NCBI GenBank assembly: GCA_963717465.1
Contig: OY970340.1
Coordinates: 296,366 to 360,365, forward strand
Origin: Candidatus Bathyarchaeota archaeon
GTDB taxonomy: Archaea > Thermoproteota > Bathyarchaeia > Bathyarchaeales > Bathycorpusculaceae
DNA: 64,000 bases
Direction of reading: 5' to 3'
Positions 1 to 64,000 of the stretch are shown here, piece by piece. Each line of letters opens with the position of its first letter. Positions within the stretch are counted from its first letter, which is position 1. The notes under the pieces were generated by a model. It was not told the DNA's origin and searched no databases. It saw nothing but the letters and a program-made list of their open reading frames with translations. The translations under genes were made by a program, and so were the position numbers.

Positions 1-1
1 G

Positions 2-118
2 ACGTTGAAAATAAGTCCAGAAGTCCATAAAAGACTTTTAGATTTTGGCAAGAAGTCAGAAACTATAGACCAAATAATTTCTAGACTTTTAGATATAGCT
101 GAAAAGAAAGGAAAGTAA
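2..118 (+). CDS. small ribbon-helix-helix/antitoxin-like DNA-binding protein, 5'-partial
   Basis: Manual translation TLKISPEVHKRLLDFGKKSETIDQIISRLLDIAEKKGK*; beta-helix-helix pattern typical of small archaeal RHH proteins. Confidence 0.55.
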   Translation, partial: TLKISPEVHKRLLDFGKKSETIDQIISRLLDIAEKKGK

Positions 119-123
119 AATTA

Positions 124-279
124 GTGGATTCAAATAATGAAACTGGGTACAGTGCTATAAAATGTCCCAAATGCAAGGAAAATGAATTCAGATTCACTCA
201 TAATGTAGGATGGTTCTGCTCGTATTGTGGTTATCGAATAAACATTGCTGATTATTTTAAAAAGGGATTGAACGCATGA
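124..279 (+). CDS. small zinc-ribbon protein (51 aa)
   Basis: GTG-started ORF with CPKC...CSYC pairs; below the ORF-track cutoff. Confidence 0.55.
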   Translation: MDSNNETGYSAIKCPKCKENEFRFTHNVGWFCSYCGYRINIADYFKKGLNA

Positions 280-378
280 AAGTTGAAGGCCCAGTTTGTT
301 GACCGAAATCTACCTATGATAAAACCAAAGATGGAACGATTGAAAAGAAGAAGGATTTGAAAAAGAGGCATAAAAAAC

Positions 379-630
379 ATGAATAAAGGCAGATTATATG
401 ACGAATTAATTCCAATTGAACAATTATCTTATAAAGGTTGCAATACTCCTGAACTTGTGAATGCTAAAATAAAACAAATTTTAGATGAAGTAAAAAATGA
501 AATGCCACCATTTATCGAGAAATGGGTTGATAAAGTAGACGGAAACCCTGATTGGAAAGCAACGTGCGACGCCATGGATGAAAGAAACAAACTAAGAGAA
601 CAGTGGTTCATTAAATGGTTTGGTGAATAA
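379..630 (+). CDS. hypothetical protein, virus-like context
   Basis: 83-aa ORF with GAGG upstream, co-oriented with the other tiny AT-rich ORFs. Confidence 0.5.
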   Translation: MNKGRLYDELIPIEQLSYKGCNTPELVNAKIKQILDEVKNEMPPFIEKWVDKVDGNPDWKATCDAMDERNKLREQWFIKWFGE

Positions 631-875
631 AAGGAAAATAAAATGCCCAGTTTGTAAAGACGAAGGAAACGATTACCGAAACGATTACCCAGACTCAATC
701 GACTGCAAGCTTATAAAAGTTGTTTTTTATGATTGTTTTCCGTTTTTTGCTGGTTAGGTTTGCGATCGTCTACGCGCGCTATCGTCAATAGTAGCTCTTT
801 AATGTTTTGAAACTGGAAGCTATCTGCTGTATTTAAAAAAATGGAACTTGCCATGCCATGATACGGCTTTGCGTT

Positions 876-2123
876 TTAACTGCTTGCAAGGGGTCGTTCA
901 CCTAATGTTACTTGTACCACACTTTGGGTGCTGCTTTTGTTATCGGTTACAAATGTTATGTTGATGACGTCGTTAGGCTTTGTGTATTCTTCAAGGTACG
1001 ATGACAGATCGTCCATGCTTCTGATTCTAGTCCCATTAATCGCTGTAATGATGTCGCCACCTGTATAAACAGTTGAGCCGTCTATTGTTGACTCTGTTGT
1101 GCCTGCTTCAAGTTTATTTGCTGCTGGTCCTGTACTGTTTACCCCTTCAATTAGGACGCCATAGGTCACGCTTGCGTCAGTTTGTTGGGCTATGTCATAG
1201 GTCATGTCAGTGCCTTCAATCCCGAGGTATGGATGATAATATGGTTCGCCGTTTGCCAAATCCGACACTTCTCTGAGTATTGTATCTGAGGGGATTGCGA
1301 AGCCTAATCCTTGGGAGTCCGAAACTATAGCCGTTGTTATGCCGATAACTTGACCAGCACTGTTTAGCAGAGGTCCACCTGAATTGCCTGGGTTTATAGG
1401 AGTGCTGGTTTGGATGATGTCAGCTATTTCGTAATCGCCCGCAGTGTCCTCAATGATTGTTCGATTCAATGCGCTAACTATGCCTGTGGTCATGGAGCCT
1501 GATAATCCGTATGGGCTGCCGATTGCTATCACATCATCGCCTACTTGCAGTGTTGAAGAGGTGGTGATTTGAATAGGAACAAGCTCACTTTGATTTATGT
1601 TGGCAGTTGAAAGGACAGCTAGGTCTGAGTAAGGATCTGAGCCGAGGACTGTGCTGGTGTAGGTGTTGCCATCTTGGAAGGTTACTTCAATGTTTTGGGC
1701 GGCGCTGTACTCGTCTATTACGTGATTGTTTGTGATTACGATCATTGTTCCTGTAAGGTTGTAGATGAATCCGGAGCCTTGAACCTGCACTTGTTCTTGA
1801 GTTGTGTATCCAAACCCCTCATCTTCTGTTTCAGTTTGGATGTCTTGGATTACTACTATTGATGGTGATGCTTGTTGATAAATTTGTGAAAGCGTGGTGT
1901 TAGTCTGTGCTTCATCAGGTGAGGCAGTCGCGTTTCCGAATGTGGCTTTTTGGTTGTTTTGAGTTATGATTAGGTATACTTCTGCTGATAAGGCGGTTGC
2001 TAGTGCAGCTATTAGGATTATGCATATGAGGAATATGGCAAGTTTGTGGTTTGTTTGTTCTTTTGGTGGGGGAAGCATTTGTTTTACTTTCCTAAAGTCA
2101 GCTACTACTTGTGATAGTAACAA
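876..2123 (-). CDS. htrA: membrane-anchored HtrA/DegP-family serine protease with PDZ domain
   Basis: N-terminal TM helix, GSGF, TNNHVI, DLAVL, INPGNSGGPL catalytic motifs, C-terminal PDZ (GDIITAING); start uncertain. Confidence 0.9.
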   Translation of the reverse strand: MLLSQVVADFRKVKQMLPPPKEQTNHKLAIFLICIILIAALATALSAEVYLIITQNNQKATFGNATASPDEAQTNTTLSQIYQQASPSIVVIQDIQTETEDEGFGYTTQEQVQVQGSGFIYNLTGTMIVITNNHVIDEYSAAQNIEVTFQDGNTYTSTVLGSDPYSDLAVLSTANINQSELVPIQITTSSTLQVGDDVIAIGSPYGLSGSMTTGIVSALNRTIIEDTAGDYEIADIIQTSTPINPGNSGGPLLNSAGQVIGITTAIVSDSQGLGFAIPSDTILREVSDLANGEPYYHPYLGIEGTDMTYDIAQQTDASVTYGVLIEGVNSTGPAANKLEAGTTESTIDGSTVYTGGDIITAINGTRIRSMDDLSSYLEEYTKPNDVINITFVTDNKSSTQSVVQVTLGERPLASS

Positions 2124-2441
2124 ATTAACATATAAACCTTATCCCAACTAGCGCCCAACTTCTCCAGCGCCAACCCTTCCAAATTGTCAGGTCAGGCGCA
2201 CGCAAATGATAAATTGCATTTTGCACTTAAGTTCACAAAGTCGGCTATTTGTCAGGCTAATATTGTGCTCTCTAAGTGTCGGCTTTTCATTTTAGTTAGT
2301 GTAGCTGCTATTTTTGCTGTATCTTCAGGCCTCGCTTAATAGTCATCATGTAATATGTATGCTTGTTGTTGGTATTGCTGTAGTAAAGTTTTATTAGCCA
2401 TCAAACATATCTCCTTGAAGAAATTTGTAGTATATACCAGT

Positions 2442-2519
2442 GCTCCGGTAGTATAGTCCGGTCAAGTATTCCGGCCTTTCGAGCCGAAGACCCGGGTCCG
2501 AATCCCGGCCGGAGCACCA
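2442..2519 (+). tRNA. tRNA-Glu (anticodon TTC), CCA encoded
   Basis: GCTCCGG/CCGGAGC acceptor stem, anticodon loop CTTTCGA, T-arm CCGGGTCCGAATCCCGG, ACCA end. Confidence 0.93.
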
Positions 2520-2614
2520 ATTAACTTCTGAATTGGGTTAGAGACCTGTTTCTATACTAGTGGGAAAAAGAACAACGAACTTAGTCCTTCTTCGTGACAA
2601 GCAGTATTTTGGTA

Positions 2615-3462
2615 TCAATGGTTGTTGATCCAATCGCCTACTGCATCAGTCACCTGTCTTCTCTTTTCTGGGTCGTCAGGAAAATGGGATTTTGGGAAAA
2701 AGACATGATAAAACCTATAATCCGCATCTTGAAGGTCTTTAGAGTTTTGTCCTTTGACGCCAAGCTGTCAAGGAGTTTTTTTGCGCCTTCTGGCAGTACA
2801 TGGATATCTGTCTCGCCTTGAATAATCAGAGTCGGTGTTTGTGTTCTTGACGCATTTTTCAAGGCGTTTTTTGTAAAGGTCCTACGCAGCGAATAATGTA
2901 ACGTGCGCTCTGTCCATGGGCGTTTAATGGGTTTTCATTGAGAAGTTTGAATTCGTCACTGTTTTTGAAAGCTTGTGGCATTTCCTGGTCGCCACGCAAC
3001 ACCTTTTTGGGAGCGAACAGTAGTAAAAACAGACCTTTGATTACCAACCCTACGGGCGTTTTTGTGGCATATTGTATAGGTGGCGCGGCTAATACTACGC
3101 CATCAAGAGAAGCTTGGTTGTTTGCGGTATACCAGAGTGCATAGCAACAGCCCAAGCTGTGACCAAGCAGGAACACTTTCTTATTTTGGTGCTTTTCGTG
3201 AATGAAAGTTACTGCTTCACTTAAATCTTGCATATGTCTCTTGAAATTGCTTGTATCTCCCCCTTTCCAACCCTTTTTCCACCGAATTTCCGAAACCTCG
3301 AAGATCCTGGGCATAAACTTCGATTTTATCCTTTGCCAGAGCCTTTCCCAAGTTCTCAAAGAATTCCGAATTTACTCCTAAACCATGCACACATACAACG
3401 ACTCTCTGAGCTTCGTCAGTGACTTTCCATTGCCAATAAAATAGGGCAAATCCATCCGACAT
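2615..3462 (-). pseudogene. alpha/beta hydrolase (lysophospholipase-like), split over several frames
   Basis: VHGLG, DLRGFG, GHSLG nucleophile motif and PTLIIQGETD lie in ORFs 3217-3462, 2859-3359 and 2650-2862; the breaks may be assembly indels. Confidence 0.75.
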
Positions 3463-3860
3463 CGTAATATAGTTCTGAACTTGAGCAGATATGTACTAGA
3501 GCCCCCGTTTTATTTTGCAGTTTCTTGAGTTAATACCGTTTTTGCCGCCAGAGTTTGGGCAATTTATTTTATCTTTTGATTTGTGAAGAATTCAGCTGAT
3601 CAATGCCGTTAAAATTTTATAATTATTAATTTTATATGACCACCACAAATGGCTTTTCACAAGCATCACAAGGATAACTTTAGAACCAAGAAAGGGGAAA
3701 ACTTCGTCGTGTATAAAACAAGCACCGATTAACAGATAAATGAAAATTGTGTTTTTGAGTTAAAACCCGAATATAGACCTAGACCGAAGCACTTTTTGGT
3801 AAATTTGATATGAAGAAGGATTATTTCTACAATTTATTACCCTAAAAAGTTAAGTTTTAA

Positions 3861-4094
3861 TTGTTTCAAATAAAATACGATGATTGGTGTAACTGGATGA
3901 CTTGGAGAATTAGAGTTGTTTTCAGGGATTCTAATGGAAAGTTGCTTCATGCAGCGGGATGTTTGGGCGACAAGGATGGAAATGTTTACGAGTTTGCTAC
4001 TAGAAATGAGTGTTACAGAGCTATCAAGTCATTGGAGAAAAAAGACTTTTGTCAGTATAAGGGATTGTTAGAACCTATGGAGACCTTGCTCTGA
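3861..4094 (+). CDS. hypothetical protein
   Basis: 77-aa ORF in an otherwise empty interval; no motif recognised. Confidence 0.35.
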   Translation: MFQIKYDDWCNWMTWRIRVVFRDSNGKLLHAAGCLGDKDGNVYEFATRNECYRAIKSLEKKDFCQYKGLLEPMETLL

Positions 4095-4098
4095 ACCT

Positions 4099-4446
4099 CT
4101 AGCAGGTTACGTGAAGGATTGCAACCATTGTTCTCTTTTCACGCTCAATCTTATCCACGATAAGAGGCGTCGCCATCGTAGACGTCTTGAATTTACTCAA
4201 CATTTTCTTCGCTTTTTCCGTTATCGGCAATCCATTTTCGTAACCAGTTCCAACATAAACAACTTCAGGCTTTTCATCCTTAAGAAACCCTAGCTCTTTT
4301 TCCGACAGAGGAGTATGACCATAAACCTTCTTAAAACCCTTAGATTTCTTCTTTTTCCGATTTGTTATGCGACCGTCAACATGTAATACTATGTCTTCTT
4401 CATACTCATGCCCGAAAATCTCGACTGAACCAAAAGACGCATTCAC
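4099..4446 (-). CDS. Mth938/DUF498-like protein
   Basis: SFGSVEIFG start, PEVVYVGTG, C-terminal LHVTC. Confidence 0.8.
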   Translation of the reverse strand: MNASFGSVEIFGHEYEEDIVLHVDGRITNRKKKKSKGFKKVYGHTPLSEKELGFLKDEKPEVVYVGTGYENGLPITEKAKKMLSKFKTSTMATPLIVDKIEREKRTMVAILHVTC

Positions 4447-4583
4447 ATCGATTACTCTTCTACAAATAAGTAATATTTAGCGTTAATATAAACGCAAAGT
4501 GCACACGATTCCAAATTCTGGGAAAAAACAGTCTTTCCAAACTCAAATTCCTCTGCAGCTTAAAGCTTGTAATGAATTATTGA

Positions 4584-5400
4584 TTATTTTCCTCCTTTAA
4601 TTAGGCCCATGGCTCCTAATATGGAAGGCAGCTGTAACGCTGTCGAAATAAACGGTTCATCCCTTGTTAATTTGAACTCCACTTTTGTTATACCCCAACT
4701 TTGAATAGTTTTCACCAGTTCTTCTGAACTGCCATAAAGCCGCTTTAGCAAAAAAAGATCCTGAAAAGCGAAACTGCCACCCTTCTTAACAACGCGAAAT
4801 GCTTCTTTGATTAAGGCCATTTTGTCTTTTTGATCTTTAACTTCGTGAAAAACGAGGTTACTTACAGCAGCATCGAAAACCTCATCGTCAAATGGCAAGT
4901 TGGAAGCGCTCGCCTGCTGAAAAGTGATTTGAGCATTGACGTTTTCCAAAATAGCATTGTTTTCACAAACATTTTTTGAAAAACCCAATTCTTCCCCCAG
5001 TAATCAACTCCCACTAAACTTGCTTGAGGATACTTTTAAGCCAGTTTAATGGTTAAAGCGCCATTTCCACATCCTACGTCTAAAGCTTTACGTTGGCCAG
5101 CCCAATCTAAGTTAGCAACAACCAAATCCCAAATTCTACTCTGCACATCCTTACCATAAGAAGAAAGCAAAAAGTAAACATAGATAACGTATACAAGAAA
5201 CAGAAAAGCGCCGCTGAAAACAAAATAAAAACCCAAGAAAAAATAGCAAGCGCTGAAAATACGAGTACAAGTATTATTGGAAGAGAAATTATTCTCTTTG
5301 AAAACCAGCTACCATAATGCGGCTTATCCAAGCTAATGCCAACCGTAAGTACGTTATCTTGTTTTTTTAACAGTAAAATGCTATTTAGGTTTTCTATCAA
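4584..5400 (-). pseudogene. membrane-anchored class I SAM-dependent methyltransferase, frameshifted
   Basis: LDVGCGNG motif I, LPFDDEVFDAAVSNLVFH and two N-terminal TMs across three ORFs. Confidence 0.75.
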
Positions 5401-5664
5401 AATCTTTCCATTTTCAGCTTGAACTTATCGCCGAATAATTAGAGTTAAGTACTCGCGTATTTGGTCTTACTCTATGTTTTAGAAACCCTGAAAACAGCCA
5501 TTTTCAATAGGCAAAAAGCGAAGGATATGCAGGCAAAAAAGTTTTGTTCCGCAAGAAAAGTGTGAAGAGTCTTTTAAATGACAGCAAAATCATAGATGAA
5601 AACGCAGAAAATAAACAAATTTAACCGTCGAACAAGTTAAGTCTCAAAAAATAAATGATTTATA

Positions 5665-5696
5665 GTGTCATTTAGAGTCTGTACAAAACTTTTTAC
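5665..5696 (+). promoter_or_regulatory. conserved upstream element, shared with 55069-55100
   Basis: GTGTCATTTAGAGTCTGTACAAAACTTTTTA vs GTGTTATTTAGAGTCTGCACAAAATTTCTTA upstream of the paralogous genes. Confidence 0.65.
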
Positions 5697-5756
5697 CAGC
5701 TTAAAGTGTCAACCTCTCACTATATATTAAACCGCAAAAAACCGAAGGAATTAGAC

Positions 5757-6419
5757 ATGAGCGAAGAAAAACTAGATGCATTAAGTCAGAACAAAGAAGA
5801 AGCGCTTCTCTCGTTTTATTCTAGAATGGAAAATCTTCGCCTTGAATTCGCACAGGAAACAGTTGATTTCGCCAAAGAATGGTATGAAAAAACTGCTAGA
5901 CTTTACGTCACTAAATTTATTGAAGTAACCTCGAAAATGAGTGAAAAGAGACTTTACTTCATGAAAGTTAGAGTTAACGAGCTTATAAAAGGCGCTAATG
6001 ACATCGTCGAATTTGAGTTGTCTAATCCTGAATTGTGGTGGCACAAAAGACCCAAAGCGATATGCTCAGTCTCTTTATACACTCAGGCTGGCAACAAGTA
6101 CCCTGAAATTCTTGACCGGGCAGTCAGACATATTTTAGGAAGTTTAGGAGCAGTTCTGGAAGCATTCGGCTACAACGTTACAACCCAAGGAAACTCGATG
6201 GTGTTTCCGGAATTTTGGTTTGATTCCACAAACGGCCAAAGAATAGTCCCCTACTATCCACACACCCTTGAATGGTCAAAAAACATGCAGATCACAATAG
6301 CAAAATACAATGAGCAGTATACGCAGGCACTTGAACTCTTCAAAGAGGTACAGGAGCTAAAAAATCAAAACAAACAAATGCAAGTCGGCGTACTATGGGA
6401 CTCGATTGAGGCAGTCTAA
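5757..6419 (+). CDS. uncharacterised helical protein, paralog of 55175-55828
   Basis: Shares ELSNPELWWH.RP and KYPEILDRAVRHILG.LG..LE.FGYNVTTQ with the paralog; start set at the MSEE that matches the paralog. Confidence 0.8.
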   Translation: MSEEKLDALSQNKEEALLSFYSRMENLRLEFAQETVDFAKEWYEKTARLYVTKFIEVTSKMSEKRLYFMKVRVNELIKGANDIVEFELSNPELWWHKRPKAICSVSLYTQAGNKYPEILDRAVRHILGSLGAVLEAFGYNVTTQGNSMVFPEFWFDSTNGQRIVPYYPHTLEWSKNMQITIAKYNEQYTQALELFKEVQELKNQNKQMQVGVLWDSIEAV

Positions 6420-6577
6420 ACCCGCCGTTTCAGTTAAGCTCAGCTTTCTCGATACACTTCATTTTTCAAAAATGCGTTCATGAGCCAAACTTTTGCCTTC
6501 AAGAAAAAATTACAGACTTACGTTAAAATGAGAAGGGTTTGCGAACTTCCAAGAAAGCTATAAATTAACGCTATGCT

Positions 6578-7048
6578 TTGTGGATATTGTGGTTTGTTTT
6601 GTCACTTGAAGTTGTATCGCATGTTGAGCTTGAAAAATATTTAGGCAAATGGTATGAAATAGCACATCTCCCAGCCAAATTCCAAGAAGGCTGCAATGAA
6701 ACCATTGCTACGTACACATTAATGAAAAATGGCAGTGTATCCGTGCTTAATCAATGCATAAAAAATGGCAAGTCAAAGCATTCAAAGGGGAAAGCAAAAG
6801 TAGTTGATAAGTCGAATGCAAAACTTAAAGTAACGTTTTTTTGGCCGTTCTACGGTGACTATTGGATTATAAATCTAGGTAAAGATTATGATTATGCTGT
6901 GGTGGGCACACCCAACCGCAGGTACCTTTGGATACTCAGCAGGACCCCTCAAATGGATGACAAGCTTTACGCACAATTAGTGGAACAGGCAAAACTAAAA
7001 GGCTTTGATGTAAGCAGACTTATCAAAACTCTTCAGAAAGTGCAATGA
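6578..7048 (+). CDS. blc: lipocalin (Blc-like)
   Basis: KYLGKWYEIA SCR1 motif, GDYWII, YLWILSRTP; start may be about 6599. Confidence 0.9.
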   Translation: MWILWFVLSLEVVSHVELEKYLGKWYEIAHLPAKFQEGCNETIATYTLMKNGSVSVLNQCIKNGKSKHSKGKAKVVDKSNAKLKVTFFWPFYGDYWIINLGKDYDYAVVGTPNRRYLWILSRTPQMDDKLYAQLVEQAKLKGFDVSRLIKTLQKVQ

Positions 7049-7284
7049 AAACTAATTACGGTTCAATAGGGTGGATTTGCAAAAGTACCAAAACACGAAG
7101 AGTAATCAAATACTCACCCTCAATTCAACCGGCTTTTTTTAAAAAAAAGCCCTACCAATAGCAACCACGTATAGTTGAATCCTTAATTTGCATGCATAAG
7201 CAAGTCTTAAATAGCAAGCAGTAAATATGTAGCGAAAAACTTGAAAAATTCGTCGCTGCTTCAAAAAGAATAAGGTGATGTTGA

Positions 7285-8721
7285 ATGGTAGAGCAAGCCA
7301 ACAAATCAACGATTACTCTAACTCATAGTAACACAGTTTTAGGCATCGTAATGTTAGGCACCATGATGGGGGCACTCGACAGCACCATCGTGCTCCTTGC
7401 ATTTCCAACGATAAGCAGTAGCCTAAACTCTGACCTTGCAACTTCGATATGGATAATTCTCGCTTATCTTCTGGTCATCGCTGTAGCGACTACGCAAATG
7501 GGCAGGGTTGGAGATATCTATGGGAGGAGCCGAATATTCAATTTAGGCTTCGTGATTTTCACTATTGGCTCAGCGCTTTGCGGGTTCTCATCTAACATTT
7601 ACTTATTAATATCTTTTAGAGCATTCCAAGCATTAGGAGGAGCCGTTATGCAAGCCACCAGTGGAGCAATAATAGCAGACTATTTCCCAAGAGAAAAACG
7701 CGGTCGAGCATACGGCTTTAACTCCCTTGGCTTCACTAGCGGAGCGATGCTTGGCATAATTCTTGGCGGGGTAATCACTACTTACGCCAGCTGGCAGTAC
7801 ATTTTCTTCATAAACATCCCGATTGGAATAATCGCCGTCATAGCTGGATCAAAGTACCTCAAAGATGCTGGCAGAACACCCGCTAAGCTTAACCTAGTAG
7901 GCATGGGGCTACTTGCTTCAGGCTTGACATTGATATCTTTCGGATTGATAGATTTCGCTGCTGAAGGACTAAGCGCAACGAATATTTTCTTGACAGTCAT
8001 TGGAGCAGTGTTATTGCCCATCTTCTTCTGGTACGATCGAAGAATTAAAAACTCCCTGATTGATTACGAGGCTTTCAAGAGCAGGGTCCTACGTAATGCA
8101 ATATTGTCTGCCTTCTTCACAAGCGTAGGTTATTTTTCTGTAGTGTTCTTGGTTATCATGTACTTACAAGGCATAAGAGCCCTTTCGCCGCTTAATGCCT
8201 CGCTACTGCTGGTACCTGGATACGTAGCCGGCAGCTTCTTGGGCCCAATAATGGGCAGAGCTTCAGACAAGTACGGCTCAAGAGGAATAGCTACAACGGG
8301 CATATTCTTCCTGGCGTTGGCCATATTGATTTATCTTACGTTGGGTACTGAATCACCGCTTTACATCGTGCTTATTGCCTCAGCTGTCTCGGGTTTAGGA
8401 ACCTCTATGTTCTTCCCAGCTAACAACAGCGCTGTCATGGCAAATGCAAGAACTGGTTCATTTGGCAGCATCTCAGGTTTACTTCGGACCGTACAAAACA
8501 TTGGATTAGTCGGAAGCTATGTCTTGACCATCTCGGTCGCGGCAGCCTCAATACCCAGGCAAGTAGCTTTTGAAGTGTTCGTTGGAACAACCAAGCTTAC
8601 TGGTGGAGTGAGCCAAGCCTTCATTTACGGGATAGATCACGCATTCTACGCATCCATAATCATTCTTATAATCGCAGGCGTGCTATCCTTTATCAGAGGA
8701 AGAGATGTAAGAAAACCCTAG
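7285..8721 (+). CDS. MFS transporter, DHA2 (EmrB/QacA) type
   Basis: About 14 TMs; LDSTIV, GRVGDIYGR, WQYIFFINIPIG motifs. Confidence 0.9.
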   Translation: MVEQANKSTITLTHSNTVLGIVMLGTMMGALDSTIVLLAFPTISSSLNSDLATSIWIILAYLLVIAVATTQMGRVGDIYGRSRIFNLGFVIFTIGSALCGFSSNIYLLISFRAFQALGGAVMQATSGAIIADYFPREKRGRAYGFNSLGFTSGAMLGIILGGVITTYASWQYIFFINIPIGIIAVIAGSKYLKDAGRTPAKLNLVGMGLLASGLTLISFGLIDFAAEGLSATNIFLTVIGAVLLPIFFWYDRRIKNSLIDYEAFKSRVLRNAILSAFFTSVGYFSVVFLVIMYLQGIRALSPLNASLLLVPGYVAGSFLGPIMGRASDKYGSRGIATTGIFFLALAILIYLTLGTESPLYIVLIASAVSGLGTSMFFPANNSAVMANARTGSFGSISGLLRTVQNIGLVGSYVLTISVAAASIPRQVAFEVFVGTTKLTGGVSQAFIYGIDHAFYASIIILIIAGVLSFIRGRDVRKP

Positions 8722-8841
8722 AATCATGCACGAACCCAAAAAACCAGGCGACTATTAAAATCTAGAAATAGCTTGCTTTGATGACTTAATAAAAACTTTG
8801 CAAGGCGAAAATTTGGCAATGTGAAAGTGAGGAAAGTTTCT

Positions 8842-9054
8842 CTAAGAGGACCGTTTAGCTTCTTTAATTTGCTTTGTTATCTCAGAGGCCAAAACTGATA
8901 GGAACATGATGCTAAAAGCCGCCACTGCAATGCCCAACTTAAAAATCAAATCTATGTTCAAGAAGAAAAATGTAAAAAGAACGATAACTATCGTACATAT
9001 AACTACCACTTCTTCGATGGCGTCAAAATTCTTTAATGGATTTCCAAAACTCAT
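8842..9054 (-). CDS. small two-TM membrane protein
   Basis: 70 aa, two hydrophobic segments, basic tail. Confidence 0.55.
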   Translation of the reverse strand: MSFGNPLKNFDAIEEVVVICTIVIVLFTFFFLNIDLIFKLGIAVAAFSIMFLSVLASEITKQIKEAKRSS

Positions 9055-9286
9055 TTTGCGTCACTTTCTTGACCCTGACTTCTTATCAGCGAAAAATATT
9101 AACATTCTGTTGCTACAAGCCTTATTTCTTCATTCAGCAAACGCGAAGATGCAGATAAACGATATTTATGTCTTGTGGTTGCATCTCGGAAGCTCTGTTT
9201 CTTCCTTAAAGCTCAATAAACTTATTGAATTACTGATATAGAAACAACAAACAGATAAAACGGTAATTATTGTTTGCTATTGTTTT

Positions 9287-9385
9287 TTATGTCTTGGTTC
9301 TAAGCTCCAATCGAATACCATACAACACGACTGCGAATGAAACAACGATTACAACTACAGAAGCTGCATCAATTAGTCCAAACAT
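9287..9385 (-). CDS. 32-aa single-TM peptide, possibly KdpF-like
   Basis: MFGLIDAASVVVIVVSFAVVLYGIRLELRTKT*; GAAGGT RBS-like sequence, TATA-like box and shared operator upstream. Confidence 0.55.
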   Translation of the reverse strand: MFGLIDAASVVVIVVSFAVVLYGIRLELRTKT

Positions 9386-9451
9386 ATTTCTACCTTCTTT
9401 ATGCTTAGACTAGTTGTATGCTCGGGTAAATTTAAAGATGATTATGATTTG

Positions 9452-9468
9452 TTCATAATTCTTCTTAA
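9452..9468. promoter_or_regulatory. degenerate operator TTCATAA-N3-TTATGAA (site A)
   Basis: TTCATAATTCTTCTTAA, preceded by the same TTATGATTTG context as site B. Confidence 0.55.
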
Positions 9469-9556
9469 TAGTTAAACATATGTCTAAAAAAAGTTTATAT
9501 GTTGATTTTTCCTCAACGAGTCTAAAGTAACAAAACAAAAAGGAAAGTGAATAAGA

Positions 9557-9793
9557 ATGAAAGCTTACATACTCTTAAGCACCAAGCCTGGAACATCCTT
9601 GGAAGTTGTTGAGAGAATAAAAACTAAAGTAAAAGAAAACATTACTGCAGACGCAATTTTCGGTCGATATGACGCAATCGTCGTTCTCGAAGCTCAAGAA
9701 CTTGAAAAGATCAACCAAATAGTTTACAAAATAATCGAAAAAGACCCAAACGTAATCAAAACAGAAACGTCCATTGTGCTATCACCCATGTAA
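9557..9793 (+). CDS. stand-alone Lrp/AsnC ligand-binding (RAM) domain protein
   Basis: KAYILL...IFGRYDAIV...TETSIV; no HTH. Confidence 0.85.
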   Translation: MKAYILLSTKPGTSLEVVERIKTKVKENITADAIFGRYDAIVVLEAQELEKINQIVYKIIEKDPNVIKTETSIVLSPM

Positions 9794-9911
9794 TTGCAGC
9801 CAAAAACCTTTTCAGCCTTTTTTAGCTTCGATTGTGTCAAGAATTGTGTCGAAAGCAAAGAAAGGTGGAAAAATTTTTAGTTTTGCAAGGAGATCCTTTT
9901 AATGATTTTCA

Positions 9912-10208
9912 TTAAAGACACTTTGGCCCTTTATGAGCTTTAAGAACAATTGAGCTTACGGTACTTTTTACTCCTTTTATTTTCATTATCTTATTTTTCA
10001 GAATGTCTCTAAATTCTTCAATATCTGATGCAGAAACCATAGTTACAATATCAAATTCTCCAGTTACCTCATAGAGTTCTTCCAGATTTTTCAATTTGGA
10101 AAGCGACTCTAATACAATGTCCATTTCTGGAGATTCAACGAATATATCTACGAAAGCCAACAATTTTGGCATAATGTTCATCTTTCCATACTGGACGGAG
10201 TTCGACAT
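9912..10208 (-). CDS. stand-alone Lrp/AsnC ligand-binding (RAM) domain protein
   Basis: LYEVTGEFDIV...GVKSTVSSIVL; no HTH. Confidence 0.85.
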   Translation of the reverse strand: MSNSVQYGKMNIMPKLLAFVDIFVESPEMDIVLESLSKLKNLEELYEVTGEFDIVTMVSASDIEEFRDILKNKIMKIKGVKSTVSSIVLKAHKGPKCL

Positions 10209-10368
10209 ATTTATATCTTGTTGTCTCTGGTGTCGATAAATTTGTATTTTTCATTAACAATTGGTTAAAAACATGACAATAGAGTGAAAATTCGTCAATT
10301 ATATCTCAATATGCTATTCTAGAATGTTTGAAATTGGTGTAAAAATTTTTTTGAACGCGAATTAACCA

Positions 10369-10836
10369 TTAACCGTCGAATGCCTTGTAAATGTCTGGAT
10401 ACTGTTTTATTAATACTAGATTAATTCTCACTACATTGACGTACGGGTTCCCGAAAATCCAAAATGTCCCTTCCTGATTCTCATTCACTATGTTATTTAA
10501 TTCGTCGGTTGAGATTCCTGTGGCGTTGCTTATTCTGGGAACTTGTGAATATGCGTCCTGCAGTGTGATGTCTGGGTCTACACCTGATGCTGACGGCGAT
10601 GCTGTTTCGTTTCTCGGCTGAAAGAAAAGAGGAGATGTGAAATTTTGTACTATTAGATTTGATCCAACCGATTGCCCGTTGAGTTGAACTATTTCACCGT
10701 TAGCTTGGTAAGGGAAAAAAGCTTGACCTATACCTGTGATGAAAATTGGGTAAAAAATGCCGCAAATCAAGAATGAAGCCACTGTTATTCCTATAATAGG
10801 TTTGAAGTTCCATTTTTCTTTTTGCTGTTTCGTCAT
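10369..10836 (-). CDS. kdpC: K+-transporting ATPase subunit C
   Basis: N-terminal TM with YP, FPYQANG, SASGVDPDI, VNVVRINL. Confidence 0.92.
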   Translation of the reverse strand: MTKQQKEKWNFKPIIGITVASFLICGIFYPIFITGIGQAFFPYQANGEIVQLNGQSVGSNLIVQNFTSPLFFQPRNETASPSASGVDPDITLQDAYSQVPRISNATGISTDELNNIVNENQEGTFWIFGNPYVNVVRINLVLIKQYPDIYKAFDG

Positions 10837-10848
10837 GTTTGCATTCCT

Positions 10849-13026
10849 CTAAATGTGAAATACTCCGACTAAGAGCATGTCAATTAGTTTAATGCCTATA
10901 AATGGCACAATTATCCCGCCTACACCGTAAATTAAAGTGTTCTTAAGGAAAAGCGTCATTGTACTGGTTGGTTTAAAGGCGACACCTCGCATAGCAAGCG
11001 GAATTAACAGTGGAATTATTATCGCGTTGAATATGAGTGCAGACAACACAGCACTTTTAACACCTAACTGCAGTATGTTTAAGGCACCCAGTTCTGGCAA
11101 AGTAGCGGCGAAAATAACAGGCATTATTGCAAAGTACTTTGATACATCATTGGCGATGCTGAAAGCGGTGACTGCGCCCCGGGTCATTAACAGTTGTTTT
11201 CCAAGCATAACAACTTCGATTATTTTGGCTGGGTTAGATTCCAAGTCAACCATGTTAGCTGCCTCCTTAGCCGCCTCAGTACCAGAATTCATCGCCAAAC
11301 CAACATCAGCAACACTAAGCGCAGGAGCATCATTAGTCCCATCCCCAATCATAGCAACAATCCTATTCTCAGCCTGCTCCCGCTTAGCTATTTTGTACTT
11401 GTCTTCAGGCTTAGCTTGAGCAACATACTCGTCGATTCCAACCTCAGTGGCAATACTTCTTGCCGTAAATGGTTGATCGCCTGTAATCATTACAGGGCGG
11501 ATTCCCATAACTTTAAGGGCTTGTATCTTTTCCCTGATGCCTTCCTTGAGAACATCTTTTAACCTGATTATTCCTATAGGTACGCCGTTTCTTGCGACGG
11601 CTATTGGAGTTTCTCCAGCCGCGGAAACACCGTCTACAACTAAATCGTAATTTTTTGGAATGCTTGTCGATAGGCTTTTAATCGATTCTGGAGCGCCTTT
11701 CATTATTTCCAGTTCTGATTCTTGAGGTGTAGCTCGCTCTTCCCAGGTTAATAACGCGGTTTTTCGTCGAATTCGTGTTCTTTCGCCCATCGCTTTGCCG
11801 CCTTTAGGCAGTACGAGCCCCATTTGTGTTATTTTCACTCCGCTTGTTCGGGTGACAGCAGAGAACGGATATTTTTCGCAAGCTGCAAGAGAGTTTAGCT
11901 CTTTTGGCACGAACCCTTTCTCGTAAGCGAGCTTGAGGATGCTTCTTCCTTCAGGAGTGTCATCATGCCATGACGACAGGAAAGCAGCCTCACCCACATC
12001 CTCTTCCGTAAAGCGATCAAACGCGATAAATTCTATGGCTTGTCTATTGCCGACTGTAATTGTTCCTGTCTTATCAAGCAGCACTACGTCTGCATCTCCT
12101 GAAGTCTCTATAGCTCTACCTGATTTTGCGATTATTTTGCTCTTATAGAGGCGGGACATGCCCGAGAGGCCGATGGCTGGCAAAAGCGCGCCTATTGTTG
12201 TTGGAAGAAGGCAAACGTAGAGGGCTATAAGCACTGACAGGTCCGCTCCAAGACCAAGAGTCATTGACGTGCCAAGAAGTGCAAGTATGATTATGGTAAA
12301 TATAGCGGTTAAACCAATCAGAACTATTGTTATCGCAACTTCGTTAGGAGTCTTTGGCCGCTTTGAAGACTCCACCATCTTTATCATTTGATCGATGAAG
12401 GTTTCACCAGGATTAGTAGTAACTTTAGCTGTCAGGGTGTCGCTGACAACTTTTGAGCCTCCAATAAGAGAATCCCCAGGCGCCTTCCTAACAGGAGCTG
12501 ACTCACCAGTAACAAGCGACTCATCAACCATCGCAATCCCCTCAATAACATCAGCATCCAAAGGAACCACATCACCAGCCTCAATCTGAACCAGGTCGCC
12601 CCTTTTCAGCTCAGTTGATTTAACAGTCACAATCTTTCTCATCCATTCATCGGTAACTATTTTTTTACTTGACACCTCCATCTCCAGCTTCCTCAGACTC
12701 CCAGCAGTACTCTTCGCCTGCTGCTCAGCCAACGCATCAGACAAAGTACTGAACCAAACCGTAATCAGCAAGATGACAGCAACTTCCACATAGAAAACTT
12801 GCATGCTTGGGCTAGCTACAGGCACGAACGCTTGGGGAACTATGGCCATGGCGGCAACTATGAAGAAGGTGACTTCAACAATGAACATCACTGGATTTTT
12901 AAGCAACGATTTAGGGTTCAGGCGAACGACTGAGTCAACGAGTACTTTCCCAGATAAAGCAGACCTTAACCCGCCGGGCGTTGATTCTTTGGTTTTCTTT
13001 GAGTCTGCAGGTTTTACATTAGCCAA
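10849..13026 (-). CDS. kdpB: K+-transporting ATPase subunit B (P-type ATPase)
   Basis: KNPVMF, TGESAPV, DKTGTIT, GDGTNDAPAL, TRGAVTAFSIANDVSKYF. Confidence 0.96.
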   Translation of the reverse strand: MANVKPADSKKTKESTPGGLRSALSGKVLVDSVVRLNPKSLLKNPVMFIVEVTFFIVAAMAIVPQAFVPVASPSMQVFYVEVAVILLITVWFSTLSDALAEQQAKSTAGSLRKLEMEVSSKKIVTDEWMRKIVTVKSTELKRGDLVQIEAGDVVPLDADVIEGIAMVDESLVTGESAPVRKAPGDSLIGGSKVVSDTLTAKVTTNPGETFIDQMIKMVESSKRPKTPNEVAITIVLIGLTAIFTIIILALLGTSMTLGLGADLSVLIALYVCLLPTTIGALLPAIGLSGMSRLYKSKIIAKSGRAIETSGDADVVLLDKTGTITVGNRQAIEFIAFDRFTEEDVGEAAFLSSWHDDTPEGRSILKLAYEKGFVPKELNSLAACEKYPFSAVTRTSGVKITQMGLVLPKGGKAMGERTRIRRKTALLTWEERATPQESELEIMKGAPESIKSLSTSIPKNYDLVVDGVSAAGETPIAVARNGVPIGIIRLKDVLKEGIREKIQALKVMGIRPVMITGDQPFTARSIATEVGIDEYVAQAKPEDKYKIAKREQAENRIVAMIGDGTNDAPALSVADVGLAMNSGTEAAKEAANMVDLESNPAKIIEVVMLGKQLLMTRGAVTAFSIANDVSKYFAIMPVIFAATLPELGALNILQLGVKSAVLSALIFNAIIIPLLIPLAMRGVAFKPTSTMTLFLKNTLIYGVGGIIVPFIGIKLIDMLLVGVFHI

Positions 13027-14680
13027 AGCTGTTCACCAACCCTTTGAAAAATGATGCTATTGGTCCGATTGCTAGGAACGGGAAGAACGTTAACACGACC
13101 AATATGAGAATGCTGGCAATTAGGACCAAGGTGAATACAAATGTGTCGGTCTTGAGACCTGATGTTGTTCCTCCGCGTTTTCTGCCAATCATTGACCCTG
13201 AAAGCGCCATCAGTATGGCTATAGGTGCGTATCGTCCGACGAGCATTACTATGGCAGTGGCTATGTTAAAGAATGGAGTGTTCGCTTGGGCGCCAAGAAA
13301 GTCTGAACCATTGTTGGCGGCGGCGCTTGTGAATTCATAGAGGATTTCTGTATAGCCTATTGAATTTCCACTCACTCCAATTGCGCTTGCAGCACCACTA
13401 GCGTAAGCAACGACAGTGGGCACGAGTATGATGATGGGGTGAATGAGAAAAGCAATCATCACAAGCTTCACATCTCGCCCTGTGATTTTCATGTTCAAGT
13501 ATTCAGGAGTTCTTCCAGACATTAATCCAACTATAAAGACTGTTATAATGATGAACATAACCATATACATAAGCCCAACGCCTTTGCCCCCTGGAATTGA
13601 CTGGATGAACATGCCAAAAAAGGCAGAGAGAATTGTTAAGGGATGATTACCCAAGAGACTTGAGTTCAGTGACCCTGTTGTAGCTACAGTCGTTGTAACA
13701 GTATAGAAACTGGACATAAAGCCGCCGAATCGGACTTCTATGCCTGGAGCCACTAAGGGGAGCGATGGAATAAACGCTATAACGAGATTAATGGCGTAGA
13801 GAATGTATGCGCCCCACAGGAGTGGTCTGGATTCAGATTTTTTGCCCATCATTTGACCGAAGACAAAAATTAGTGCTGTGGGAAGTAGAAGCATTAATGA
13901 AATCAAGACGAGGTCTGAAATCGGCGACGGATTCGCGAAGGGGTATGCAGCGTTTGCACCATAATATCCGCCTCCGTTAGTTCCTAACTGCATAATCGAG
14001 TCAAGTGAAGCAACTGGCCCGACAAAAAGAGTTTGCGACGCTCCTTCTATAGTGTTAACTACAGTGTAACCGCTAAGCGTTTGGGGTACGCCGAGGGAAA
14101 GAAGGATAATCGAGGCTACTGTTGTAAGCGGGAGGAAAATTCTTGTGATGGATCTGGTGAAGTCAACGTAGAAGTTGCCCATGTCTTTTGCATCAGCCAC
14201 CAGTCCCCGAATAAATGCTATACCCATGCATAAGCCGGTTATTGCTGATGTAAACATTAACCACTGTAAAACACCCATTTGACTAAGGTACGAAAATGTT
14301 GTTTCGCCACTGTAATGCTGCAGATCAGTGTTTGTTACAAAAGATACCGCTTGCATAAAGGCTAAGTCTGGACTTAAACCAGGAAAATGCATGGGATTAA
14401 GCGGCAAATAACCCTGGAAAACCATTATCAGAAAGCTGATAACAAGCATTACAATGTTTACTAGTAAACCTGAGAGGAAGTACTGTTTCCAACCCATCGT
14501 CTGCTCGGCGTTTACGCCAGTGATTTTGTAAAGAAAGTTTTCGATGGGATTAAAAATTTTGTCTAGGCGGCTTGGTTTCCGCTTAAAGACCCCTGTGATA
14601 TAGGGCGCAATCAGCCAAGCTAAAAGCACGGTTACGCCAATAGTAAGAATGACTGTTAGAGCCTGACCCGCATCTATCAA
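13019..14680 (-). CDS. kdpA: K+-transporting ATPase subunit A
   Basis: SFVTNTDLQHYSGE, LGTNGGG, GRTPEYL, SAAANNGS filter motifs. Confidence 0.96.
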   Translation of the reverse strand: MIDAGQALTVILTIGVTVLLAWLIAPYITGVFKRKPSRLDKIFNPIENFLYKITGVNAEQTMGWKQYFLSGLLVNIVMLVISFLIMVFQGYLPLNPMHFPGLSPDLAFMQAVSFVTNTDLQHYSGETTFSYLSQMGVLQWLMFTSAITGLCMGIAFIRGLVADAKDMGNFYVDFTRSITRIFLPLTTVASIILLSLGVPQTLSGYTVVNTIEGASQTLFVGPVASLDSIMQLGTNGGGYYGANAAYPFANPSPISDLVLISLMLLLPTALIFVFGQMMGKKSESRPLLWGAYILYAINLVIAFIPSLPLVAPGIEVRFGGFMSSFYTVTTTVATTGSLNSSLLGNHPLTILSAFFGMFIQSIPGGKGVGLMYMVMFIIITVFIVGLMSGRTPEYLNMKITGRDVKLVMIAFLIHPIIILVPTVVAYASGAASAIGVSGNSIGYTEILYEFTSAAANNGSDFLGAQANTPFFNIATAIVMLVGRYAPIAILMALSGSMIGRKRGGTTSGLKTDTFVFTLVLIASILILVVLTFFPFLAIGPIASFFKGLVNSFG

Positions 14681-14886
14681 TTATTTCAAAACTCCAAGGC
14701 GCATTTACGTTCACTATGGCTCCTACCTTAAATGAGTACCTGATTATCAGTTGTTCTTCCAAAACACCTATGTCTCTTATAAGGATTCAGGAAAGTCTTG
14801 TTTACAGTTAAATTGCACCGATTAATTTTATCGAAACGTCTAAGAACAGCTGTTTTCACCATGCTTTCATTCCCAGCGGAGATGCT

Positions 14887-15174
14887 TTAGCAAATTGCTT
14901 TATCTTTGCACCTGCGTCCTTTATGTGGTTGCAACACAATCGTGCTTATAGTACTTTTTACTCCGTCTATTTTCATAATATGCTTTTGCAAAATATCCCT
15001 AAATTCTTCCAGCGTAGAAGTGCTAACCAACGTTACAATATCATATTCGCCTGCAACTTCGTAGACTTCCTCGATACTCTCAAGTTTGGACAAGGCTGCA
15101 ACTACACTATCTATTTGTGTGGATTCAGCAAAAATATTAACCGATGCTAAAAGGCGTTGCATACAAAGTCCCAT
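14887..15174 (-). CDS. stand-alone Lrp/AsnC ligand-binding (RAM) domain protein
   Basis: VYEVAGEYDIV...GVKSTISTIVL; close paralog of 9912-10208. Confidence 0.85.
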   Translation of the reverse strand: MGLCMQRLLASVNIFAESTQIDSVVAALSKLESIEEVYEVAGEYDIVTLVSTSTLEEFRDILQKHIMKIDGVKSTISTIVLQPHKGRRCKDKAIC

Positions 15175-15327
15175 CTTATTATTTTGATATTAGGCCATCG
15201 AAATGGCAAAATATAGGTAAAGAACATTGATTCATCGTGGAATCTTTTTTAGTAAAGTGCATCCCGAAACCTTCTCATGATTCTCATAGGAACATAAACT
15301 CGTTTATATAAGGTTGGTTATGATTTG

Positions 15328-15344
15328 TTCATAATTATTATGAA
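15328..15344. promoter_or_regulatory. palindromic operator (site B)
   Basis: TTCATAATTATTATGAA, about 15 bp upstream of a minus-strand TATA box (15303-15312). Confidence 0.75.
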
Positions 15345-15461
15345 AAGTTAGAAAAACATCCTTAATTTTCGAAATAGGTTCAACATTTGCTCAACATATA
15401 GCTAAAATTAAAAAACAAATATAAAATAAAACCTTAATAAACAAGAATGAAACATCAATAT

Positions 15462-15818
15462 TCAAAGAGCTTGTTTACACGCATCTTCTTTTACAACGTT
15501 TAAAGTAGCAAGGGTTAGAGTTGTTTTAATGAAACGAACTGATAAAAGTTCTTTAAAAAAAATGTTAAGGCTGTAGTCATCCTTGAACCTAGTAAACACT
15601 GCAATGTCGAAATCCCCGGTTATCTCATATACGCAGAAAACATTCTGGTAACTAGCGATCTTTTTTTCAACCTCAGCAAGATGCTTTCCCTCAACTTGAA
15701 TTAGTAACATTAGGGTTAAATCGTCACCAGGTTTAACTGAACCAATTACCCCAACGTAATCTGTTGAAACATCGCGCTTGTTTGTTGCAGCAAAGGCTAA
15801 CCTATTTTTTTGTGCCAT
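15462..15818 (-). CDS. Lrp/AsnC ligand-binding domain protein lacking an HTH
   Basis: VYEITGDFDIAV...TTLTLATLNVVKE; directly downstream of glnA. Confidence 0.8.
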   Translation of the reverse strand: MAQKNRLAFAATNKRDVSTDYVGVIGSVKPGDDLTLMLLIQVEGKHLAEVEKKIASYQNVFCVYEITGDFDIAVFTRFKDDYSLNIFFKELLSVRFIKTTLTLATLNVVKEDACKQAL

Positions 15819-15846
15819 CCAAACCTCACTTTTGGGACAGCCCGGT

Positions 15847-17313
15847 TTAGTAATCGAGGTATTTCATGATCTCCCATGGTGAAACGTAGAGACAGTACTG
15901 ATTCCAATCGTTAGTCTTAAGGTCCACAAAGGCATCAAATATGTGGCTTCCAAGTGCACGTTGAAGTACTTCGTCGCTTTTCAGTTCTTCAAGAGCAGCC
16001 TTTAACGTTGTAGGAAGTTCTTTGATTCCAAGGGACTTGCGCTTTTGAGAAGAGAGCTTGTAGACGTCTTCGTCGACTGGATTTCCAGGGTCAATCTTTT
16101 TCTTCACGCCGTCAAGCCCTGCCATTAGCAGACATGAGAACGCCAAGTAGGGATTGCAGGAAGGGTCAACTCCTCGGTACTCCACTCTTTTTTGGGCAGC
16201 AAACTCTTTACCCTTATAGTACAATGGTATGCGAGCTAGTGCAGATCTGTTTCGTCTTGACCACATGACATAAATTGGTGCTTCAAAACCGGGTACAAGC
16301 CGTTTGTATGAGCTTATCGTTGGGCAGCAAATTGCAGTTAAAGCCCTTGCGTGTTCCAATAGGCCGCCTAAGTAGTATCGTCCAGCTTGGCTTAATTCAG
16401 CGTAATTGTCGCTTTCATCGTACATGGCGTTTTTCCCTTTAGACCAAATTGACTGGTGAACATGCATTCCACTTGCATTGTCCAAGTAAACAGGCTTTGG
16501 CATGAAAGTTGCAATTAAACCGTATTTGTGAGCAATGTTCTTTGCAACAAATTTATAGTATAACGCTCTGTCTGCGGTTTCTATTAGCGGACCGTATTTG
16601 TAGTCGATTTCCACTTGACCGACAGTAGCAACTTCATGGTGATGCTTTTCAATGGTTAATCCAAAATTATCCTCCAGCACTTGCGATGTTTCGTTACGGA
16701 AAGCAACTGTCGTATCTTCTGGTGGCGTTCTGTAATAGGCTTCCTTTGGCCTCATGACGTAACTACCAGGGGTTGTTTCTGGTGACTGAGGCACTACTCT
16801 TGGAGCGCCCCATGAATCACCTTCTCCGCCTCTTGGACTTACCCAAAGATCCCATACGAGCTTAGTTGGGTCAATAGATGAAAAGACAAAGAACTCCAAT
16901 TCTGGAGCGAAGTATCCAGTATAGCCCATTGCTGAAGCTTCTGCTACTGCTCTTTTGGCTACGTAACTCCGAGGGTCGACAACTGATGGTTCTTTTCCTC
17001 CGTAAGCTTCATAGACATCTCCCAGCACTATGGCGCTTTTCTGTTTTTCATCATTAATCCAGGGCATTATCGATAAGGTTTGAGCGTCAGGCATGAAAAT
17101 CATGTCTGATTCTTCGATCGATTTGAAACCTCTGACAGAAGAACCGTCAAAGCCTATTCCGGCAGTGAATGCTTCGCCACTAAGATAGTCTCTCGCGGGA
17201 AGCACCATGTCCTGCAATATTCCGCGTATGTCAACGAAAGCTGAATGTACCCACCTTACGTTGTTGGCTTTCAGGCTCCCTATTGCTTTTTGTATGGAGT
17301 CGTTTTTTTCCAT
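15847..17313 (-). CDS. glnA: glutamine synthetase type I
   Basis: FDGSSVRGF, HHHEVA, TFMPKP, NASGMHVHQS, KRLVPGFEAP, NRSALARIP. Confidence 0.97.
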   Translation of the reverse strand: MEKNDSIQKAIGSLKANNVRWVHSAFVDIRGILQDMVLPARDYLSGEAFTAGIGFDGSSVRGFKSIEESDMIFMPDAQTLSIMPWINDEKQKSAIVLGDVYEAYGGKEPSVVDPRSYVAKRAVAEASAMGYTGYFAPELEFFVFSSIDPTKLVWDLWVSPRGGEGDSWGAPRVVPQSPETTPGSYVMRPKEAYYRTPPEDTTVAFRNETSQVLEDNFGLTIEKHHHEVATVGQVEIDYKYGPLIETADRALYYKFVAKNIAHKYGLIATFMPKPVYLDNASGMHVHQSIWSKGKNAMYDESDNYAELSQAGRYYLGGLLEHARALTAICCPTISSYKRLVPGFEAPIYVMWSRRNRSALARIPLYYKGKEFAAQKRVEYRGVDPSCNPYLAFSCLLMAGLDGVKKKIDPGNPVDEDVYKLSSQKRKSLGIKELPTTLKAALEELKSDEVLQRALGSHIFDAFVDLKTNDWNQYCLYVSPWEIMKYLDY

Positions 17314-17383
17314 TATATTTTCACCATTTAAAGATCTTATCTATCAATTCGAACAATTCTAATTTAAATGTAGTTAAGATTTG

Positions 17384-17400
17384 TTCATACATTTTATGAA
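17384..17400. promoter_or_regulatory. palindromic operator (site C) in the glnA promoter
   Basis: TTCATACATTTTATGAA upstream of a TTTAAATT TATA box; extra half-site ATGAACAAAT at about 17435-17444. Confidence 0.75.
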
Positions 17401-17652
17401 ATAATAGAAATATTTTTAAATAAATTTTATAATCATGAACAAATGAAGTCTATAACAAAGTTATAATGCTCAAATCAATAACCAGCTGGAATGGAGGATA
17501 TTTAGCACTTAATAGTTTTAGATGAACCATAACTGTCTAACTAGTCAAAATTCAAGCAAATCGACTTTAATCTGAAAAAGATTGAATTTTCTTAAAAAAA
17601 GAAAAGATTAATCTTAGCGGGTTAGGTAGTAGCTGCCAGTTTTTCTGAGCTG

Positions 17653-19155
17653 TCAGGATTCTTTGCCGCCTGGGTAGGGGAAGATGCGTGATTCTTTGGT
17701 TCTTGAGTTCAGGAGGAAGTATCCAAGTCCTATAGTCATCCACAGGGCAACTACTCCTACTGCAATTAAACACGCTAGCTGCGTGGATCCTCCACCCATT
17801 ACAGCTAGCCATATCACCGCAATTAGCATGATTACGTTAGCTGCTAAGCCTGCAATTGGGACTACGTATTTTGTAAGAATTGAACGTCTTTCTCTTGACA
17901 GCGCGTATACTGCGATGAGGCATGTTACACCGTAAAGCAGGAACGTTCCAAAGTTGCATAAGTATGTGATAGCACTCAAGTTCGTTAGCGATAGTACACC
18001 AAATGTGCCTATGCCGGCTGTAACAAGAGTTAGCACCCATACGCCAATAGCAGGAGTCCCAAATCTTAAGTTAAGTTTTCCGAGCGGTTCAGGTACCTCG
18101 GAGTCTCGACTGATTGCGTAAGTCACTCTTACTCCAGTGTTCATGCATGACAGCGTTGTACCAAGTATTGCTGCAGCAACTACCGCAGCTACGACGATCA
18201 TAACAACGAAGCCTCCGCCGCCAAATAAGCCATTAACCGATTGCATTATCATATCACCTAGAGGCGAGTTAGAAGCGGCTGCTGCTGCAAATGTGTATTT
18301 TGAGTTGATCCAGTATTGCATGCCGAAGTATTCGAGTAGATAGCAGAACGCCCCTTGTATGATGAGCGAGAGAATGATCGCTTTTGGGACATCTTTGGGG
18401 TTTTTTGCTTCTGAGCCCAATGCAGTAACTGATTCGAAGCCGACTAGAACGAGTATAGCTATTGTCGCCTGAAACAGCATGTGGCTTGCACTGCTTGGAA
18501 TCAGCACGCTAACAGCATTTGGGAAATAGAACGATACTTTGTCAGGGTTTAAGAAGCGATAAGCAAGAGCAATACCAGTAACGCCAATAAGCATGACGAT
18601 TTGTGCAATATTTATCATCAGGTTTGTTCTTGTTGAGCCGTTAATCCCTCTGTAAGCGATAAATCCTACTACGACGCTAAACGCAACGGCTATTGCAACT
18701 TCAGTTATCGGACTAATCGCGATGCCTACTGTTGAGAGGATGTATGTTATGAAAAAACCCATCATTGCAACCATGACACCGGGATAGACCCAGTAGTATA
18801 AGTGTGAAAGCCAACCGATGATGAACTTTGCGTTTCTGGCTGTTTTGTTGCTGCTACCCTTGTCAAGCAAAGCTCGCTGAGCAAAGTAGTAAGAGCTGCC
18901 TGCACCAGCATCTGGATACCGACGGGACAGCCATGAATATGAAGCGGCGGTTAAGAAAGCTAATATCAGCGCTAAAAACAAACCTGACCATATGTCAGGA
19001 GCAGTGGAGACGCCTGAAGGGTCAACTTGAGCAGCCTGTATTTCGTAAGTTAGCCATAGGAAAGCTCCCGGCGCTATCAGCGCCATCGCGTTAATAGTTA
19101 ACCCCGTGAGGCTTAATGACTTCTTCATCTGGGGTGAGCTTTGATCACTTGCCAT
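17653..19155 (-). CDS. APC-family amino acid permease
   Basis: About 12 TMs; LIAPGAF, AGSSYYF, LVGFESVTALGSEAKNP. Confidence 0.9.
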   Translation of the reverse strand: MASDQSSPQMKKSLSLTGLTINAMALIAPGAFLWLTYEIQAAQVDPSGVSTAPDIWSGLFLALILAFLTAASYSWLSRRYPDAGAGSSYYFAQRALLDKGSSNKTARNAKFIIGWLSHLYYWVYPGVMVAMMGFFITYILSTVGIAISPITEVAIAVAFSVVVGFIAYRGINGSTRTNLMINIAQIVMLIGVTGIALAYRFLNPDKVSFYFPNAVSVLIPSSASHMLFQATIAILVLVGFESVTALGSEAKNPKDVPKAIILSLIIQGAFCYLLEYFGMQYWINSKYTFAAAAASNSPLGDMIMQSVNGLFGGGGFVVMIVVAAVVAAAILGTTLSCMNTGVRVTYAISRDSEVPEPLGKLNLRFGTPAIGVWVLTLVTAGIGTFGVLSLTNLSAITYLCNFGTFLLYGVTCLIAVYALSRERRSILTKYVVPIAGLAANVIMLIAVIWLAVMGGGSTQLACLIAVGVVALWMTIGLGYFLLNSRTKESRIFPYPGGKES

Positions 19156-19279
19156 TTATCTTCTCCTCTGGAAAACTTTTCTTAAGCAAGTTATTGTTCT
19201 TGTTTAGTTTTTGAAATTGTATAGAATTGTTTATTTCGAATGTGAATACGCTTGTTGCTGATTTAGTTGATGCTTTCAT
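19145..19279 (-). CDS. putative 44-aa leader (upstream) ORF overlapping the permease start
   Basis: GGTGA RBS 5 nt before ATG; MKASTKSATSVFTFEINNSIQFQKLNKNNNLLKKSFPEEKINGK*. Confidence 0.4.
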   Translation of the reverse strand: MKASTKSATSVFTFEINNSIQFQKLNKNNNLLKKSFPEEKINGK

Positions 19280-19342
19280 TTCTGTCACCAATTAATTTAG
19301 CTATGTGTATGTTCAGTTAAATATAAATATAGTTAATAATTG

Positions 19343-19359
19343 TTCATAAGTATTATGAA
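19343..19359. promoter_or_regulatory. palindromic operator (site D) in the permease promoter
   Basis: TTCATAAGTATTATGAA upstream of the TATA-like TTTATATTTA on the minus strand. Confidence 0.75.
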
Positions 19360-19389
19360 AAAATGAAAAAATGTAGTATTATATGTCTT

Positions 19390-19956
19390 CTATATAGATA
19401 CTTGTCTCTTTATCGGATTGGGCTTTACTGTAACACGCAATTTAGTCAAGTTCTCTTTAATCTCTGCATTAATGCCCATGGCCGCGAAGTACGTTTCCAG
19501 AAAAATCTTGATAAAATCTTTGGTAACTTCCGACATCAAAATCAACGTAAAATCGTTGTTTGCGTTTCTTGTTAAGCGGTAGAAGTTACATGCCTCAAGC
19601 CTGAGCAAAAATTCCTCAACCCCATTTACTTTTGACCTCAACTGTTCCCAGTGAGATTTAGCAAGTTCTTTGTGTTCTTTCCAAAATTTCTCTCTGTTTG
19701 GAGAAGAAGATATGAGGTCAAGAAGCATAATCCAATGATCAATATCTAAGATTACATGCTCTCCATTAAGCAACATGTCCATGTAGGACTGAACTTTTTT
19801 CTTTACAGCAGGATCTTCGAGGGCTTTATTCTCATTGTAAAATTTTAAAGCGCGACGTACTATTTCGCTTTGAGAAACTTCAGCTTCTGAACTTATTTTT
19901 TCCAATAAATCAGCTGTCGATTTATCAAAAGCTACAGTTACTCTAATCGGATTCAA
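19390..19956 (-). CDS. CopG/ribbon-helix-helix transcriptional regulator with a C-terminal domain
   Basis: N-terminal RVTVAFD...SQSEIVRRAL RHH signature. Confidence 0.85.
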   Translation of the reverse strand: MNPIRVTVAFDKSTADLLEKISSEAEVSQSEIVRRALKFYNENKALEDPAVKKKVQSYMDMLLNGEHVILDIDHWIMLLDLISSSPNREKFWKEHKELAKSHWEQLRSKVNGVEEFLLRLEACNFYRLTRNANNDFTLILMSEVTKDFIKIFLETYFAAMGINAEIKENLTKLRVTVKPNPIKRQVSI

Positions 19957-20425
19957 TTTATTTACGCCTCATAACTTTCATTAAAACATATGTTCAATAT
20001 ATAATAAATCTTATAAACATTATGCTAGCAAATTTATCCTAAACCTATACAATATAATAATTTCTATTAAAAAATTAAAACAAACGTCTTTTTTATATTA
20101 CCCGAAGGCGATGTTTTTAAACAAAAAAAACAAAAATCAAACCTGCAGAAAACAAATGAACAGCAGAACGATGGCAAGGCTTTAAAGCTTAAGGGGGATA
20201 AAGGTTCAATAAATTCACAGATACAAAGATCTTTAAGCCAACTGCCGCCTTCAACTGTCCTGGTGCAAATCGCTTTAGGAAATCACGGTCAATTCAACTG
20301 GTGTAGATCAACCGCAGACAAACAAGCGCAAACATCTAAAGAAATACAGCAAGATAAAAACATTAAACGAAACACAGGCCAATTGCTACAACAATCCACG
20401 ACAATAAAAATAGTAAAAAGAGACT

Positions 20426-21124
20426 TCAGTCCTTTCGATGAAACTGGTTTTTTGCTGCTCCGCATATTGGGCAAACCCAGTTTTCTGGCAGTTTCTCGAA
20501 TGGCGTGCCTGGCTGGATACCGGAGTTTGGATCGCCCTGTGCTGGGTCATATACGTAACCGCAAACTTCACAAGCATATTTCGCGGCGTCCTTGATATCT
20601 TCCTTTTTTTCAGTTTGGGCAAATGTGGGAGCTGTCTTTGGCGTTGTTCCCCTCTTTACCTCATGATAGAAATCGTAAGTCATTTGTGGATCGTTGCTTA
20701 GGACTTTTGAATCAACTACTTCCCCCAAAAAGATTGTGTGGGTTTCTGCATCTATTTCATTTGTAACTTTCACTTCAAAGTATGCAACTGTATGGTTCAA
20801 AACTATTCGGGCACCAGTCTGGCCTACTTGATAGTCAACGCCTAAAAACTTGTTAGTGTCCCTTCCACATTTGAATCCGAAGTTTCCTATGAAAGAAAGC
20901 GGCGTGTCTTTTGAGAGAACCGAAACAGCGTAGAAACCATTTTGTTTGATGAGTTCATGGGTGAAGTTTTGCTTATTTATTGAGACAGCAACCAAGGGTG
21001 GTTGAGACGCAACTTGAACAACGGTGTTTGCAATCTGTCCGTTGCACCTACCTTCTTTCCCAGAAGTCACTACATAGACGCCATAACTTATCTTGTACAA
21101 ACCTTTAGGATCCAAACAAATCAA
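20426..21124 (-). CDS. flavin reductase-rubredoxin fusion (high-molecular-weight rubredoxin)
   Basis: [11 protein letters not shown] and THTIFLGEV flavin-reductase motifs; [10 protein letters not shown]...WVCPICG rubredoxin. Confidence 0.9.
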
Positions 21125-21227
21125 ACCCTCATTCGATTGGTGCCTAACTTTGCATATTTGTTTTTCGATCGAACCGTGTAGAAGAAATTATTAAAGAAAA
21201 AGCAGGCGTTAAATATTCATTGGTGGT

Positions 21228-21404
21228 TCAGTGTGCGTGTCGGTTTAGTTTCTTTATTCTTTCATCTAATTCTTTTTCCGAAAACAAAATGGCTGCTACG
21301 GCTACGCAGACAACGAGCACGGTCAACCCAATAAAATTTCTTTCTGCCAGGAAAAAGAGTAGTAATCCAGCAACCGCTATGATTCCCGCTATCCAGTTTC
21401 TCAT
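21228..21404 (-). CDS. small two-TM membrane protein (58 aa)
   Basis: Manual translation MRNWIAGIIAVAGLLLFFLAERNFIGLTVLVVCVAVAAILFSEKELDERIKKLNRHAH*. Confidence 0.5.
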   Translation of the reverse strand: MRNWIAGIIAVAGLLLFFLAERNFIGLTVLVVCVAVAAILFSEKELDERIKKLNRHAH

Positions 21405-21815
21405 GTTTACGTCTTATTTGTTTAGGGCAATTAGGCTTTTCGGGAAGACAGCAAAAGAATAATTAACCCATAGTAAATAGCAAGACTACTCTAAATTCCC
21501 ATTATCCTTAGGGATGCCTAGCGGAACGCCTATAAGCGATAAAGAATCTTTCTTGAGAGATTCATCTGGAGAGGCGGATTCAAATCGAACGAAGGGGTAT
21601 GAGCAACTTGCAAGATTCTTTGCTTTGCTTAGTTTTAACTTGATAAGTAAGCTTTTCAGCCCTTTACTGAAAACGCGTTCTGCCTTTAAGAAGAATAGGA
21701 GCTTGAGGCGTCATGAACTTACTTGCACGCCTTTACTACATTTGGCGAAGATTCTCCAAGATGATCTCAATTTTCATAGTTGTCGTTGACGTAATGAATT
21801 TGGGGCATCTTTTCT

Positions 21816-22148
21816 TTGAATAACAAACTGCATGCATTAGTCGCCATATTTGTTGAGTCTCACAGAATAGATGATGTACTTCAAGCTATCTCCAACGCCA
21901 CAAACGTGGAAAAAATTTATGAAGTAACCGGGGAATTTGACATTGTTACTCAGGTTTCCGCCGAGGACATAGAAAACTTCAGAGACATCATAAAGAGTAT
22001 AATGAAGATAACAGGAGTAAAAAGCACTGTTAGCTCCTTTATTTTAGCATCTCACAAACATTCTTACGAAAACAAACGTAATTCAAGGCAGAAAAGCAGG
22101 AATCGAAAGGCAGCCTCAGCATCACCAGTAAAAAACCATAAAGACTGA
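21816..22148 (+). CDS. stand-alone Lrp/AsnC ligand-binding (RAM) domain protein
   Basis: IYEVTGEFDIV...GVKSTVSSFIL; paralog of 9912 and 14887 with a basic tail. Confidence 0.85.
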   Translation: MNNKLHALVAIFVESHRIDDVLQAISNATNVEKIYEVTGEFDIVTQVSAEDIENFRDIIKSIMKITGVKSTVSSFILASHKHSYENKRNSRQKSRNRKAASASPVKNHKD

Positions 22149-22258
22149 CGAGCCATAACGAAAAAACTGTTTTTTCAAAGATTAAAAAAAATCCACTTAA
22201 GTCAATGACCTCACAAAGGAGCACTATCTCGTCTATTTTCACTTATTGATATTGCTCG

Positions 22259-22876
22259 TTATGGCTGCTTCATGAACTCTATAAATTCTTCAAGGGTTCT
22301 TGGCTTCAGGGTGTAGTTAGTTTTTTTCTCTTCGCCGATAGTCGAATAAGGTCTTTGGCCATAATCGTGCCCTGGATAAACTTCTACAGCATCATCAAGT
22401 TTAGATAACTTGTTAAGCAGGCTATCGTACATGCTTTTTGAGTTGCCACTTGAAAGATCGGTTCGTCCGCATTCGCCTACAAAAAGGGTATCACCCGTTA
22501 ACAATTTCTTGCCGTCTACAAGCAAGCAAATGCTATCAGGAGTATGTCCAGGCGTATAAATGACTTTAATCAGTACGCTACCCACTTGTAAAACGTCACC
22601 ATCATCAGCGGCTACGTCAAAACTTGCTTGCGAAAGTTTGTAGGCAACTATTTTTGCACCAAAAAGTGAACGCAACTCCGCGTTGCCGCCGGTGTGATCA
22701 AAATGGCCATGCGTGTTAAAGATGTATTTTAACTTGAATTTTTCAGCTTTTAAAACGCGAGTTAATTCTTTTCCATTGTAGCTTGAATCCACTACTGCAG
22801 CTTCAAAGGAAGACTCATCAGCTACGATGTAAGAAAAGTTATCGCCGCTCGTTTGTCTGATTTGCCTTAAAAACAT
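22259..22876 (-). CDS. MBL-fold metallo-hydrolase (glyoxalase II/ETHE1-like)
   Basis: THGHFDH, TPGHT, TGDTLF, YPGHDY. Confidence 0.92.
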   Translation of the reverse strand: MFLRQIRQTSGDNFSYIVADESSFEAAVVDSSYNGKELTRVLKAEKFKLKYIFNTHGHFDHTGGNAELRSLFGAKIVAYKLSQASFDVAADDGDVLQVGSVLIKVIYTPGHTPDSICLLVDGKKLLTGDTLFVGECGRTDLSSGNSKSMYDSLLNKLSKLDDAVEVYPGHDYGQRPYSTIGEEKKTNYTLKPRTLEEFIEFMKQP

Positions 22877-23275
22877 TTTTCAACCACCTACACATCCATT
22901 TTATGATTTCTCTATTTTGAAGGTTCTTGTTTGAAACTTTTTTCTCATGAAATCCTCAAAGAGAAATTTTGATTTAATAAATGGTTCCTGTTAACTAATA
23001 GCCCGTCCCGTAAAAAGCTTTGTTAACTAAACTGTCAATAACTGCACGATGTACTTCTCCACCAACATTTCATTGGAAATAAAAGACTATAGTGCTCAAA
23101 ATTAATTAAGGATTTAAGGGGACTGAGCACTAATTACTTGATTCACAGGCTTCCATTAAGTTCTTTTACAACATTGCATCCATTGAAAGTATCTTTTACA
23201 AAAAAAGTGCAATATTTTTTTAGCAAATATTAAATATAACTTAGGTAGAATTGGATGCCTAGAGGTGACCAATGT

Positions 23276-23584
23276 ATGCCTCAAAGTGAACCAAAAAAGG
23301 AACCTAAGTCAACCTTTTCTTTAAAAGAGGAACTAAATAAAGACGACATTCTCCTGTTAGATATGCTGAGAAGCCCGATTGAAACATTAAAGAATCGTGA
23401 TATACTTTGCGATCAGGTAATGGTAAACCATCTCAACGTTGCTCGCGATGATATTATGAAAAGAGCTAGAGCAGTATTCATAGAAGTGGGTTTGAAACAT
23501 GACGCAATTCGCGAAGATGGAACCCAAGGATGCCAAGGTTGCAATGGATGCCAAGGATGCGGGTCAAAACACGTAATGATGTAG
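23276..23584 (+). CDS. putative RiPP precursor with a C-terminal (Q/N)GC x4 core
   Basis: GAGGTGA RBS before ATG 23276; C-terminus GTQGCQGCNGCQGCGSKHVMM; directly upstream of a radical SAM/SPASM gene. Confidence 0.7.
   Translation: MPQSEPKKEPKSTFSLKEELNKDDILLLDMLRSPIETLKNRDILCDQVMVNHLNVARDDIMKRARAVFIEVGLKHDAIREDGTQGCQGCNGCQGCGSKHVMM
23525..23560 (+). repeat. four 9-bp tandem units encoding (Q/N)GC
   Basis: CAAGGATGC CAAGGTTGC AATGGATGC CAAGGATGC. Confidence 0.9.
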
Positions 23585-23597
23585 ACAAAAGAGGAAT

Positions 23598-24704
23598 ACG
23601 CAAACGAAAGATACAACACCAATTCTTGCACAATGGGACATCACCACCGGCTGCAACTTTTCATGTTCATTTTGCCTTAGCAGTAGCGGACAGCGATCAA
23701 GAAATGAACTTAACAGTTCACAAGCAATTGAAGTAATAAACAGGCTGTATGACGCGGGGATTTTGTTTCTTCGAATACTCGGTGGTGAACCTTTTTTCCG
23801 CAAGGATATAATGGATATAATTAATTATGCGACGAAAAAGGGGATGCTAATTTCTTTTAGCACCAACGGTTCATTGATAACAAAACAAGTTGCCAAGAAC
23901 CTTAAAGCGGTTGAAAACAACATCAATTACTTTCAGGTTAGTCTGTACGGTGCAGATTCGCCCTCGTACGAAAAAGTTACGAAAAACCCTCAGGGTTTCA
24001 AACTCGTAACGAAAGGGATTCAAAACTTAATTGAAATCGGTATGAAACCAAGCATTTTTTGGGTGTTAACTAAAGACAATATAGATCAAGTTGAGAAGGC
24101 ATACGAACTTGTGTCGAAATTAGGCCTTTCTGAACTTAGACTCTCATCTAAGCTTAATTTGGGAAGAGGCAAAACTGATTGTGAATCCGATCCTACAGAA
24201 TCGATAGAAGCTTGGCGGAAAACCTTGATTATCCTAAAACAATTAGATAACATGACAAAGTTAGCTGGATCGCCAAGAGTTGTTTTACATGAAAGACCCC
24301 TGCTTGGCGAATACCTATATCATTTAACGGGTTTACCATACTTTTTTGTAACTTGTAAAGCTGCAACAACGATGATTTATGTCAATTCAGAGGGATATTG
24401 CAGTCCATGTCCCTTCTCAACTAATATGCCCAGTATGTATGATCCATTAGGACTAAGCAAAGCGCCTACTTGTTTGAATATTCTTGAAAATAGTTTTAGT
24501 GAAATTTGGAATTCAGACATTTTTATGACTTACCGCAAACTCCAAGATCCAAATTTTAATCCGAAGGAAATATTCGTCAAGTGTCCTCATTTTAAAAGTG
24601 GGTTCTGCGATCCATGTGTATTTACACCCTGCACATGTAGATTTTCAATGGAATTGATCGCAAAAGCCTTCAAAGCAAACCAAACAAACAAAATTATCAT
24701 TTGA
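23598..24704 (+). CDS. radical SAM protein with a SPASM-like C-terminal domain (peptide maturase type)
   Basis: In-frame extension upstream of ORF 23763 gives WDITTGCNFSCSFC (CxxxCxxC); also GGEP, STNG, QVSLYG, CKAA...VNSEGYCSPC, EIWNS, CPHFKSGFCDPCVFTPCTC; start codon non-canonical or mis-called. Confidence 0.88.
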   Translation, partial: TQTKDTTPILAQWDITTGCNFSCSFCLSSSGQRSRNELNSSQAIEVINRLYDAGILFLRILGGEPFFRKDIMDIINYATKKGMLISFSTNGSLITKQVAKNLKAVENNINYFQVSLYGADSPSYEKVTKNPQGFKLVTKGIQNLIEIGMKPSIFWVLTKDNIDQVEKAYELVSKLGLSELRLSSKLNLGRGKTDCESDPTESIEAWRKTLIILKQLDNMTKLAGSPRVVLHERPLLGEYLYHLTGLPYFFVTCKAATTMIYVNSEGYCSPCPFSTNMPSMYDPLGLSKAPTCLNILENSFSEIWNSDIFMTYRKLQDPNFNPKEIFVKCPHFKSGFCDPCVFTPCTCRFSMELIAKAFKANQTNKIII

Positions 24705-24892
24705 GCATATGATTTACCTCAATAAACGTTTAGATAAGACGCCAACCCCATGCTAACCAACTTGAACGATTAACTTAAAAATTCTTCTTTCAAGGGCGGC
24801 CGCATAAGCACTTGTTGTGATTTGAATAAGCTTTTATACGAATTTGCTGAGATGATAAAAAAAGCGTGCATCCGAGTGAGGATAAAGACTAA

Positions 24893-27800
24893 ATGCCGTA
24901 CATTAAAAAAATTGAGTTAAAAGGCTTTAAGTCTTTTGGACCGCAAACCGTTAAAGTAGTACTGGATAAAGGCTTCACTGCTATAACAGGTCCAAACGGA
25001 AGCGGAAAAACCAACATTATGGATGCAGTATTATTCTCATTAGGTGAATTAAGCACAAGAAGACTTCGCGCTGAAAACGCTTCCAACCTGATTTTTCACG
25101 GTTCAGAAAAAGCCGGGCAAGAAAAAGCAAAGATGGCAAAAGTCGTCATTCAATTTGACAACACTGACGGCACAATGGCGGTCGACACTACGACGGTTAC
25201 TATTTCTCGGGAAGTTTACAGGAATGGCCAAAGCGTTTACAGGCTTAACGGCAGAAGAATGTCACGCACTAACATTATAGATACGCTCTCCATGGCTGCA
25301 ATAAGCAGCGTTAGCCAAAACATTATTCCCCAAGGCACAATTACACGGTTAACAGACATTAACCCGATTGAGCGAAGAAAAATAATCGAAGACCTAATTG
25401 GAATCGCACAGTACGATGCGGAAAAAGCTGAAGCTGAAGATAAACTTCGAACGGCAGACATTTCAATTCGAACAGCCATGGGCAGAATCGACGAAGTTCA
25501 AAAACGCCTTGACGACTTAGAACGAGAACGCAACCAACTCTTACGTTACAATTTTATTCAAAACGAAATCAAAAAATTTGAGGCAATAAAAATCTCGCAT
25601 GAAGTTAGACAGCTAAACAAAAAAATTGAAGAAACAAATGGTCAAACTGAAAAAATCATCGCTAAAGTTGACCGCTTAAAGGGACTCCGTGACATGAGAA
25701 GGTTAAAACGCCGTGAAATTGAAGGCGAATGGAGAAAACTAAGCGGAGAAACCCTTGAAGAAGGCGGCTCACAGGTTCTTAAGGTACAAATAAAAATTGG
25801 CGAATTAAAATCTAAACTCACCGAGTTATCTTCAAAAATCAGTTCTGGGCAAGCAAGCCTTGAAAGTCTAAAGCGGGTAAAAGAAAACAATCAGGAACAA
25901 CACGAAACAATTCAAAAAGAAATCAAAGATAACCGATTAAAAATTCGCGTTCATCGAGCTGCTTATGAAAAAATTCAAAGCCAGATAAACCTGAAAAAGA
26001 CTGAGCATGATAGTCTTGCTCAAGAAACAGCTCAGCTTTGGGAAGGCTTAGGAGATAACAGCCAGAAAATACGCGGATTGGAGATGCAAGTTGAAACTCA
26101 CATGCGAAGGTTGGCTTACTTGCGCTCTGAATACACAAAAGATAAGGCGGCCCTTCGAATCAGTTCAGGTCGACTAAAGAATTTGAATGTCCGCAAAGAA
26201 AAGTTCGTTGCAAGTCTAAAGGAAATTGAGACAAGCCTAAATGAATTAGAAAAAGTTCAAAAAGACCAAAAAGACCAGCTTAAAAACCTGGAAACTATCA
26301 TTGACCGTAAATTGATCTCAGAAGGAAACTGTTGGAAAAGAAATTTCAGAAGCAGAAAGAATAGCTGGTTCAGCTAAGGATGCAGTAATAGAATTTGCTA
26401 CACAACGTGAGCTTGCAGCAACAATAGCAGCTGAAGAAAAAGCCTTAAGAAGCATTGAAGAAATGGGCGACGCTGGAGCACTTAATGGAATTCACGGAAG
26501 ACTTCGCAATTTAGTTAAAATTGACAAGAATTACAAGAAAGCTATAGATGCAGCAGCGATAGGATGGCTTGACGCTTTAGTCGTAAAAGATATTGACTCA
26601 GCGTTCATGTGCGCTGAAACGCTTAAAAAAATGAAGCTGGGACGAATAAAAATCATCCCTTTACAGGGAGCCATTAATCCGAAAAAGAAAGATACCCCTC
26701 ATAGAGAAGGGGTAGTTGGTGCGCTCTCGCAATTTTTAAATTACGAGACAACGTTTGAGAGTGCCGTAAATTACGTTTTCGGAGATACCATGGTCGTTTC
26801 TAATGATCAGACAGGCTTTGATCTTTCAAATGAGGGATACCGTGCAGTCACGGTTAACGGTGACTTGTATGAGCCAGGAGCCTTTGAAAGCGGTTATTAC
26901 CGAGCACCTATTGACTTCTCAACAATTATTCCAAGTGAAACCGCTATTAAAAGTCTAGATGAAGCAGTTAAAGCGCTTCAACAGCATCTTACTCAACGAG
27001 GAACAGACATAACGGGCATCGAAGAAGAAATTGACCGTAACAAAATTGAAATGACACGACTGCTGGAATCCATTAACACTTTGGATAGGGAAATAATTAG
27101 AATTAAACGAAGCGTTAAACGAACTCAATTCAACATTAGACACGTGGATAAGTATGGCGGAAAACTTGAACGGGAAAACGCAGCTTACAAAGGCCGCATG
27201 AGCATGTACGTATCTGAGCGAAACGCTATTAAACGGTTGCTACAGAAAGCTTCACTCAGACATAGCTACCTTAAGATTAAAAACAGATATGGGTCATATT
27301 CAAGAACTTGAAGTTCAACGAGAAAAACTTGCAGAAGAATTAAACACTTTACGCCAAAACTTGGGCTCCGCGCAAACGGAAATTTCAACATGCCAATCAC
27401 AATTTGACAATGTTCTAAGAACAGGTTATCAAAACGTTAAGATTCAAATATCAAAGATTGAACAGCAACAGAAACGTTTGGATAAAGAAGTTGCTGATGC
27501 ACTTCAAGAACGTGAATCACTTAAGCAGGAAATAAATGAACTGGAAAAAAGTCGCGTTGAAATTTCAAAAGCAGTTTTCTCAGCACGCGAAGAATCAAGA
27601 AAGTTCACTTCTCAAATAGACACAATCGATACTGAATTAAGATTGCTTGATGCAGAGTATGAACAGTCGGAAATGCTTCTAAATCAGCTCCAACTCAGCG
27701 TGCAAACTTATAACTTGACGACTGCAACAGCATCAAAGCCAACTAAAGCAGTATCGGTTACGAGCAGCCTTTAGAAGCGACGGATAAGCAGGTAGAAGAG

Positions 27801-28449
27801 GCAGAGACTAGCATTCAAATGATGCAGTTTGAACTTGAAAGAATAGGAGCAATAAATCAGCTTGCACTTTCTCATTATGCAGATCAAATTTCAAGGTATA
27901 GAGAATTATCGATGCGTCTAAACGAGTTAGAAAGGGAAAAGCAAGCAATCGTTCAATTCATGGATGAAGTTGAAGCGAAAAAACGCAAAGTCTTCATGAC
28001 TGCATTCGAAAAAATCAATGCCTAGATTAAAAGTTTATTTCTCAAAACTCACTGGTGGAGGAGATACCGAGCTAAAGCTGGAAAACCCCGATGAACCCTT
28101 CGCTGGAGGAATAGACATGTTAGTGCAGTTCCCAAATAAACCATCTATCGTTGTTAGTGGAGCAAGCGGTGGCGAGCGTTCAGTTTCAGCAGTCAGCTTC
28201 ATATTCTCACTAAAAGAGTTAACTCCAGCATCATTCTACATTCTTGATGAAGTTGACGCCCACCTAGACGCTTTCCACACAACAAAGCTTGCTGATTTAC
28301 TTTTGGAGGAAGCGGGGAAAACTCAATTTATCGTGATTACTTTAAGACCTGAAATGGTCAATAAAGCCCAAAAAGTTTATGGAGTCTATGAGAGAAATGG
28401 CGTTTCAAACGTTGTCACTGCTAAATTTCCGGGGCAGCTGCTTAAATGA
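24893..28449 (+). CDS. smc: chromosome segregation protein SMC, split into about five ORFs by probable assembly indels
   Basis: GFKSFG, GPNGSGKTN Walker A, hinge (GIHGRLRNLV, LGRIKIIPL), SGGE signature, ILDEVDAHLD Walker B. Confidence 0.93.
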
Positions 28450-29150
28450 CGCAAACGCCAACTCGCAGACCCTTCTATTTACGTCCACCATGGAATATTC
28501 TGTTCGAGTTAAGTAAACTGGAGAAGCTTACTCCATGGAACATTAACATTGCTTACTTGCTCGGATCGTTTCTTACCGAAATGGAGCGTGATGGAAAAGT
28601 GGATTTCAGGGCTTCTGGTGTTGCATTGGATTCTTCAGCGTTAATATATTTAATGAAGTCAAAGCTTTTGCTTACTTTGCAGGAGCCACCTGTAGAGCCT
28701 AAACCAGTGGGAGATTTTGTTCCGCCACCCTTATTTTTACCCTTAAGACACGAGTTAACATCAACAACTATTCATCATTTACTTGAAGTCTTAGACGACG
28801 TGCTTAAAGGAGAAAAACTGCTTCACCTTGACAGAACAATTGTTCAGCAGCCTGTTCTGCCAGCAGTTTCAGATTTGATGCCACAATTTGACGAGTTCAT
28901 CGCAGAACTTGAACTGCAAATGGATAAATTGTATGCACAATTAGTTGAGAAAGTCAAGGGTTCAGGAATAATAGATTTTTCCACATTAACAAAGGGTGCA
29001 ACTCGAATAGAAGCAATTCGTATATTCATTTACCTGTTATTTTTAGCTCAGGATGGCTTAGTTAGTTTGTGGCAAAATGAAGAAACAGAAGAATTATACA
29101 TAGCAGTGGGTAGCCTAAATGTTGGAAAAGTCGGAAAACCAAGCAGTTAA
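28446..29150 (+). CDS. scpA: kleisin ScpA
   Basis: PWNINI...KSKLLL, C-terminal FIYLLFLAQDG..LWQ; follows smc. Confidence 0.85.
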   Translation: MTQTPTRRPFYLRPPWNILFELSKLEKLTPWNINIAYLLGSFLTEMERDGKVDFRASGVALDSSALIYLMKSKLLLTLQEPPVEPKPVGDFVPPPLFLPLRHELTSTTIHHLLEVLDDVLKGEKLLHLDRTIVQQPVLPAVSDLMPQFDEFIAELELQMDKLYAQLVEKVKGSGIIDFSTLTKGATRIEAIRIFIYLLFLAQDGLVSLWQNEETEELYIAVGSLNVGKVGKPSS

Positions 29151-29724
29151 AAGAAGAAGACGTTGAACAAGCTATAGATAATGATGAAAAGGTAAGGCAG
29201 TGCCTTTCATTAATTGAAGCTGCACTGTACGTTTCAGGAAGACCATTAGATCTAAATGAGCTCTGCCAAGTTATAGGCAGCCGATCAAAAAAGAAAGCAA
29301 AGAAATACGCAGACATTCTTATGCAGAAGTATTCCGCCCGCAATACTGCACTAGAAATTTTAGCGTTAAAGGACGAACGCTACGTTCTGCAAGTCAAAGC
29401 TGATTACACGCCGTTAGTTAAGAAACTTGTTAACAGACCACTGCTTTCTTCAGGTCCACTAAAAACTTTGTCCTACATCGCGTACAGGCAACCGATTTCG
29501 CAGAAACGCGTGATTGATGTACGGGGCAGCATGCTTATGGACACATAAAGATGCTTAAAGACATGAATTTGATTAATTCTGAGAAAAGCGGTCGCTCCAT
29601 GGCTTTGAAAACTACAGATTACTTCGCTGATTACTTCGGGCTATCTCATGATACTGGAGTGATGAAGAAAGAGTTGAAACGTATTTTCGGTGAAGCAATA
29701 AAAGAAGAGGAACAACCATCCTAA
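29119..29724 (+). CDS. scpB: ScpB, frameshifted
   Basis: IEAALYVSGRPL, LKTLSYIAYRQPI, VRG, TTDYFADYFG spread across frames. Confidence 0.85.
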
Positions 29725-29988
29725 TGTGTTGTGAAATTTTCTGATTTTCATATTATGCTTATAATAATTTTAACATGAATTTATTGGATAAACTTGCATT
29801 TTTCGAAATTAAATTTTAAATCCAGTTTATTTAAACCATGTTTAGTTATTGTTTCCTATTAATTGGAATCTAAAAACTTTTAACATATTATTAGAATTCT
29901 AAAAAAACATATTTCAAATCATTCTAATTAAAAACTGTATCTGAAATTCATAAGCTTATTTACATAATAAAATGTTCTTTCAATAAAT

Positions 29989-31425
29989 ATGAGGTCATTA
30001 TATATGTCTATTGATACACAAAATAATCAAGCTCAAATCGAACAACTTGAAGCAGAAAACAAACAGCTCCTGGATGATTTTATCAACTTCATAAAGGAAG
30101 CTATTGATGGAGCCAAAGAAATCTCAGTGATGAGCGACGAAACGCTGAAACTGAGCAAAGAAACAATAACATTGGCTTTTAGCGTTGAAGGAAACGCCAA
30201 TAAAGTCGCCGATACTGCAAGCAAAGCAGCCTCAAGCGCTCAACAGAGTGTTGATGCTGCTTTATCGTTGGTCAATGAGGCTGAGAATTCTATGGCAGCG
30301 GCTGTAAATGTAGTGGAATTTGGAAATAAAGTTTCAAGCCTATCTAATGATTTGGTAGCTGGTATGCAGCAAATAGCCTCTGCCTCAAAAGAAGTAGCTA
30401 AGGGCGCACAAAAACTCTCCGAACTGTCCCAAAGGGCTGCATCGAGCACTGAATCATTAAATAAAGTTATGGATGAAGCGGGTACAATAGCTAAGGAAAC
30501 TTCAGTCATAACCGGCGATGCTGTAAAAAGATCAAAGGATGCAAACGACCAAGGTCAAAAGGGTCTTTTAGCGATTGAGAATATTAAAAGTAACATTACA
30601 AGAGTTTCTGAAGCTGTAACATCAATGGTTAACGCTGTTGAGCAGGTTGGGCAGATGGCTAATTCCGTCTCAGATATAGCTGGCCAAACAAACATGCTGG
30701 CGTTAAATGCTGCGATAGAAGCGGCTAGAGCGGGAGAAGCAGGAAGAGGCTTTGCAGTAGTTGCTGATGCCGTTAAAGGCTTAGCCGGGCAATCAAAAGT
30801 AGCGGCAGGATCAGCCATCAACCTAGTAAAAGGCATCAAAGAAGCAGGCATTCAGACTAATTCCATAACCCAGCAATCACAGACAGGCGCAGCCGAGGGA
30901 GCAAAAGTCGTTTTAGGTTCTATAAAAGAGTTAGATGGAATAGCTGAAATAATGAATGAAATAGCAAGCAAAGTAAGCCTTTTAACGACGGGCGTTGAAC
31001 GAGGACTCGCCGCATTGGGATCAGTGGTTAGCGTAATTAATGAGGTTGCATCCATTGCAGAGGAAAGCTCATCAGCCTCAGAGGAGACTTCTTCAGCAAT
31101 TGAGCAACAAGCCTCTGCTTCACAAGAAATCACTGATATCGCTGGTTATGTTTCTGCCTCTGCTGATTACGTATCTCAATCAGCCAAAGAAGCAAAAAAA
31201 GACGCACCAATCATTGCAAAGGCTTTAGATGAAGTGGCTGCTGGCGTTAATACAGTACAAATAACTGCAAAAGAAGTAGCATCTACCTCGCAAAGCGTTT
31301 CAAAAACAATGGAAGAAATTGGAAAAATAAACGAGAAAGAAAAACAAGCGCTAAATAGGCTAATTGACAAGCGCAGACTAATGCTTGACGAATTAACAAA
31401 GAAAAAAGCAAAATATTCAAACTAG
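29989..31425 (+). CDS. soluble methyl-accepting chemotaxis-like protein
   Basis: [30 protein letters not shown] signalling hairpin; no TM. Confidence 0.9.
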
Positions 31426-41269: not shown

Positions 41270-42681
41270 CTACAGCCAAGAACAGTGGAGACATTGATGA
41301 AAATAAGGGAAAACTGGAAAGCCGCTTAATCGTTTGAAACAACAATTTTTCCGCTCGGCAAACACACGACAACGTGCCAGCCTTGAGGTAGCAAAGTTTC
41401 CAGTTCCTGTTCGGTTACTAGCCTTTGGCAGTTTTTGCCATCGGCGCATCCCGCCATTACGCGATATCTTTGTGCTTCGCTCTCTTTTGATTTGCTCAAT
41501 TTCTCTGTTGATTGAATCTTTAGAAATCATTACGCATTCTTGAAACAAATCAATGCCTTCCCTGTAAGCAATCCGTTGTATTGCCTCAGCCTCCAAAGTA
41601 ATGTTAGGAATGGCTATTGCAGGCTCTTTACCAACCCATTCAGCTTCAAGCTGTCCGAGTATGTCCTCAGAAAAGTGTCCTGATTGTCGCAGGTTGTCGA
41701 TTGCTACCTTTATTCTAATATCATCTTCGCTCGATACAGCCTTAGTTGTTGTGAATTGTAACAGCGGAACAGCTTCTTTGTATTTTTCTCGAAGCTTCTC
41801 TATTTCAGGCTGTGAGTATGGGCTTTCCTCTTCTCTAACTTTGCGACCTCTAATTTTCTTGCCCAATTCGGGTGAATGCCAACCTCTTCCAGTGCAGTTT
41901 CAACCATTCGCCTGCCATCATGCCATGTAAAGTGCACATTAGCATTTTTTTGATAGTTCCACAATCAAATCACCCATATGATTGTAATTTAGCGGTTAGT
42001 AAGGCTTACATATGTTTCTCCAAACTTTATTCTCTAAGCCTAACCGTCTGCCCATCTTCTTCTCATCCATTCCTTGTAATTCAAGAAGTCACGTTTTACC
42101 TCAGGTTCAAGAAGGCTATCTGTCGCACACCTTTGTATCGTCCTACACCGTTACCTTTCAAAATCTCAGACAGACAACTAATACAAGGCAAATCCTTTAT
42201 TTCCCAATTATCTTCAAAATACTTGAATTTTAGCTCAATCATCGTTTCCTTGGCTAAAGCCTACTGTTGACAAAGCTGATTAGCGATTTATCTCTTAGAT
42301 TTTGAGCATAATCCCACAGTCTCGTAAACCGTCTTTTGAGGGCTTTCGATGTTCCCTCTGCTGGATTAATGTGATTGCGCCTGATAGTCTTGCTAAATCG
42401 CGGTAGCTATGCTTGTAAAAGCTCTTGACGGCTGTAACCATGTTTACTTTGATAGGATTGGTAAATTGAGGAGTTTCAGCAGTAACAAAATCATCCAAAA
42501 GCTGTTCTGCCTCTTTGCTTGCTGGACTATCTTTTAAAGCAAGCAGTTCTGTCGGGTTCTTTTTAGCCCACCTGCAAAACTCCAACAGATAAAAGCAGTT
42601 GGCATTTTTTGATTGCAATTTGCCAACCCAGCGCATAACTTGAGAGATTACGTTGCTTCTTGTTATCTTCTCGCCGCCCAA
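41270..42681 (-). pseudogene. decayed tyrosine recombinase/integrase
   Basis: N-terminal core-binding domain (AVKSFY), NLRDKSLISF box I, KG..RQIAFL, HDGRR (HxxR), NWARK/IRGRK...PY...LREKY catalytic-Tyr region; several frameshifts and an in-frame TGA. Confidence 0.75.
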
Positions 42682-42837
42682 GAAAATTCACCGTCTGCAT
42701 AACCTTCAATATAATAATGACCATAACTTTCGTATAAACGTGCGATAAACATATTCTTATAAAACAAAGCTTTATATTGAAATTAACGGTTTTAGTGACT
42801 ACCTATTTGGATTAGAATAGAGAAAAAGGGAATTAAA

Positions 42838-43233
42838 ATGTCAGTTTGGCATGGCAGTTTGCGCAAAAGAAAACTAACAGGCGGCAAAAAAAGAGCCTAC
42901 CGAGGGAAGAAAAAGTTTGAGCAGGGCGGATTTGCAGCTGAAACAATTCTTGGTGAACCGAAAAGGAAAAGCACACGCGGCTTTGGCGGCAACAGTAAAG
43001 TCAAAGTGTTAAGCGACAAGTTTGCTTCAGTGACCGACCCGAAAAGTGGTAAAATCGAAAAAAGCGAAATTTTACGCGTTGCAAAAAACGCAGCTAATGT
43101 TGATTATAACCGAAGAGGCGTAATAACAAAAGGCGCCGAAATTGAAACAGCATTAGGCTTGGCACGTGTCACTTCTCGCCCAGGCATAGACGGCGTAATA
43201 AACGCGGTCCTAATAAGCAAAGAGAAAAGCTAA
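42838..43233 (+). CDS. rps8e: 30S ribosomal protein S8e
   Basis: RKLTGGK, RGFGGNSK, RRGVITKGA, VTSRPG. Confidence 0.97.
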   Translation: MSVWHGSLRKRKLTGGKKRAYRGKKKFEQGGFAAETILGEPKRKSTRGFGGNSKVKVLSDKFASVTDPKSGKIEKSEILRVAKNAANVDYNRRGVITKGAEIETALGLARVTSRPGIDGVINAVLISKEKS

Positions 43234-43261
43234 ATTTCACTGCTGGCTTGCAGCTTCACTT

Positions 43262-43540
43262 TTAATTTTTAGCTAGTTGTTTTGCTATTTTTTGTATTAT
43301 TTTTTCTTTTGCTTCTTTCTTTTCAACCAGCAGCATTCCTGTTGTAGCCCAAGGTGTTCTGGGATAGTGAGCTTCAAGTTTCACCTCGCTTTTTAAGCCT
43401 AAGCGATCAGCCGCATCTTTAACTTCGGTGATTTTGGGTAATTGCACAGCCAAGTTTTTGGGTACTCGTCTTCCATTTTTTCTAGCTTTAGAGCTATCAA
43501 AGTATACGGGCCAAATTATTACTTTATCGAGTTTACGCAT
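43262..43540 (-). CDS. srp19: signal recognition particle 19 kDa protein
   Basis: IIWPVYFDS...GRRVPK.LAV, YPRTPW. Confidence 0.93.
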   Translation of the reverse strand: MRKLDKVIIWPVYFDSSKARKNGRRVPKNLAVQLPKITEVKDAADRLGLKSEVKLEAHYPRTPWATTGMLLVEKKEAKEKIIQKIAKQLAKN

Positions 43541-43554
43541 TTTTTCACCTTAAA

Positions 43555-45305
43555 TTACTTGTGGGCGTAATAAGCCACCAATTTCTGATCAACTTCATCT
43601 ACTTTGGCGAATCCGAACCGTTCAAACTGAATAATAGTTTGCGGCTTTAAGTTTTTGCAGGCGCTCTCAGCATACCCTTCAACAATTGATGCATCAGGCA
43701 TCACCACTTGGCAACTGAACGTTTGCTCGTGTGGTATCCACTGTATAAGTTGCGGCTTAATTTTTCTAATTTCCTCATAAGACTCGCTTTCAAACAACGC
43801 CTCAACTATGCCGCTTTTTTCGCCCACTATTTTGATGTTGAACAATTCCATAAGCCTAACTATTTTATCCTTCTCCATTGCTTGCGCGTCTTTTCTTGAA
43901 ATCCAAAAACACACAAGCCCATCTTCTTGTTTCGGCGTTACAGTGTATTCTCTGAATCCTCGTTCAGCTGTTCAGGATGCAACGGCAATTTTGCGTGGAA
44001 AGCCTTTGGAACCTGCCTAACTTTTAATTCCACTGGCTCTGGAACAAAGAAGTATCTGTCGCTTGTGGCGTCAAGGATTTTGCGGTTGTAGGCATACAGG
44101 TTTTCCCAGCTTAATGTGACATCGTTTGTTTTTGGTCCAACGTCGATTATCATTTTTTTGATGGCTTCAGGTGTGATTCCGCGTTTGCGCAAAGCGGCAA
44201 AGGTGCCGAGTCGTGGGTCATCAAAGCCTTTGTAGATGCCTTCATTTATACCTTGAATAATTTTTGATTTGCTCAGGAATGCCCCTGTTATTTTCAGTCT
44301 GCCATAATGAATTGCTTCAGGATACGTCCAACCGAGATACTGATACATGTATTTTTGCCGAACCATGTTCGTTAAATGTTCTTTACCTCGAATAATATGC
44401 GTCATGCCCATCAAATGATCGTCTAACCCAGCTGCCAAATTATAAAGAGGCCATAGAACGTATTTGCTTCCAACTCTTGGATGAGGATACTTTTTTGTGT
44501 CAATAATTCGCAGCGCAGGCCAATCTCTAACTGCAGGGTTTGGATGATTTAAATCAGTTTTGACTCTCACAACAGCTTGACCCTCAGAGTAACCGCCATT
44601 TAACATCTGTTTCCAACGTTCCAAATTCTCCGCAGAAGCTTTGTCTCGGCAGGGGCATGGTTGCATAGCTATCGTTTTTTTCCTAAACTCTTCTGAGGGG
44701 CAAACGCAAACGTAAGCGTTACCATCAGCAATTAGCTTTTCAGCGTACTCGTAATATATGGGCAATCGGTCACTTTGAATGTACTCTTCATCGATTTTGC
44801 AGCCAAGCCACTTCAAGTCTTGCCTGATGCTTTCATAGAATTTCAATGATGGCTTCTTTACTTTTGGATCCGTATCTTCAAAGCGCAGAATAAATTTGCC
44901 ATTGTACATGCGAGCGTACTCGTGGCTTAATATTATGGCTCTTGCTGAACCTAAATGTAAGACGCAATCAGGGTTTGGAGAAAAGCGAGTAATCACCTGA
45001 GCGTATTTTTCAGCGTTTGGCAATGGTGGCAAACGTTTCTCTTCGACGTTTTCTTTCTTTTGAGTTTCAGGCCAGTTTTTCTCAATAATGCTTTTTTGCT
45101 CTGAAACCGATAGAGCATTGACTTCATTAACAACTGTTGCGATTACGCTGGATAACTCTTTTACTTTTGACCGGAGCTCCTGTTTTTCGCCTAAGATTTT
45201 GCCGACTATTGCTCCTGCCTGAGCCTTGCCGTCGTGTTGAACTGCATTTAGCAAGACGAGTTTTCGAATAAATTCTCTAAGTTCAGCGTCATTTTCAAGT
45301 GCCAA
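43555..45305 (-). CDS. gltX: glutamyl-tRNA synthetase (archaeal type), one frameshift near 43950
   Basis: RFSPNP, HLGS, LRFEDTDP, THIIRGKEH, LSKS, C-terminal QFERFGF. Confidence 0.95.
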
Positions 45306-45321
45306 CTTTTGCGCCTACTGA

Positions 45322-46394
45322 TTACATGGTTCTTTTAATCAAGAATTCAGCGAATGCTTTTAATTTTTCCTTAGCTTGTGGAGTGGGCAAAAGTTTTTCC
45401 ACTTCAATCCAGCTTTCTTTGACAATTCTTTCAGCTGCAAGTTTAGCATCTTCAATGGCGTTATATTTTTGAATCAAAGAGATGGCTTCATCTCGCAAAG
45501 CTTGATCCGAACTATGCATGTTAAGAATTTCGACTAAGTCGTTTCTTATCTGAACTACTGGCTTTTTTGAGTGCATAAAGGATTATTATGGTTCTTTTGC
45601 CTTCAGTGATATCCTGCCCGACTCCGCCCTTGTTCTTGGCAAATTCTTTCCCAGTTAAATCCAGAACATCATCTTGGATTTGAAACGCAACACCGAGGCT
45701 TTCAGCGAAACGTCCAAGTTTATCCGTTAACTCGCGAGTTCCGCCTGCTAAGACTGATGCCATTTTTGCTGCCATACGTGCTAGTGTGCCTGTTTTGTAA
45801 GCGCACATTTGAAGATAATCTTCTTCAGCATACTTCGTCTGCGTTAGCTATGCCTCTGTGCCAAGCTATGTCCATTGCTTGACCCATACTAAGGTTAATC
45901 ATTTCTTGAACGTAAATCTCGTAAATATCACAAAGTACTTCTTTGGGCAATTTTACTGTTTTCTGCATCAGTGTTAAGAAAGGCAAATAGTACATTGCGT
46001 TGCCAACATTTACTGATATGTCTAAGCCGAAAATCTTGTATGTGCAAGGTTTTCCGCGGCGCAATTCTGAGGAGTCTTGTATATCATCAATTACGAGAGT
46101 GCCGTTGTGGACTACTTCTGGAATTATTGAAAAATCGACCCAATAATCAGGATTTTTACCCAACGTTTCGCAAATCAGTAAGAAAAGCGCGGGGCGCCAT
46201 CTTTTCCCACCTCTATCGAGCATGTCCCAGATTGGCGTTGCAATAGCTTTATTCAAGGGTTCCAAATTGTAACTGTACATTGGCGGATTAACCTCGAATA
46301 AAATCGCGTTTTTTGAGAATTCTCTGGGAAGGTATTTTTCAATGGCTTTATCGATTAATGGTGCTTTCTCTTCAAGAAACTTTGCAACGTTCAA
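45322..46394 (-). CDS. geranylgeranyl diphosphate synthase (polyprenyl synthetase), two frameshifts
   Basis: GGKRWRP, DDIQDSSELRRG (FARM), GQAMD, KTG, FQIQDDVLD (SARM), DITEGK. Confidence 0.92.
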
Positions 46395-46396
46395 TC

Positions 46397-47494
46397 TTAT
46401 GCTCCTCGTTTCGCGTATTTCTCTACGTTGAAGCCTCTTGTTTTTAGCCACTCTGCTGTTTTTCCAGTAACTACAACTGGAGCCTTTGGCAGGGTGCTAA
46501 TTTTTTGTGCTCCGACAAGAAACATGGAAGTTCGTAATTCCTCAATTAATTTTAACAGTTTAGCCTCAGTTTCTTTTAAACTTTTAACCGCAGTTTCAAG
46601 TATTGGCTGAGAGATACTTGCTAAGCAAGCGTTAAGCGCTAGAGCCTTAGCAACATCGATTCCGCTGCGCAGGCCACCTGAAGCAATAATCGGCAACTTT
46701 ACCGTTTGCGCAGTCTCGACGAGGCTTACCGCAGTTGGCACTCCCCAATCCCAGAAGGCTTCGGCTAAATCATGCTGTACACTGTCTTGACTATTTGAAC
46801 GGTAGTATTCAACTGCTGAAAAACTTGTTCCCCCAACGCCGCTGACATCTATAGCTTTCACACCTGCAGTCTCAAGCGCTCTTGCAGTTTCAGCGGAAAT
46901 ACCCGCGCCTGTTTCTTTGACGATAACTGGCTTGTCAAGGTTCCCTGCGATTTCACTTATCTTTGACAGGACACTCTTGAATTCGGTTTGGCCTTCAGGT
47001 TGAACAGCTTCCTGCAACGCGTTCAAGTGCACAGCTAAAGCATCAGCATCGATCATTTCAATTATTTTCTTAACTTCCTTTAAGCCATAGCCGTGAGCAA
47101 ATTGTACCCCGCCAATGTTGGCAATTAAGAAGGCATTAGGCGCTTTTTTACGCGTTATGGAAAAAGTTTTTTTTAAGCTTTTGTCTTCAATTGCGGCTCT
47201 TTGGCTTCCAACACCCATGCCTAACCCCAAATGTTCTACTGCCTCAGCGATTGACGCGTTGATTTGAAGAGCCCGCTCAGTTCCACCTGTCATGGCACCG
47301 ACGATTATAGGCGCTGACAATTTTTTACCCAAAAAAGACGTGGATAATTCAATGTCTTTTCGATTAATTTCTGGCAAGGCACGATGAATAAAATGAATAT
47401 CTTCAAAACCGGTTGTTACTGTTTTAGCTTGGATGTTTTTTTCCAGAGATATTTTTATATGTTCATCTTTTCGTGTCCTCGTTGCCTGGACCAA
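46397..47494 (-). CDS. fni: type 2 isopentenyl-diphosphate delta-isomerase
   Basis: RKDEHI, MTGG, GVGSQR, HLNALQEAVQPEG, VKETG, GGTSF. Confidence 0.96.
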   Translation of the reverse strand: MVQATRTRKDEHIKISLEKNIQAKTVTTGFEDIHFIHRALPEINRKDIELSTSFLGKKLSAPIIVGAMTGGTERALQINASIAEAVEHLGLGMGVGSQRAAIEDKSLKKTFSITRKKAPNAFLIANIGGVQFAHGYGLKEVKKIIEMIDADALAVHLNALQEAVQPEGQTEFKSVLSKISEIAGNLDKPVIVKETGAGISAETARALETAGVKAIDVSGVGGTSFSAVEYYRSNSQDSVQHDLAEAFWDWGVPTAVSLVETAQTVKLPIIASGGLRSGIDVAKALALNACLASISQPILETAVKSLKETEAKLLKLIEELRTSMFLVGAQKISTLPKAPVVVTGKTAEWLKTRGFNVEKYAKRGA

Positions 47495-47496
47495 TT

Positions 47497-48300
47497 TTAC
47501 GCCTTCTCGATAACAGTGCCTAAAACGCTTTGGTCAGTTAATGCCCGGAAGATAGATAACGATTTTGTTGCACCTGTAATGGTTACTGGAATACCCTGCT
47601 CTACTGCTGGAATCAATTCAGCAATTTTGCCCTGCATTCCGCCGGTAACGTCTTTTCCAGCAGCTTTACCCAGCTTGGGCTGAATTTTCTTTAACTCCTC
47701 TAAAGTTAAGTGCTTGTATGGTTTAGCGTTCGAGTTTTCTTTAGGATCTGCATCAAATAAGCCATCAGTATCAGCGCCAATAATAATTTTTGAAGCATTG
47801 TACCTAAGAGCCAGATAAGTTACCAGTTGGTCGCCGCTTAGTATCGTGAAGCCCAACTTGTAATCTAACACTGCGTCGCCGTAAAACACTGGGGTGAAAG
47901 TCATTTTCATCATGCTTTTCAAGACGGTTTCATCAAATGTCTTGACTTTGCCGTTCTCCGTGATGAAACATGATGATGGCGCGATGCTTATTGCTGGAAT
48001 TTCATGCCAGATAAGAGCGTCCATGACTAAACCGTTAAGAACAGTCATCACGTGGTGGGTTTCTGCGAAGCCTAGTTTCTGCGTCGGGTCCTCTTTGTAG
48101 CCGTCTTTGATACCGTATTTCTGGGCTGTTGGATGACCAAAACTTCCGCCGCCGTGCACAATTATCAAGTTATCTAGGTCTGCTCTTTTTATTTCTTCAG
48201 CTAAACGATTTATTATTTCGGTTTTAGCGGCTAATTCTCCGCTTTTATCGGTGATTGCGGAGCCGCCGATTTTCAAGATTATTGGTTTTGCTTGGTTCAT
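47497..48300 (-). CDS. isopentenyl phosphate kinase
   Basis: KIGGSAITDK, HGGGSFGHP, SGDQL, DVTGGM. Confidence 0.93.
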   Translation of the reverse strand: MNQAKPIILKIGGSAITDKSGELAAKTEIINRLAEEIKRADLDNLIIVHGGGSFGHPTAQKYGIKDGYKEDPTQKLGFAETHHVMTVLNGLVMDALIWHEIPAISIAPSSCFITENGKVKTFDETVLKSMMKMTFTPVFYGDAVLDYKLGFTILSGDQLVTYLALRYNASKIIIGADTDGLFDADPKENSNAKPYKHLTLEELKKIQPKLGKAAGKDVTGGMQGKIAELIPAVEQGIPVTITGATKSLSIFRALTDQSVLGTVIEKA

Positions 48301-48341
48301 CCAGTATCACCCTACATTTACAATGTTCTGCTAGATTAATT

Positions 48342-48728
48342 TTACAGTAGTGAGACTACTTCATTCTCAACTTTTACCCTATTGCCAGTCTTAATCTTGC
48401 TGGTTTCTATCTTATCGACACATGGAATTTCACTTATTATTGCGCCAACAGCCACCACGGTTTCACATTCCTTGTTAATTATCGCAGCTGGAGCAGTTTT
48501 ATTCTTTTTCATCCTATAAAGCGTATAGGAGCCGACTGTGCTGCCTTTGCCGGTGGGAAACACCAATATTTTATCCTTAACGCTTATTCCTTGAAGTTCA
48601 TGCCCCTTCTCAATCACAACACCTGAATTGGGATCTACGCCGCCGTAGAAGGATATGGGCATAGAAGTAACCAGTGCTTCGCCTTCGCTTTTTCCTTTTG
48701 AAATTAATCTTCCCTTTAACTGCTCCAT
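48342..48728 (-). CDS. phosphomevalonate dehydratase small subunit (AcnX swivel, DUF126)
   Basis: ISFYGGVDP, GKGSTVGSY. Confidence 0.92.
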   Translation of the reverse strand: MEQLKGRLISKGKSEGEALVTSMPISFYGGVDPNSGVVIEKGHELQGISVKDKILVFPTGKGSTVGSYTLYRMKKNKTAPAAIINKECETVVAVGAIISEIPCVDKIETSKIKTGNRVKVENEVVSLL

Positions 48729-49915
48729 TTTCCAGTCACCGCTGATTGGACGCATTCCTCCATGCTGCCCATTTTTGTTTTCATAGCGTTCTGCCGTGAG
48801 TAAAAGCAGCCTTTAGCCGAAGTAGTTGCTAACGATTTGAACCTGCCTTTCAGTGGAGCCACAGCCATGCAGGTATCACAAGCAAATTTTCCTCCTGCCG
48901 CTTCAATTACTTTTGTGTAACCGCGTTTATCAGCAAGCTGCTTGGCGGTTCTTGAAGTAGCAACCCAAAACTCTGTGCCCCTGGCAACTTTCTTGCCTGC
49001 TAACAAATCGGCGATCTGCTCAATTTCTTTTATTGAACAATGAGGGCACCCGACACAGACCAACTCAATTTCAGACACTTCATCATTGATATTGGCATAA
49101 GCATCTTTAATGTCAGAAGATTCCACTAGGACTTTTTCTTTTGGTTCAGATTGTAATTCAGCTGCAGGCGTTATGCCTTTAATGTAGAAAAGCGGTTTAG
49201 CACCATAAGTCACAACTGAAGCACAAAAAGACTTAAGCTCATCAAGTTCCGCAGACTTTATGCCAGTTATATAGGGAATCTTGTTCTCAGCTTTTTTCCC
49301 AATAGCATATCCCAGTGCACCCCAGTCAGATAACTTTGTTAATTCTGTTTTGACTTGCACATGAACGTCGGGAACTCGGTTCTCGTCTAAGTGCAGACCG
49401 TAACAGGGCGTTTTGCCGACAAATGCGGCTGCCAACGCGGATGGACCGCCTTCACGGTTAGTTTTTGCGCCCAGAACTGAGTTTGCGAAGGTTACTGCGC
49501 TGCTTTCTGACCATGCAACATGTTCACCGTAAAGTGGCAGGTTGCCGATTAGGTATGGTGTGCATGTGCAGCTGATTAGTATGCCCATTTTTTGGAAGGC
49601 TTCGATTACAAGGTTTTGTTTTTCAGCGAACTCGGGGCTTATGCCTAATTCACGCCAGTTCTCTAAATCCATGCCTGCTGGGTTTAGGGTTGTTAATACT
49701 TTGACTTTGCCGTCAGCAGCTAACTCGTTTAAAAATTCTAATCCTGCGTCGCCAAGGTTGTGGTAGGAGACGCCGGCAACTTGTACACTGCCAACTTTGA
49801 TTAGGCTTTCAGCACCGTAAATGTCGCCTAATGCAACTAGAATTTCCATGCTTTTACGTACTGCATAGCCTTGTTTGCCTTTGAGCATTTCTTGTTCTTG
49901 CTTAGTTAGGTGCAT
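48716..49915 (-). CDS. phosphomevalonate dehydratase large subunit (AcnX, DUF521)
   Basis: GVSY, TLNP, CTCTPY, WSESSA, NREGGP, GCPHCS, DTCM. Confidence 0.92.
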   Translation of the reverse strand: MHLTKQEQEMLKGKQGYAVRKSMEILVALGDIYGAESLIKVGSVQVAGVSYHNLGDAGLEFLNELAADGKVKVLTTLNPAGMDLENWRELGISPEFAEKQNLVIEAFQKMGILISCTCTPYLIGNLPLYGEHVAWSESSAVTFANSVLGAKTNREGGPSALAAAFVGKTPCYGLHLDENRVPDVHVQVKTELTKLSDWGALGYAIGKKAENKIPYITGIKSAELDELKSFCASVVTYGAKPLFYIKGITPAAELQSEPKEKVLVESSDIKDAYANINDEVSEIELVCVGCPHCSIKEIEQIADLLAGKKVARGTEFWVATSRTAKQLADKRGYTKVIEAAGGKFACDTCMAVAPLKGRFKSLATTSAKGCFYSRQNAMKTKMGSMEECVQSAVTGKWSS

Positions 49916-49922
49916 AATGTGG

Positions 49923-51233
49923 TCACAGGTACTTGTTTAAGTCAACTTTTCGGTACGTTTCCTTGCCGAACCCCTTTTCTGTTTTCCCGAATGGAACTGT
50001 AGCGTCTAAACCTGCTTTGGCAGTGGTGGCTTTTTTGCCCTCTGTTAAATCTCCTGACGGGTCAAGCGAGGATCCACCCTGGTTAGAAAGGATAACAGAA
50101 TTTTTGTCCGCTTGGAACCTTGTGGCAATTGCCCATTCAACGTCGTGAGGGTCATAAATGTTTATATCTTCATCCACTACCACGCAGTGTTTCAGGGACT
50201 TGTGGCCTTCAAAAGCTGCAGCAATCGCTTTTTTGCCGTCATCAGCATTCTGCTTCTTTATTTGCACTACAGCATGTAGCCAACTGCATCCGCCAGGCGT
50301 GATGTAGACGTCTTTGCATTGGCAGACCTTGTTAACCTCGTTGAATATGGTTGGTTCCTTAGGCATACCCATAAGAAACTTATGTTCGTTTCTTCCCGCC
50401 AAAATAGTTTGGTAAATCGGGTTCTTGCGGTGGGTCATGCATTTGATTTCTATGATTGGCTGTTGTCTAACACGGTCTTCGATGCCTGTGAGGTCTAAAA
50501 AGGGTCCTTCAGAAACTTTTTCTTTGGTTATTCTTCCTTCCAGAATAATTTCTGAATCTTTTGGAACTTCAAGATCGATTTTTTTGCATTTTACTAGGTC
50601 GGTTTTTTCTAGCGCGTTTGCCATGCCAAGCTCATCAACACCATTAGGCAAGGTGGTAGCGGCTGCGAGAAGAATAGCGGTTGAGTTGCCAATGCAAATG
50701 GCAATGTCGAGTTCTCCTCCGGCCTTTTTGAGTGCGCTGTCTGTTCCGCGGTTTTCCACTATGCGTGCCACAAAATGATTCTTATCCAGGAGCATTAAGC
50801 GGTGGAAGCACATGTTTCGGCTTTTGAACTCAGGATCCTTTATGATGGAGACGGCTGAGGCAATGTATTTTCCCCCATCCTTCTCCGTATACTTCATTAT
50901 CGGGAGCTTGGTTAAATCAACATTTGACTCGACTACTTCTTGGCACTCGCCAGTCTTCTCCACTTGCGGCGGCTTCGGATGCTCAATCGCGCTCGATAAC
51001 TTGGGCAGCAACAGGTCCTTTTTTGCGCCTAAGGCTTGAGCTATCAATTCTTTAGAAGATATGAGCCCCGCAACGACGGGAATGTTGGATTCCTTGATTT
51101 TTTCGAAAAACACGGGTTTCTCGCCTAACGCCTCAACGATACCCGCCAATTCGAACTCTGCTGAAACTGGTTTACGTATCCTTGTTAATTCGCCCTTCTT
51201 GTCCAGTGCATTAATAAAGCTTCTAAAACCCAT
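49923..51233 (-). CDS. UbiD-family decarboxylase (trans-anhydromevalonate phosphate decarboxylase)
   Basis: DGGKYI, FHRL, EGPF, GGCSWLH, VVDEDI, WAIATRFQ, SSLDPS; sits inside the MVA operon. Confidence 0.9.
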   Translation of the reverse strand: MGFRSFINALDKKGELTRIRKPVSAEFELAGIVEALGEKPVFFEKIKESNIPVVAGLISSKELIAQALGAKKDLLLPKLSSAIEHPKPPQVEKTGECQEVVESNVDLTKLPIMKYTEKDGGKYIASAVSIIKDPEFKSRNMCFHRLMLLDKNHFVARIVENRGTDSALKKAGGELDIAICIGNSTAILLAAATTLPNGVDELGMANALEKTDLVKCKKIDLEVPKDSEIILEGRITKEKVSEGPFLDLTGIEDRVRQQPIIEIKCMTHRKNPIYQTILAGRNEHKFLMGMPKEPTIFNEVNKVCQCKDVYITPGGCSWLHAVVQIKKQNADDGKKAIAAAFEGHKSLKHCVVVDEDINIYDPHDVEWAIATRFQADKNSVILSNQGGSSLDPSGDLTEGKKATTAKAGLDATVPFGKTEKGFGKETYRKVDLNKYL

Positions 51234-51274
51234 AAGCGAACTCAACCTACATGGCTTAATCATTTTCTAAACGT

Positions 51275-52219
51275 TTATAGTTTTTCGACGCCGATCTTTG
51301 TCCGCAGCACTTCAAAGCCTAACTTCTGAATGGCGCTTGCAACTTTATCCTGCAAATCTTTCCCAGGAGTCAGGGCAGTCATGCATCCACCGCCCCCTCC
51401 GCCTGTAAGTTTAGCTCCAAGGGCGCCTTCTTTACGGGCAACATCCACCAGCAAGTCAAGTTCTTTGCTTGAAACCTCAATCTCTTGCAGTAACCGATGA
51501 TTCTCATTCATGATTGCGCCGACTTTTTTTAAGTCGTATTCTTCTAAAGCTTTCCGTCCAGCGTACGCTAACTCTTCAGCTCGCTTGAAGAGGGGGTTGT
51601 ATCTTTGCGGGTTATTCTTTTTGCGTTCGGCGACACCTTCAACCATGACTTTAGTGTTCGCCACTTTACCTGTGCTACCGATGATGATTTCGATAGGTTC
51701 ACGAATACCAAGATGCTCAACGTCATCTGGTCCACCAGCCGTGTTCTTCATAAACCAGAGTAAGCCGCCGTATGTTGCCGCAGTGTTATCTATGCCTGAA
51801 GGGTTTCCAGCATAGGCTTTCTCGGCTTCATAAGCAATTTGATTAATTTCATCATCTGAGACCTTCATGTCTAACTCTTGGGCGATAGCTCTTGCGATAG
51901 CCACGCTACTTGCTGCTGAAGCACCAAGCCCACTAAAGCCTGGAAGACTACCTCCAATCCAAATACTTAAAGAAATTTTTGGGTCAAACCCCATAGATTT
52001 AAGCATACGCTGTATGGATTCAATTTGTTGAAGACGCTTTTCTTCAGCATAACCTTTGCTGGCTAACCGTTCATCCTTAATTTTTAAGCCCCCACTTGAA
52101 GCCTTAGTGACAATAGCGTCTGTTGTTGAGTCAATAGCTGAAACAACGCCTGGAACACCATGAACCACAAAATGTTCCCCGAACAAAATTACTTTTCCAT
52201 ACCCTGAACCTTTACCCAT
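51275..52219 (-). CDS. mvk: mevalonate kinase
   Basis: GKVILFGEHFVVHG, GLGASAA, PSGIDN, KLTGGGGGG. Confidence 0.95.
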   Translation of the reverse strand: MGKGSGYGKVILFGEHFVVHGVPGVVSAIDSTTDAIVTKASSGGLKIKDERLASKGYAEEKRLQQIESIQRMLKSMGFDPKISLSIWIGGSLPGFSGLGASAASSVAIARAIAQELDMKVSDDEINQIAYEAEKAYAGNPSGIDNTAATYGGLLWFMKNTAGGPDDVEHLGIREPIEIIIGSTGKVANTKVMVEGVAERKKNNPQRYNPLFKRAEELAYAGRKALEEYDLKKVGAIMNENHRLLQEIEVSSKELDLLVDVARKEGALGAKLTGGGGGGCMTALTPGKDLQDKVASAIQKLGFEVLRTKIGVEKL

Positions 52220-52548
52220 GCAGTTTATCCCTAAAGGGCATTGTATTGGCTCTTTGAGATAAAAGTTTTCGCAAATTTCGCCCTTTTCTCACATTTTCTC
52301 GCCAGTTTTGACAAAGCAGTCAGTACCAATGCGCTTAGTTGGTTGTTAAGCAATATAGATAATGAAGTCAAAGAAAAAGATAGAATTGAACAGATTAAGC
52401 AATAATTACTAAGTGATGAAGCTATTGGCGATGCATTTGTTTATAATATTACTTTAGTTCAGTCATCAGACAGGCTCAAACAAATCCTACTTCATCGCAC
52501 AAAATAAAGACAAACAAAAAAAGAAATAAGAAGAAATAATTAAAAGTC

Positions 52549-53163
52549 TTATAACGTGCTAACTGAATGTAGAAGTGAAGACTGACTAATGTTTTTTCCT
52601 TGTCTAGGCGAGAACGACCGAGTCTCAGGCGGTAGAATCAGCGATTCTATTCTTTTAAACGAGAACGGTTTGAGAACGAATCCTGTCTTACCTAAGACGG
52701 CAATGAAATTCTGAAAACGCAGAGGAGCATGATATCGTATTCGTTCTTCTGTCACCTTTTTGAAGAATGCTATGTAGTCTTCATAACTTTTGTGAACAGA
52801 GATCATGATGAAGTCTGAATCTAAACCTTGTCCTTCCAACTCGCAAAGTACTTCGGGTTGTTCATTTAGCCATTTCCGAATATTTGATAATTCTTCTGAT
52901 GACAGCAAGTAATTAGCTATTGAGCTAAAAGAGAATGCGATAATTTGGATTCCAATTTTAGCTAAGTTAGGAATCGCTGTGTATTCGCTTATGTAACCTT
53001 CCTTTTCCAACTCTTGCCTTCTCCGAGTTGTTGTTGTTTGAGACATACCCAAAATCTTGGATAGTTCCTTGTCGCTTGTTCTTGACTCATTAATCAAAGC
53101 GAACAAAAGCTTTATTTTTTCTTTATTTTTCCTTACCTCGTACTTGGCGCGTGTTTCTTGCAT
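52549..53163 (-). CDS. Lrp/AsnC-family transcriptional regulator
   Basis: SRTSDKELSKILGMSQTTTTRRRQELEKEGYI HTH plus ligand domain. Confidence 0.85.
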   Translation of the reverse strand: MQETRAKYEVRKNKEKIKLLFALINESRTSDKELSKILGMSQTTTTRRRQELEKEGYISEYTAIPNLAKIGIQIIAFSFSSIANYLLSSEELSNIRKWLNEQPEVLCELEGQGLDSDFIMISVHKSYEDYIAFFKKVTEERIRYHAPLRFQNFIAVLGKTGFVLKPFSFKRIESLILPPETRSFSPRQGKNISQSSLLHSVSTL

Positions 53164-53429
53164 TTAGAATACCCCAGTTTAGGGTTATTTCTTCTTAGTT
53201 TTAAGTTTTGCTTGAAGACACCAAGAACAGCATTGCGTCTGGCGTCTTCTATTCCAGCAATAAAGGGTATGCGACTTATTCATTTCACAAAGCGCTGTTC
53301 ATCTGGTGACAAGAGTAATATGTAATTACCCCAGAGTAAGAAACAGCGCTTAAAATAGCGCGTCCTATAAGGGTAGCGTGCTCTCTTTGACTACCCGACA
53401 TGGGATTTAAAATGGAGGTACTATAGAAG

Positions 53430-54206
53430 ATGGGAACATTAGATAACAAGGTTGCTCTAATCACCGGAGCAGCCAGAGGGCTCGGGCGAGCAATGGCCCA
53501 GAAATTCGCCAAGGAAGGAGCCCGAGTCGTTGTCGTCGATATTAGCCGAGATGGCGGTGAGGAAACCGTCAAGCTTATCAAAGATGCTGGAGGCGACGCA
53601 ATATTTGCGACAGCCGACGTATCGAATATGTCAGAGGTACAAGCCATGGTGCGCACAGCAGTTGACACATTCGGTGGTCTTGATTGTGCTGTAAACAATG
53701 CAGTAATTGACGTAGGTCCGCATCCCGTCGCGGAGATACCTGAAGAGGACTGGAACAGATCTATGGCGGTAAATCTTACTGGCGTGTTCCTTTGCATGAA
53801 ATACGAGATATCTGCGATGCTCAAGCGGGGAGGTGGGTCGATCGTTAATGTGGGTTCCGGCCCAGGTAACCTCGGTGCTCCTGGGGTAGGCTGGTACCTC
53901 GCTGCTAAAAACGGCGTAATTGGACTCACAAAGACCGCCGCCCTCGAATATGGTCCGCGTGGGATCAGAATAAACATGCTAGGTCCAGGGACAATGTGGA
54001 CTCCAGCGCTACGGGAAGTGGCAAAAAAGAGCCCGCAACACTTCGAGGTCATGAAGAATATGGTCCCTGTCGGGCGCCTTGCGGAACCCGAGGAAGTGGC
54101 TGAAGCGGCTGTGTGGTTATGTACACCCGCAGCATCATATGTTATCGGACACACGCTCGTCGTTGATGGGGGAGCAACTGCTGGAATAATGGGGTATAAG
54201 CATTGA
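53430..54206 (+). CDS. short-chain dehydrogenase/reductase
   Basis: TGAARGLG, NNA, YLAAK (YxxxK), VDGG. Confidence 0.93.
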   Translation: MGTLDNKVALITGAARGLGRAMAQKFAKEGARVVVVDISRDGGEETVKLIKDAGGDAIFATADVSNMSEVQAMVRTAVDTFGGLDCAVNNAVIDVGPHPVAEIPEEDWNRSMAVNLTGVFLCMKYEISAMLKRGGGSIVNVGSGPGNLGAPGVGWYLAAKNGVIGLTKTAALEYGPRGIRINMLGPGTMWTPALREVAKKSPQHFEVMKNMVPVGRLAEPEEVAEAAVWLCTPAASYVIGHTLVVDGGATAGIMGYKH

Positions 54207-54266
54207 CAGTTGTCTTTTTTCTGTTATATCTAAACGGCTTAGCACTGTGCTAACTGGTGATTCGTA

Positions 54267-54689
54267 ATGTCAGAATTCAAAAAAATGAAGGCGAGTGCGC
54301 TTCGCGGCGTTGAGGCGTTCAACAATGGATATGATGCTTGGTCTGCCAACGCTGACAAATCGTACGATCCTGACTGCGTTTATCACTCAGGTCTATTTGA
54401 AGCACATGGTATGGAGGATATCAAACAAATGACTGCTGCATACATGAAGGCGTTTCCAGACATTCATCTCAAAGTGGAGGAGTGTGTCGCTGAAGGAAAC
54501 GCGGTAGTGCTACGTTACACGGTTACCGGCACTTTCAAAGGTGAATTTATGGGTATGCCACCTACCAATGAGAAGATAACATATCCGATGATGGAGGTCG
54601 GCCACTATGTTAAAGGCAAGGTCATAGAAGGTTGGGGAGTGGTCGACATGACCTTATTGTTGCAGATTGGCGCGAAGTTGGAAAAATGA
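54267..54689 (+). CDS. SnoaL-like ester cyclase family protein
   Basis: AFPD, GTFKGEFMGMPPT, GKVIEGW. Confidence 0.88.
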   Translation: MSEFKKMKASALRGVEAFNNGYDAWSANADKSYDPDCVYHSGLFEAHGMEDIKQMTAAYMKAFPDIHLKVEECVAEGNAVVLRYTVTGTFKGEFMGMPPTNEKITYPMMEVGHYVKGKVIEGWGVVDMTLLLQIGAKLEK

Positions 54690-54730
54690 TAATTTCGATT
54701 AGTTCATTCTTGCCCTATTTTTTTTAGTGA

Positions 54731-54808
54731 CTTTCGATGTTCCCTTTGCTGGATTAAAGTGATTGCGCCTGATGCCCTTGCTAAATCTCGGTAGCTATGC
54801 TTGTAAAA
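54731..54808 (-). mobile_element. 78-bp remnant of a related integrase gene
   Basis: 72/78 identical by manual count to 42343-42420 inside the decayed integrase. Confidence 0.8.
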
Positions 54809-55174
54809 AACTTTTGATCCGAAAACCCTAACATTTTTAGGTGAATCCTAGCATGAGCTATTCAAAGTCCATCATAAAAGTTCGAATTTTTGGTAAATTT
54901 AGATAAAAATGTTCGTTTACTCTTGGTTCTCAAGAGCTTTGTTGAATTGTTTTATCTGTATATTATTTGCTAGGCAAATAAGGTTAATTCCAGCTGGTTC
55001 GTGTGATAAACATTCAAATTAAAAGAGAAACAAAGCAAGTTTCCCATCAGTTAGTATCAAGGAATTCTGTGTTATTTAGAGTCTGCACAAAATTTCTTAT
55101 ATCAATTCAAGACGTAATCAATTCATCGTGAATGCCAGGACTGGAATAGAGCTTAACCGTTCAAGGTATTCAAA

Positions 55175-55828
55175 ATGAGTGAAGAAGAATTAAATGCTCT
55201 AATTCAGGAAAAAGAAAAAGAACTGTTCTCTCTTATTTCACAAATGGAAATTCTCCGCCTTGAATTCGCTAACGAGACAACTGATTTTGCAACAGATTGG
55301 TATCAGAAAAATGTCAAGATTTACATTATGAAATTCTCTGAAATTACGTTAAAAATGAAAGAAGAAAAAATTCATGAAATGAAAACCAAAGTCAACGAAC
55401 TTGTAAGAGACGCTGATAAAATAGTGAGTGAAGAGCTTTCCAATCCTGAATTGTGGTGGCATCAAAGACCCAACTTGGAGGAATCAGCTTACTTGTACAC
55501 TCAGGTTTCTGATAAATACCCTGAAATTCTTGATCGGGCAGTTAGACATATTCTGGGTCGTTTAGGGGTTATTCTGGAAGAGTTCGGTTATAACGTAACA
55601 ACTCAAGCTAACTCCGGGGCGTATCCTGAATGCTGGTTTGATAAGCTACCAAATGGGCCTAAAGTACCGTACTTTCCGCATATGCTTACGTGGTCAAAAG
55701 ATATGCAGTACACGATTGTAAAATACAACACGCTATTCACAGCGGCACTCCAGCTTATGAAACAAACACAGGAACTAAGAGATCAAAAGAAAGAATTGCA
55801 GGCTAGCGCACGATGGGACACCATATAA
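55175..55828 (+). CDS. uncharacterised helical protein, paralog of 5757-6419
   Basis: Shared WWH and KYPEILDRAVRHILG blocks; shared upstream element at 55069-55100. Confidence 0.8.
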   Translation: MSEEELNALIQEKEKELFSLISQMEILRLEFANETTDFATDWYQKNVKIYIMKFSEITLKMKEEKIHEMKTKVNELVRDADKIVSEELSNPELWWHQRPNLEESAYLYTQVSDKYPEILDRAVRHILGRLGVILEEFGYNVTTQANSGAYPECWFDKLPNGPKVPYFPHMLTWSKDMQYTIVKYNTLFTAALQLMKQTQELRDQKKELQASARWDTI

Positions 55829-55907
55829 AGAAAATTCGTCAATCAGGTATTCGATAGCGAGTTTCAGCAGAAAATATTTTAGAATCACGTTTGATTTTAC
55901 ATAAGGT

Positions 55908-56180
55908 ATGCTGAATATTGTTAATTTCCTAATCGGATTCGTGGTTGTTCTTGGTTGTTTATTCCTAATTGGGATAACTCGTGGACGGAGGATTTCACAA
56001 AAAACATGGGTATTTCTCTGGACAATCGTTTCATTGTTGTTTGCCATTTTTCTAATCACATCTGCCATCATCGGCGATGAAACGTTGTTGAGCTACAGTT
56101 TAGGCGGTTCAATAGGATACGTGACTGCGGTTTCAATCCATACAATTGAACACGCGATAAAAGAAACTAAAAAAGGCTAA
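55908..56180 (+). CDS. small three-TM membrane protein
   Basis: Three hydrophobic segments. Confidence 0.6.
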   Translation: MLNIVNFLIGFVVVLGCLFLIGITRGRRISQKTWVFLWTIVSLLFAIFLITSAIIGDETLLSYSLGGSIGYVTAVSIHTIEHAIKETKKG

Positions 56181-56181
56181 C

Positions 56182-57237
56182 ATGATAAAAGTGTGCCAAA
56201 GCAGCAAAAACTTGGGAAATAACAAGACTAAACAAAACATAAAGAAAGATGTAGAAAAAGAAAAGACTTTTATCTGCCCCCTTTTGTACTCGATTGAGGG
56301 GTTCATCATTAGCGCGCAAGATGTTTTAGCGATTCAGCAGCAGTATAAAATAATAGGCAGATTTGATGAGCTTGAGGAAGCTCTTTTAGCGGTAAAAGCC
56401 AAAAAGCACATACTAATTGAGGGCCCTGTTGGTGTGGGAAAGACAGTTATCGCTATGGCGCTGGCTAACTATCTCAAAAGAAACATCTACCGCGTTGACG
56501 GTGACGAACGTTATACGGAACAGAAGATGGTAGGCTGGTTTGATCCTCCACAGGTTATGGCAAAGGGATATTGTCAAGAAGCTTTCATTGAAGGCCCACT
56601 CATGAAGTCCATGGATGAAGGCGCATTCCTCTTTATCAATGAACTTAACAGGATGCCTGAGGGCACTCAAAACGTTTTATTGCCAGCCATGGATGAGAGA
56701 AAAATTGTCGTTCCACGAATCGGCACCGTCACGGCAAAGGATGGCTTCCTTATAATTGCCACACAGAACCCTGAAGAATACATTGGTACTAGTCGACTAA
56801 GCGAAGCATTAAAGGACAGGTTTGTCTGGGTGAAACTGAACTATCAGCCTGAGCAGGAAGAGGAGGAAATCGTGAAAAAGGAAACCTGTTCTTCAGATCA
56901 AATTCTTATTAAACTTGCAGTGAAAATCGGGAGAAAAACAAGAGAAATTCCTGAAATAAGAAGGGGCGCATCAATCAGGGGAGCAATCGACATTGTCTCG
57001 ATAATGCAGCAAGCCACTTCACGAAACATTGCAGATTTAACAACTCCTGAAATAAAAAAGATCCTTGAAAAAGCAGCAGTGCTTTCTCTGACCTCTAAAG
57101 TGGAGCTAAGAGAAGGTTCCCACGAGAAACTCATCGAAATCATTAAAAAAACGGTTGGCAAAGTCTTAGAGGAAATTATTCTTCAGAAAAAACCTGAATT
57201 GAAAGAGCCTACAAAGGAGCATTCGGAAAATTTTTGA
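56182..57237 (+). CDS. MoxR-family AAA+ ATPase
   Basis: GPVGVGKT Walker A, FINELNR, ATQNP, ALKDRF, ASIRG; true start probably about 40 codons downstream. Confidence 0.88.
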   Translation: MIKVCQSSKNLGNNKTKQNIKKDVEKEKTFICPLLYSIEGFIISAQDVLAIQQQYKIIGRFDELEEALLAVKAKKHILIEGPVGVGKTVIAMALANYLKRNIYRVDGDERYTEQKMVGWFDPPQVMAKGYCQEAFIEGPLMKSMDEGAFLFINELNRMPEGTQNVLLPAMDERKIVVPRIGTVTAKDGFLIIATQNPEEYIGTSRLSEALKDRFVWVKLNYQPEQEEEEIVKKETCSSDQILIKLAVKIGRKTREIPEIRRGASIRGAIDIVSIMQQATSRNIADLTTPEIKKILEKAAVLSLTSKVELREGSHEKLIEIIKKTVGKVLEEIILQKKPELKEPTKEHSENF

Positions 57238-58169
57238 CAACCCTCCCTCTGGTGAGGGAGGATCTGAAACAGGGTGATTTTTTAAAAATTCGGCTTCTTA
57301 TGGATAAGAGTCCCCAGACTTTAGCTGAGATTCTTCAAGACCCTGAAACCTTTAAGGAAATGCTGAAAGCTATTGAAAACGCTAACATGAAGCTTTCAGC
57401 TGCACTCTTTCTTTTTGAATTTCAATATCAAGACGCGCTCTTGACTTTGGAGCAGAAGCAGCTTGCAAAAGTTACGCTTATTCGAATCCTTATGCAGCTA
57501 GCTTCCAAGTTGTCTGCAAGGGGGATAAGGTCGACACAGCGAGTCCTCACCCCATTCAGGCCAGGACTAGACGAGATAGAGACCGAATGCACCATGGAGA
57601 ACCTGCTGGGGAAGAAAATTGCCGAATACGAAGACATCATTATGGTGGATAAGCAGCCTAAGCAACGCGGAACCGTTCTGATGCTGGACATTAGCAATTC
57701 AATGCAGCGTGAAAAGATACTATTGGCAAGTTTAGCAATAGGTGTATTAGCTTACCGGTTAAAAGGAGAATACTACTCGATACTAACGTTTGCTGATAAA
57801 GTGGAAGTTATCAAGCAAATGGAAAAAACAATGACCATCGAGGAATTGCTGGATAAGATGCTGGAAATTATGCCCAAAGGCGCAACGGACATAGGCAAAG
57901 CGTTAGATGAAGGACTTGAACAGCTTTCAAAGAAAGTTACCCATGAAAAAATTGGGATACTGATCACAGACGGCTGGGTAACAGCTGGCGACAACCCTGT
58001 GGACATTGCAAAAAACTACCCCAAACTGCACGTTCTGCAAGTACCAATCGGAGTAGGCGGCGGAGACGACCAAATGTGCATAGACATGGCTCAAGAAGGC
58101 AGAGGCATGAGACTTAAAATTAAGGATTTTGAAGAGATACCGCGCGCAATTCTTGAGGTTCTGAAATGA
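57234..58169 (+). CDS. von Willebrand factor A domain protein
   Basis: DISNSM MIDAS motif, GATDIG, LITDG. Confidence 0.88.
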   Translation: MTTLPLVREDLKQGDFLKIRLLMDKSPQTLAEILQDPETFKEMLKAIENANMKLSAALFLFEFQYQDALLTLEQKQLAKVTLIRILMQLASKLSARGIRSTQRVLTPFRPGLDEIETECTMENLLGKKIAEYEDIIMVDKQPKQRGTVLMLDISNSMQREKILLASLAIGVLAYRLKGEYYSILTFADKVEVIKQMEKTMTIEELLDKMLEIMPKGATDIGKALDEGLEQLSKKVTHEKIGILITDGWVTAGDNPVDIAKNYPKLHVLQVPIGVGGGDDQMCIDMAQEGRGMRLKIKDFEEIPRAILEVLK

Positions 58170-58411
58170 GATGAGGCGGAAGCGCATTTAAAATTAAACC
58201 CAAATCCAAACTTCCTAACTATCCTTAATTCTCGTTTTCCTAGGTTCATATTCCCTTATTCTTAATCTCTTTGTATTACATTAGCGTATCAAATATCACA
58301 TAAACAAAACATGTTTCTATTAATCATATATAATGGTTTTGTGTGAGTTTCAATTAGAAAAGTTTTTATGAGTGAAAAATTAAGTTTTTTAGCCAGAAGG
58401 GAAGAGAATTC

Positions 58412-58894
58412 TTGTTCCAAAGAGCCGTTCACGACGATATTGCAATTTTTGTTCTTTGGATCATGGTGGCTTTTGTTTGGCTCCCAATAAGATATTTTAA
58501 TCAATTTTTAAACTGTGGAACTCCACAGTCGTATTTGTTGTTAGCTATTATTCTTGGCGTCTTTTTTGGTGCATTTTGCAAAGCCCCACTGTCATTGAGA
58601 GAATTGAGAATTATTGAAAAAAAAGGTGAGTACAGGCTTTCTGGGGAAACTTATTCGGTGATGGTTCTAATTGTTTTAGTTTTAAGCATTTTAGTGCTTG
58701 AGCTAAAGGTTGTTTCCCTTCAAGGGTTAACTATTGCATTATTCTTTTATTATCCCTCTATTCCTGCAGTCTTTTTAACGGAGGCTATTTTTTATTACAG
58801 ATGGGAAAGAAAGAACCAGAGAAATCTTTACACTAAAGGAAATTTTTTCAGAACTATAACTCAGAACCAGAAAATTGAAAATTCAACTCATTAA
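58412..58894 (+). CDS. membrane protein, hypothetical
   Basis: Four hydrophobic segments. Confidence 0.55.
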   Translation: MFQRAVHDDIAIFVLWIMVAFVWLPIRYFNQFLNCGTPQSYLLLAIILGVFFGAFCKAPLSLRELRIIEKKGEYRLSGETYSVMVLIVLVLSILVLELKVVSLQGLTIALFFYYPSIPAVFLTEAIFYYRWERKNQRNLYTKGNFFRTITQNQKIENSTH

Positions 58895-59066
58895 AATTTC
58901 CACTACTCGATTCTAAATCGTATCCCAAAAAAATTAATTATGATTTACCCCAAAAAGTCATTTCGTTACATAACCGAATTTCCAATGGTTAAAATAAGTC
59001 ATATTTTCAACAAAAGCTAAAGGCAAACCATAAACCAAAAATGCTTAAGCCCTAAGTTCATAATGA

Positions 59067-59912
59067 ATGACTAAGTATAACGTGTTGGCGCTTAGCACTG
59101 AATATTGGAAACCGAAACAGGATTACTTAGATGACATAATTGATGCAGTTGAAGGCAGAATAGAAGATAACGATTTTGCAGTTGTGTCTGAAAAGGCTAT
59201 TTCAACGGCAACAGGCAACATCATAGACGAAGACAAAATCAGCCCAACATTAACTTCAAAAGTGTTATCGCGTTTTTGGATGAGAATTATCTGGGGATAT
59301 TTTCTTGGACCTCTTTGCGGTTTTGGTCCAAGGCTTCTAAATCGCCTAAGAAATTACCCTTTGGAAAGTGGAAGCCGCCACAAACAAGCAGCCTTGCAAT
59401 ACGCTGGATTTACGCAAGCACTAATGTTTGGCTCAGAAGGTGGAATCGACGGCTCAAACCTACCATATTCATACGTAAGCCTGCCCCTAAAGAACCCTGA
59501 TGAAGAGGCAGAGAAAATTCGCAAACACATCAAAACTTGCCTCAAAAAAACCGTCAATGTAATAATCGTTGACACCGACAAAACTTACCAATTCAAAAAT
59601 TTCTGCTTCACGCCTCGGCCCCACCCGATAAAGGGCATTCACTCCGTAGGAGGAATAAGCTTGTACCTCACTGGAAGGATGCTGAAGCTTAAAAAAAGCT
59701 CTACACCAATCGGAATTACAGGCTTCAAAATAAGCGCAGTAAGCGCTCTACAAATTGCAAACATTGCTGATAGAGCAAGGGGACCGGGTTCTGGCGCAAC
59801 AGTTTGGGATATGGCAGCACGTTTCCATGTTCAGGTGAACGGAGTTAGCTGGGAAATGCTAACTAAAATGAAACATAAACCCTTGGTGCTAGTTAGAATT
59901 TCAAGTGAATAA
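59067..59912 (+). CDS. coenzyme F420:L-glutamate ligase (CofE)-like protein
   Basis: VVSEKAIS, GGIDGSNLP, IVDTDKT. Confidence 0.75.
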   Translation: MTKYNVLALSTEYWKPKQDYLDDIIDAVEGRIEDNDFAVVSEKAISTATGNIIDEDKISPTLTSKVLSRFWMRIIWGYFLGPLCGFGPRLLNRLRNYPLESGSRHKQAALQYAGFTQALMFGSEGGIDGSNLPYSYVSLPLKNPDEEAEKIRKHIKTCLKKTVNVIIVDTDKTYQFKNFCFTPRPHPIKGIHSVGGISLYLTGRMLKLKKSSTPIGITGFKISAVSALQIANIADRARGPGSGATVWDMAARFHVQVNGVSWEMLTKMKHKPLVLVRISSE

Positions 59913-59941
59913 AAGTATTTAACATGCTCTCCAACTACTAA

Positions 59942-61507
59942 TTGTTAGCGAACCTTCTTGTAATCAAACTAATCAACAGAATCACTAAGGGTATAGGAAT
60001 GGAAGAAGACATACATAAGTTAGATTCATTTTTTAACCCAAAATCGGTTGCAATAATCGGGGCTACTAAAAAAGTAGATAAAGCAGGATACGTGATCTTC
60101 AAAAACATCGCCAACAACAAGCAACATGGAATTTTCAAGGGAGAACTCTACCCCGTGAACCCCAATGACGACTCAATTTTAGGCTTCAAATGTTACCCTT
60201 CAATCACAAAGATACCAAACGAAATCGAGTTAATCGTCGTCATAATTCCAGCGAACCTTGTTTTGGGCATTTTGGAAGAAGCCGCCACGAAAAAAGTTAA
60301 GACGGCAATTATAATAAGTTCAGGATTCAGAGAAATCGGCAACGTTCAACTTGAAGAACAATTAGTTGACGTAGCCAAGAAAAATGGCATAAGAATTCTG
60401 GGACCCAACTGTTTAGGAGTTTATTATTCGAAAACTGGTATTGACACGCTTTTTCTCCCAGAAACCAAAGTTCTAACAACCGGGGATGACGTGGTTGCAA
60501 CGCCAAGACCTATGCCTGGCAACATAGCCATGGTCACTCAAAGCGGAGCATTCGGCGTTGCCGCTATGGACTACTTAACTGGCAGGCAGATGGGCATTAG
60601 CAAATTTGTAAGTTTCGGCAACAAGTGCGATGTAACAGAAACAGACATTCTCCATTACCTTCTGCATGACAAGGAAACGCAGGTCATACTTGTTTACTTG
60701 GAAGACATAAAATCAGGCAAAGAATTCCTGAAAACTTCCAAGAAAGTAACTGTTAAAAAACCGGTTGTCGTCATCAAATCGGGAAAGAGTGAAGCGGGTG
60801 CACGAGCTGCAGCCTCGCATACTGGCGCGATTGCTGGGTCAGACAAGATATATGATGCTGCTTTTGAGCAGGGTGGAATTATAAGAGCAAGGGACATGGA
60901 GGAGTTCTTCGACGTTGGAAAAGCATTGGCGATGCAGCCGCCTGCTCAAGGCAAGAACGTCGGCATACTAACGGACGCTGGTGGACCAGGAGTTATGACG
61001 GTTGATGAATGTGAACTTTTAGGGCTCACTGTAGAGCATTTTTCGGACGAAACCAGTCAGAAATTCAAGGAACTTAAAGATGAAAACGTGATATTGCAGA
61101 TTGCGGCCACTTCGAATCCTGTTGACCTTACAGGTTCAGTTACTGATGACATGTTCAAAATCGCCTCAGACATCATGTTCCAAGACAAAGATATTTACGG
61201 CATAATTTTGCTGGGGCTTCACCACATGCCGGGCCTGAAAGAAAAATACATTGGTGACGTGGTAAAAGTTGCTTCAAACTACTGCAAACCCATAGTAATG
61301 TGCGACATCGGCGAAACAGAAATGGCCCTCTACACAAGATCCAGGTTTGATAAACTCGGCGTGCCCTCTTACTCCTCGCCTGAAGACGCCGCGAGAGCCA
61401 TGAAAGCATTGGTAACTTATGGTTCATACCTGCAAAAAAATAATTGCCTAGAAGAATACCTCGCAGAATTCCAGAAAAGAAAAAACAACACTAAAATACC
61501 GCAGTAA
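59942..61507 (+). CDS. acdA: ADP-forming acetyl-CoA synthetase alpha subunit
   Basis: FFNPKSVAIIGA, GPNCLG, QSGA, SFGN, AAASHTGAIAG, NPVDLTG; start probably about 59999. Confidence 0.9.
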   Translation: MLANLLVIKLINRITKGIGMEEDIHKLDSFFNPKSVAIIGATKKVDKAGYVIFKNIANNKQHGIFKGELYPVNPNDDSILGFKCYPSITKIPNEIELIVVIIPANLVLGILEEAATKKVKTAIIISSGFREIGNVQLEEQLVDVAKKNGIRILGPNCLGVYYSKTGIDTLFLPETKVLTTGDDVVATPRPMPGNIAMVTQSGAFGVAAMDYLTGRQMGISKFVSFGNKCDVTETDILHYLLHDKETQVILVYLEDIKSGKEFLKTSKKVTVKKPVVVIKSGKSEAGARAAASHTGAIAGSDKIYDAAFEQGGIIRARDMEEFFDVGKALAMQPPAQGKNVGILTDAGGPGVMTVDECELLGLTVEHFSDETSQKFKELKDENVILQIAATSNPVDLTGSVTDDMFKIASDIMFQDKDIYGIILLGLHHMPGLKEKYIGDVVKVASNYCKPIVMCDIGETEMALYTRSRFDKLGVPSYSSPEDAARAMKALVTYGSYLQKNNCLEEYLAEFQKRKNNTKIPQ

Positions 61508-61880
61508 CGACAACTCGACTCCCATCAATCAACTTCAACTTTTCACGCAGATAAACCGGAGCAATAACCTCCAAAACATCACTCGGATAATCAGGCATTA
61601 TAGGAATCACAATCCCACAGTCAAAACCATTAATTTGCGCTTTGAATAGTTTGCCAGGTAAGTAGCCTTTCTCAGGCAAAATATCCATTGCCCCCGAAGT
61701 CTTAAGCAAATTCGTGTTTTTATTTTCTTTTTCTAAACGTATGTTTAATGTTCCAGGAAAAGGAATAAAATTCAATTTTTCATTTATCTGCCGCTCGACC
61801 CATGGTAAATTGGTGAATTTTTTGCCGTTGCCCTTGCCTGAAAAAACGGTGCCTGCTAACTCCATTTTTTGCAAAAGCAA
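61491..61880 (-). CDS. ribK: CTP-dependent riboflavin kinase
   Basis: GTVFSGKG, PFPGTLN, LEVIAPVYLR. Confidence 0.9.
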   Translation of the reverse strand: MLLQKMELAGTVFSGKGNGKKFTNLPWVERQINEKLNFIPFPGTLNIRLEKENKNTNLLKTSGAMDILPEKGYLPGKLFKAQINGFDCGIVIPIMPDYPSDVLEVIAPVYLREKLKLIDGSRVVVTAVF

Positions 61881-61902
61881 GCCTTCGAAGGTTGCTTAGA
61901 GC

Positions 61903-62271
61903 TTATTTTTGTTCTTTTAGCCATTGGGCGACCTTTTTCAGGGTTGCATCTGATGAAATGTCAACGACTGGAATGATCATTTTTTCTTTTGTCTCGATCG
62001 TCGGGGAGTATTTGGGCATCAGCGCGTATCCGACAAAAGTCCAATAAACCTTGCCTGCTTCTAAAAGCTCCTTAGCAACCGCGGCTGTTGAAGCAGTCAG
62101 GGGGAAATATAGGAAAACTACTCCATCAACCCAATATAAACCTGCAAGTTTGCCTCCGGCAATTACTGATGTAAAACGTGCTATTTCGTCAGGCGATTCG
62201 AACCGTGTCTTCTCCATAATAACTATTTCCTTAAATGGTTCATAACTAATCTTGACATCGTTCTTGCTCAT
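61903..62271 (-). CDS. conserved hypothetical protein
   Basis: GGTGA RBS; LYWVDGVVF, IPVVDIS; co-oriented with ribK. Confidence 0.7.
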   Translation of the reverse strand: MSKNDVKISYEPFKEIVIMEKTRFESPDEIARFTSVIAGGKLAGLYWVDGVVFLYFPLTASTAAVAKELLEAGKVYWTFVGYALMPKYSPTIETKEKMIIPVVDISSDATLKKVAQWLKEQK

Positions 62272-62461
62272 TCGTTTTCACCGATTGCTTACTTAATTTG
62301 TAAATGGCTCCCTTTTAATTTTACCTATAGCTTATCCTTCCAGAAAATAGGTTTGCTTAATATGTAATGTTAAGCTTACCATTTATTCAGATGCGGAAAT
62401 GGCGCTTGAATAATTCCTTGTTTGCGAATAATTATCTTCTTGTGGGAAATAATTTAAATCT

Positions 62462-62746
62462 GTGGGGAATATCTATTTTTGGTGGGAACAGATTATGGTT
62501 GAGACCACGACTAAACTGGATGAGAAAGGACGCGTTAGAATTCCCAAGCAAATCAGGGAAGCTGCTCAGCTTAAAGAGGGAAGCTGTGTCAACATCAAAG
62601 CAAAAGGTAAAACTATAATCATTGAACCTGCTGAGCCTGTAGCTGACAAATACTACGGAGCATTCAAAGTGGAAAAATGGCCTGAGGATATGGATGAATT
62701 CGTTGGAGAGGAAATGCAGAAACGCTGGAAACAACGAAGTACGTAG
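62462..62746 (+). CDS. vapB: AbrB/MazE-type antitoxin (VapB)
   Basis: LDEKGRVRIPKQIRE; start probably ATG 62495. Confidence 0.88.
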   Translation: MGNIYFWWEQIMVETTTKLDEKGRVRIPKQIREAAQLKEGSCVNIKAKGKTIIIEPAEPVADKYYGAFKVEKWPEDMDEFVGEEMQKRWKQRST

Positions 62747-63144
62747 ATGTCAACATATTTGTTTACTGGCTAGGTAAACATCCGAAATTCGGTGAAACAG
62801 CATACAAGTGGATCCAAAAAATCGAAAACTCTGCCAGCAAGGAATACGTTACTTCAAGCTTGACAGTCTACGAAACTCTTGTTATACTGGCCGGACTTTC
62901 CAAAAGAAACCTAAAAGATAACGAACTTGTGGAAGAGGTCACCAACGCCTTAACGAACATGAAAGGCTTAACAATTGAGCCCCTCAAACTCGAGGACCTC
63001 AAAGCTGCAACAGACCTGATGGGGAACCACAAAATCGATTATGAAGACGCATTACACTTGGCCGTTGCAATGAGAATTGGTGCCCAAGAAATAATATCAA
63101 ACGACAAACACTTTGCCACTACCAACATAAAAAGAATTATTTAA
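62725..63144 (+). CDS. vapC: PIN-domain toxin (VapC)
   Basis: In-frame upstream YVDVNIF, then E, DALHLA, SNDKHF; overlaps the antitoxin end; probable CTG start. Confidence 0.88.
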   Translation: METTKYVDVNIFVYWLGKHPKFGETAYKWIQKIENSASKEYVTSSLTVYETLVILAGLSKRNLKDNELVEEVTNALTNMKGLTIEPLKLEDLKAATDLMGNHKIDYEDALHLAVAMRIGAQEIISNDKHFATTNIKRII

Positions 63145-63315
63145 GGAATCGTGCATATTACCGAAATTCTTCAGCGTCTCTTTTCGCCGCTTTTTCTTTG
63201 AAACCTGGAAACTAAACACCGACCGAGACTGCAACTTGTCTTAATGTAAGGAAAAAAGTTATAGCGTAGGTGAGCGTTAAGCCTTCAACAACGATTCATG
63301 TTCGGATGGTTATTT

Positions 63316-64000
63316 ATGCCTGAAATCCGCGTGGCACTTGTAGGTGTCGGCAATAGTGCATCAGCCCTGATTCAGGGCACACAATATTACAAGGATGCAA
63401 AAGAAACAGAGACCGTTCCAGGACTTATGCATGTTAGCTACGGTGGTTACCACATAAAGGACATAAGATTTGTAGCGGCTTTTGAAGTAAACAAGGACAA
63501 GATAGGCAAAGACCTATCAGAAGCAATCTTCACTAAGCCGAACTGCTGCGAAAAATTCTCAAAAGTACCGAACCTCGGCGTAAAAGTTTCTCCTGCGCCT
63601 ATACTGGATGGAGTTGCTCCGCATATGCGAGAGACTTTTAACGTTTATGATGATAGTAAAACAGATAAGGCAAGCGTTGTTAAAATTCTCAAGGATTGCA
63701 AAACGCAAGTGCTTGTGAATTATCTTCCTGTTGGAAGTCATGATGCTGCACGGTTTTATGCTCAATGTGCTATGGATGCGGGTTGCGCGTTTGTTAATTG
63801 TATGCCTGAATTCATTGGTTCCGAGAAGGAATGGTCAGATAAATTCTTGAATGCTGGGTTGCCAGTGCTGGGTGATGACATAAAAAGCCAGGTTGGTGCG
63901 ACGATTTTGCATCGCACTTTGGTGAGGCTTTGCCTTGATCGCGGAGTAATCGTTGATGAAACATACCAGCTTAATTTAGGTGGAGATACTGATTTTCAAA
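63316..64000 (+). CDS. ino1: myo-inositol-1-phosphate synthase, 3'-partial
   Basis: VALVGVGNSASALIQG, NYLPVGS, GDDIKSQVGAT, YQLNLGGDTDF. Confidence 0.93.
   Translation, partial: MPEIRVALVGVGNSASALIQGTQYYKDAKETETVPGLMHVSYGGYHIKDIRFVAAFEVNKDKIGKDLSEAIFTKPNCCEKFSKVPNLGVKVSPAPILDGVAPHMRETFNVYDDSKTDKASVVKILKDCKTQVLVNYLPVGSHDAARFYAQCAMDAGCAFVNCMPEFIGSEKEWSDKFLNAGLPVLGDDIKSQVGATILHRTLVRLCLDRGVIVDETYQLNLGGDTDFQ

Follow-up and report, generated by a model that had tools for sequence, protein, structure and literature searches.

A conserved three-box promoter module marks a putative nitrogen-assimilation regulon in Bathyarchaeia, with an adjacent RHH protein as the best candidate reader

Nitrogen control in the archaeal species that have been studied is built on NrpR and PII. 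In soils, peat and sediments the Bathyarchaeia rank with the most abundant archaea; to our knowledge nothing is known about the regulation of nitrogen assimilation in them, and our searches of the literature found no nitrogen regulator described for Bathyarchaeia and no RHH/V4R nitrogen regulator. The closest described system is the NrpR regulon of Methanococcus maripaludis and Methanosarcina mazei, which includes glnA and amt-type genes, uses inverted-repeat operators in promoters and is presumably tied to a nitrogen metabolite. NrpR consists of a winged helix and an NRD domain, and its operator, GGAA-N6-TTCC, lies after the TATA box. A second point of reference is NikR, a repressor of the RHH class with a C-terminal sensor domain, whose operator is GTATGA-N16-TCATAC (PMC7055735).

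The genome examined here (G000) comes from an uncultured Bathyarchaeia archaeon from soil, forms a single contig of 3.05 Mb and carries mcrA. A search of this one-contig genome for the NrpR regulatory domain (PF01995) gave no match, while matches were obtained in M. jannaschii and M. acetivorans, the two controls, and PII was not found in it either. In the window, the whole stretch of 64,000 nucleotides that was analysed, a first-pass annotation had proposed that an operator, TTCATAA-N3-TTATGAA, is shared by four minus-strand promoters. All four sites are present, at 9452, 15328, 17384 and 19343; the palindrome is exact at 15328 and 19343, has one mismatch at 17384 and two at 9452, where TTAAGAA forms the left half. 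Another palindrome-like match in the window, the fifth, at 52780, has neither a TATA box nor the extended context and was for that reason treated as chance. That context, which on the minus strand reads TTATGAACAAWTNWYAA, occurs four times in the window with at most one mismatch, versus 0.06 expected, a count reached in 0 of 100 shuffles; it is a real signal and a stronger one than the palindrome alone. A scan of the 3.05 Mb with a weight matrix covering columns -13 to +18 returned six sites at 34-48 bits, the next best match scoring 12.5 bits. Four of the six are those in the window and the other two lie at 2029048 and 2031362 of G000; all six are intergenic, and each is aimed at a start codon 62-194 nt downstream.

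The palindrome proposed as the operator is thus real, but it is not the whole element. The module consists of three 7-nt boxes in alternating orientation, H1 (TTCATAA), H2 (TTATGAA) and H3 (ATCWYAA), set in a 10-bp phase, exactly one DNA turn (TTCATAA-N3-TTATGAA-N3-ATCWYAA), with a consensus TATA box about 6 nt past H3 in each site. The annotation had put the sites about 15 bp upstream of the TATA box; in every copy the TATA box starts 16 nt beyond the palindrome, at column +21/22 counted from the T of TATGAA, and H3, which ends at +15, abuts the BRE position, which bears out the proposed placement just upstream of BRE/TATA. Among 43 sites from the genus, the flanks of which played no part in site selection and are yet conserved, the heptads occupy columns -11 to -5, -1 to +5 and +9 to +15 and the TATA box column +22, and sites picked solely by their position after RHH genes have an identical layout of heptads and TATA box. 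Upstream regions of tRNA genes were also tried as a source of a BRE consensus by which the BRE strength of the module promoters could be judged, and were too heterogeneous to align.

The four modules of the window all lie on the minus strand. Module A (19319..19359; 37 bits) starts 31 nt past the stop codon of the gene for a 188-aa RHH protein (19390..19956, minus strand) and stands ahead of an APC-family amino-acid permease gene (17653..19155, minus), which has a long leader with its ATG at +194. Module B (17360..17400; 39.8 bits) stands ahead of glnA-1, the gene for a type I glutamine synthetase (15847..17313, minus; ATG at +77), directly 3' of which lies the gene for a 118-aa RAM-only protein, RAM118 (15462..15818, minus). 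Module C (15304..15344; 48 bits) stands ahead of a gene for a 95-aa protein consisting only of the RAM (Lrp ligand-binding) domain (14887..15174, minus), which precedes kdpA, kdpB and kdpC (10369..14680, minus); co-transcription of kdpABC with this RAM gene is possible only, because a spacer of about 200 nt separates it from kdpA. The kdp cluster ends with a gene for a 98-aa RAM-only protein (9912..10208, minus). Module D (9428..9468; 39 bits), with the variant left heptad, stands ahead of the gene for a 32-aa single-helix membrane peptide (9287..9385, minus), and divergent from the latter is a gene for a 78-aa RAM-only protein (9557..9793, plus strand). A second copy of the peptide gene, at L001:5122-5220, has the same promoter, with a paralogous Module D at L001:5049 that carries the same variant heptad, and the ATG of the peptide is at +72/+73 in 10 intact copies from six genomes. 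The idea that the peptide is a displaced KdpF is unlikely, since the second copy is 1.7 Mb from kdp and both copies are paired with a divergent RAM gene. No KdpF-like ORF was seen in the spacer between the RAM gene and kdpA, and the 44-aa ORF before kdpA is not hydrophobic. When 8500-20500 was scanned against Rfam with an E-value cut-off of 1, no riboswitch or leader RNA turned up in the long leaders of the APC and RAM genes.

The annotation's view that the permease gene, glnA, the gene for the 32-aa peptide and the RAM-only gene before kdp share one cis-element is supported by the genomes of relatives. There the module also stands ahead of orthologous glnA genes (L053-L058) and of orthologues of the permease (L032, L033, L034, L043, L164 and L157), and in L034 and L043 Module C is retained before the RAM orthologue. 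Targets in relatives comprise glnA, amt, a CitMHS transporter, the APC permease and the RAM-only gene ahead of kdp, together with several families of micro-proteins of 20-70 aa; amt, CitMHS, glnA and the permease are the most widespread. Across genera the module stays ahead of orthologous genes while its third box and the spacers drift. Judged from these sequence comparisons, the module marks a putative nitrogen-assimilation regulon in one Bathyarchaeia family, with variants in two neighbouring families.

The adjacent RHH protein, which the annotation had named for gel-shift assays, proved on synteny and co-occurrence to be the best candidate for the factor that reads the module. It matches Pfam RHH_1 with an E of 5.9e-6, as do 55 of the 56 family members, and the profile of its family matches CopG and NikR. 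The N-terminus has the beta-alpha-alpha order with alternating base-reading residues in the strand, R-(I/V)-T-(V/I)-A, which is invariant in all orthologues (R5-x-T7-x-A9) and aligns with R4-L-T-I-T of CopG (R4-x-T6). In an AF2 model with a pLDDT of 93.9, residues 50-185 matched the folds of YslB (Z 8.5), H-NOX (8.4), Bet3 (8.2), the sensor domains of DmpR (7.3) and PoxR (6.9) and the V4R protein MJ1460 (5.8), all in the range where matches can be generic. A Pfam sequence search of the protein found no V4R or HNOB domain. Consistent as a set and of middling strength, the fold matches suggest that the C-terminal domain has a V4R/H-NOX-like sensor fold; a link between V4R and Bet3 has been reported (PMC2253512). 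Matches to NikR cover the RHH part only (residues 1-47/1-42), and no ACT-like chain is among the C-terminal fold matches listed.

The RHH gene ends 40-90 nt before a module in 16 of the 22 RHH-bearing genomes of the order, and one further genome of these 22 has a module in a divergent RHH promoter. Within family f1 the module pattern was found in 16 of 17 RHH-positive genomes, the seventeenth having a one-base variant; single off-consensus matches turned up in 2 of 19 RHH-negative genomes, and within two genera the RHH gene and the module covary in presence and absence. One genome without the RHH gene (G058) has three pattern matches and was an apparent counter-example, which dissolved when these proved to be insertion-sequence ends with a transposase ORF. 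The RHH gene of the window has its own promoter, with no module there. The five RHH-negative genomes of the genus were examined for target genes that stand without a module, and they lack the glnA and APC orthologues as well; the co-occurrence may therefore come from an entire set of nitrogen genes being gained or lost together rather than from the pairing of a factor with its site. PII is not a substitute there, as it was found in one of five genomes in each group, with no complementary pattern.

We put at roughly 0.6 the probability that the module defines a nitrogen regulon read by the 188-aa RHH protein, with activation as the favoured mode. In this mechanism the RHH domains would occupy the array as one dimer per box, all on one DNA face, and the V4R/H-NOX-like domain at the C-terminus would serve as the sensor of a small metabolite indicative of nitrogen status. 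The bound protein would contact TFB/TBP and so activate transcription, and under nitrogen shortage glnA-1, the transporters and the micro-protein set would be switched on. Activation is slightly favoured over repression, at odds little better than even, because the whole array is located on the upstream side of BRE/TATA.

The alternative that survives best retains the same factor and module and makes the RHH protein a repressor: binding at H1-H3 would block TFB at the BRE, a TGAACA-like box after the TATA box would sometimes be bound as well, and a metabolite such as 2-oxoglutarate would release the protein, in the manner of NrpR. Such occlusion is a real possibility because H3 touches the BRE, the 6 nt or so between the end of H3 and the start of the TATA box being where the factor would make contact. 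The TATA boxes are near-consensus and do not obviously need an activator, the TGAACA-like box is present between TATA and start, at +33 to +38, in the APC, peptide and small-ORF promoters, and most characterised RHH regulators (CopG, Arc, MetJ and NikR) repress. However, that box is missing from the glnA and amt promoters, the array is clear of both the TATA box and the expected start site, and among characterised archaeal factors (Ptr2, TFB-RF1, TrmBL1, SurR, Tgr) sites upstream of BRE/TATA activate and downstream ones repress. We regard repression as possible but less likely than activation.

It is rather doubtful that the module is instead read by an Lrp/FFRP-type factor, either Lrp-A, the full-length Lrp encoded just upstream of the RHH gene in most lineages, or another full-length Lrp, with the RAM-only proteins, encoded by five genes within the locus, modulating it through mixed oligomers and the RHH protein being a co-regulated member or partner. 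In every lineage examined outside the genus, the gene immediately before the RHH gene encodes a 154-170-aa protein with HTH_24 and RAM domains; within the genus, Lrp-A lies directly upstream of the amt module in G108 and G141, is flanked by the RHH gene and the amt module in G011 and is found elsewhere on the module-bearing contig in G013. Synteny alone cannot separate the two proteins as readers, because in most other lineages the immediate upstream neighbour of the RHH gene encodes a full-length Lrp. H1-N3-H2, a 17-bp palindrome with an A/T-rich centre, also has the size and centre of known archaeal Lrp boxes (Ss-LrpB, FL11), typical Lrp sites being AT-centred palindromes of 15-17 bp, but AT-centred palindromes of 13-17 bp are common to several factor families. 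The distribution of full-length Lrp did not track the site: about half of the 151 genomes sampled have an Lrp-A orthologue, among them 19 of 19 and 18 of 20 from two genera in which both the RHH gene and the module are missing. Conversely, RHH gene and module are present and no Lrp-A orthologue was found in G000, G100, G127 and G147. The closest relative of Lrp-A in G000 is RAM118, which is 43-50% identical to residues 51-164 of the full-length Lrp preceding the RHH gene in other lineages and has no HTH; the only other match is a 43% paralogue of a class found in nearly all genomes. At 33 of 80 Bathyarchaeia glnA loci the Lrp-A gene is oriented divergently from glnA, and a different palindrome, TGAAYR-N2-YRTTCA, is present in 54 of 72 Bathyarchaeia glnA upstream regions, so that this palindrome, rather than the module, is likelier to be the putative Lrp-A site.

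Of the two physiologies that the annotation had offered as examples for the regulon, the targets point to nitrogen, because in relatives the regulon adds amt, the CitMHS transporter and many micro-ORFs. A response to potassium or osmotic stress through K+/glutamate pairing is improbable. The module ahead of the RAM gene before kdpABC in G000 recurs in G003 and G013, and glutamine synthetase with an amino-acid permease could supply a glutamate pool; however, the link to kdp was not seen in G016, where no module was found on the kdp cluster's own strand, most module-bearing genomes have no kdp near their modules, the commonest targets in relatives are the nitrogen genes named above, and the spacer before kdpA contains TATA-like tracts. 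Least probable is that no dedicated factor exists and the module is a duplicated promoter cassette, a mobile element or the promoter class of a variant basal factor: the TATA box does belong to the conserved block and the G058 matches are insertion-sequence ends, but conservation extends over only about 45 nt with unrelated flanks and downstream genes, terminal repeats are absent, orthologous genes of different genera retain the block in front of them while its third box and spacers drift, and a basal factor would have to make contact 33 nt upstream of TATA, for which we know of no example.

If the RHH protein does read the module, G000, in which neither NrpR nor PII was found, would have a nitrogen control unlike the known archaeal ones, and the protein would add a class to the archaeal nitrogen regulators and put a V4R/H-NOX-type sensor fold to a new use. 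More speculatively, the RHH-V4R protein could be the master nitrogen regulator of Bathyarchaeia that lack NrpR and PII, with metabolite-responsive activation from three heptads at the BRE and a regulon rich in 20-70-aa micro-proteins and RAM-only sensors that would replace the post-translational control of Amt, glutamine synthetase and transporters by PII. A 40-bp site, a short target list and a single strong candidate put the proposal within reach of direct tests that need no culture, only synthetic DNA and a recombinant protein. The module can also serve as a search tool: several conserved families of micro-proteins emerge from it as probably involved in nitrogen control.

Compared with known systems, the proposed regulon resembles that of NrpR in being archaeal, in its glnA and amt-type genes, in its inverted-repeat promoter sites and in a presumed tie to a nitrogen metabolite. 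As the annotation had held, it is not an NrpR system: motif and position differ, the module lying wholly upstream of TATA, no NrpR regulatory domain was found in the genome, and the candidate is an RHH protein. An array directly upstream of BRE/TATA recalls the archaeal activators Ptr2, TFB-RF1 and LysM. In Pyrococcus FL11/DM1 a full-length Lrp system is paired with a RAM-only 'demi' protein, and RAM-only proteins are likewise encoded in this locus, which differs in having RAM domains without an HTH in G000 and a best candidate that is not an Lrp protein. The predicted C-terminal fold resembles that of V4R, H-NOX and Bet3 proteins, among which the phenol sensors DmpR and PoxR, MsvR and H-NOX offer the parallel of a small-molecule sensor attached to a DNA-binding domain, although the RHH protein differs in lacking a Pfam match to them; we know of no characterised case of such a domain fused to RHH. 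CopG, Arc, MetJ and omega bind as dimers side by side on short repeats about one turn apart, which the 10-bp phase of the module fits, and omega accepts heptads in direct and inverted orientation; these proteins, however, are 45-100 aa long, have no sensor domain and repress plasmid, phage or met genes, unlike the 188-aa protein. NikR shares the fusion of RHH to a ligand-sensing domain, the latter predicted from fold in the candidate, the base-reading R-x-T strand and the half-site core TATGA/TCATA in the relative orientation of H2 and H3, and the RHH domain of H. pylori NikR superposes on the model at 1.1 A over 42 residues. It differs in its ACT-like C-terminal domain for tetramerisation and nickel binding, where a V4R/H-NOX-like fold is predicted here, in its two boxes 22 bp apart as against three boxes 10 bp apart (N5 between hexamers), and in its targets, which in the regulon described here are nitrogen genes.

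The palindrome TTCATAA-N3-TTATGAA, which the first-pass annotation had proposed as an operator, is present at 9452, 15328, 17384 and 19343 with 2, 0, 1 and 0 mismatches, respectively. As had also been described, the four sites are embedded, on the minus strand, in a shared longer block with a TATA box after it. At 52780 there is a fifth but weak match, which lacks this context altogether and was set aside. When one mismatch is allowed, the window contains four copies of the 17-mer TTATGAACAAWTNWYAA, where 0.06 would be expected, and none of 100 shuffles had as many. Only two copies of the exact palindrome, and eight with one mismatch, exist in the 3.05-Mb genome, and a whole-genome scan with a 32-column weight matrix gave six sites at 34-48 bits, with the next best position at 12.5 bits. 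The two sites outside the window are at 2029048 and 2031362 (locus L001). Pattern searches in relatives also returned false positives, namely insertion-sequence ends in three copies in one genome (G058; L159, L160 and L161), which contain TTATGAACTCATCTCAA.

The anatomy of the element was derived from 43 sites in this genome and ten relatives, across which columns outside the search pattern are likewise conserved. Numbered from the T of TATGAA in the second heptad, it consists of three heptads at an exact 10-bp spacing and in alternating orientation: H1 (TTCATAA, columns -11 to -5), H2 (TTATGAA, -1 to +5) and H3 (ATCWYAA, +9 to +15), with a short C-T/C-A stretch 3' of H3 and a near-consensus TATA box beginning at +21/22. 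The operator originally proposed corresponds to H1 plus H2 and is retained, but the element is larger, as H3 and the TATA box belong to the same block, which we refer to as the module. H2 and H3 form a further palindrome that overlaps the first; variation between sites is lowest in H2 and the bases after it and highest in H1. The same layout is seen in a set of 16 sites picked purely by their position downstream of orthologues of the RHH gene discussed below, while more distant families retain H1-N3-H2 and the third box drifts. The module lies 62-83 nt from the start codon of glnA, amt and the peptide genes, with a GGTGA-type ribosome site, and 160-330 nt from that of the APC permease gene and the RAM gene; transcription is predicted to begin some 25 nt past the TATA box. 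Similarity between copies ends beyond about 45 nt, which rules out a duplicated cassette or mobile element.

The common theme of the genes behind the module is nitrogen uptake and assimilation. In this genome they are the APC permease gene; glnA-1, followed by a gene for a 118-aa RAM-only protein; a gene for a 95-aa RAM-only protein, with kdpABC and a further RAM-only gene behind it; two paralogous genes for a 32-aa membrane peptide; and a 24-aa ORF adjoining asnB. Conservation at orthologous genes bears out the link to glnA, preceded by the module in all six of its closest orthologues, and to the APC permease, preceded by it in relatives. Relatives also carry the module ahead of a KaiC-like ATPase gene and of amt, with a CitMHS transporter 1.7 kb further on. 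Their modules are mostly found ahead of conserved micro-ORFs (L165-L168, L140, L141, L178, L179, L041, L045, L166; L001:7424-7498), whose families comprise the 32-aa peptide, 20-24-aa products with a YFPHI/YFTHI-like end, 35-45-aa single-helix peptides ending in A-F-x-x-Y...R-K, 27-29-aa products with the pattern YAEKT...W.ESAL, proteins of 57-68 aa and a cysteine-rich ORF of 41 aa. A Pfam scan of members of 57-87 aa gave no match for any of those covered. The proposed extension of the regulon to kdp holds in part: the module precedes the RAM gene before kdp here and in two relatives (G003 and G013), but this arrangement is only partly conserved, and the RAM gene and kdpA, with a gap of about 200 nt between them, may or may not be co-transcribed. 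The two copies of the 32-aa peptide gene (9287-9385 in the window and L001:5122-5220) each lie 171 bp from a divergently oriented gene for a 78-aa RAM-only protein, and the location of the second copy far from kdp argues against the peptide being a displaced KdpF.

Close relatives of the glnA gene all come from Bathyarchaeia MAGs from bogs and soils, the genus itself being common in MAG sets from bog and Danish soil, and this closed Bathyarchaeia genome encodes an McrA homologue (G000:C1:1664367-1664747, L052; PF02249, E 1.9e-59). Neither an NrpR regulatory domain nor a PII protein was found in the single-contig genome, and PII is mostly absent from ten relatives as well. Our literature search turned up no publication that deals with how Bathyarchaeia regulate nitrogen metabolism, nor any that describes a nitrogen regulator of the RHH or V4R type.

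Across the two module loci of this genome, a DNA-binding domain is encoded by a single gene, that of a 188-aa RHH protein (19390-19956, minus strand), whose stop codon is followed after 31 nt by the module of the APC permease. The protein belongs to a family of about 800 clusters at 90% identity (161 at 50%) annotated as hypothetical or CopG-like. Its gene is present in 22 of the 151 genomes of the order; in 16 of the 22 the module begins 40-90 nt past the RHH stop codon, with amt, an APC permease, a KaiC-like gene or small peptide genes next, and one further genome has the module in the divergent RHH promoter. The pattern TTATGAAYNNWTCWYAA is found in 16 of 17 RHH-positive genomes of the archaeon's taxonomic family, with a one-base variant in the seventeenth, compared with single off-consensus matches in 2 of 19 RHH-negative genomes, all of these counts being drawn from related genomes and hence not from independent samples. 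Presence and absence of gene and module also covary within two genera. Because the RHH-negative genus members also do not have the glnA and APC orthologues, this co-occurrence may reflect the whole gene set.

The confident AlphaFold model of the protein (pLDDT 93.9) places the RHH domain at residues 1-47, and the strand R-(I/V)-T-(V/I)-A, invariant in all orthologues, aligns to the base-reading strand of CopG. Residues 50-185 match YslB, H-NOX, Bet3, the DmpR/PoxR phenol-sensor domains and the V4R protein MJ1460 with moderate Z scores of 5.8-8.5. These folds are one small-molecule-sensor class, and a V4R-Bet3 link has been described (PMC2253512). The conserved polar residues H67, D71, H102, E121, N124 and K172 may line a pocket. 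Within the genus the RHH gene has a conserved promoter of its own, TAATGTTTATATAAT (window 19957-20060; upstream of the orthologues in L137-L143), with a likewise conserved TGAAA-N3-TGTCAA-like box after the TATA box, in the window TGAACATATGTTTT, which may serve as an operator for the regulator's own gene.

A rival reader of the module is a full-length Lrp protein (HTH_24 plus RAM; for example L146:1015-1479 in a relative), whose gene lies directly upstream of the RHH gene outside the genus and, among the genus members examined, directly upstream of the amt module in two (G108, G141), between the RHH gene and the amt module in G011, and elsewhere on a module-bearing contig in G013. However, this Lrp is far more widespread than the RHH gene or the module, since almost every genome of two genera lacking both encodes it, and searches recovered no orthologue from this genome or from three others that are RHH- and module-positive. 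Its closest relative here, the 118-aa RAM-only protein encoded directly after glnA (15462-15818, minus strand), shares 43-50% identity with the full-length protein over the C-terminal two thirds of the latter and has no HTH; it looks like a truncated Lrp derivative kept as a ligand-binding protein. Another Lrp protein of this genome is encoded at 636185-636619. Of 80 glnA loci in Bathyarchaeia, 33 have the full-length Lrp gene next to glnA in divergent orientation, and a different palindrome, TGAAYR-N2-YRTTCA, lies upstream of glnA in 54 of 72 Bathyarchaeia regions (L059-L132), whereas it occurs in 0 of 72 coding controls and in 1 of 72 shuffled sequences. This palindrome is probably an ancestral glnA operator of the class; in this genome it is found ahead of glnA-2 (G000:C1:2694779), and a related box lies ahead of the amt pair (L133:1340-1375). 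Of two tandem amt genes (G000:C1:1241229-1242489; L134, L135), the second aligns to the Pfam model as two segments that are not in one reading frame, and it may be frameshifted. From the distribution of Lrp and its association, together with that of the palindrome, with glnA, we therefore infer, tentatively, that TGAAYR-N2-YRTTCA is read by Lrp and the heptad module by the RHH protein.

Repression by the module-bound factor is a serious alternative to activation, because most RHH regulators are repressors, H3 makes contact with the BRE, and in some promoters the TATA box is followed by an additional TGAACA-like box. The heptad array, however, ends where the BRE begins, and in the characterised archaeal cases of Ptr2, TFB-RF1, TrmBL1 and SurR sites in that position activate. 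Activation by the RHH protein is for this reason slightly favoured. Its dimers would sit side by side on one face of the DNA, as RHH dimers of CopG, Arc, MetJ and omega do, an arrangement that fits the one-turn spacing of the three boxes in the module. The H2/H3 core, TATGA...TCATA, also resembles the NikR half-sites GTATGA/TCATAC (PMC7055735), although the half-sites of NikR are spaced two turns apart whereas those of the module are spaced by one.

What the first reader, a model, noticed from the sequence alone, without database searches (positions are those of the whole stretch)
23276..24704. Candidate undescribed archaeal RiPP system: (Q/N)GC-repeat precursor plus radical SAM/SPASM maturase
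Seen: a two-gene unit inserted between an MBL hydrolase and smc. Gene 1 (102 aa) has a long charged/helical leader-like region and ends in GT-QGC-QGC-NGC-QGC-GSKHVMM, with Cys at every third residue, encoded by 9-bp tandem units. Gene 2 begins about 13 nt later and has CxxxCxxC plus a Cys-rich SPASM-like tail with atypical spacing (CKAA...CSPC...CPHFKSGFCDPCVFTPCTC); no N-terminal RRE extension is visible. Established: radical SAM/SPASM enzymes next to Cys-rich peptides install thioether crosslinks (sactipeptides, ranthipeptides such as SCIFF). Inference: a new thioether-crosslinked or otherwise modified peptide family in an archaeon. No exporter or peptidase is adjacent, so the product may act inside the cell. 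Alternative: the CxxCxxCxxC tail is a metal or Fe-S site on a partner protein.
Basis: partly seen in the sequence, partly recalled or inferred. Interest (0 to 1): 0.85.

Follow-up and report, generated by a model that had tools for sequence, protein, structure and literature searches.

The report
Cysteine-repeat peptide with radical-SAM maturase
A small gene for a peptide ending in four "x-Gly-Cys" units sits next to a radical-SAM enzyme gene. The same pair recurs in about 30 mostly bacterial DNA stretches, so it is a real, unnamed family of enzyme-modified peptides. This archaeon picked up its copy by horizontal transfer, and the copy may no longer be switched on.

Summary
Window 23276-23584 encodes a 102-aa peptide ending QGC-QGC-NGC-QGC-GSKHVMM. 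A radical SAM/SPASM reading frame follows (open 23580-24704).

Every homologue of the enzyme with upstream DNA in hand (about 24 loci, 40-63% identical) is preceded by a homologous peptide. The leader is conserved and folded. The core is (x-[G/A]-C) repeated 2-5 times. Only these two genes are conserved together. The leader resembles NHLP-clan RiPP leaders, but below threshold.

No NCBIfam or Pfam model names the peptide, no model claims the enzyme above its cut-off, and no paper carries the motif. It is therefore an uncharacterised RiPP-type cassette. This scan met apparently the same family twice before on other DNA (e1-2891106, e1-3568539).

- The family is essentially bacterial. The copy here is the only one among 332 genomes of its archaeal family and a 400-genome sample of the phylum. 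It lies in a 1.95-kb genome-specific segment at a synteny junction, which points to horizontal transfer.
- The enzyme gene has no ATG, GTG or TTG ahead of its CxxxCxxC motif. ACG stands where a close relative has TTG.
- The assembly is full of frameshifts, so whether the enzyme is active here is unresolved.

The chemistry is inferred only; thioether crosslinks are most likely. Interest is moderate.

The parts
22887..24825 (.). Genome-specific 1.95-kb segment holding only the cassette, at the junction of two rearranged syntenic blocks
   Evidence: Nucleotide homology to relatives ends at about 22876-22886 (MBL gene start, 5 relatives) and resumes at 24826 (smc promoter, 2 relatives). The usual neighbours of MBL and smc lie at 1.419 Mb and 1.157 Mb in this genome.
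23230..23239 (+). TATA-like box (TTAAATATAA) about 37-46 nt upstream of the precursor start
   Evidence: Read from the sequence. The promoter role is an inference and was not tested.
23262..23268 (+). Shine-Dalgarno GAGGTGA, 7 nt before ATG 23276
   Evidence: Complementary to the 3' end of this genome's 16S rRNA, GGATCACCTCCT.
23276..23584 (+). Precursor peptide gene, 102 aa. Folded helical leader (about residues 16-81), then a disordered core
   Evidence: It aligns with 20 homologous precursors; D23, P34, D46 and A64 are invariant. AlphaFold2 gives pLDDT above 90 for about residues 20-70 and below 50 for 81-102.
23525..23560 (+). Core repeats QGC-QGC-NGC-QGC (four 9-bp units; Cys 86, 89, 92, 95)
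   Evidence: TRF period 9 x4.1. Homologues carry 2-5 such units.
23591..23594 (+). GAGG, a Shine-Dalgarno-like motif ahead of the enzyme frame
   Evidence: Sequence. It lies 6 nt before CAA 23601 and 9 nt before ACG 23604, the positions that align with the TTG starts of L120 and L035.
23604..24704 (+). Radical SAM/SPASM maturase frame. The frame is open from 23580 and homology begins at 23601-23607. There is no ATG, GTG or TTG before TTG 23763
   Evidence: All 63 family-invariant residues are kept and there is no internal stop. The AlphaFold2 model has pLDDT 82; its nearest solved folds are SkfB, SuiB, PqqE, anSME and CteB.
23652..23675 (+). CxxxCxxC (CNFSCSFC), the site of the radical-SAM [4Fe-4S] cluster
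   Evidence: C25, C29 and C32 are invariant in 19 homologues.
24354..24638 (+). SPASM domain with seven Cys (C259, C277, C335, C343, C346, C351, C353)
   Evidence: Pfam PF13186 scores 28.9 bits against a cut-off of 21.5. All seven Cys are invariant in the family.

Best explanation
The locus is a member of a rare, unnamed two-gene RiPP-type cassette. Gene 1 encodes a precursor of about 100 aa. Its leader is a folded, helical, protein-like domain that distantly resembles NHLP-clan leaders. Its core is disordered and consists of (x-[Gly/Ala]-Cys) repeated 2-5 times, where x is Q, N, R, D, K, M or E. Gene 2 encodes an RRE-less radical SAM enzyme with a seven-Cys SPASM domain.

Most likely mechanism (inferred, not shown). 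The enzyme binds the folded leader directly. It cleaves SAM at the CxxxCxxC cluster. The 5'-deoxyadenosyl radical abstracts a hydrogen from a carbon in or next to each repeat unit: either the C-alpha of the conserved Gly/Ala, as in the MftC-like sactisynthase StsB, or C-alpha/beta/gamma of residue x. The neighbouring Cys thiolate, held at an auxiliary cluster, then closes a thioether. That gives one small ring per unit, a loss of 2 Da each, and no free thiols. With no conserved protease or exporter, the product probably stays in the cell, possibly still attached to its leader.

In this archaeon the cassette was acquired horizontally. It sits in a 1.95-kb genome-specific segment between the MBL-fold hydrolase gene and smc. 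Its enzyme gene lacks a canonical start codon. It is therefore either translated weakly from a near-cognate codon behind an intact Shine-Dalgarno motif, mis-called in an error-prone assembly, or freshly inactivated.

My odds: real RiPP-type precursor/maturase family, about 0.9. Thioether chemistry, about 0.5. Enzyme active in this organism, about 0.5.
For: Pairing. All 10 loci from named genomes and all 13 metagenome loci at 40% identity or more carry a homologous peptide directly upstream, as does the closest full-length homologue L120. The exception is L121, a 5'-cut remnant.

Only these two genes are conserved across 20 loci.

RiPP hallmarks. The leader is conserved across both clades while the core varies in unit number (2: 5 peptides, 3: 4, 4: 9, 5: 30 of 48). 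Position 2 is Gly or Ala in 194 of 208 units and the Cys is fixed. L042 carries three tandem precursor paralogues with different cores. The leader folds confidently and the core is disordered.

Leader similarity. Six of 21 precursors hit the NHLP-clan model NF038399 at E down to 8e-4, and PF14407 at 1e-3. A peripheral clade has an NHLP-looking peptide with an FCNWC core plus a C11 peptidase.

Enzyme. Radical_SAM and SPASM are above the Pfam cut-offs. The best characterised relatives are MftC (126 bits) and the sactisynthase StsB (110 bits). The nearest solved folds are the RiPP maturases SkfB and SuiB, then PqqE, anSME and CteB. StsB, the MftC-like enzyme, makes Cys-to-Gly sactionines (PMC10288494).

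Horizontal transfer. The genome is archaeal. There were 0 hits in 331 genomes of the same family and 0 in the 400-genome phylum sample. All named hosts are bacteria. The segment is genome-specific and sits at a synteny junction.

Intactness. The frame has no stop, all 63 family-invariant residues are kept, and Shine-Dalgarno motifs precede both genes.
Against: No modification has been observed for any member, so the chemistry is inference from distant relatives (30% identity or less to any characterised enzyme).

No RRE and no partner protein were found, so how the leader is recognised is unknown.

The enzyme's size and RRE-less build, and the best TM-scores (0.60-0.64), match anSME. That enzyme oxidises Cys to formylglycine rather than crosslinking it.

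The NHLP similarity is below every curated cut-off. Fold searches with the leader were inconclusive.

In this genome there is no ATG, GTG or TTG ahead of the cluster motif. A related archaeal contig, L121, holds only a 5'-truncated remnant of the enzyme gene, which suggests decay in this lineage.
Confidence: 0.6

Rival explanations
1. In this archaeon the cassette is a decaying relic. The family is a real RiPP system elsewhere, but here the enzyme gene has lost its start codon, is not translated, and the peptide stays unmodified or has no role.
For: There is no ATG, GTG or TTG between the in-frame stop at 23577 and the CxxxCxxC motif. ACG or CAA stand where the two closest homologues have TTG. 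L121, from an organism whose neighbouring gene is 74% identical to a gene of this genome, keeps only the 3' 275 codons of the enzyme. The cassette is missing from all 331 other genomes of the family, so it is dispensable.
Against: The 374-codon frame has no stop or frameshift and keeps all 63 family-invariant residues, including ten cluster Cys. A GAGG motif sits 6-9 nt before the expected start. The assembly is unreliable at base level: 6 frameshifts in about 10 kb of conserved genes, and 4 single-base insertions in smc, which is intact in four relatives. A base-call error therefore cannot be excluded. Near-cognate initiation is possible.
Confidence: 0.4
2. The enzyme modifies the Cys residues without crosslinking them. 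One option is anSME-like oxidation of Cys to formylglycine. Others are epimerisation, methylation or another radical change. The outcome would be a reactive or metal-binding tail rather than thioether rings.
For: The architecture is anSME-like: about 365 aa, no RRE, seven-Cys SPASM. The highest TM-scores in the PDB search are to anSME with a bound Cys peptide (0.59-0.64). Only the Cys and the small residue before it are fixed, while the presumed acceptor x varies widely.
Against: By sequence the nearest characterised enzymes are MftC and StsB and the thioether-forming SkfB. The anSME target motif C-x-P/A-x-R is absent from the cores. Cys-rich cores next to SPASM enzymes have so far mostly turned out to be thioether substrates (PMC10288494, PMC13692751).
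Confidence: 0.2
3. The small protein is not a substrate. It is a metal or Fe-S binding partner, scaffold or chaperone of the radical SAM enzyme, and the CxxC-type tail acts as a ligand set.
For: The CxxCxxCxxC spacing resembles cluster-binding motifs. The pair is strictly co-inherited, with no protease or exporter.
Against: The Cys number varies from 2 to 5 units, and some members have only two or three Cys. L042 has three tandem paralogues with different tails. The tail is predicted disordered behind a folded leader. The leader shows weak NHLP-clan similarity, which is typical of RiPP precursors.
Confidence: 0.08
4. The pair makes a peptide-derived redox cofactor in the manner of mycofactocin or PQQ.
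For: The best NCBIfam hit is the mycofactocin maturase MftC, aligned nearly end to end (126 bits, residues 12-322). PqqE is among the nearest solved structures. The product appears to stay in the cell.
Against: The score is far below the MftC cut-off of 265. The peptide lacks the C-terminal Val-Tyr that MftC needs (PMC10288494), and the tails after the last Cys are variable. No MftB/D/E/F-like or PqqB/C/D-like genes are conserved nearby. The repeat number varies, which a defined cofactor would not tolerate.
Confidence: 0.05

Closest known systems
StsA/StsB(/StsC) and BlaA/BlaB: MftC-like sactisynthases that make Cys-to-Gly sactionines (PMC10288494)
   Same: This is the closest characterised thioether-forming enzyme by sequence (NF045574, 110 bits; MftC 126 bits). 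Its substrate pairs Cys with Gly residues. Both are radical SAM enzymes with a SPASM domain.
   Different: The score is far below the family cut-off of 625. StsB works with a separate RRE protein (StsC), and no RRE is found here. The StsA core is CxCxC...GxGxG with a hairpin topology, not tandem x-G-C units. The leader here is long and folded.
SCIFF / CteA-CteB ranthipeptide cassettes (PDB 5WHY)
   Same: Both are minimal two-gene cassettes: a Cys-rich peptide plus a radical SAM/SPASM enzyme, with no dedicated protease or exporter. The product is presumed to stay in the cell and its role is unknown. CteB is among the structural matches.
   Different: CteB has an N-terminal RRE, which this enzyme lacks. 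The precursor matched no NCBIfam model at all. SCIFF is common in Clostridia, whereas this family is rare and scattered across six bacterial phyla and one archaeon.
CrpA/CrpC of Methanococcus voltae (TIGR04463; PMC13692751)
   Same: This is an archaeal precedent for a SPASM radical SAM enzyme that installs thioether (ranthionine) links on a repeat-rich, Cys-rich C-terminal region behind a leader-like N-terminus.
   Different: CrpC has an RRE and belongs to a different family. CrpA is a large protein with a 17-residue motif repeated 10 times. TIGR04463 is not among the 25 best hits of this enzyme.
NCBIfam repeat-peptide systems: CXXX-repeat (TIGR04115) and ACGX-repeat (TIGR04340)
   Same: The logic is the same: a SPASM radical SAM maturase next to a peptide with Cys at a fixed short period.
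   Different: The period here is 3, not 4. The enzyme scores 29.8 bits against TIGR04340 (cut-off 400) and does not match TIGR04115 at E 0.001 or better (cut-off 350).
NHLP-leader RiPP precursors (NHLP clan; PMC12537861)
   Same: Both have a long, structured, protein-like leader followed by a short core. Hits to NF038399, TIGR04509 and PF14407 are sub-threshold but recurrent.
   Different: No hit reaches a curated cut-off. No clear GG cleavage site and no PCAT exporter are present. The QGC clade, which includes the window's peptide, gives no hit at all.

Membership tests
Radical SAM/SPASM peptide maturases (general) | CxxxCxxC radical-SAM cluster motif and Radical_SAM domain | tested here: met
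   CNFSCSFC at residues 25-32 of the open frame. PF04055 scores 77.4 bits against a cut-off of 29.5.
Radical SAM/SPASM peptide maturases (general) | SPASM domain with seven Cys for two auxiliary clusters | tested here: met
   PF13186 scores 28.9 bits against a cut-off of 21.5. Seven Cys are invariant in 19 homologues, with the unusual spacing C-x7-C-x2-C-x4-C-x-C.
Radical SAM/SPASM peptide maturases (general) | Co-inherited adjacent precursor with a conserved leader and a variable core | tested here: met
   About 24 loci carry the pair. Only these two genes are conserved.
Radical SAM/SPASM peptide maturases (general) | Demonstrated post-translational modification of the peptide | not testable with these tools
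   This needs co-expression and mass spectrometry.
StsB-type sactisynthases (NF045574) | Score above the family cut-off | tested here: not met
   109.6 bits against a cut-off of 625.
StsB-type sactisynthases (NF045574) | RRE domain or a separate RRE partner (StsC) | tested here: not met
   Only about 20 residues precede the first Cys. No third conserved gene is present.
Mycofactocin maturase MftC (TIGR03962) | Score above the cut-off, and a C-terminal Val-Tyr in the peptide | tested here: not met
   125.9 bits against a cut-off of 265. The peptide ends HVMM, and homologues end variably.
Heme/cofactor enzymes AhbC/AhbD/NirJ/PqqE | Score above the equivalog cut-offs | tested here: not met
   NirJ1 111 against 650, AhbD 108 against 500, AhbC 102 against 650, PqqE 67 against 381.
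SCIFF (six-Cys-in-45) system | Precursor matches the SCIFF peptide model, and the maturase has an RRE | tested here: not met
   The precursor matched no NCBIfam family at E 1 or better. The enzyme has no RRE-sized N-terminus.
ACGX-repeat system (TIGR04340) | Maturase above the cut-off | tested here: not met
   29.8 bits against a cut-off of 400 at G000:319996-320484.
CXXX-repeat system (TIGR04115) | Maturase above the cut-off | tested here: not met
   The window's gene gives no match at E 0.001 or better; the cut-off is 350.
NHLP-clan leader peptides | Leader matches an NHLP-clan model above its cut-off | tested here: inconclusive
   NF038399 matches 6 of 21 precursors, with best E 8e-4 and 19.5 bits against a cut-off of 40. 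TIGR04509 gives E 0.04 and PF14407 gives 1e-3. The window's own peptide has no hit. Fold searches gave no clear match.
anSME (Cys/Ser to formylglycine) | Target motif C/S-x-P/A-x-R in the substrate | tested here: not met
   The cores are (x-[GA]-C)n without the motif. The structural similarity is real (TM about 0.6).

The most novel reading that the evidence does not exclude
The family defines a new RiPP class. An RRE-less SPASM enzyme recognises a folded, protein-like leader and converts each x-Gly/Ala-Cys unit into a very small thioether ring, or another Cys-derived ring. The result would be a tandem array of 2-5 rings, a sulfur counterpart of the three-residue cyclophanes. The product would stay inside the cell as a redox- or metal-active tail. 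The cassette would also have crossed from bacteria into an archaeon, where it is still expressed from a non-canonical start codon.
Probability: 0.25. Interest if true: 0.75.

Novelty: new variant of a known kind. Interest (0 to 1): 0.55.

Why it matters
Radical SAM/SPASM enzymes next to Cys-rich peptides have repeatedly yielded new crosslink chemistry. This family has three features that make it a clean target.

- It is a minimal two-gene system. The core is extremely regular and looks programmable: one fixed Cys, one small residue and one variable residue per unit, with 2-5 units.
- The enzyme has no RRE, yet the leader is a folded domain. It could therefore show a different mode of leader recognition.
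- Genome-mining pipelines that depend on an RRE would miss it. The roughly 15,000-enzyme compendium in PMC10288494 is RRE-based.

The archaeal copy documents transfer of a RiPP cassette from bacteria into an archaeon. It also illustrates how a frameshift-ridden assembly can hide or fake gene inactivation. The family is rare: about 15-25 clusters at 50% identity among 1.84 billion representatives. No function is known, so the impact is that of a good lead, not of a solved puzzle.

Tried and rejected
- Sequencing reads to check base 23605 and the smc frameshifts: no run was listed for window 23000-28500, and no RNA holder was listed.
- Direct sequence search with the window's peptide found only itself. 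The family appeared only by reading the DNA upstream of enzyme homologues and then searching with a profile.
- Literature searches for the QGCQGC, GCQGCQGC, MGCMGC and CQGCQGC strings, and for 'QGC' with 'radical SAM', found nothing relevant. Keyword searches gave only other families.
- Fold searches with the leader model were uninformative. The Foldseek best hit is a RiPP precursor chain (SonA, 7ltr) at E 3.4. VIA-align gave a best Z of 4.7, which is within noise for helical models. A PDB sequence search with the precursor profile found nothing.
- I looked for a simple single-base indel that would create a start codon or fuse the two genes. None gives ATG, GTG or TTG upstream of the motif. 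A +1 shift at the peptide's stop codon would fuse peptide and enzyme, but homologues keep the two genes separate. I rejected that as unlikely.
- GC content of the cassette (0.36-0.41) does not differ from the flanks, so it says nothing about the donor.
- I could not apply the 'catalytic site proximity' residue test of PMC10288494, because no StsB or CteB sequence was available to align reliably.
- A contamination or chimera artefact is rejected. Both flanks are archaeal genes on one 3.05-Mb contig, and the precursor gene carries a Shine-Dalgarno motif that matches this genome's 16S rRNA.
Full report
**What is in the sequence**

ORF 23255/23276..23584 (+) encodes a peptide that ends GT-QGC-QGC-NGC-QGC-GSKHVMM. 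The four units are encoded by a 9-bp tandem array at 23524-23560. ATG 23276 (102 aa) is the likely start. It lies 7 nt after GAGGTGA (23262-23268), which is complementary to the 3' end of this genome's 16S rRNA. It also gives the same length as the homologues.

The next frame is open from 23580 to 24704 and carries CNFSCSFC at residues 25-32. Pfam finds Radical_SAM (77 bits) and SPASM (28.9 bits), both above their cut-offs.

This is the only run of four or more x-[G/A]-C units in the six-frame translation of the whole 3.05-Mb genome.

The enzyme frame has no ATG, GTG or TTG between the in-frame stop at 23577 and TTG 23763, and that TTG lies after the cluster motif. Homologues begin with Met four or five residues before the conserved P-I-L-A-Q-W-D. 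The two closest homologues with DNA in hand, L120 and L035, start with TTG only 10-11 nt after the precursor's stop. The window has CAA (23601) and ACG (23604) at those two positions, preceded by GAGG at 23591-23594. The public annotation calls only a 286-aa protein (P0003) that covers 76% of the frame and so cannot include the radical-SAM motif.

**Assembly quality**

The neighbouring smc gene is intact (1183-1192 aa) in four relatives. Here it is cut into five pieces. The DNA alignment shows single-base insertions near the breaks that are not in homopolymers. Each piece is still 79-88% identical to the relative's protein.

Across ten orthologous genes (about 10 kb) I counted six frameshifts in three genes. 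The closed single-contig genome scores only 88% complete. Base-level conclusions from this assembly are therefore unsafe.

The enzyme frame nevertheless has no stop or shift over 374 codons. It keeps all 63 residues that are invariant in 19 homologues, including the three cluster Cys and the seven SPASM Cys. No sequencing run was listed, so the start codon could not be checked against reads.

**Is it a conserved pair?**

Yes. The enzyme has homologues of about 360-390 aa at 50-63% identity, and a second clade at about 40%. I fetched DNA for 10 loci from named genomes, 13 metagenome loci and the closest full-length homologue, L120. Each of these 24 loci has, directly upstream on the same strand, a peptide with a homologous leader and a C-terminal (x-[G/A]-C)n core.

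Examples of cores:
- (QGC)5 in Nitrospirota and Prosthecochloris, and (QGC)3 in one Nitrospirota MAG.
- (MGC)4 in Bacteroidota.
- MGC-MGC-(QGC)3 in Pirellulales.
- QGC-DAC-NGC-RAC-KAC in Anaerolineales.

One locus, L042, has three tandem precursor genes with different cores.

Clustering all flanking ORFs of 20 loci showed that only the peptide and the enzyme are shared. No protease, exporter or RRE protein is conserved.

A profile of 21 precursors found 35 proteins among 5.8 billion. All are unnamed or 'hypothetical', and none has a Pfam domain.

Over 48 precursors the unit number is 2 to 5 (5 in 30 of them). Position 1 is Q, N, R, D, K, M or E. Position 2 is Gly or Ala in 194 of 208 units. 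The Cys is fixed.

**Nature of the two proteins**

Leaders of both clades align, with D23, P34, D46 and A64 invariant. AlphaFold2 folds the leader into a confident helical domain (pLDDT above 90 for about residues 20-70) and leaves the core disordered. That is the picture of a precursor with a protein-like leader.

Six of 21 precursors, all from the 40% clade, hit the NHLP-clan model NF038399 over the same stretch (best E 8e-4). There are weaker hits to TIGR04509 and PF14407. All are below the cut-offs, so this is a lead only. A peripheral enzyme clade (246 bits to the family profile) has a 77-aa peptide with an NHLP-looking leader and an FCNWC core, followed by a clostripain-family peptidase.

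The enzyme reaches no NCBIfam equivalog. Its best hits are MftC (126 bits, cut-off 265), NirJ1 (111, cut-off 650), StsB (110, cut-off 625) and AhbD (108, cut-off 500). It also fails the ACGX-repeat and CXXX-repeat maturase models. The closest solved structures by sequence are SkfB, BlsE and PqqE. By fold they are SkfB, SuiB, BlsE, PqqE, anSME (TM about 0.6), ChlB and CteB.

**Mechanism**

Nothing here shows chemistry; what follows is inference. The nearest characterised thioether enzyme, StsB, resembles MftC overall but links Cys to the C-alpha of Gly (PMC10288494). In this family a Gly or Ala precedes every Cys.

My best guess is one thioether per unit, to the C-alpha of the small residue or to a carbon of residue x. 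This would follow the usual route: SAM cleavage, hydrogen abstraction, then capture by a Cys thiolate held at an auxiliary cluster. Some precursors end at or one residue after the last Cys. If every Cys is used, the acceptor therefore probably lies upstream of its Cys.

An anSME-like oxidation of Cys is the main chemical rival, because the enzyme's size and RRE-less build are anSME-like.

A role as an Fe-S or metal partner protein is unlikely, given the variable Cys count, the tandem paralogues and the disordered tail.

**Whose cassette is it?**

The genome is archaeal: the archaeal SSU model is the best of its clan, at 1475 bits. Its GC content is 40%.

No relative has the peptide (40 genomes) or an orthologue of the enzyme:
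- The best identity in the 40 relatives is 37% over part of the protein, and about 30% over most of it.
- 0 of 331 other genomes of the same family, 119 of them in the same genus.
- 0 of 400 genomes sampled from the phylum.

A pattern scan of 185,579 species representatives returned ten family members, all bacterial: Nitrospirota, Chlorobiota, Planctomycetota, Bacteroidota, Pseudomonadota and Chloroflexota.

Homology to relatives stops at the MBL gene's start (about 22886) and resumes 67 nt before smc (24826). The usual neighbours of both genes lie more than 0.8 Mb away in this genome. The cassette therefore fills a 1.95-kb genome-specific segment at a rearrangement junction. Horizontal acquisition is the simplest reading.

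In a maximum-likelihood tree the window groups with L120 and L035 (support 96/84), as sister to the bacterial QGC clade. The hosts of those two contigs are unknown.

A fourth sequence, L121, keeps only the last 275 codons of the enzyme gene (68% identical by protein). Its homology to the window begins abruptly at window 23874. It lies next to a gene 74% identical to one of this genome. A related archaeon thus seems to carry a truncated remnant, which fits decay of the cassette in this lineage.

**Comparison with what is known**

No paper in the searchable library carries the core motif. The closest archaeal precedent, CrpA/CrpC of Methanococcus voltae, is a different, RRE-bearing family acting on a large repeat protein (PMC13692751). 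The RRE-based compendium of RiPP radical SAM enzymes (PMC10288494) would not capture an RRE-less enzyme.

Two earlier notes of this scan (e1-2891106, e1-3568539) describe what appears to be the same family on other DNA: a peptide ending in 'two residues then cysteine' units plus a radical SAM enzyme, in about 30 microbes, 'and one archaeon'. They are unchecked notes.

**Verdict**

The system belongs to a known kind (radical SAM/SPASM enzyme plus Cys-rich precursor) but to an unnamed family with a distinctive periodic core, a folded leader and no RRE.

The 'archaeal' label is misleading. This is a bacterial cassette that reached one archaeal lineage, and its enzyme gene may be silent here.

The family is rare. 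About 13 clusters at 50% identity score above 245 bits among 1.84 billion representatives, and the scores then decline gradually.

Interest is moderate. It is a clean lead for new crosslink chemistry and leader recognition, but it is not surprising in kind.

Noticed in passing
window 24893-28449: smc is split into five ORFs. The DNA alignment to a relative shows single-base insertions near the breaks (about 26311, 27247, 27717, 28030), not in homopolymers. Four relatives have an intact gene of 1183-1192 aa. Elsewhere in the genome two more of ten checked genes are frameshifted, and the closed genome scores only 88% complete. The assembly looks unpolished, so any single-base inference in this window needs care.
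   Followed up: partly
window 22259-22886 and 24826-24892: There is a synteny break. In five relatives the MBL-fold hydrolase gene is followed by a gene of about 250 aa whose orthologue here lies at genome position 1.419 Mb. In two relatives smc is preceded by an ABC transporter pair whose orthologues here lie at 1.157 Mb.
   Followed up: partly
L042:918-2072: Three tandem precursor genes with near-identical leaders and different cores (five, five and two units) lie ahead of one maturase.
   Followed up: no
L046:346-879: A 177-aa precursor appears to hold two leader-like domains in tandem before a single x-A/G-C core. P0042 (172 aa) and P0051 (181 aa) are similarly long.
   Followed up: no
L129:3-3407 and L130: A peripheral clade of the enzyme family has this gene order: the tail of another SPASM protein, a 77-aa NHLP-like peptide ending GDFCNWCDEK, the radical SAM enzyme, then a clostripain-family (C11) peptidase. 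The peptidase is a possible leader peptidase, which the core family lacks.
   Followed up: partly
L121:1-933: A 5'-truncated remnant of the enzyme gene. Homology to the window starts abruptly at L121:106, with stops upstream. It sits beside a Cupin_3 gene that is 74% identical to a gene of this genome, so it likely comes from a related archaeon.
   Followed up: partly
G000 genome 1117341-1119453 (outside the window): Two adjacent radical SAM/SPASM genes, also present as a pair in relatives. They score about 100 bits to several SPASM models and look like AhbC/AhbD- or NirJ-type genes.
   Followed up: no
window 20426-21124 (-): A 232-aa ORF that looks like a flavin-reductase-type domain fused to a C-terminal rubredoxin-like CxxC...CxxC module.
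   Followed up: no
L035:5322-7616: The contig of one of the window's two closest enzyme homologues carries hypF (852 bits). Its best match in this genome is 58% identical over half its length. The host of that contig is unknown.
   Followed up: no
L022, L025, L026, L030 upstream of the precursor: Several bacterial loci have response-regulator or sensor-kinase genes, or a LuxR-type gene, just upstream of the precursor. These proteins share common domains, so orthology is not shown.
   Followed up: no
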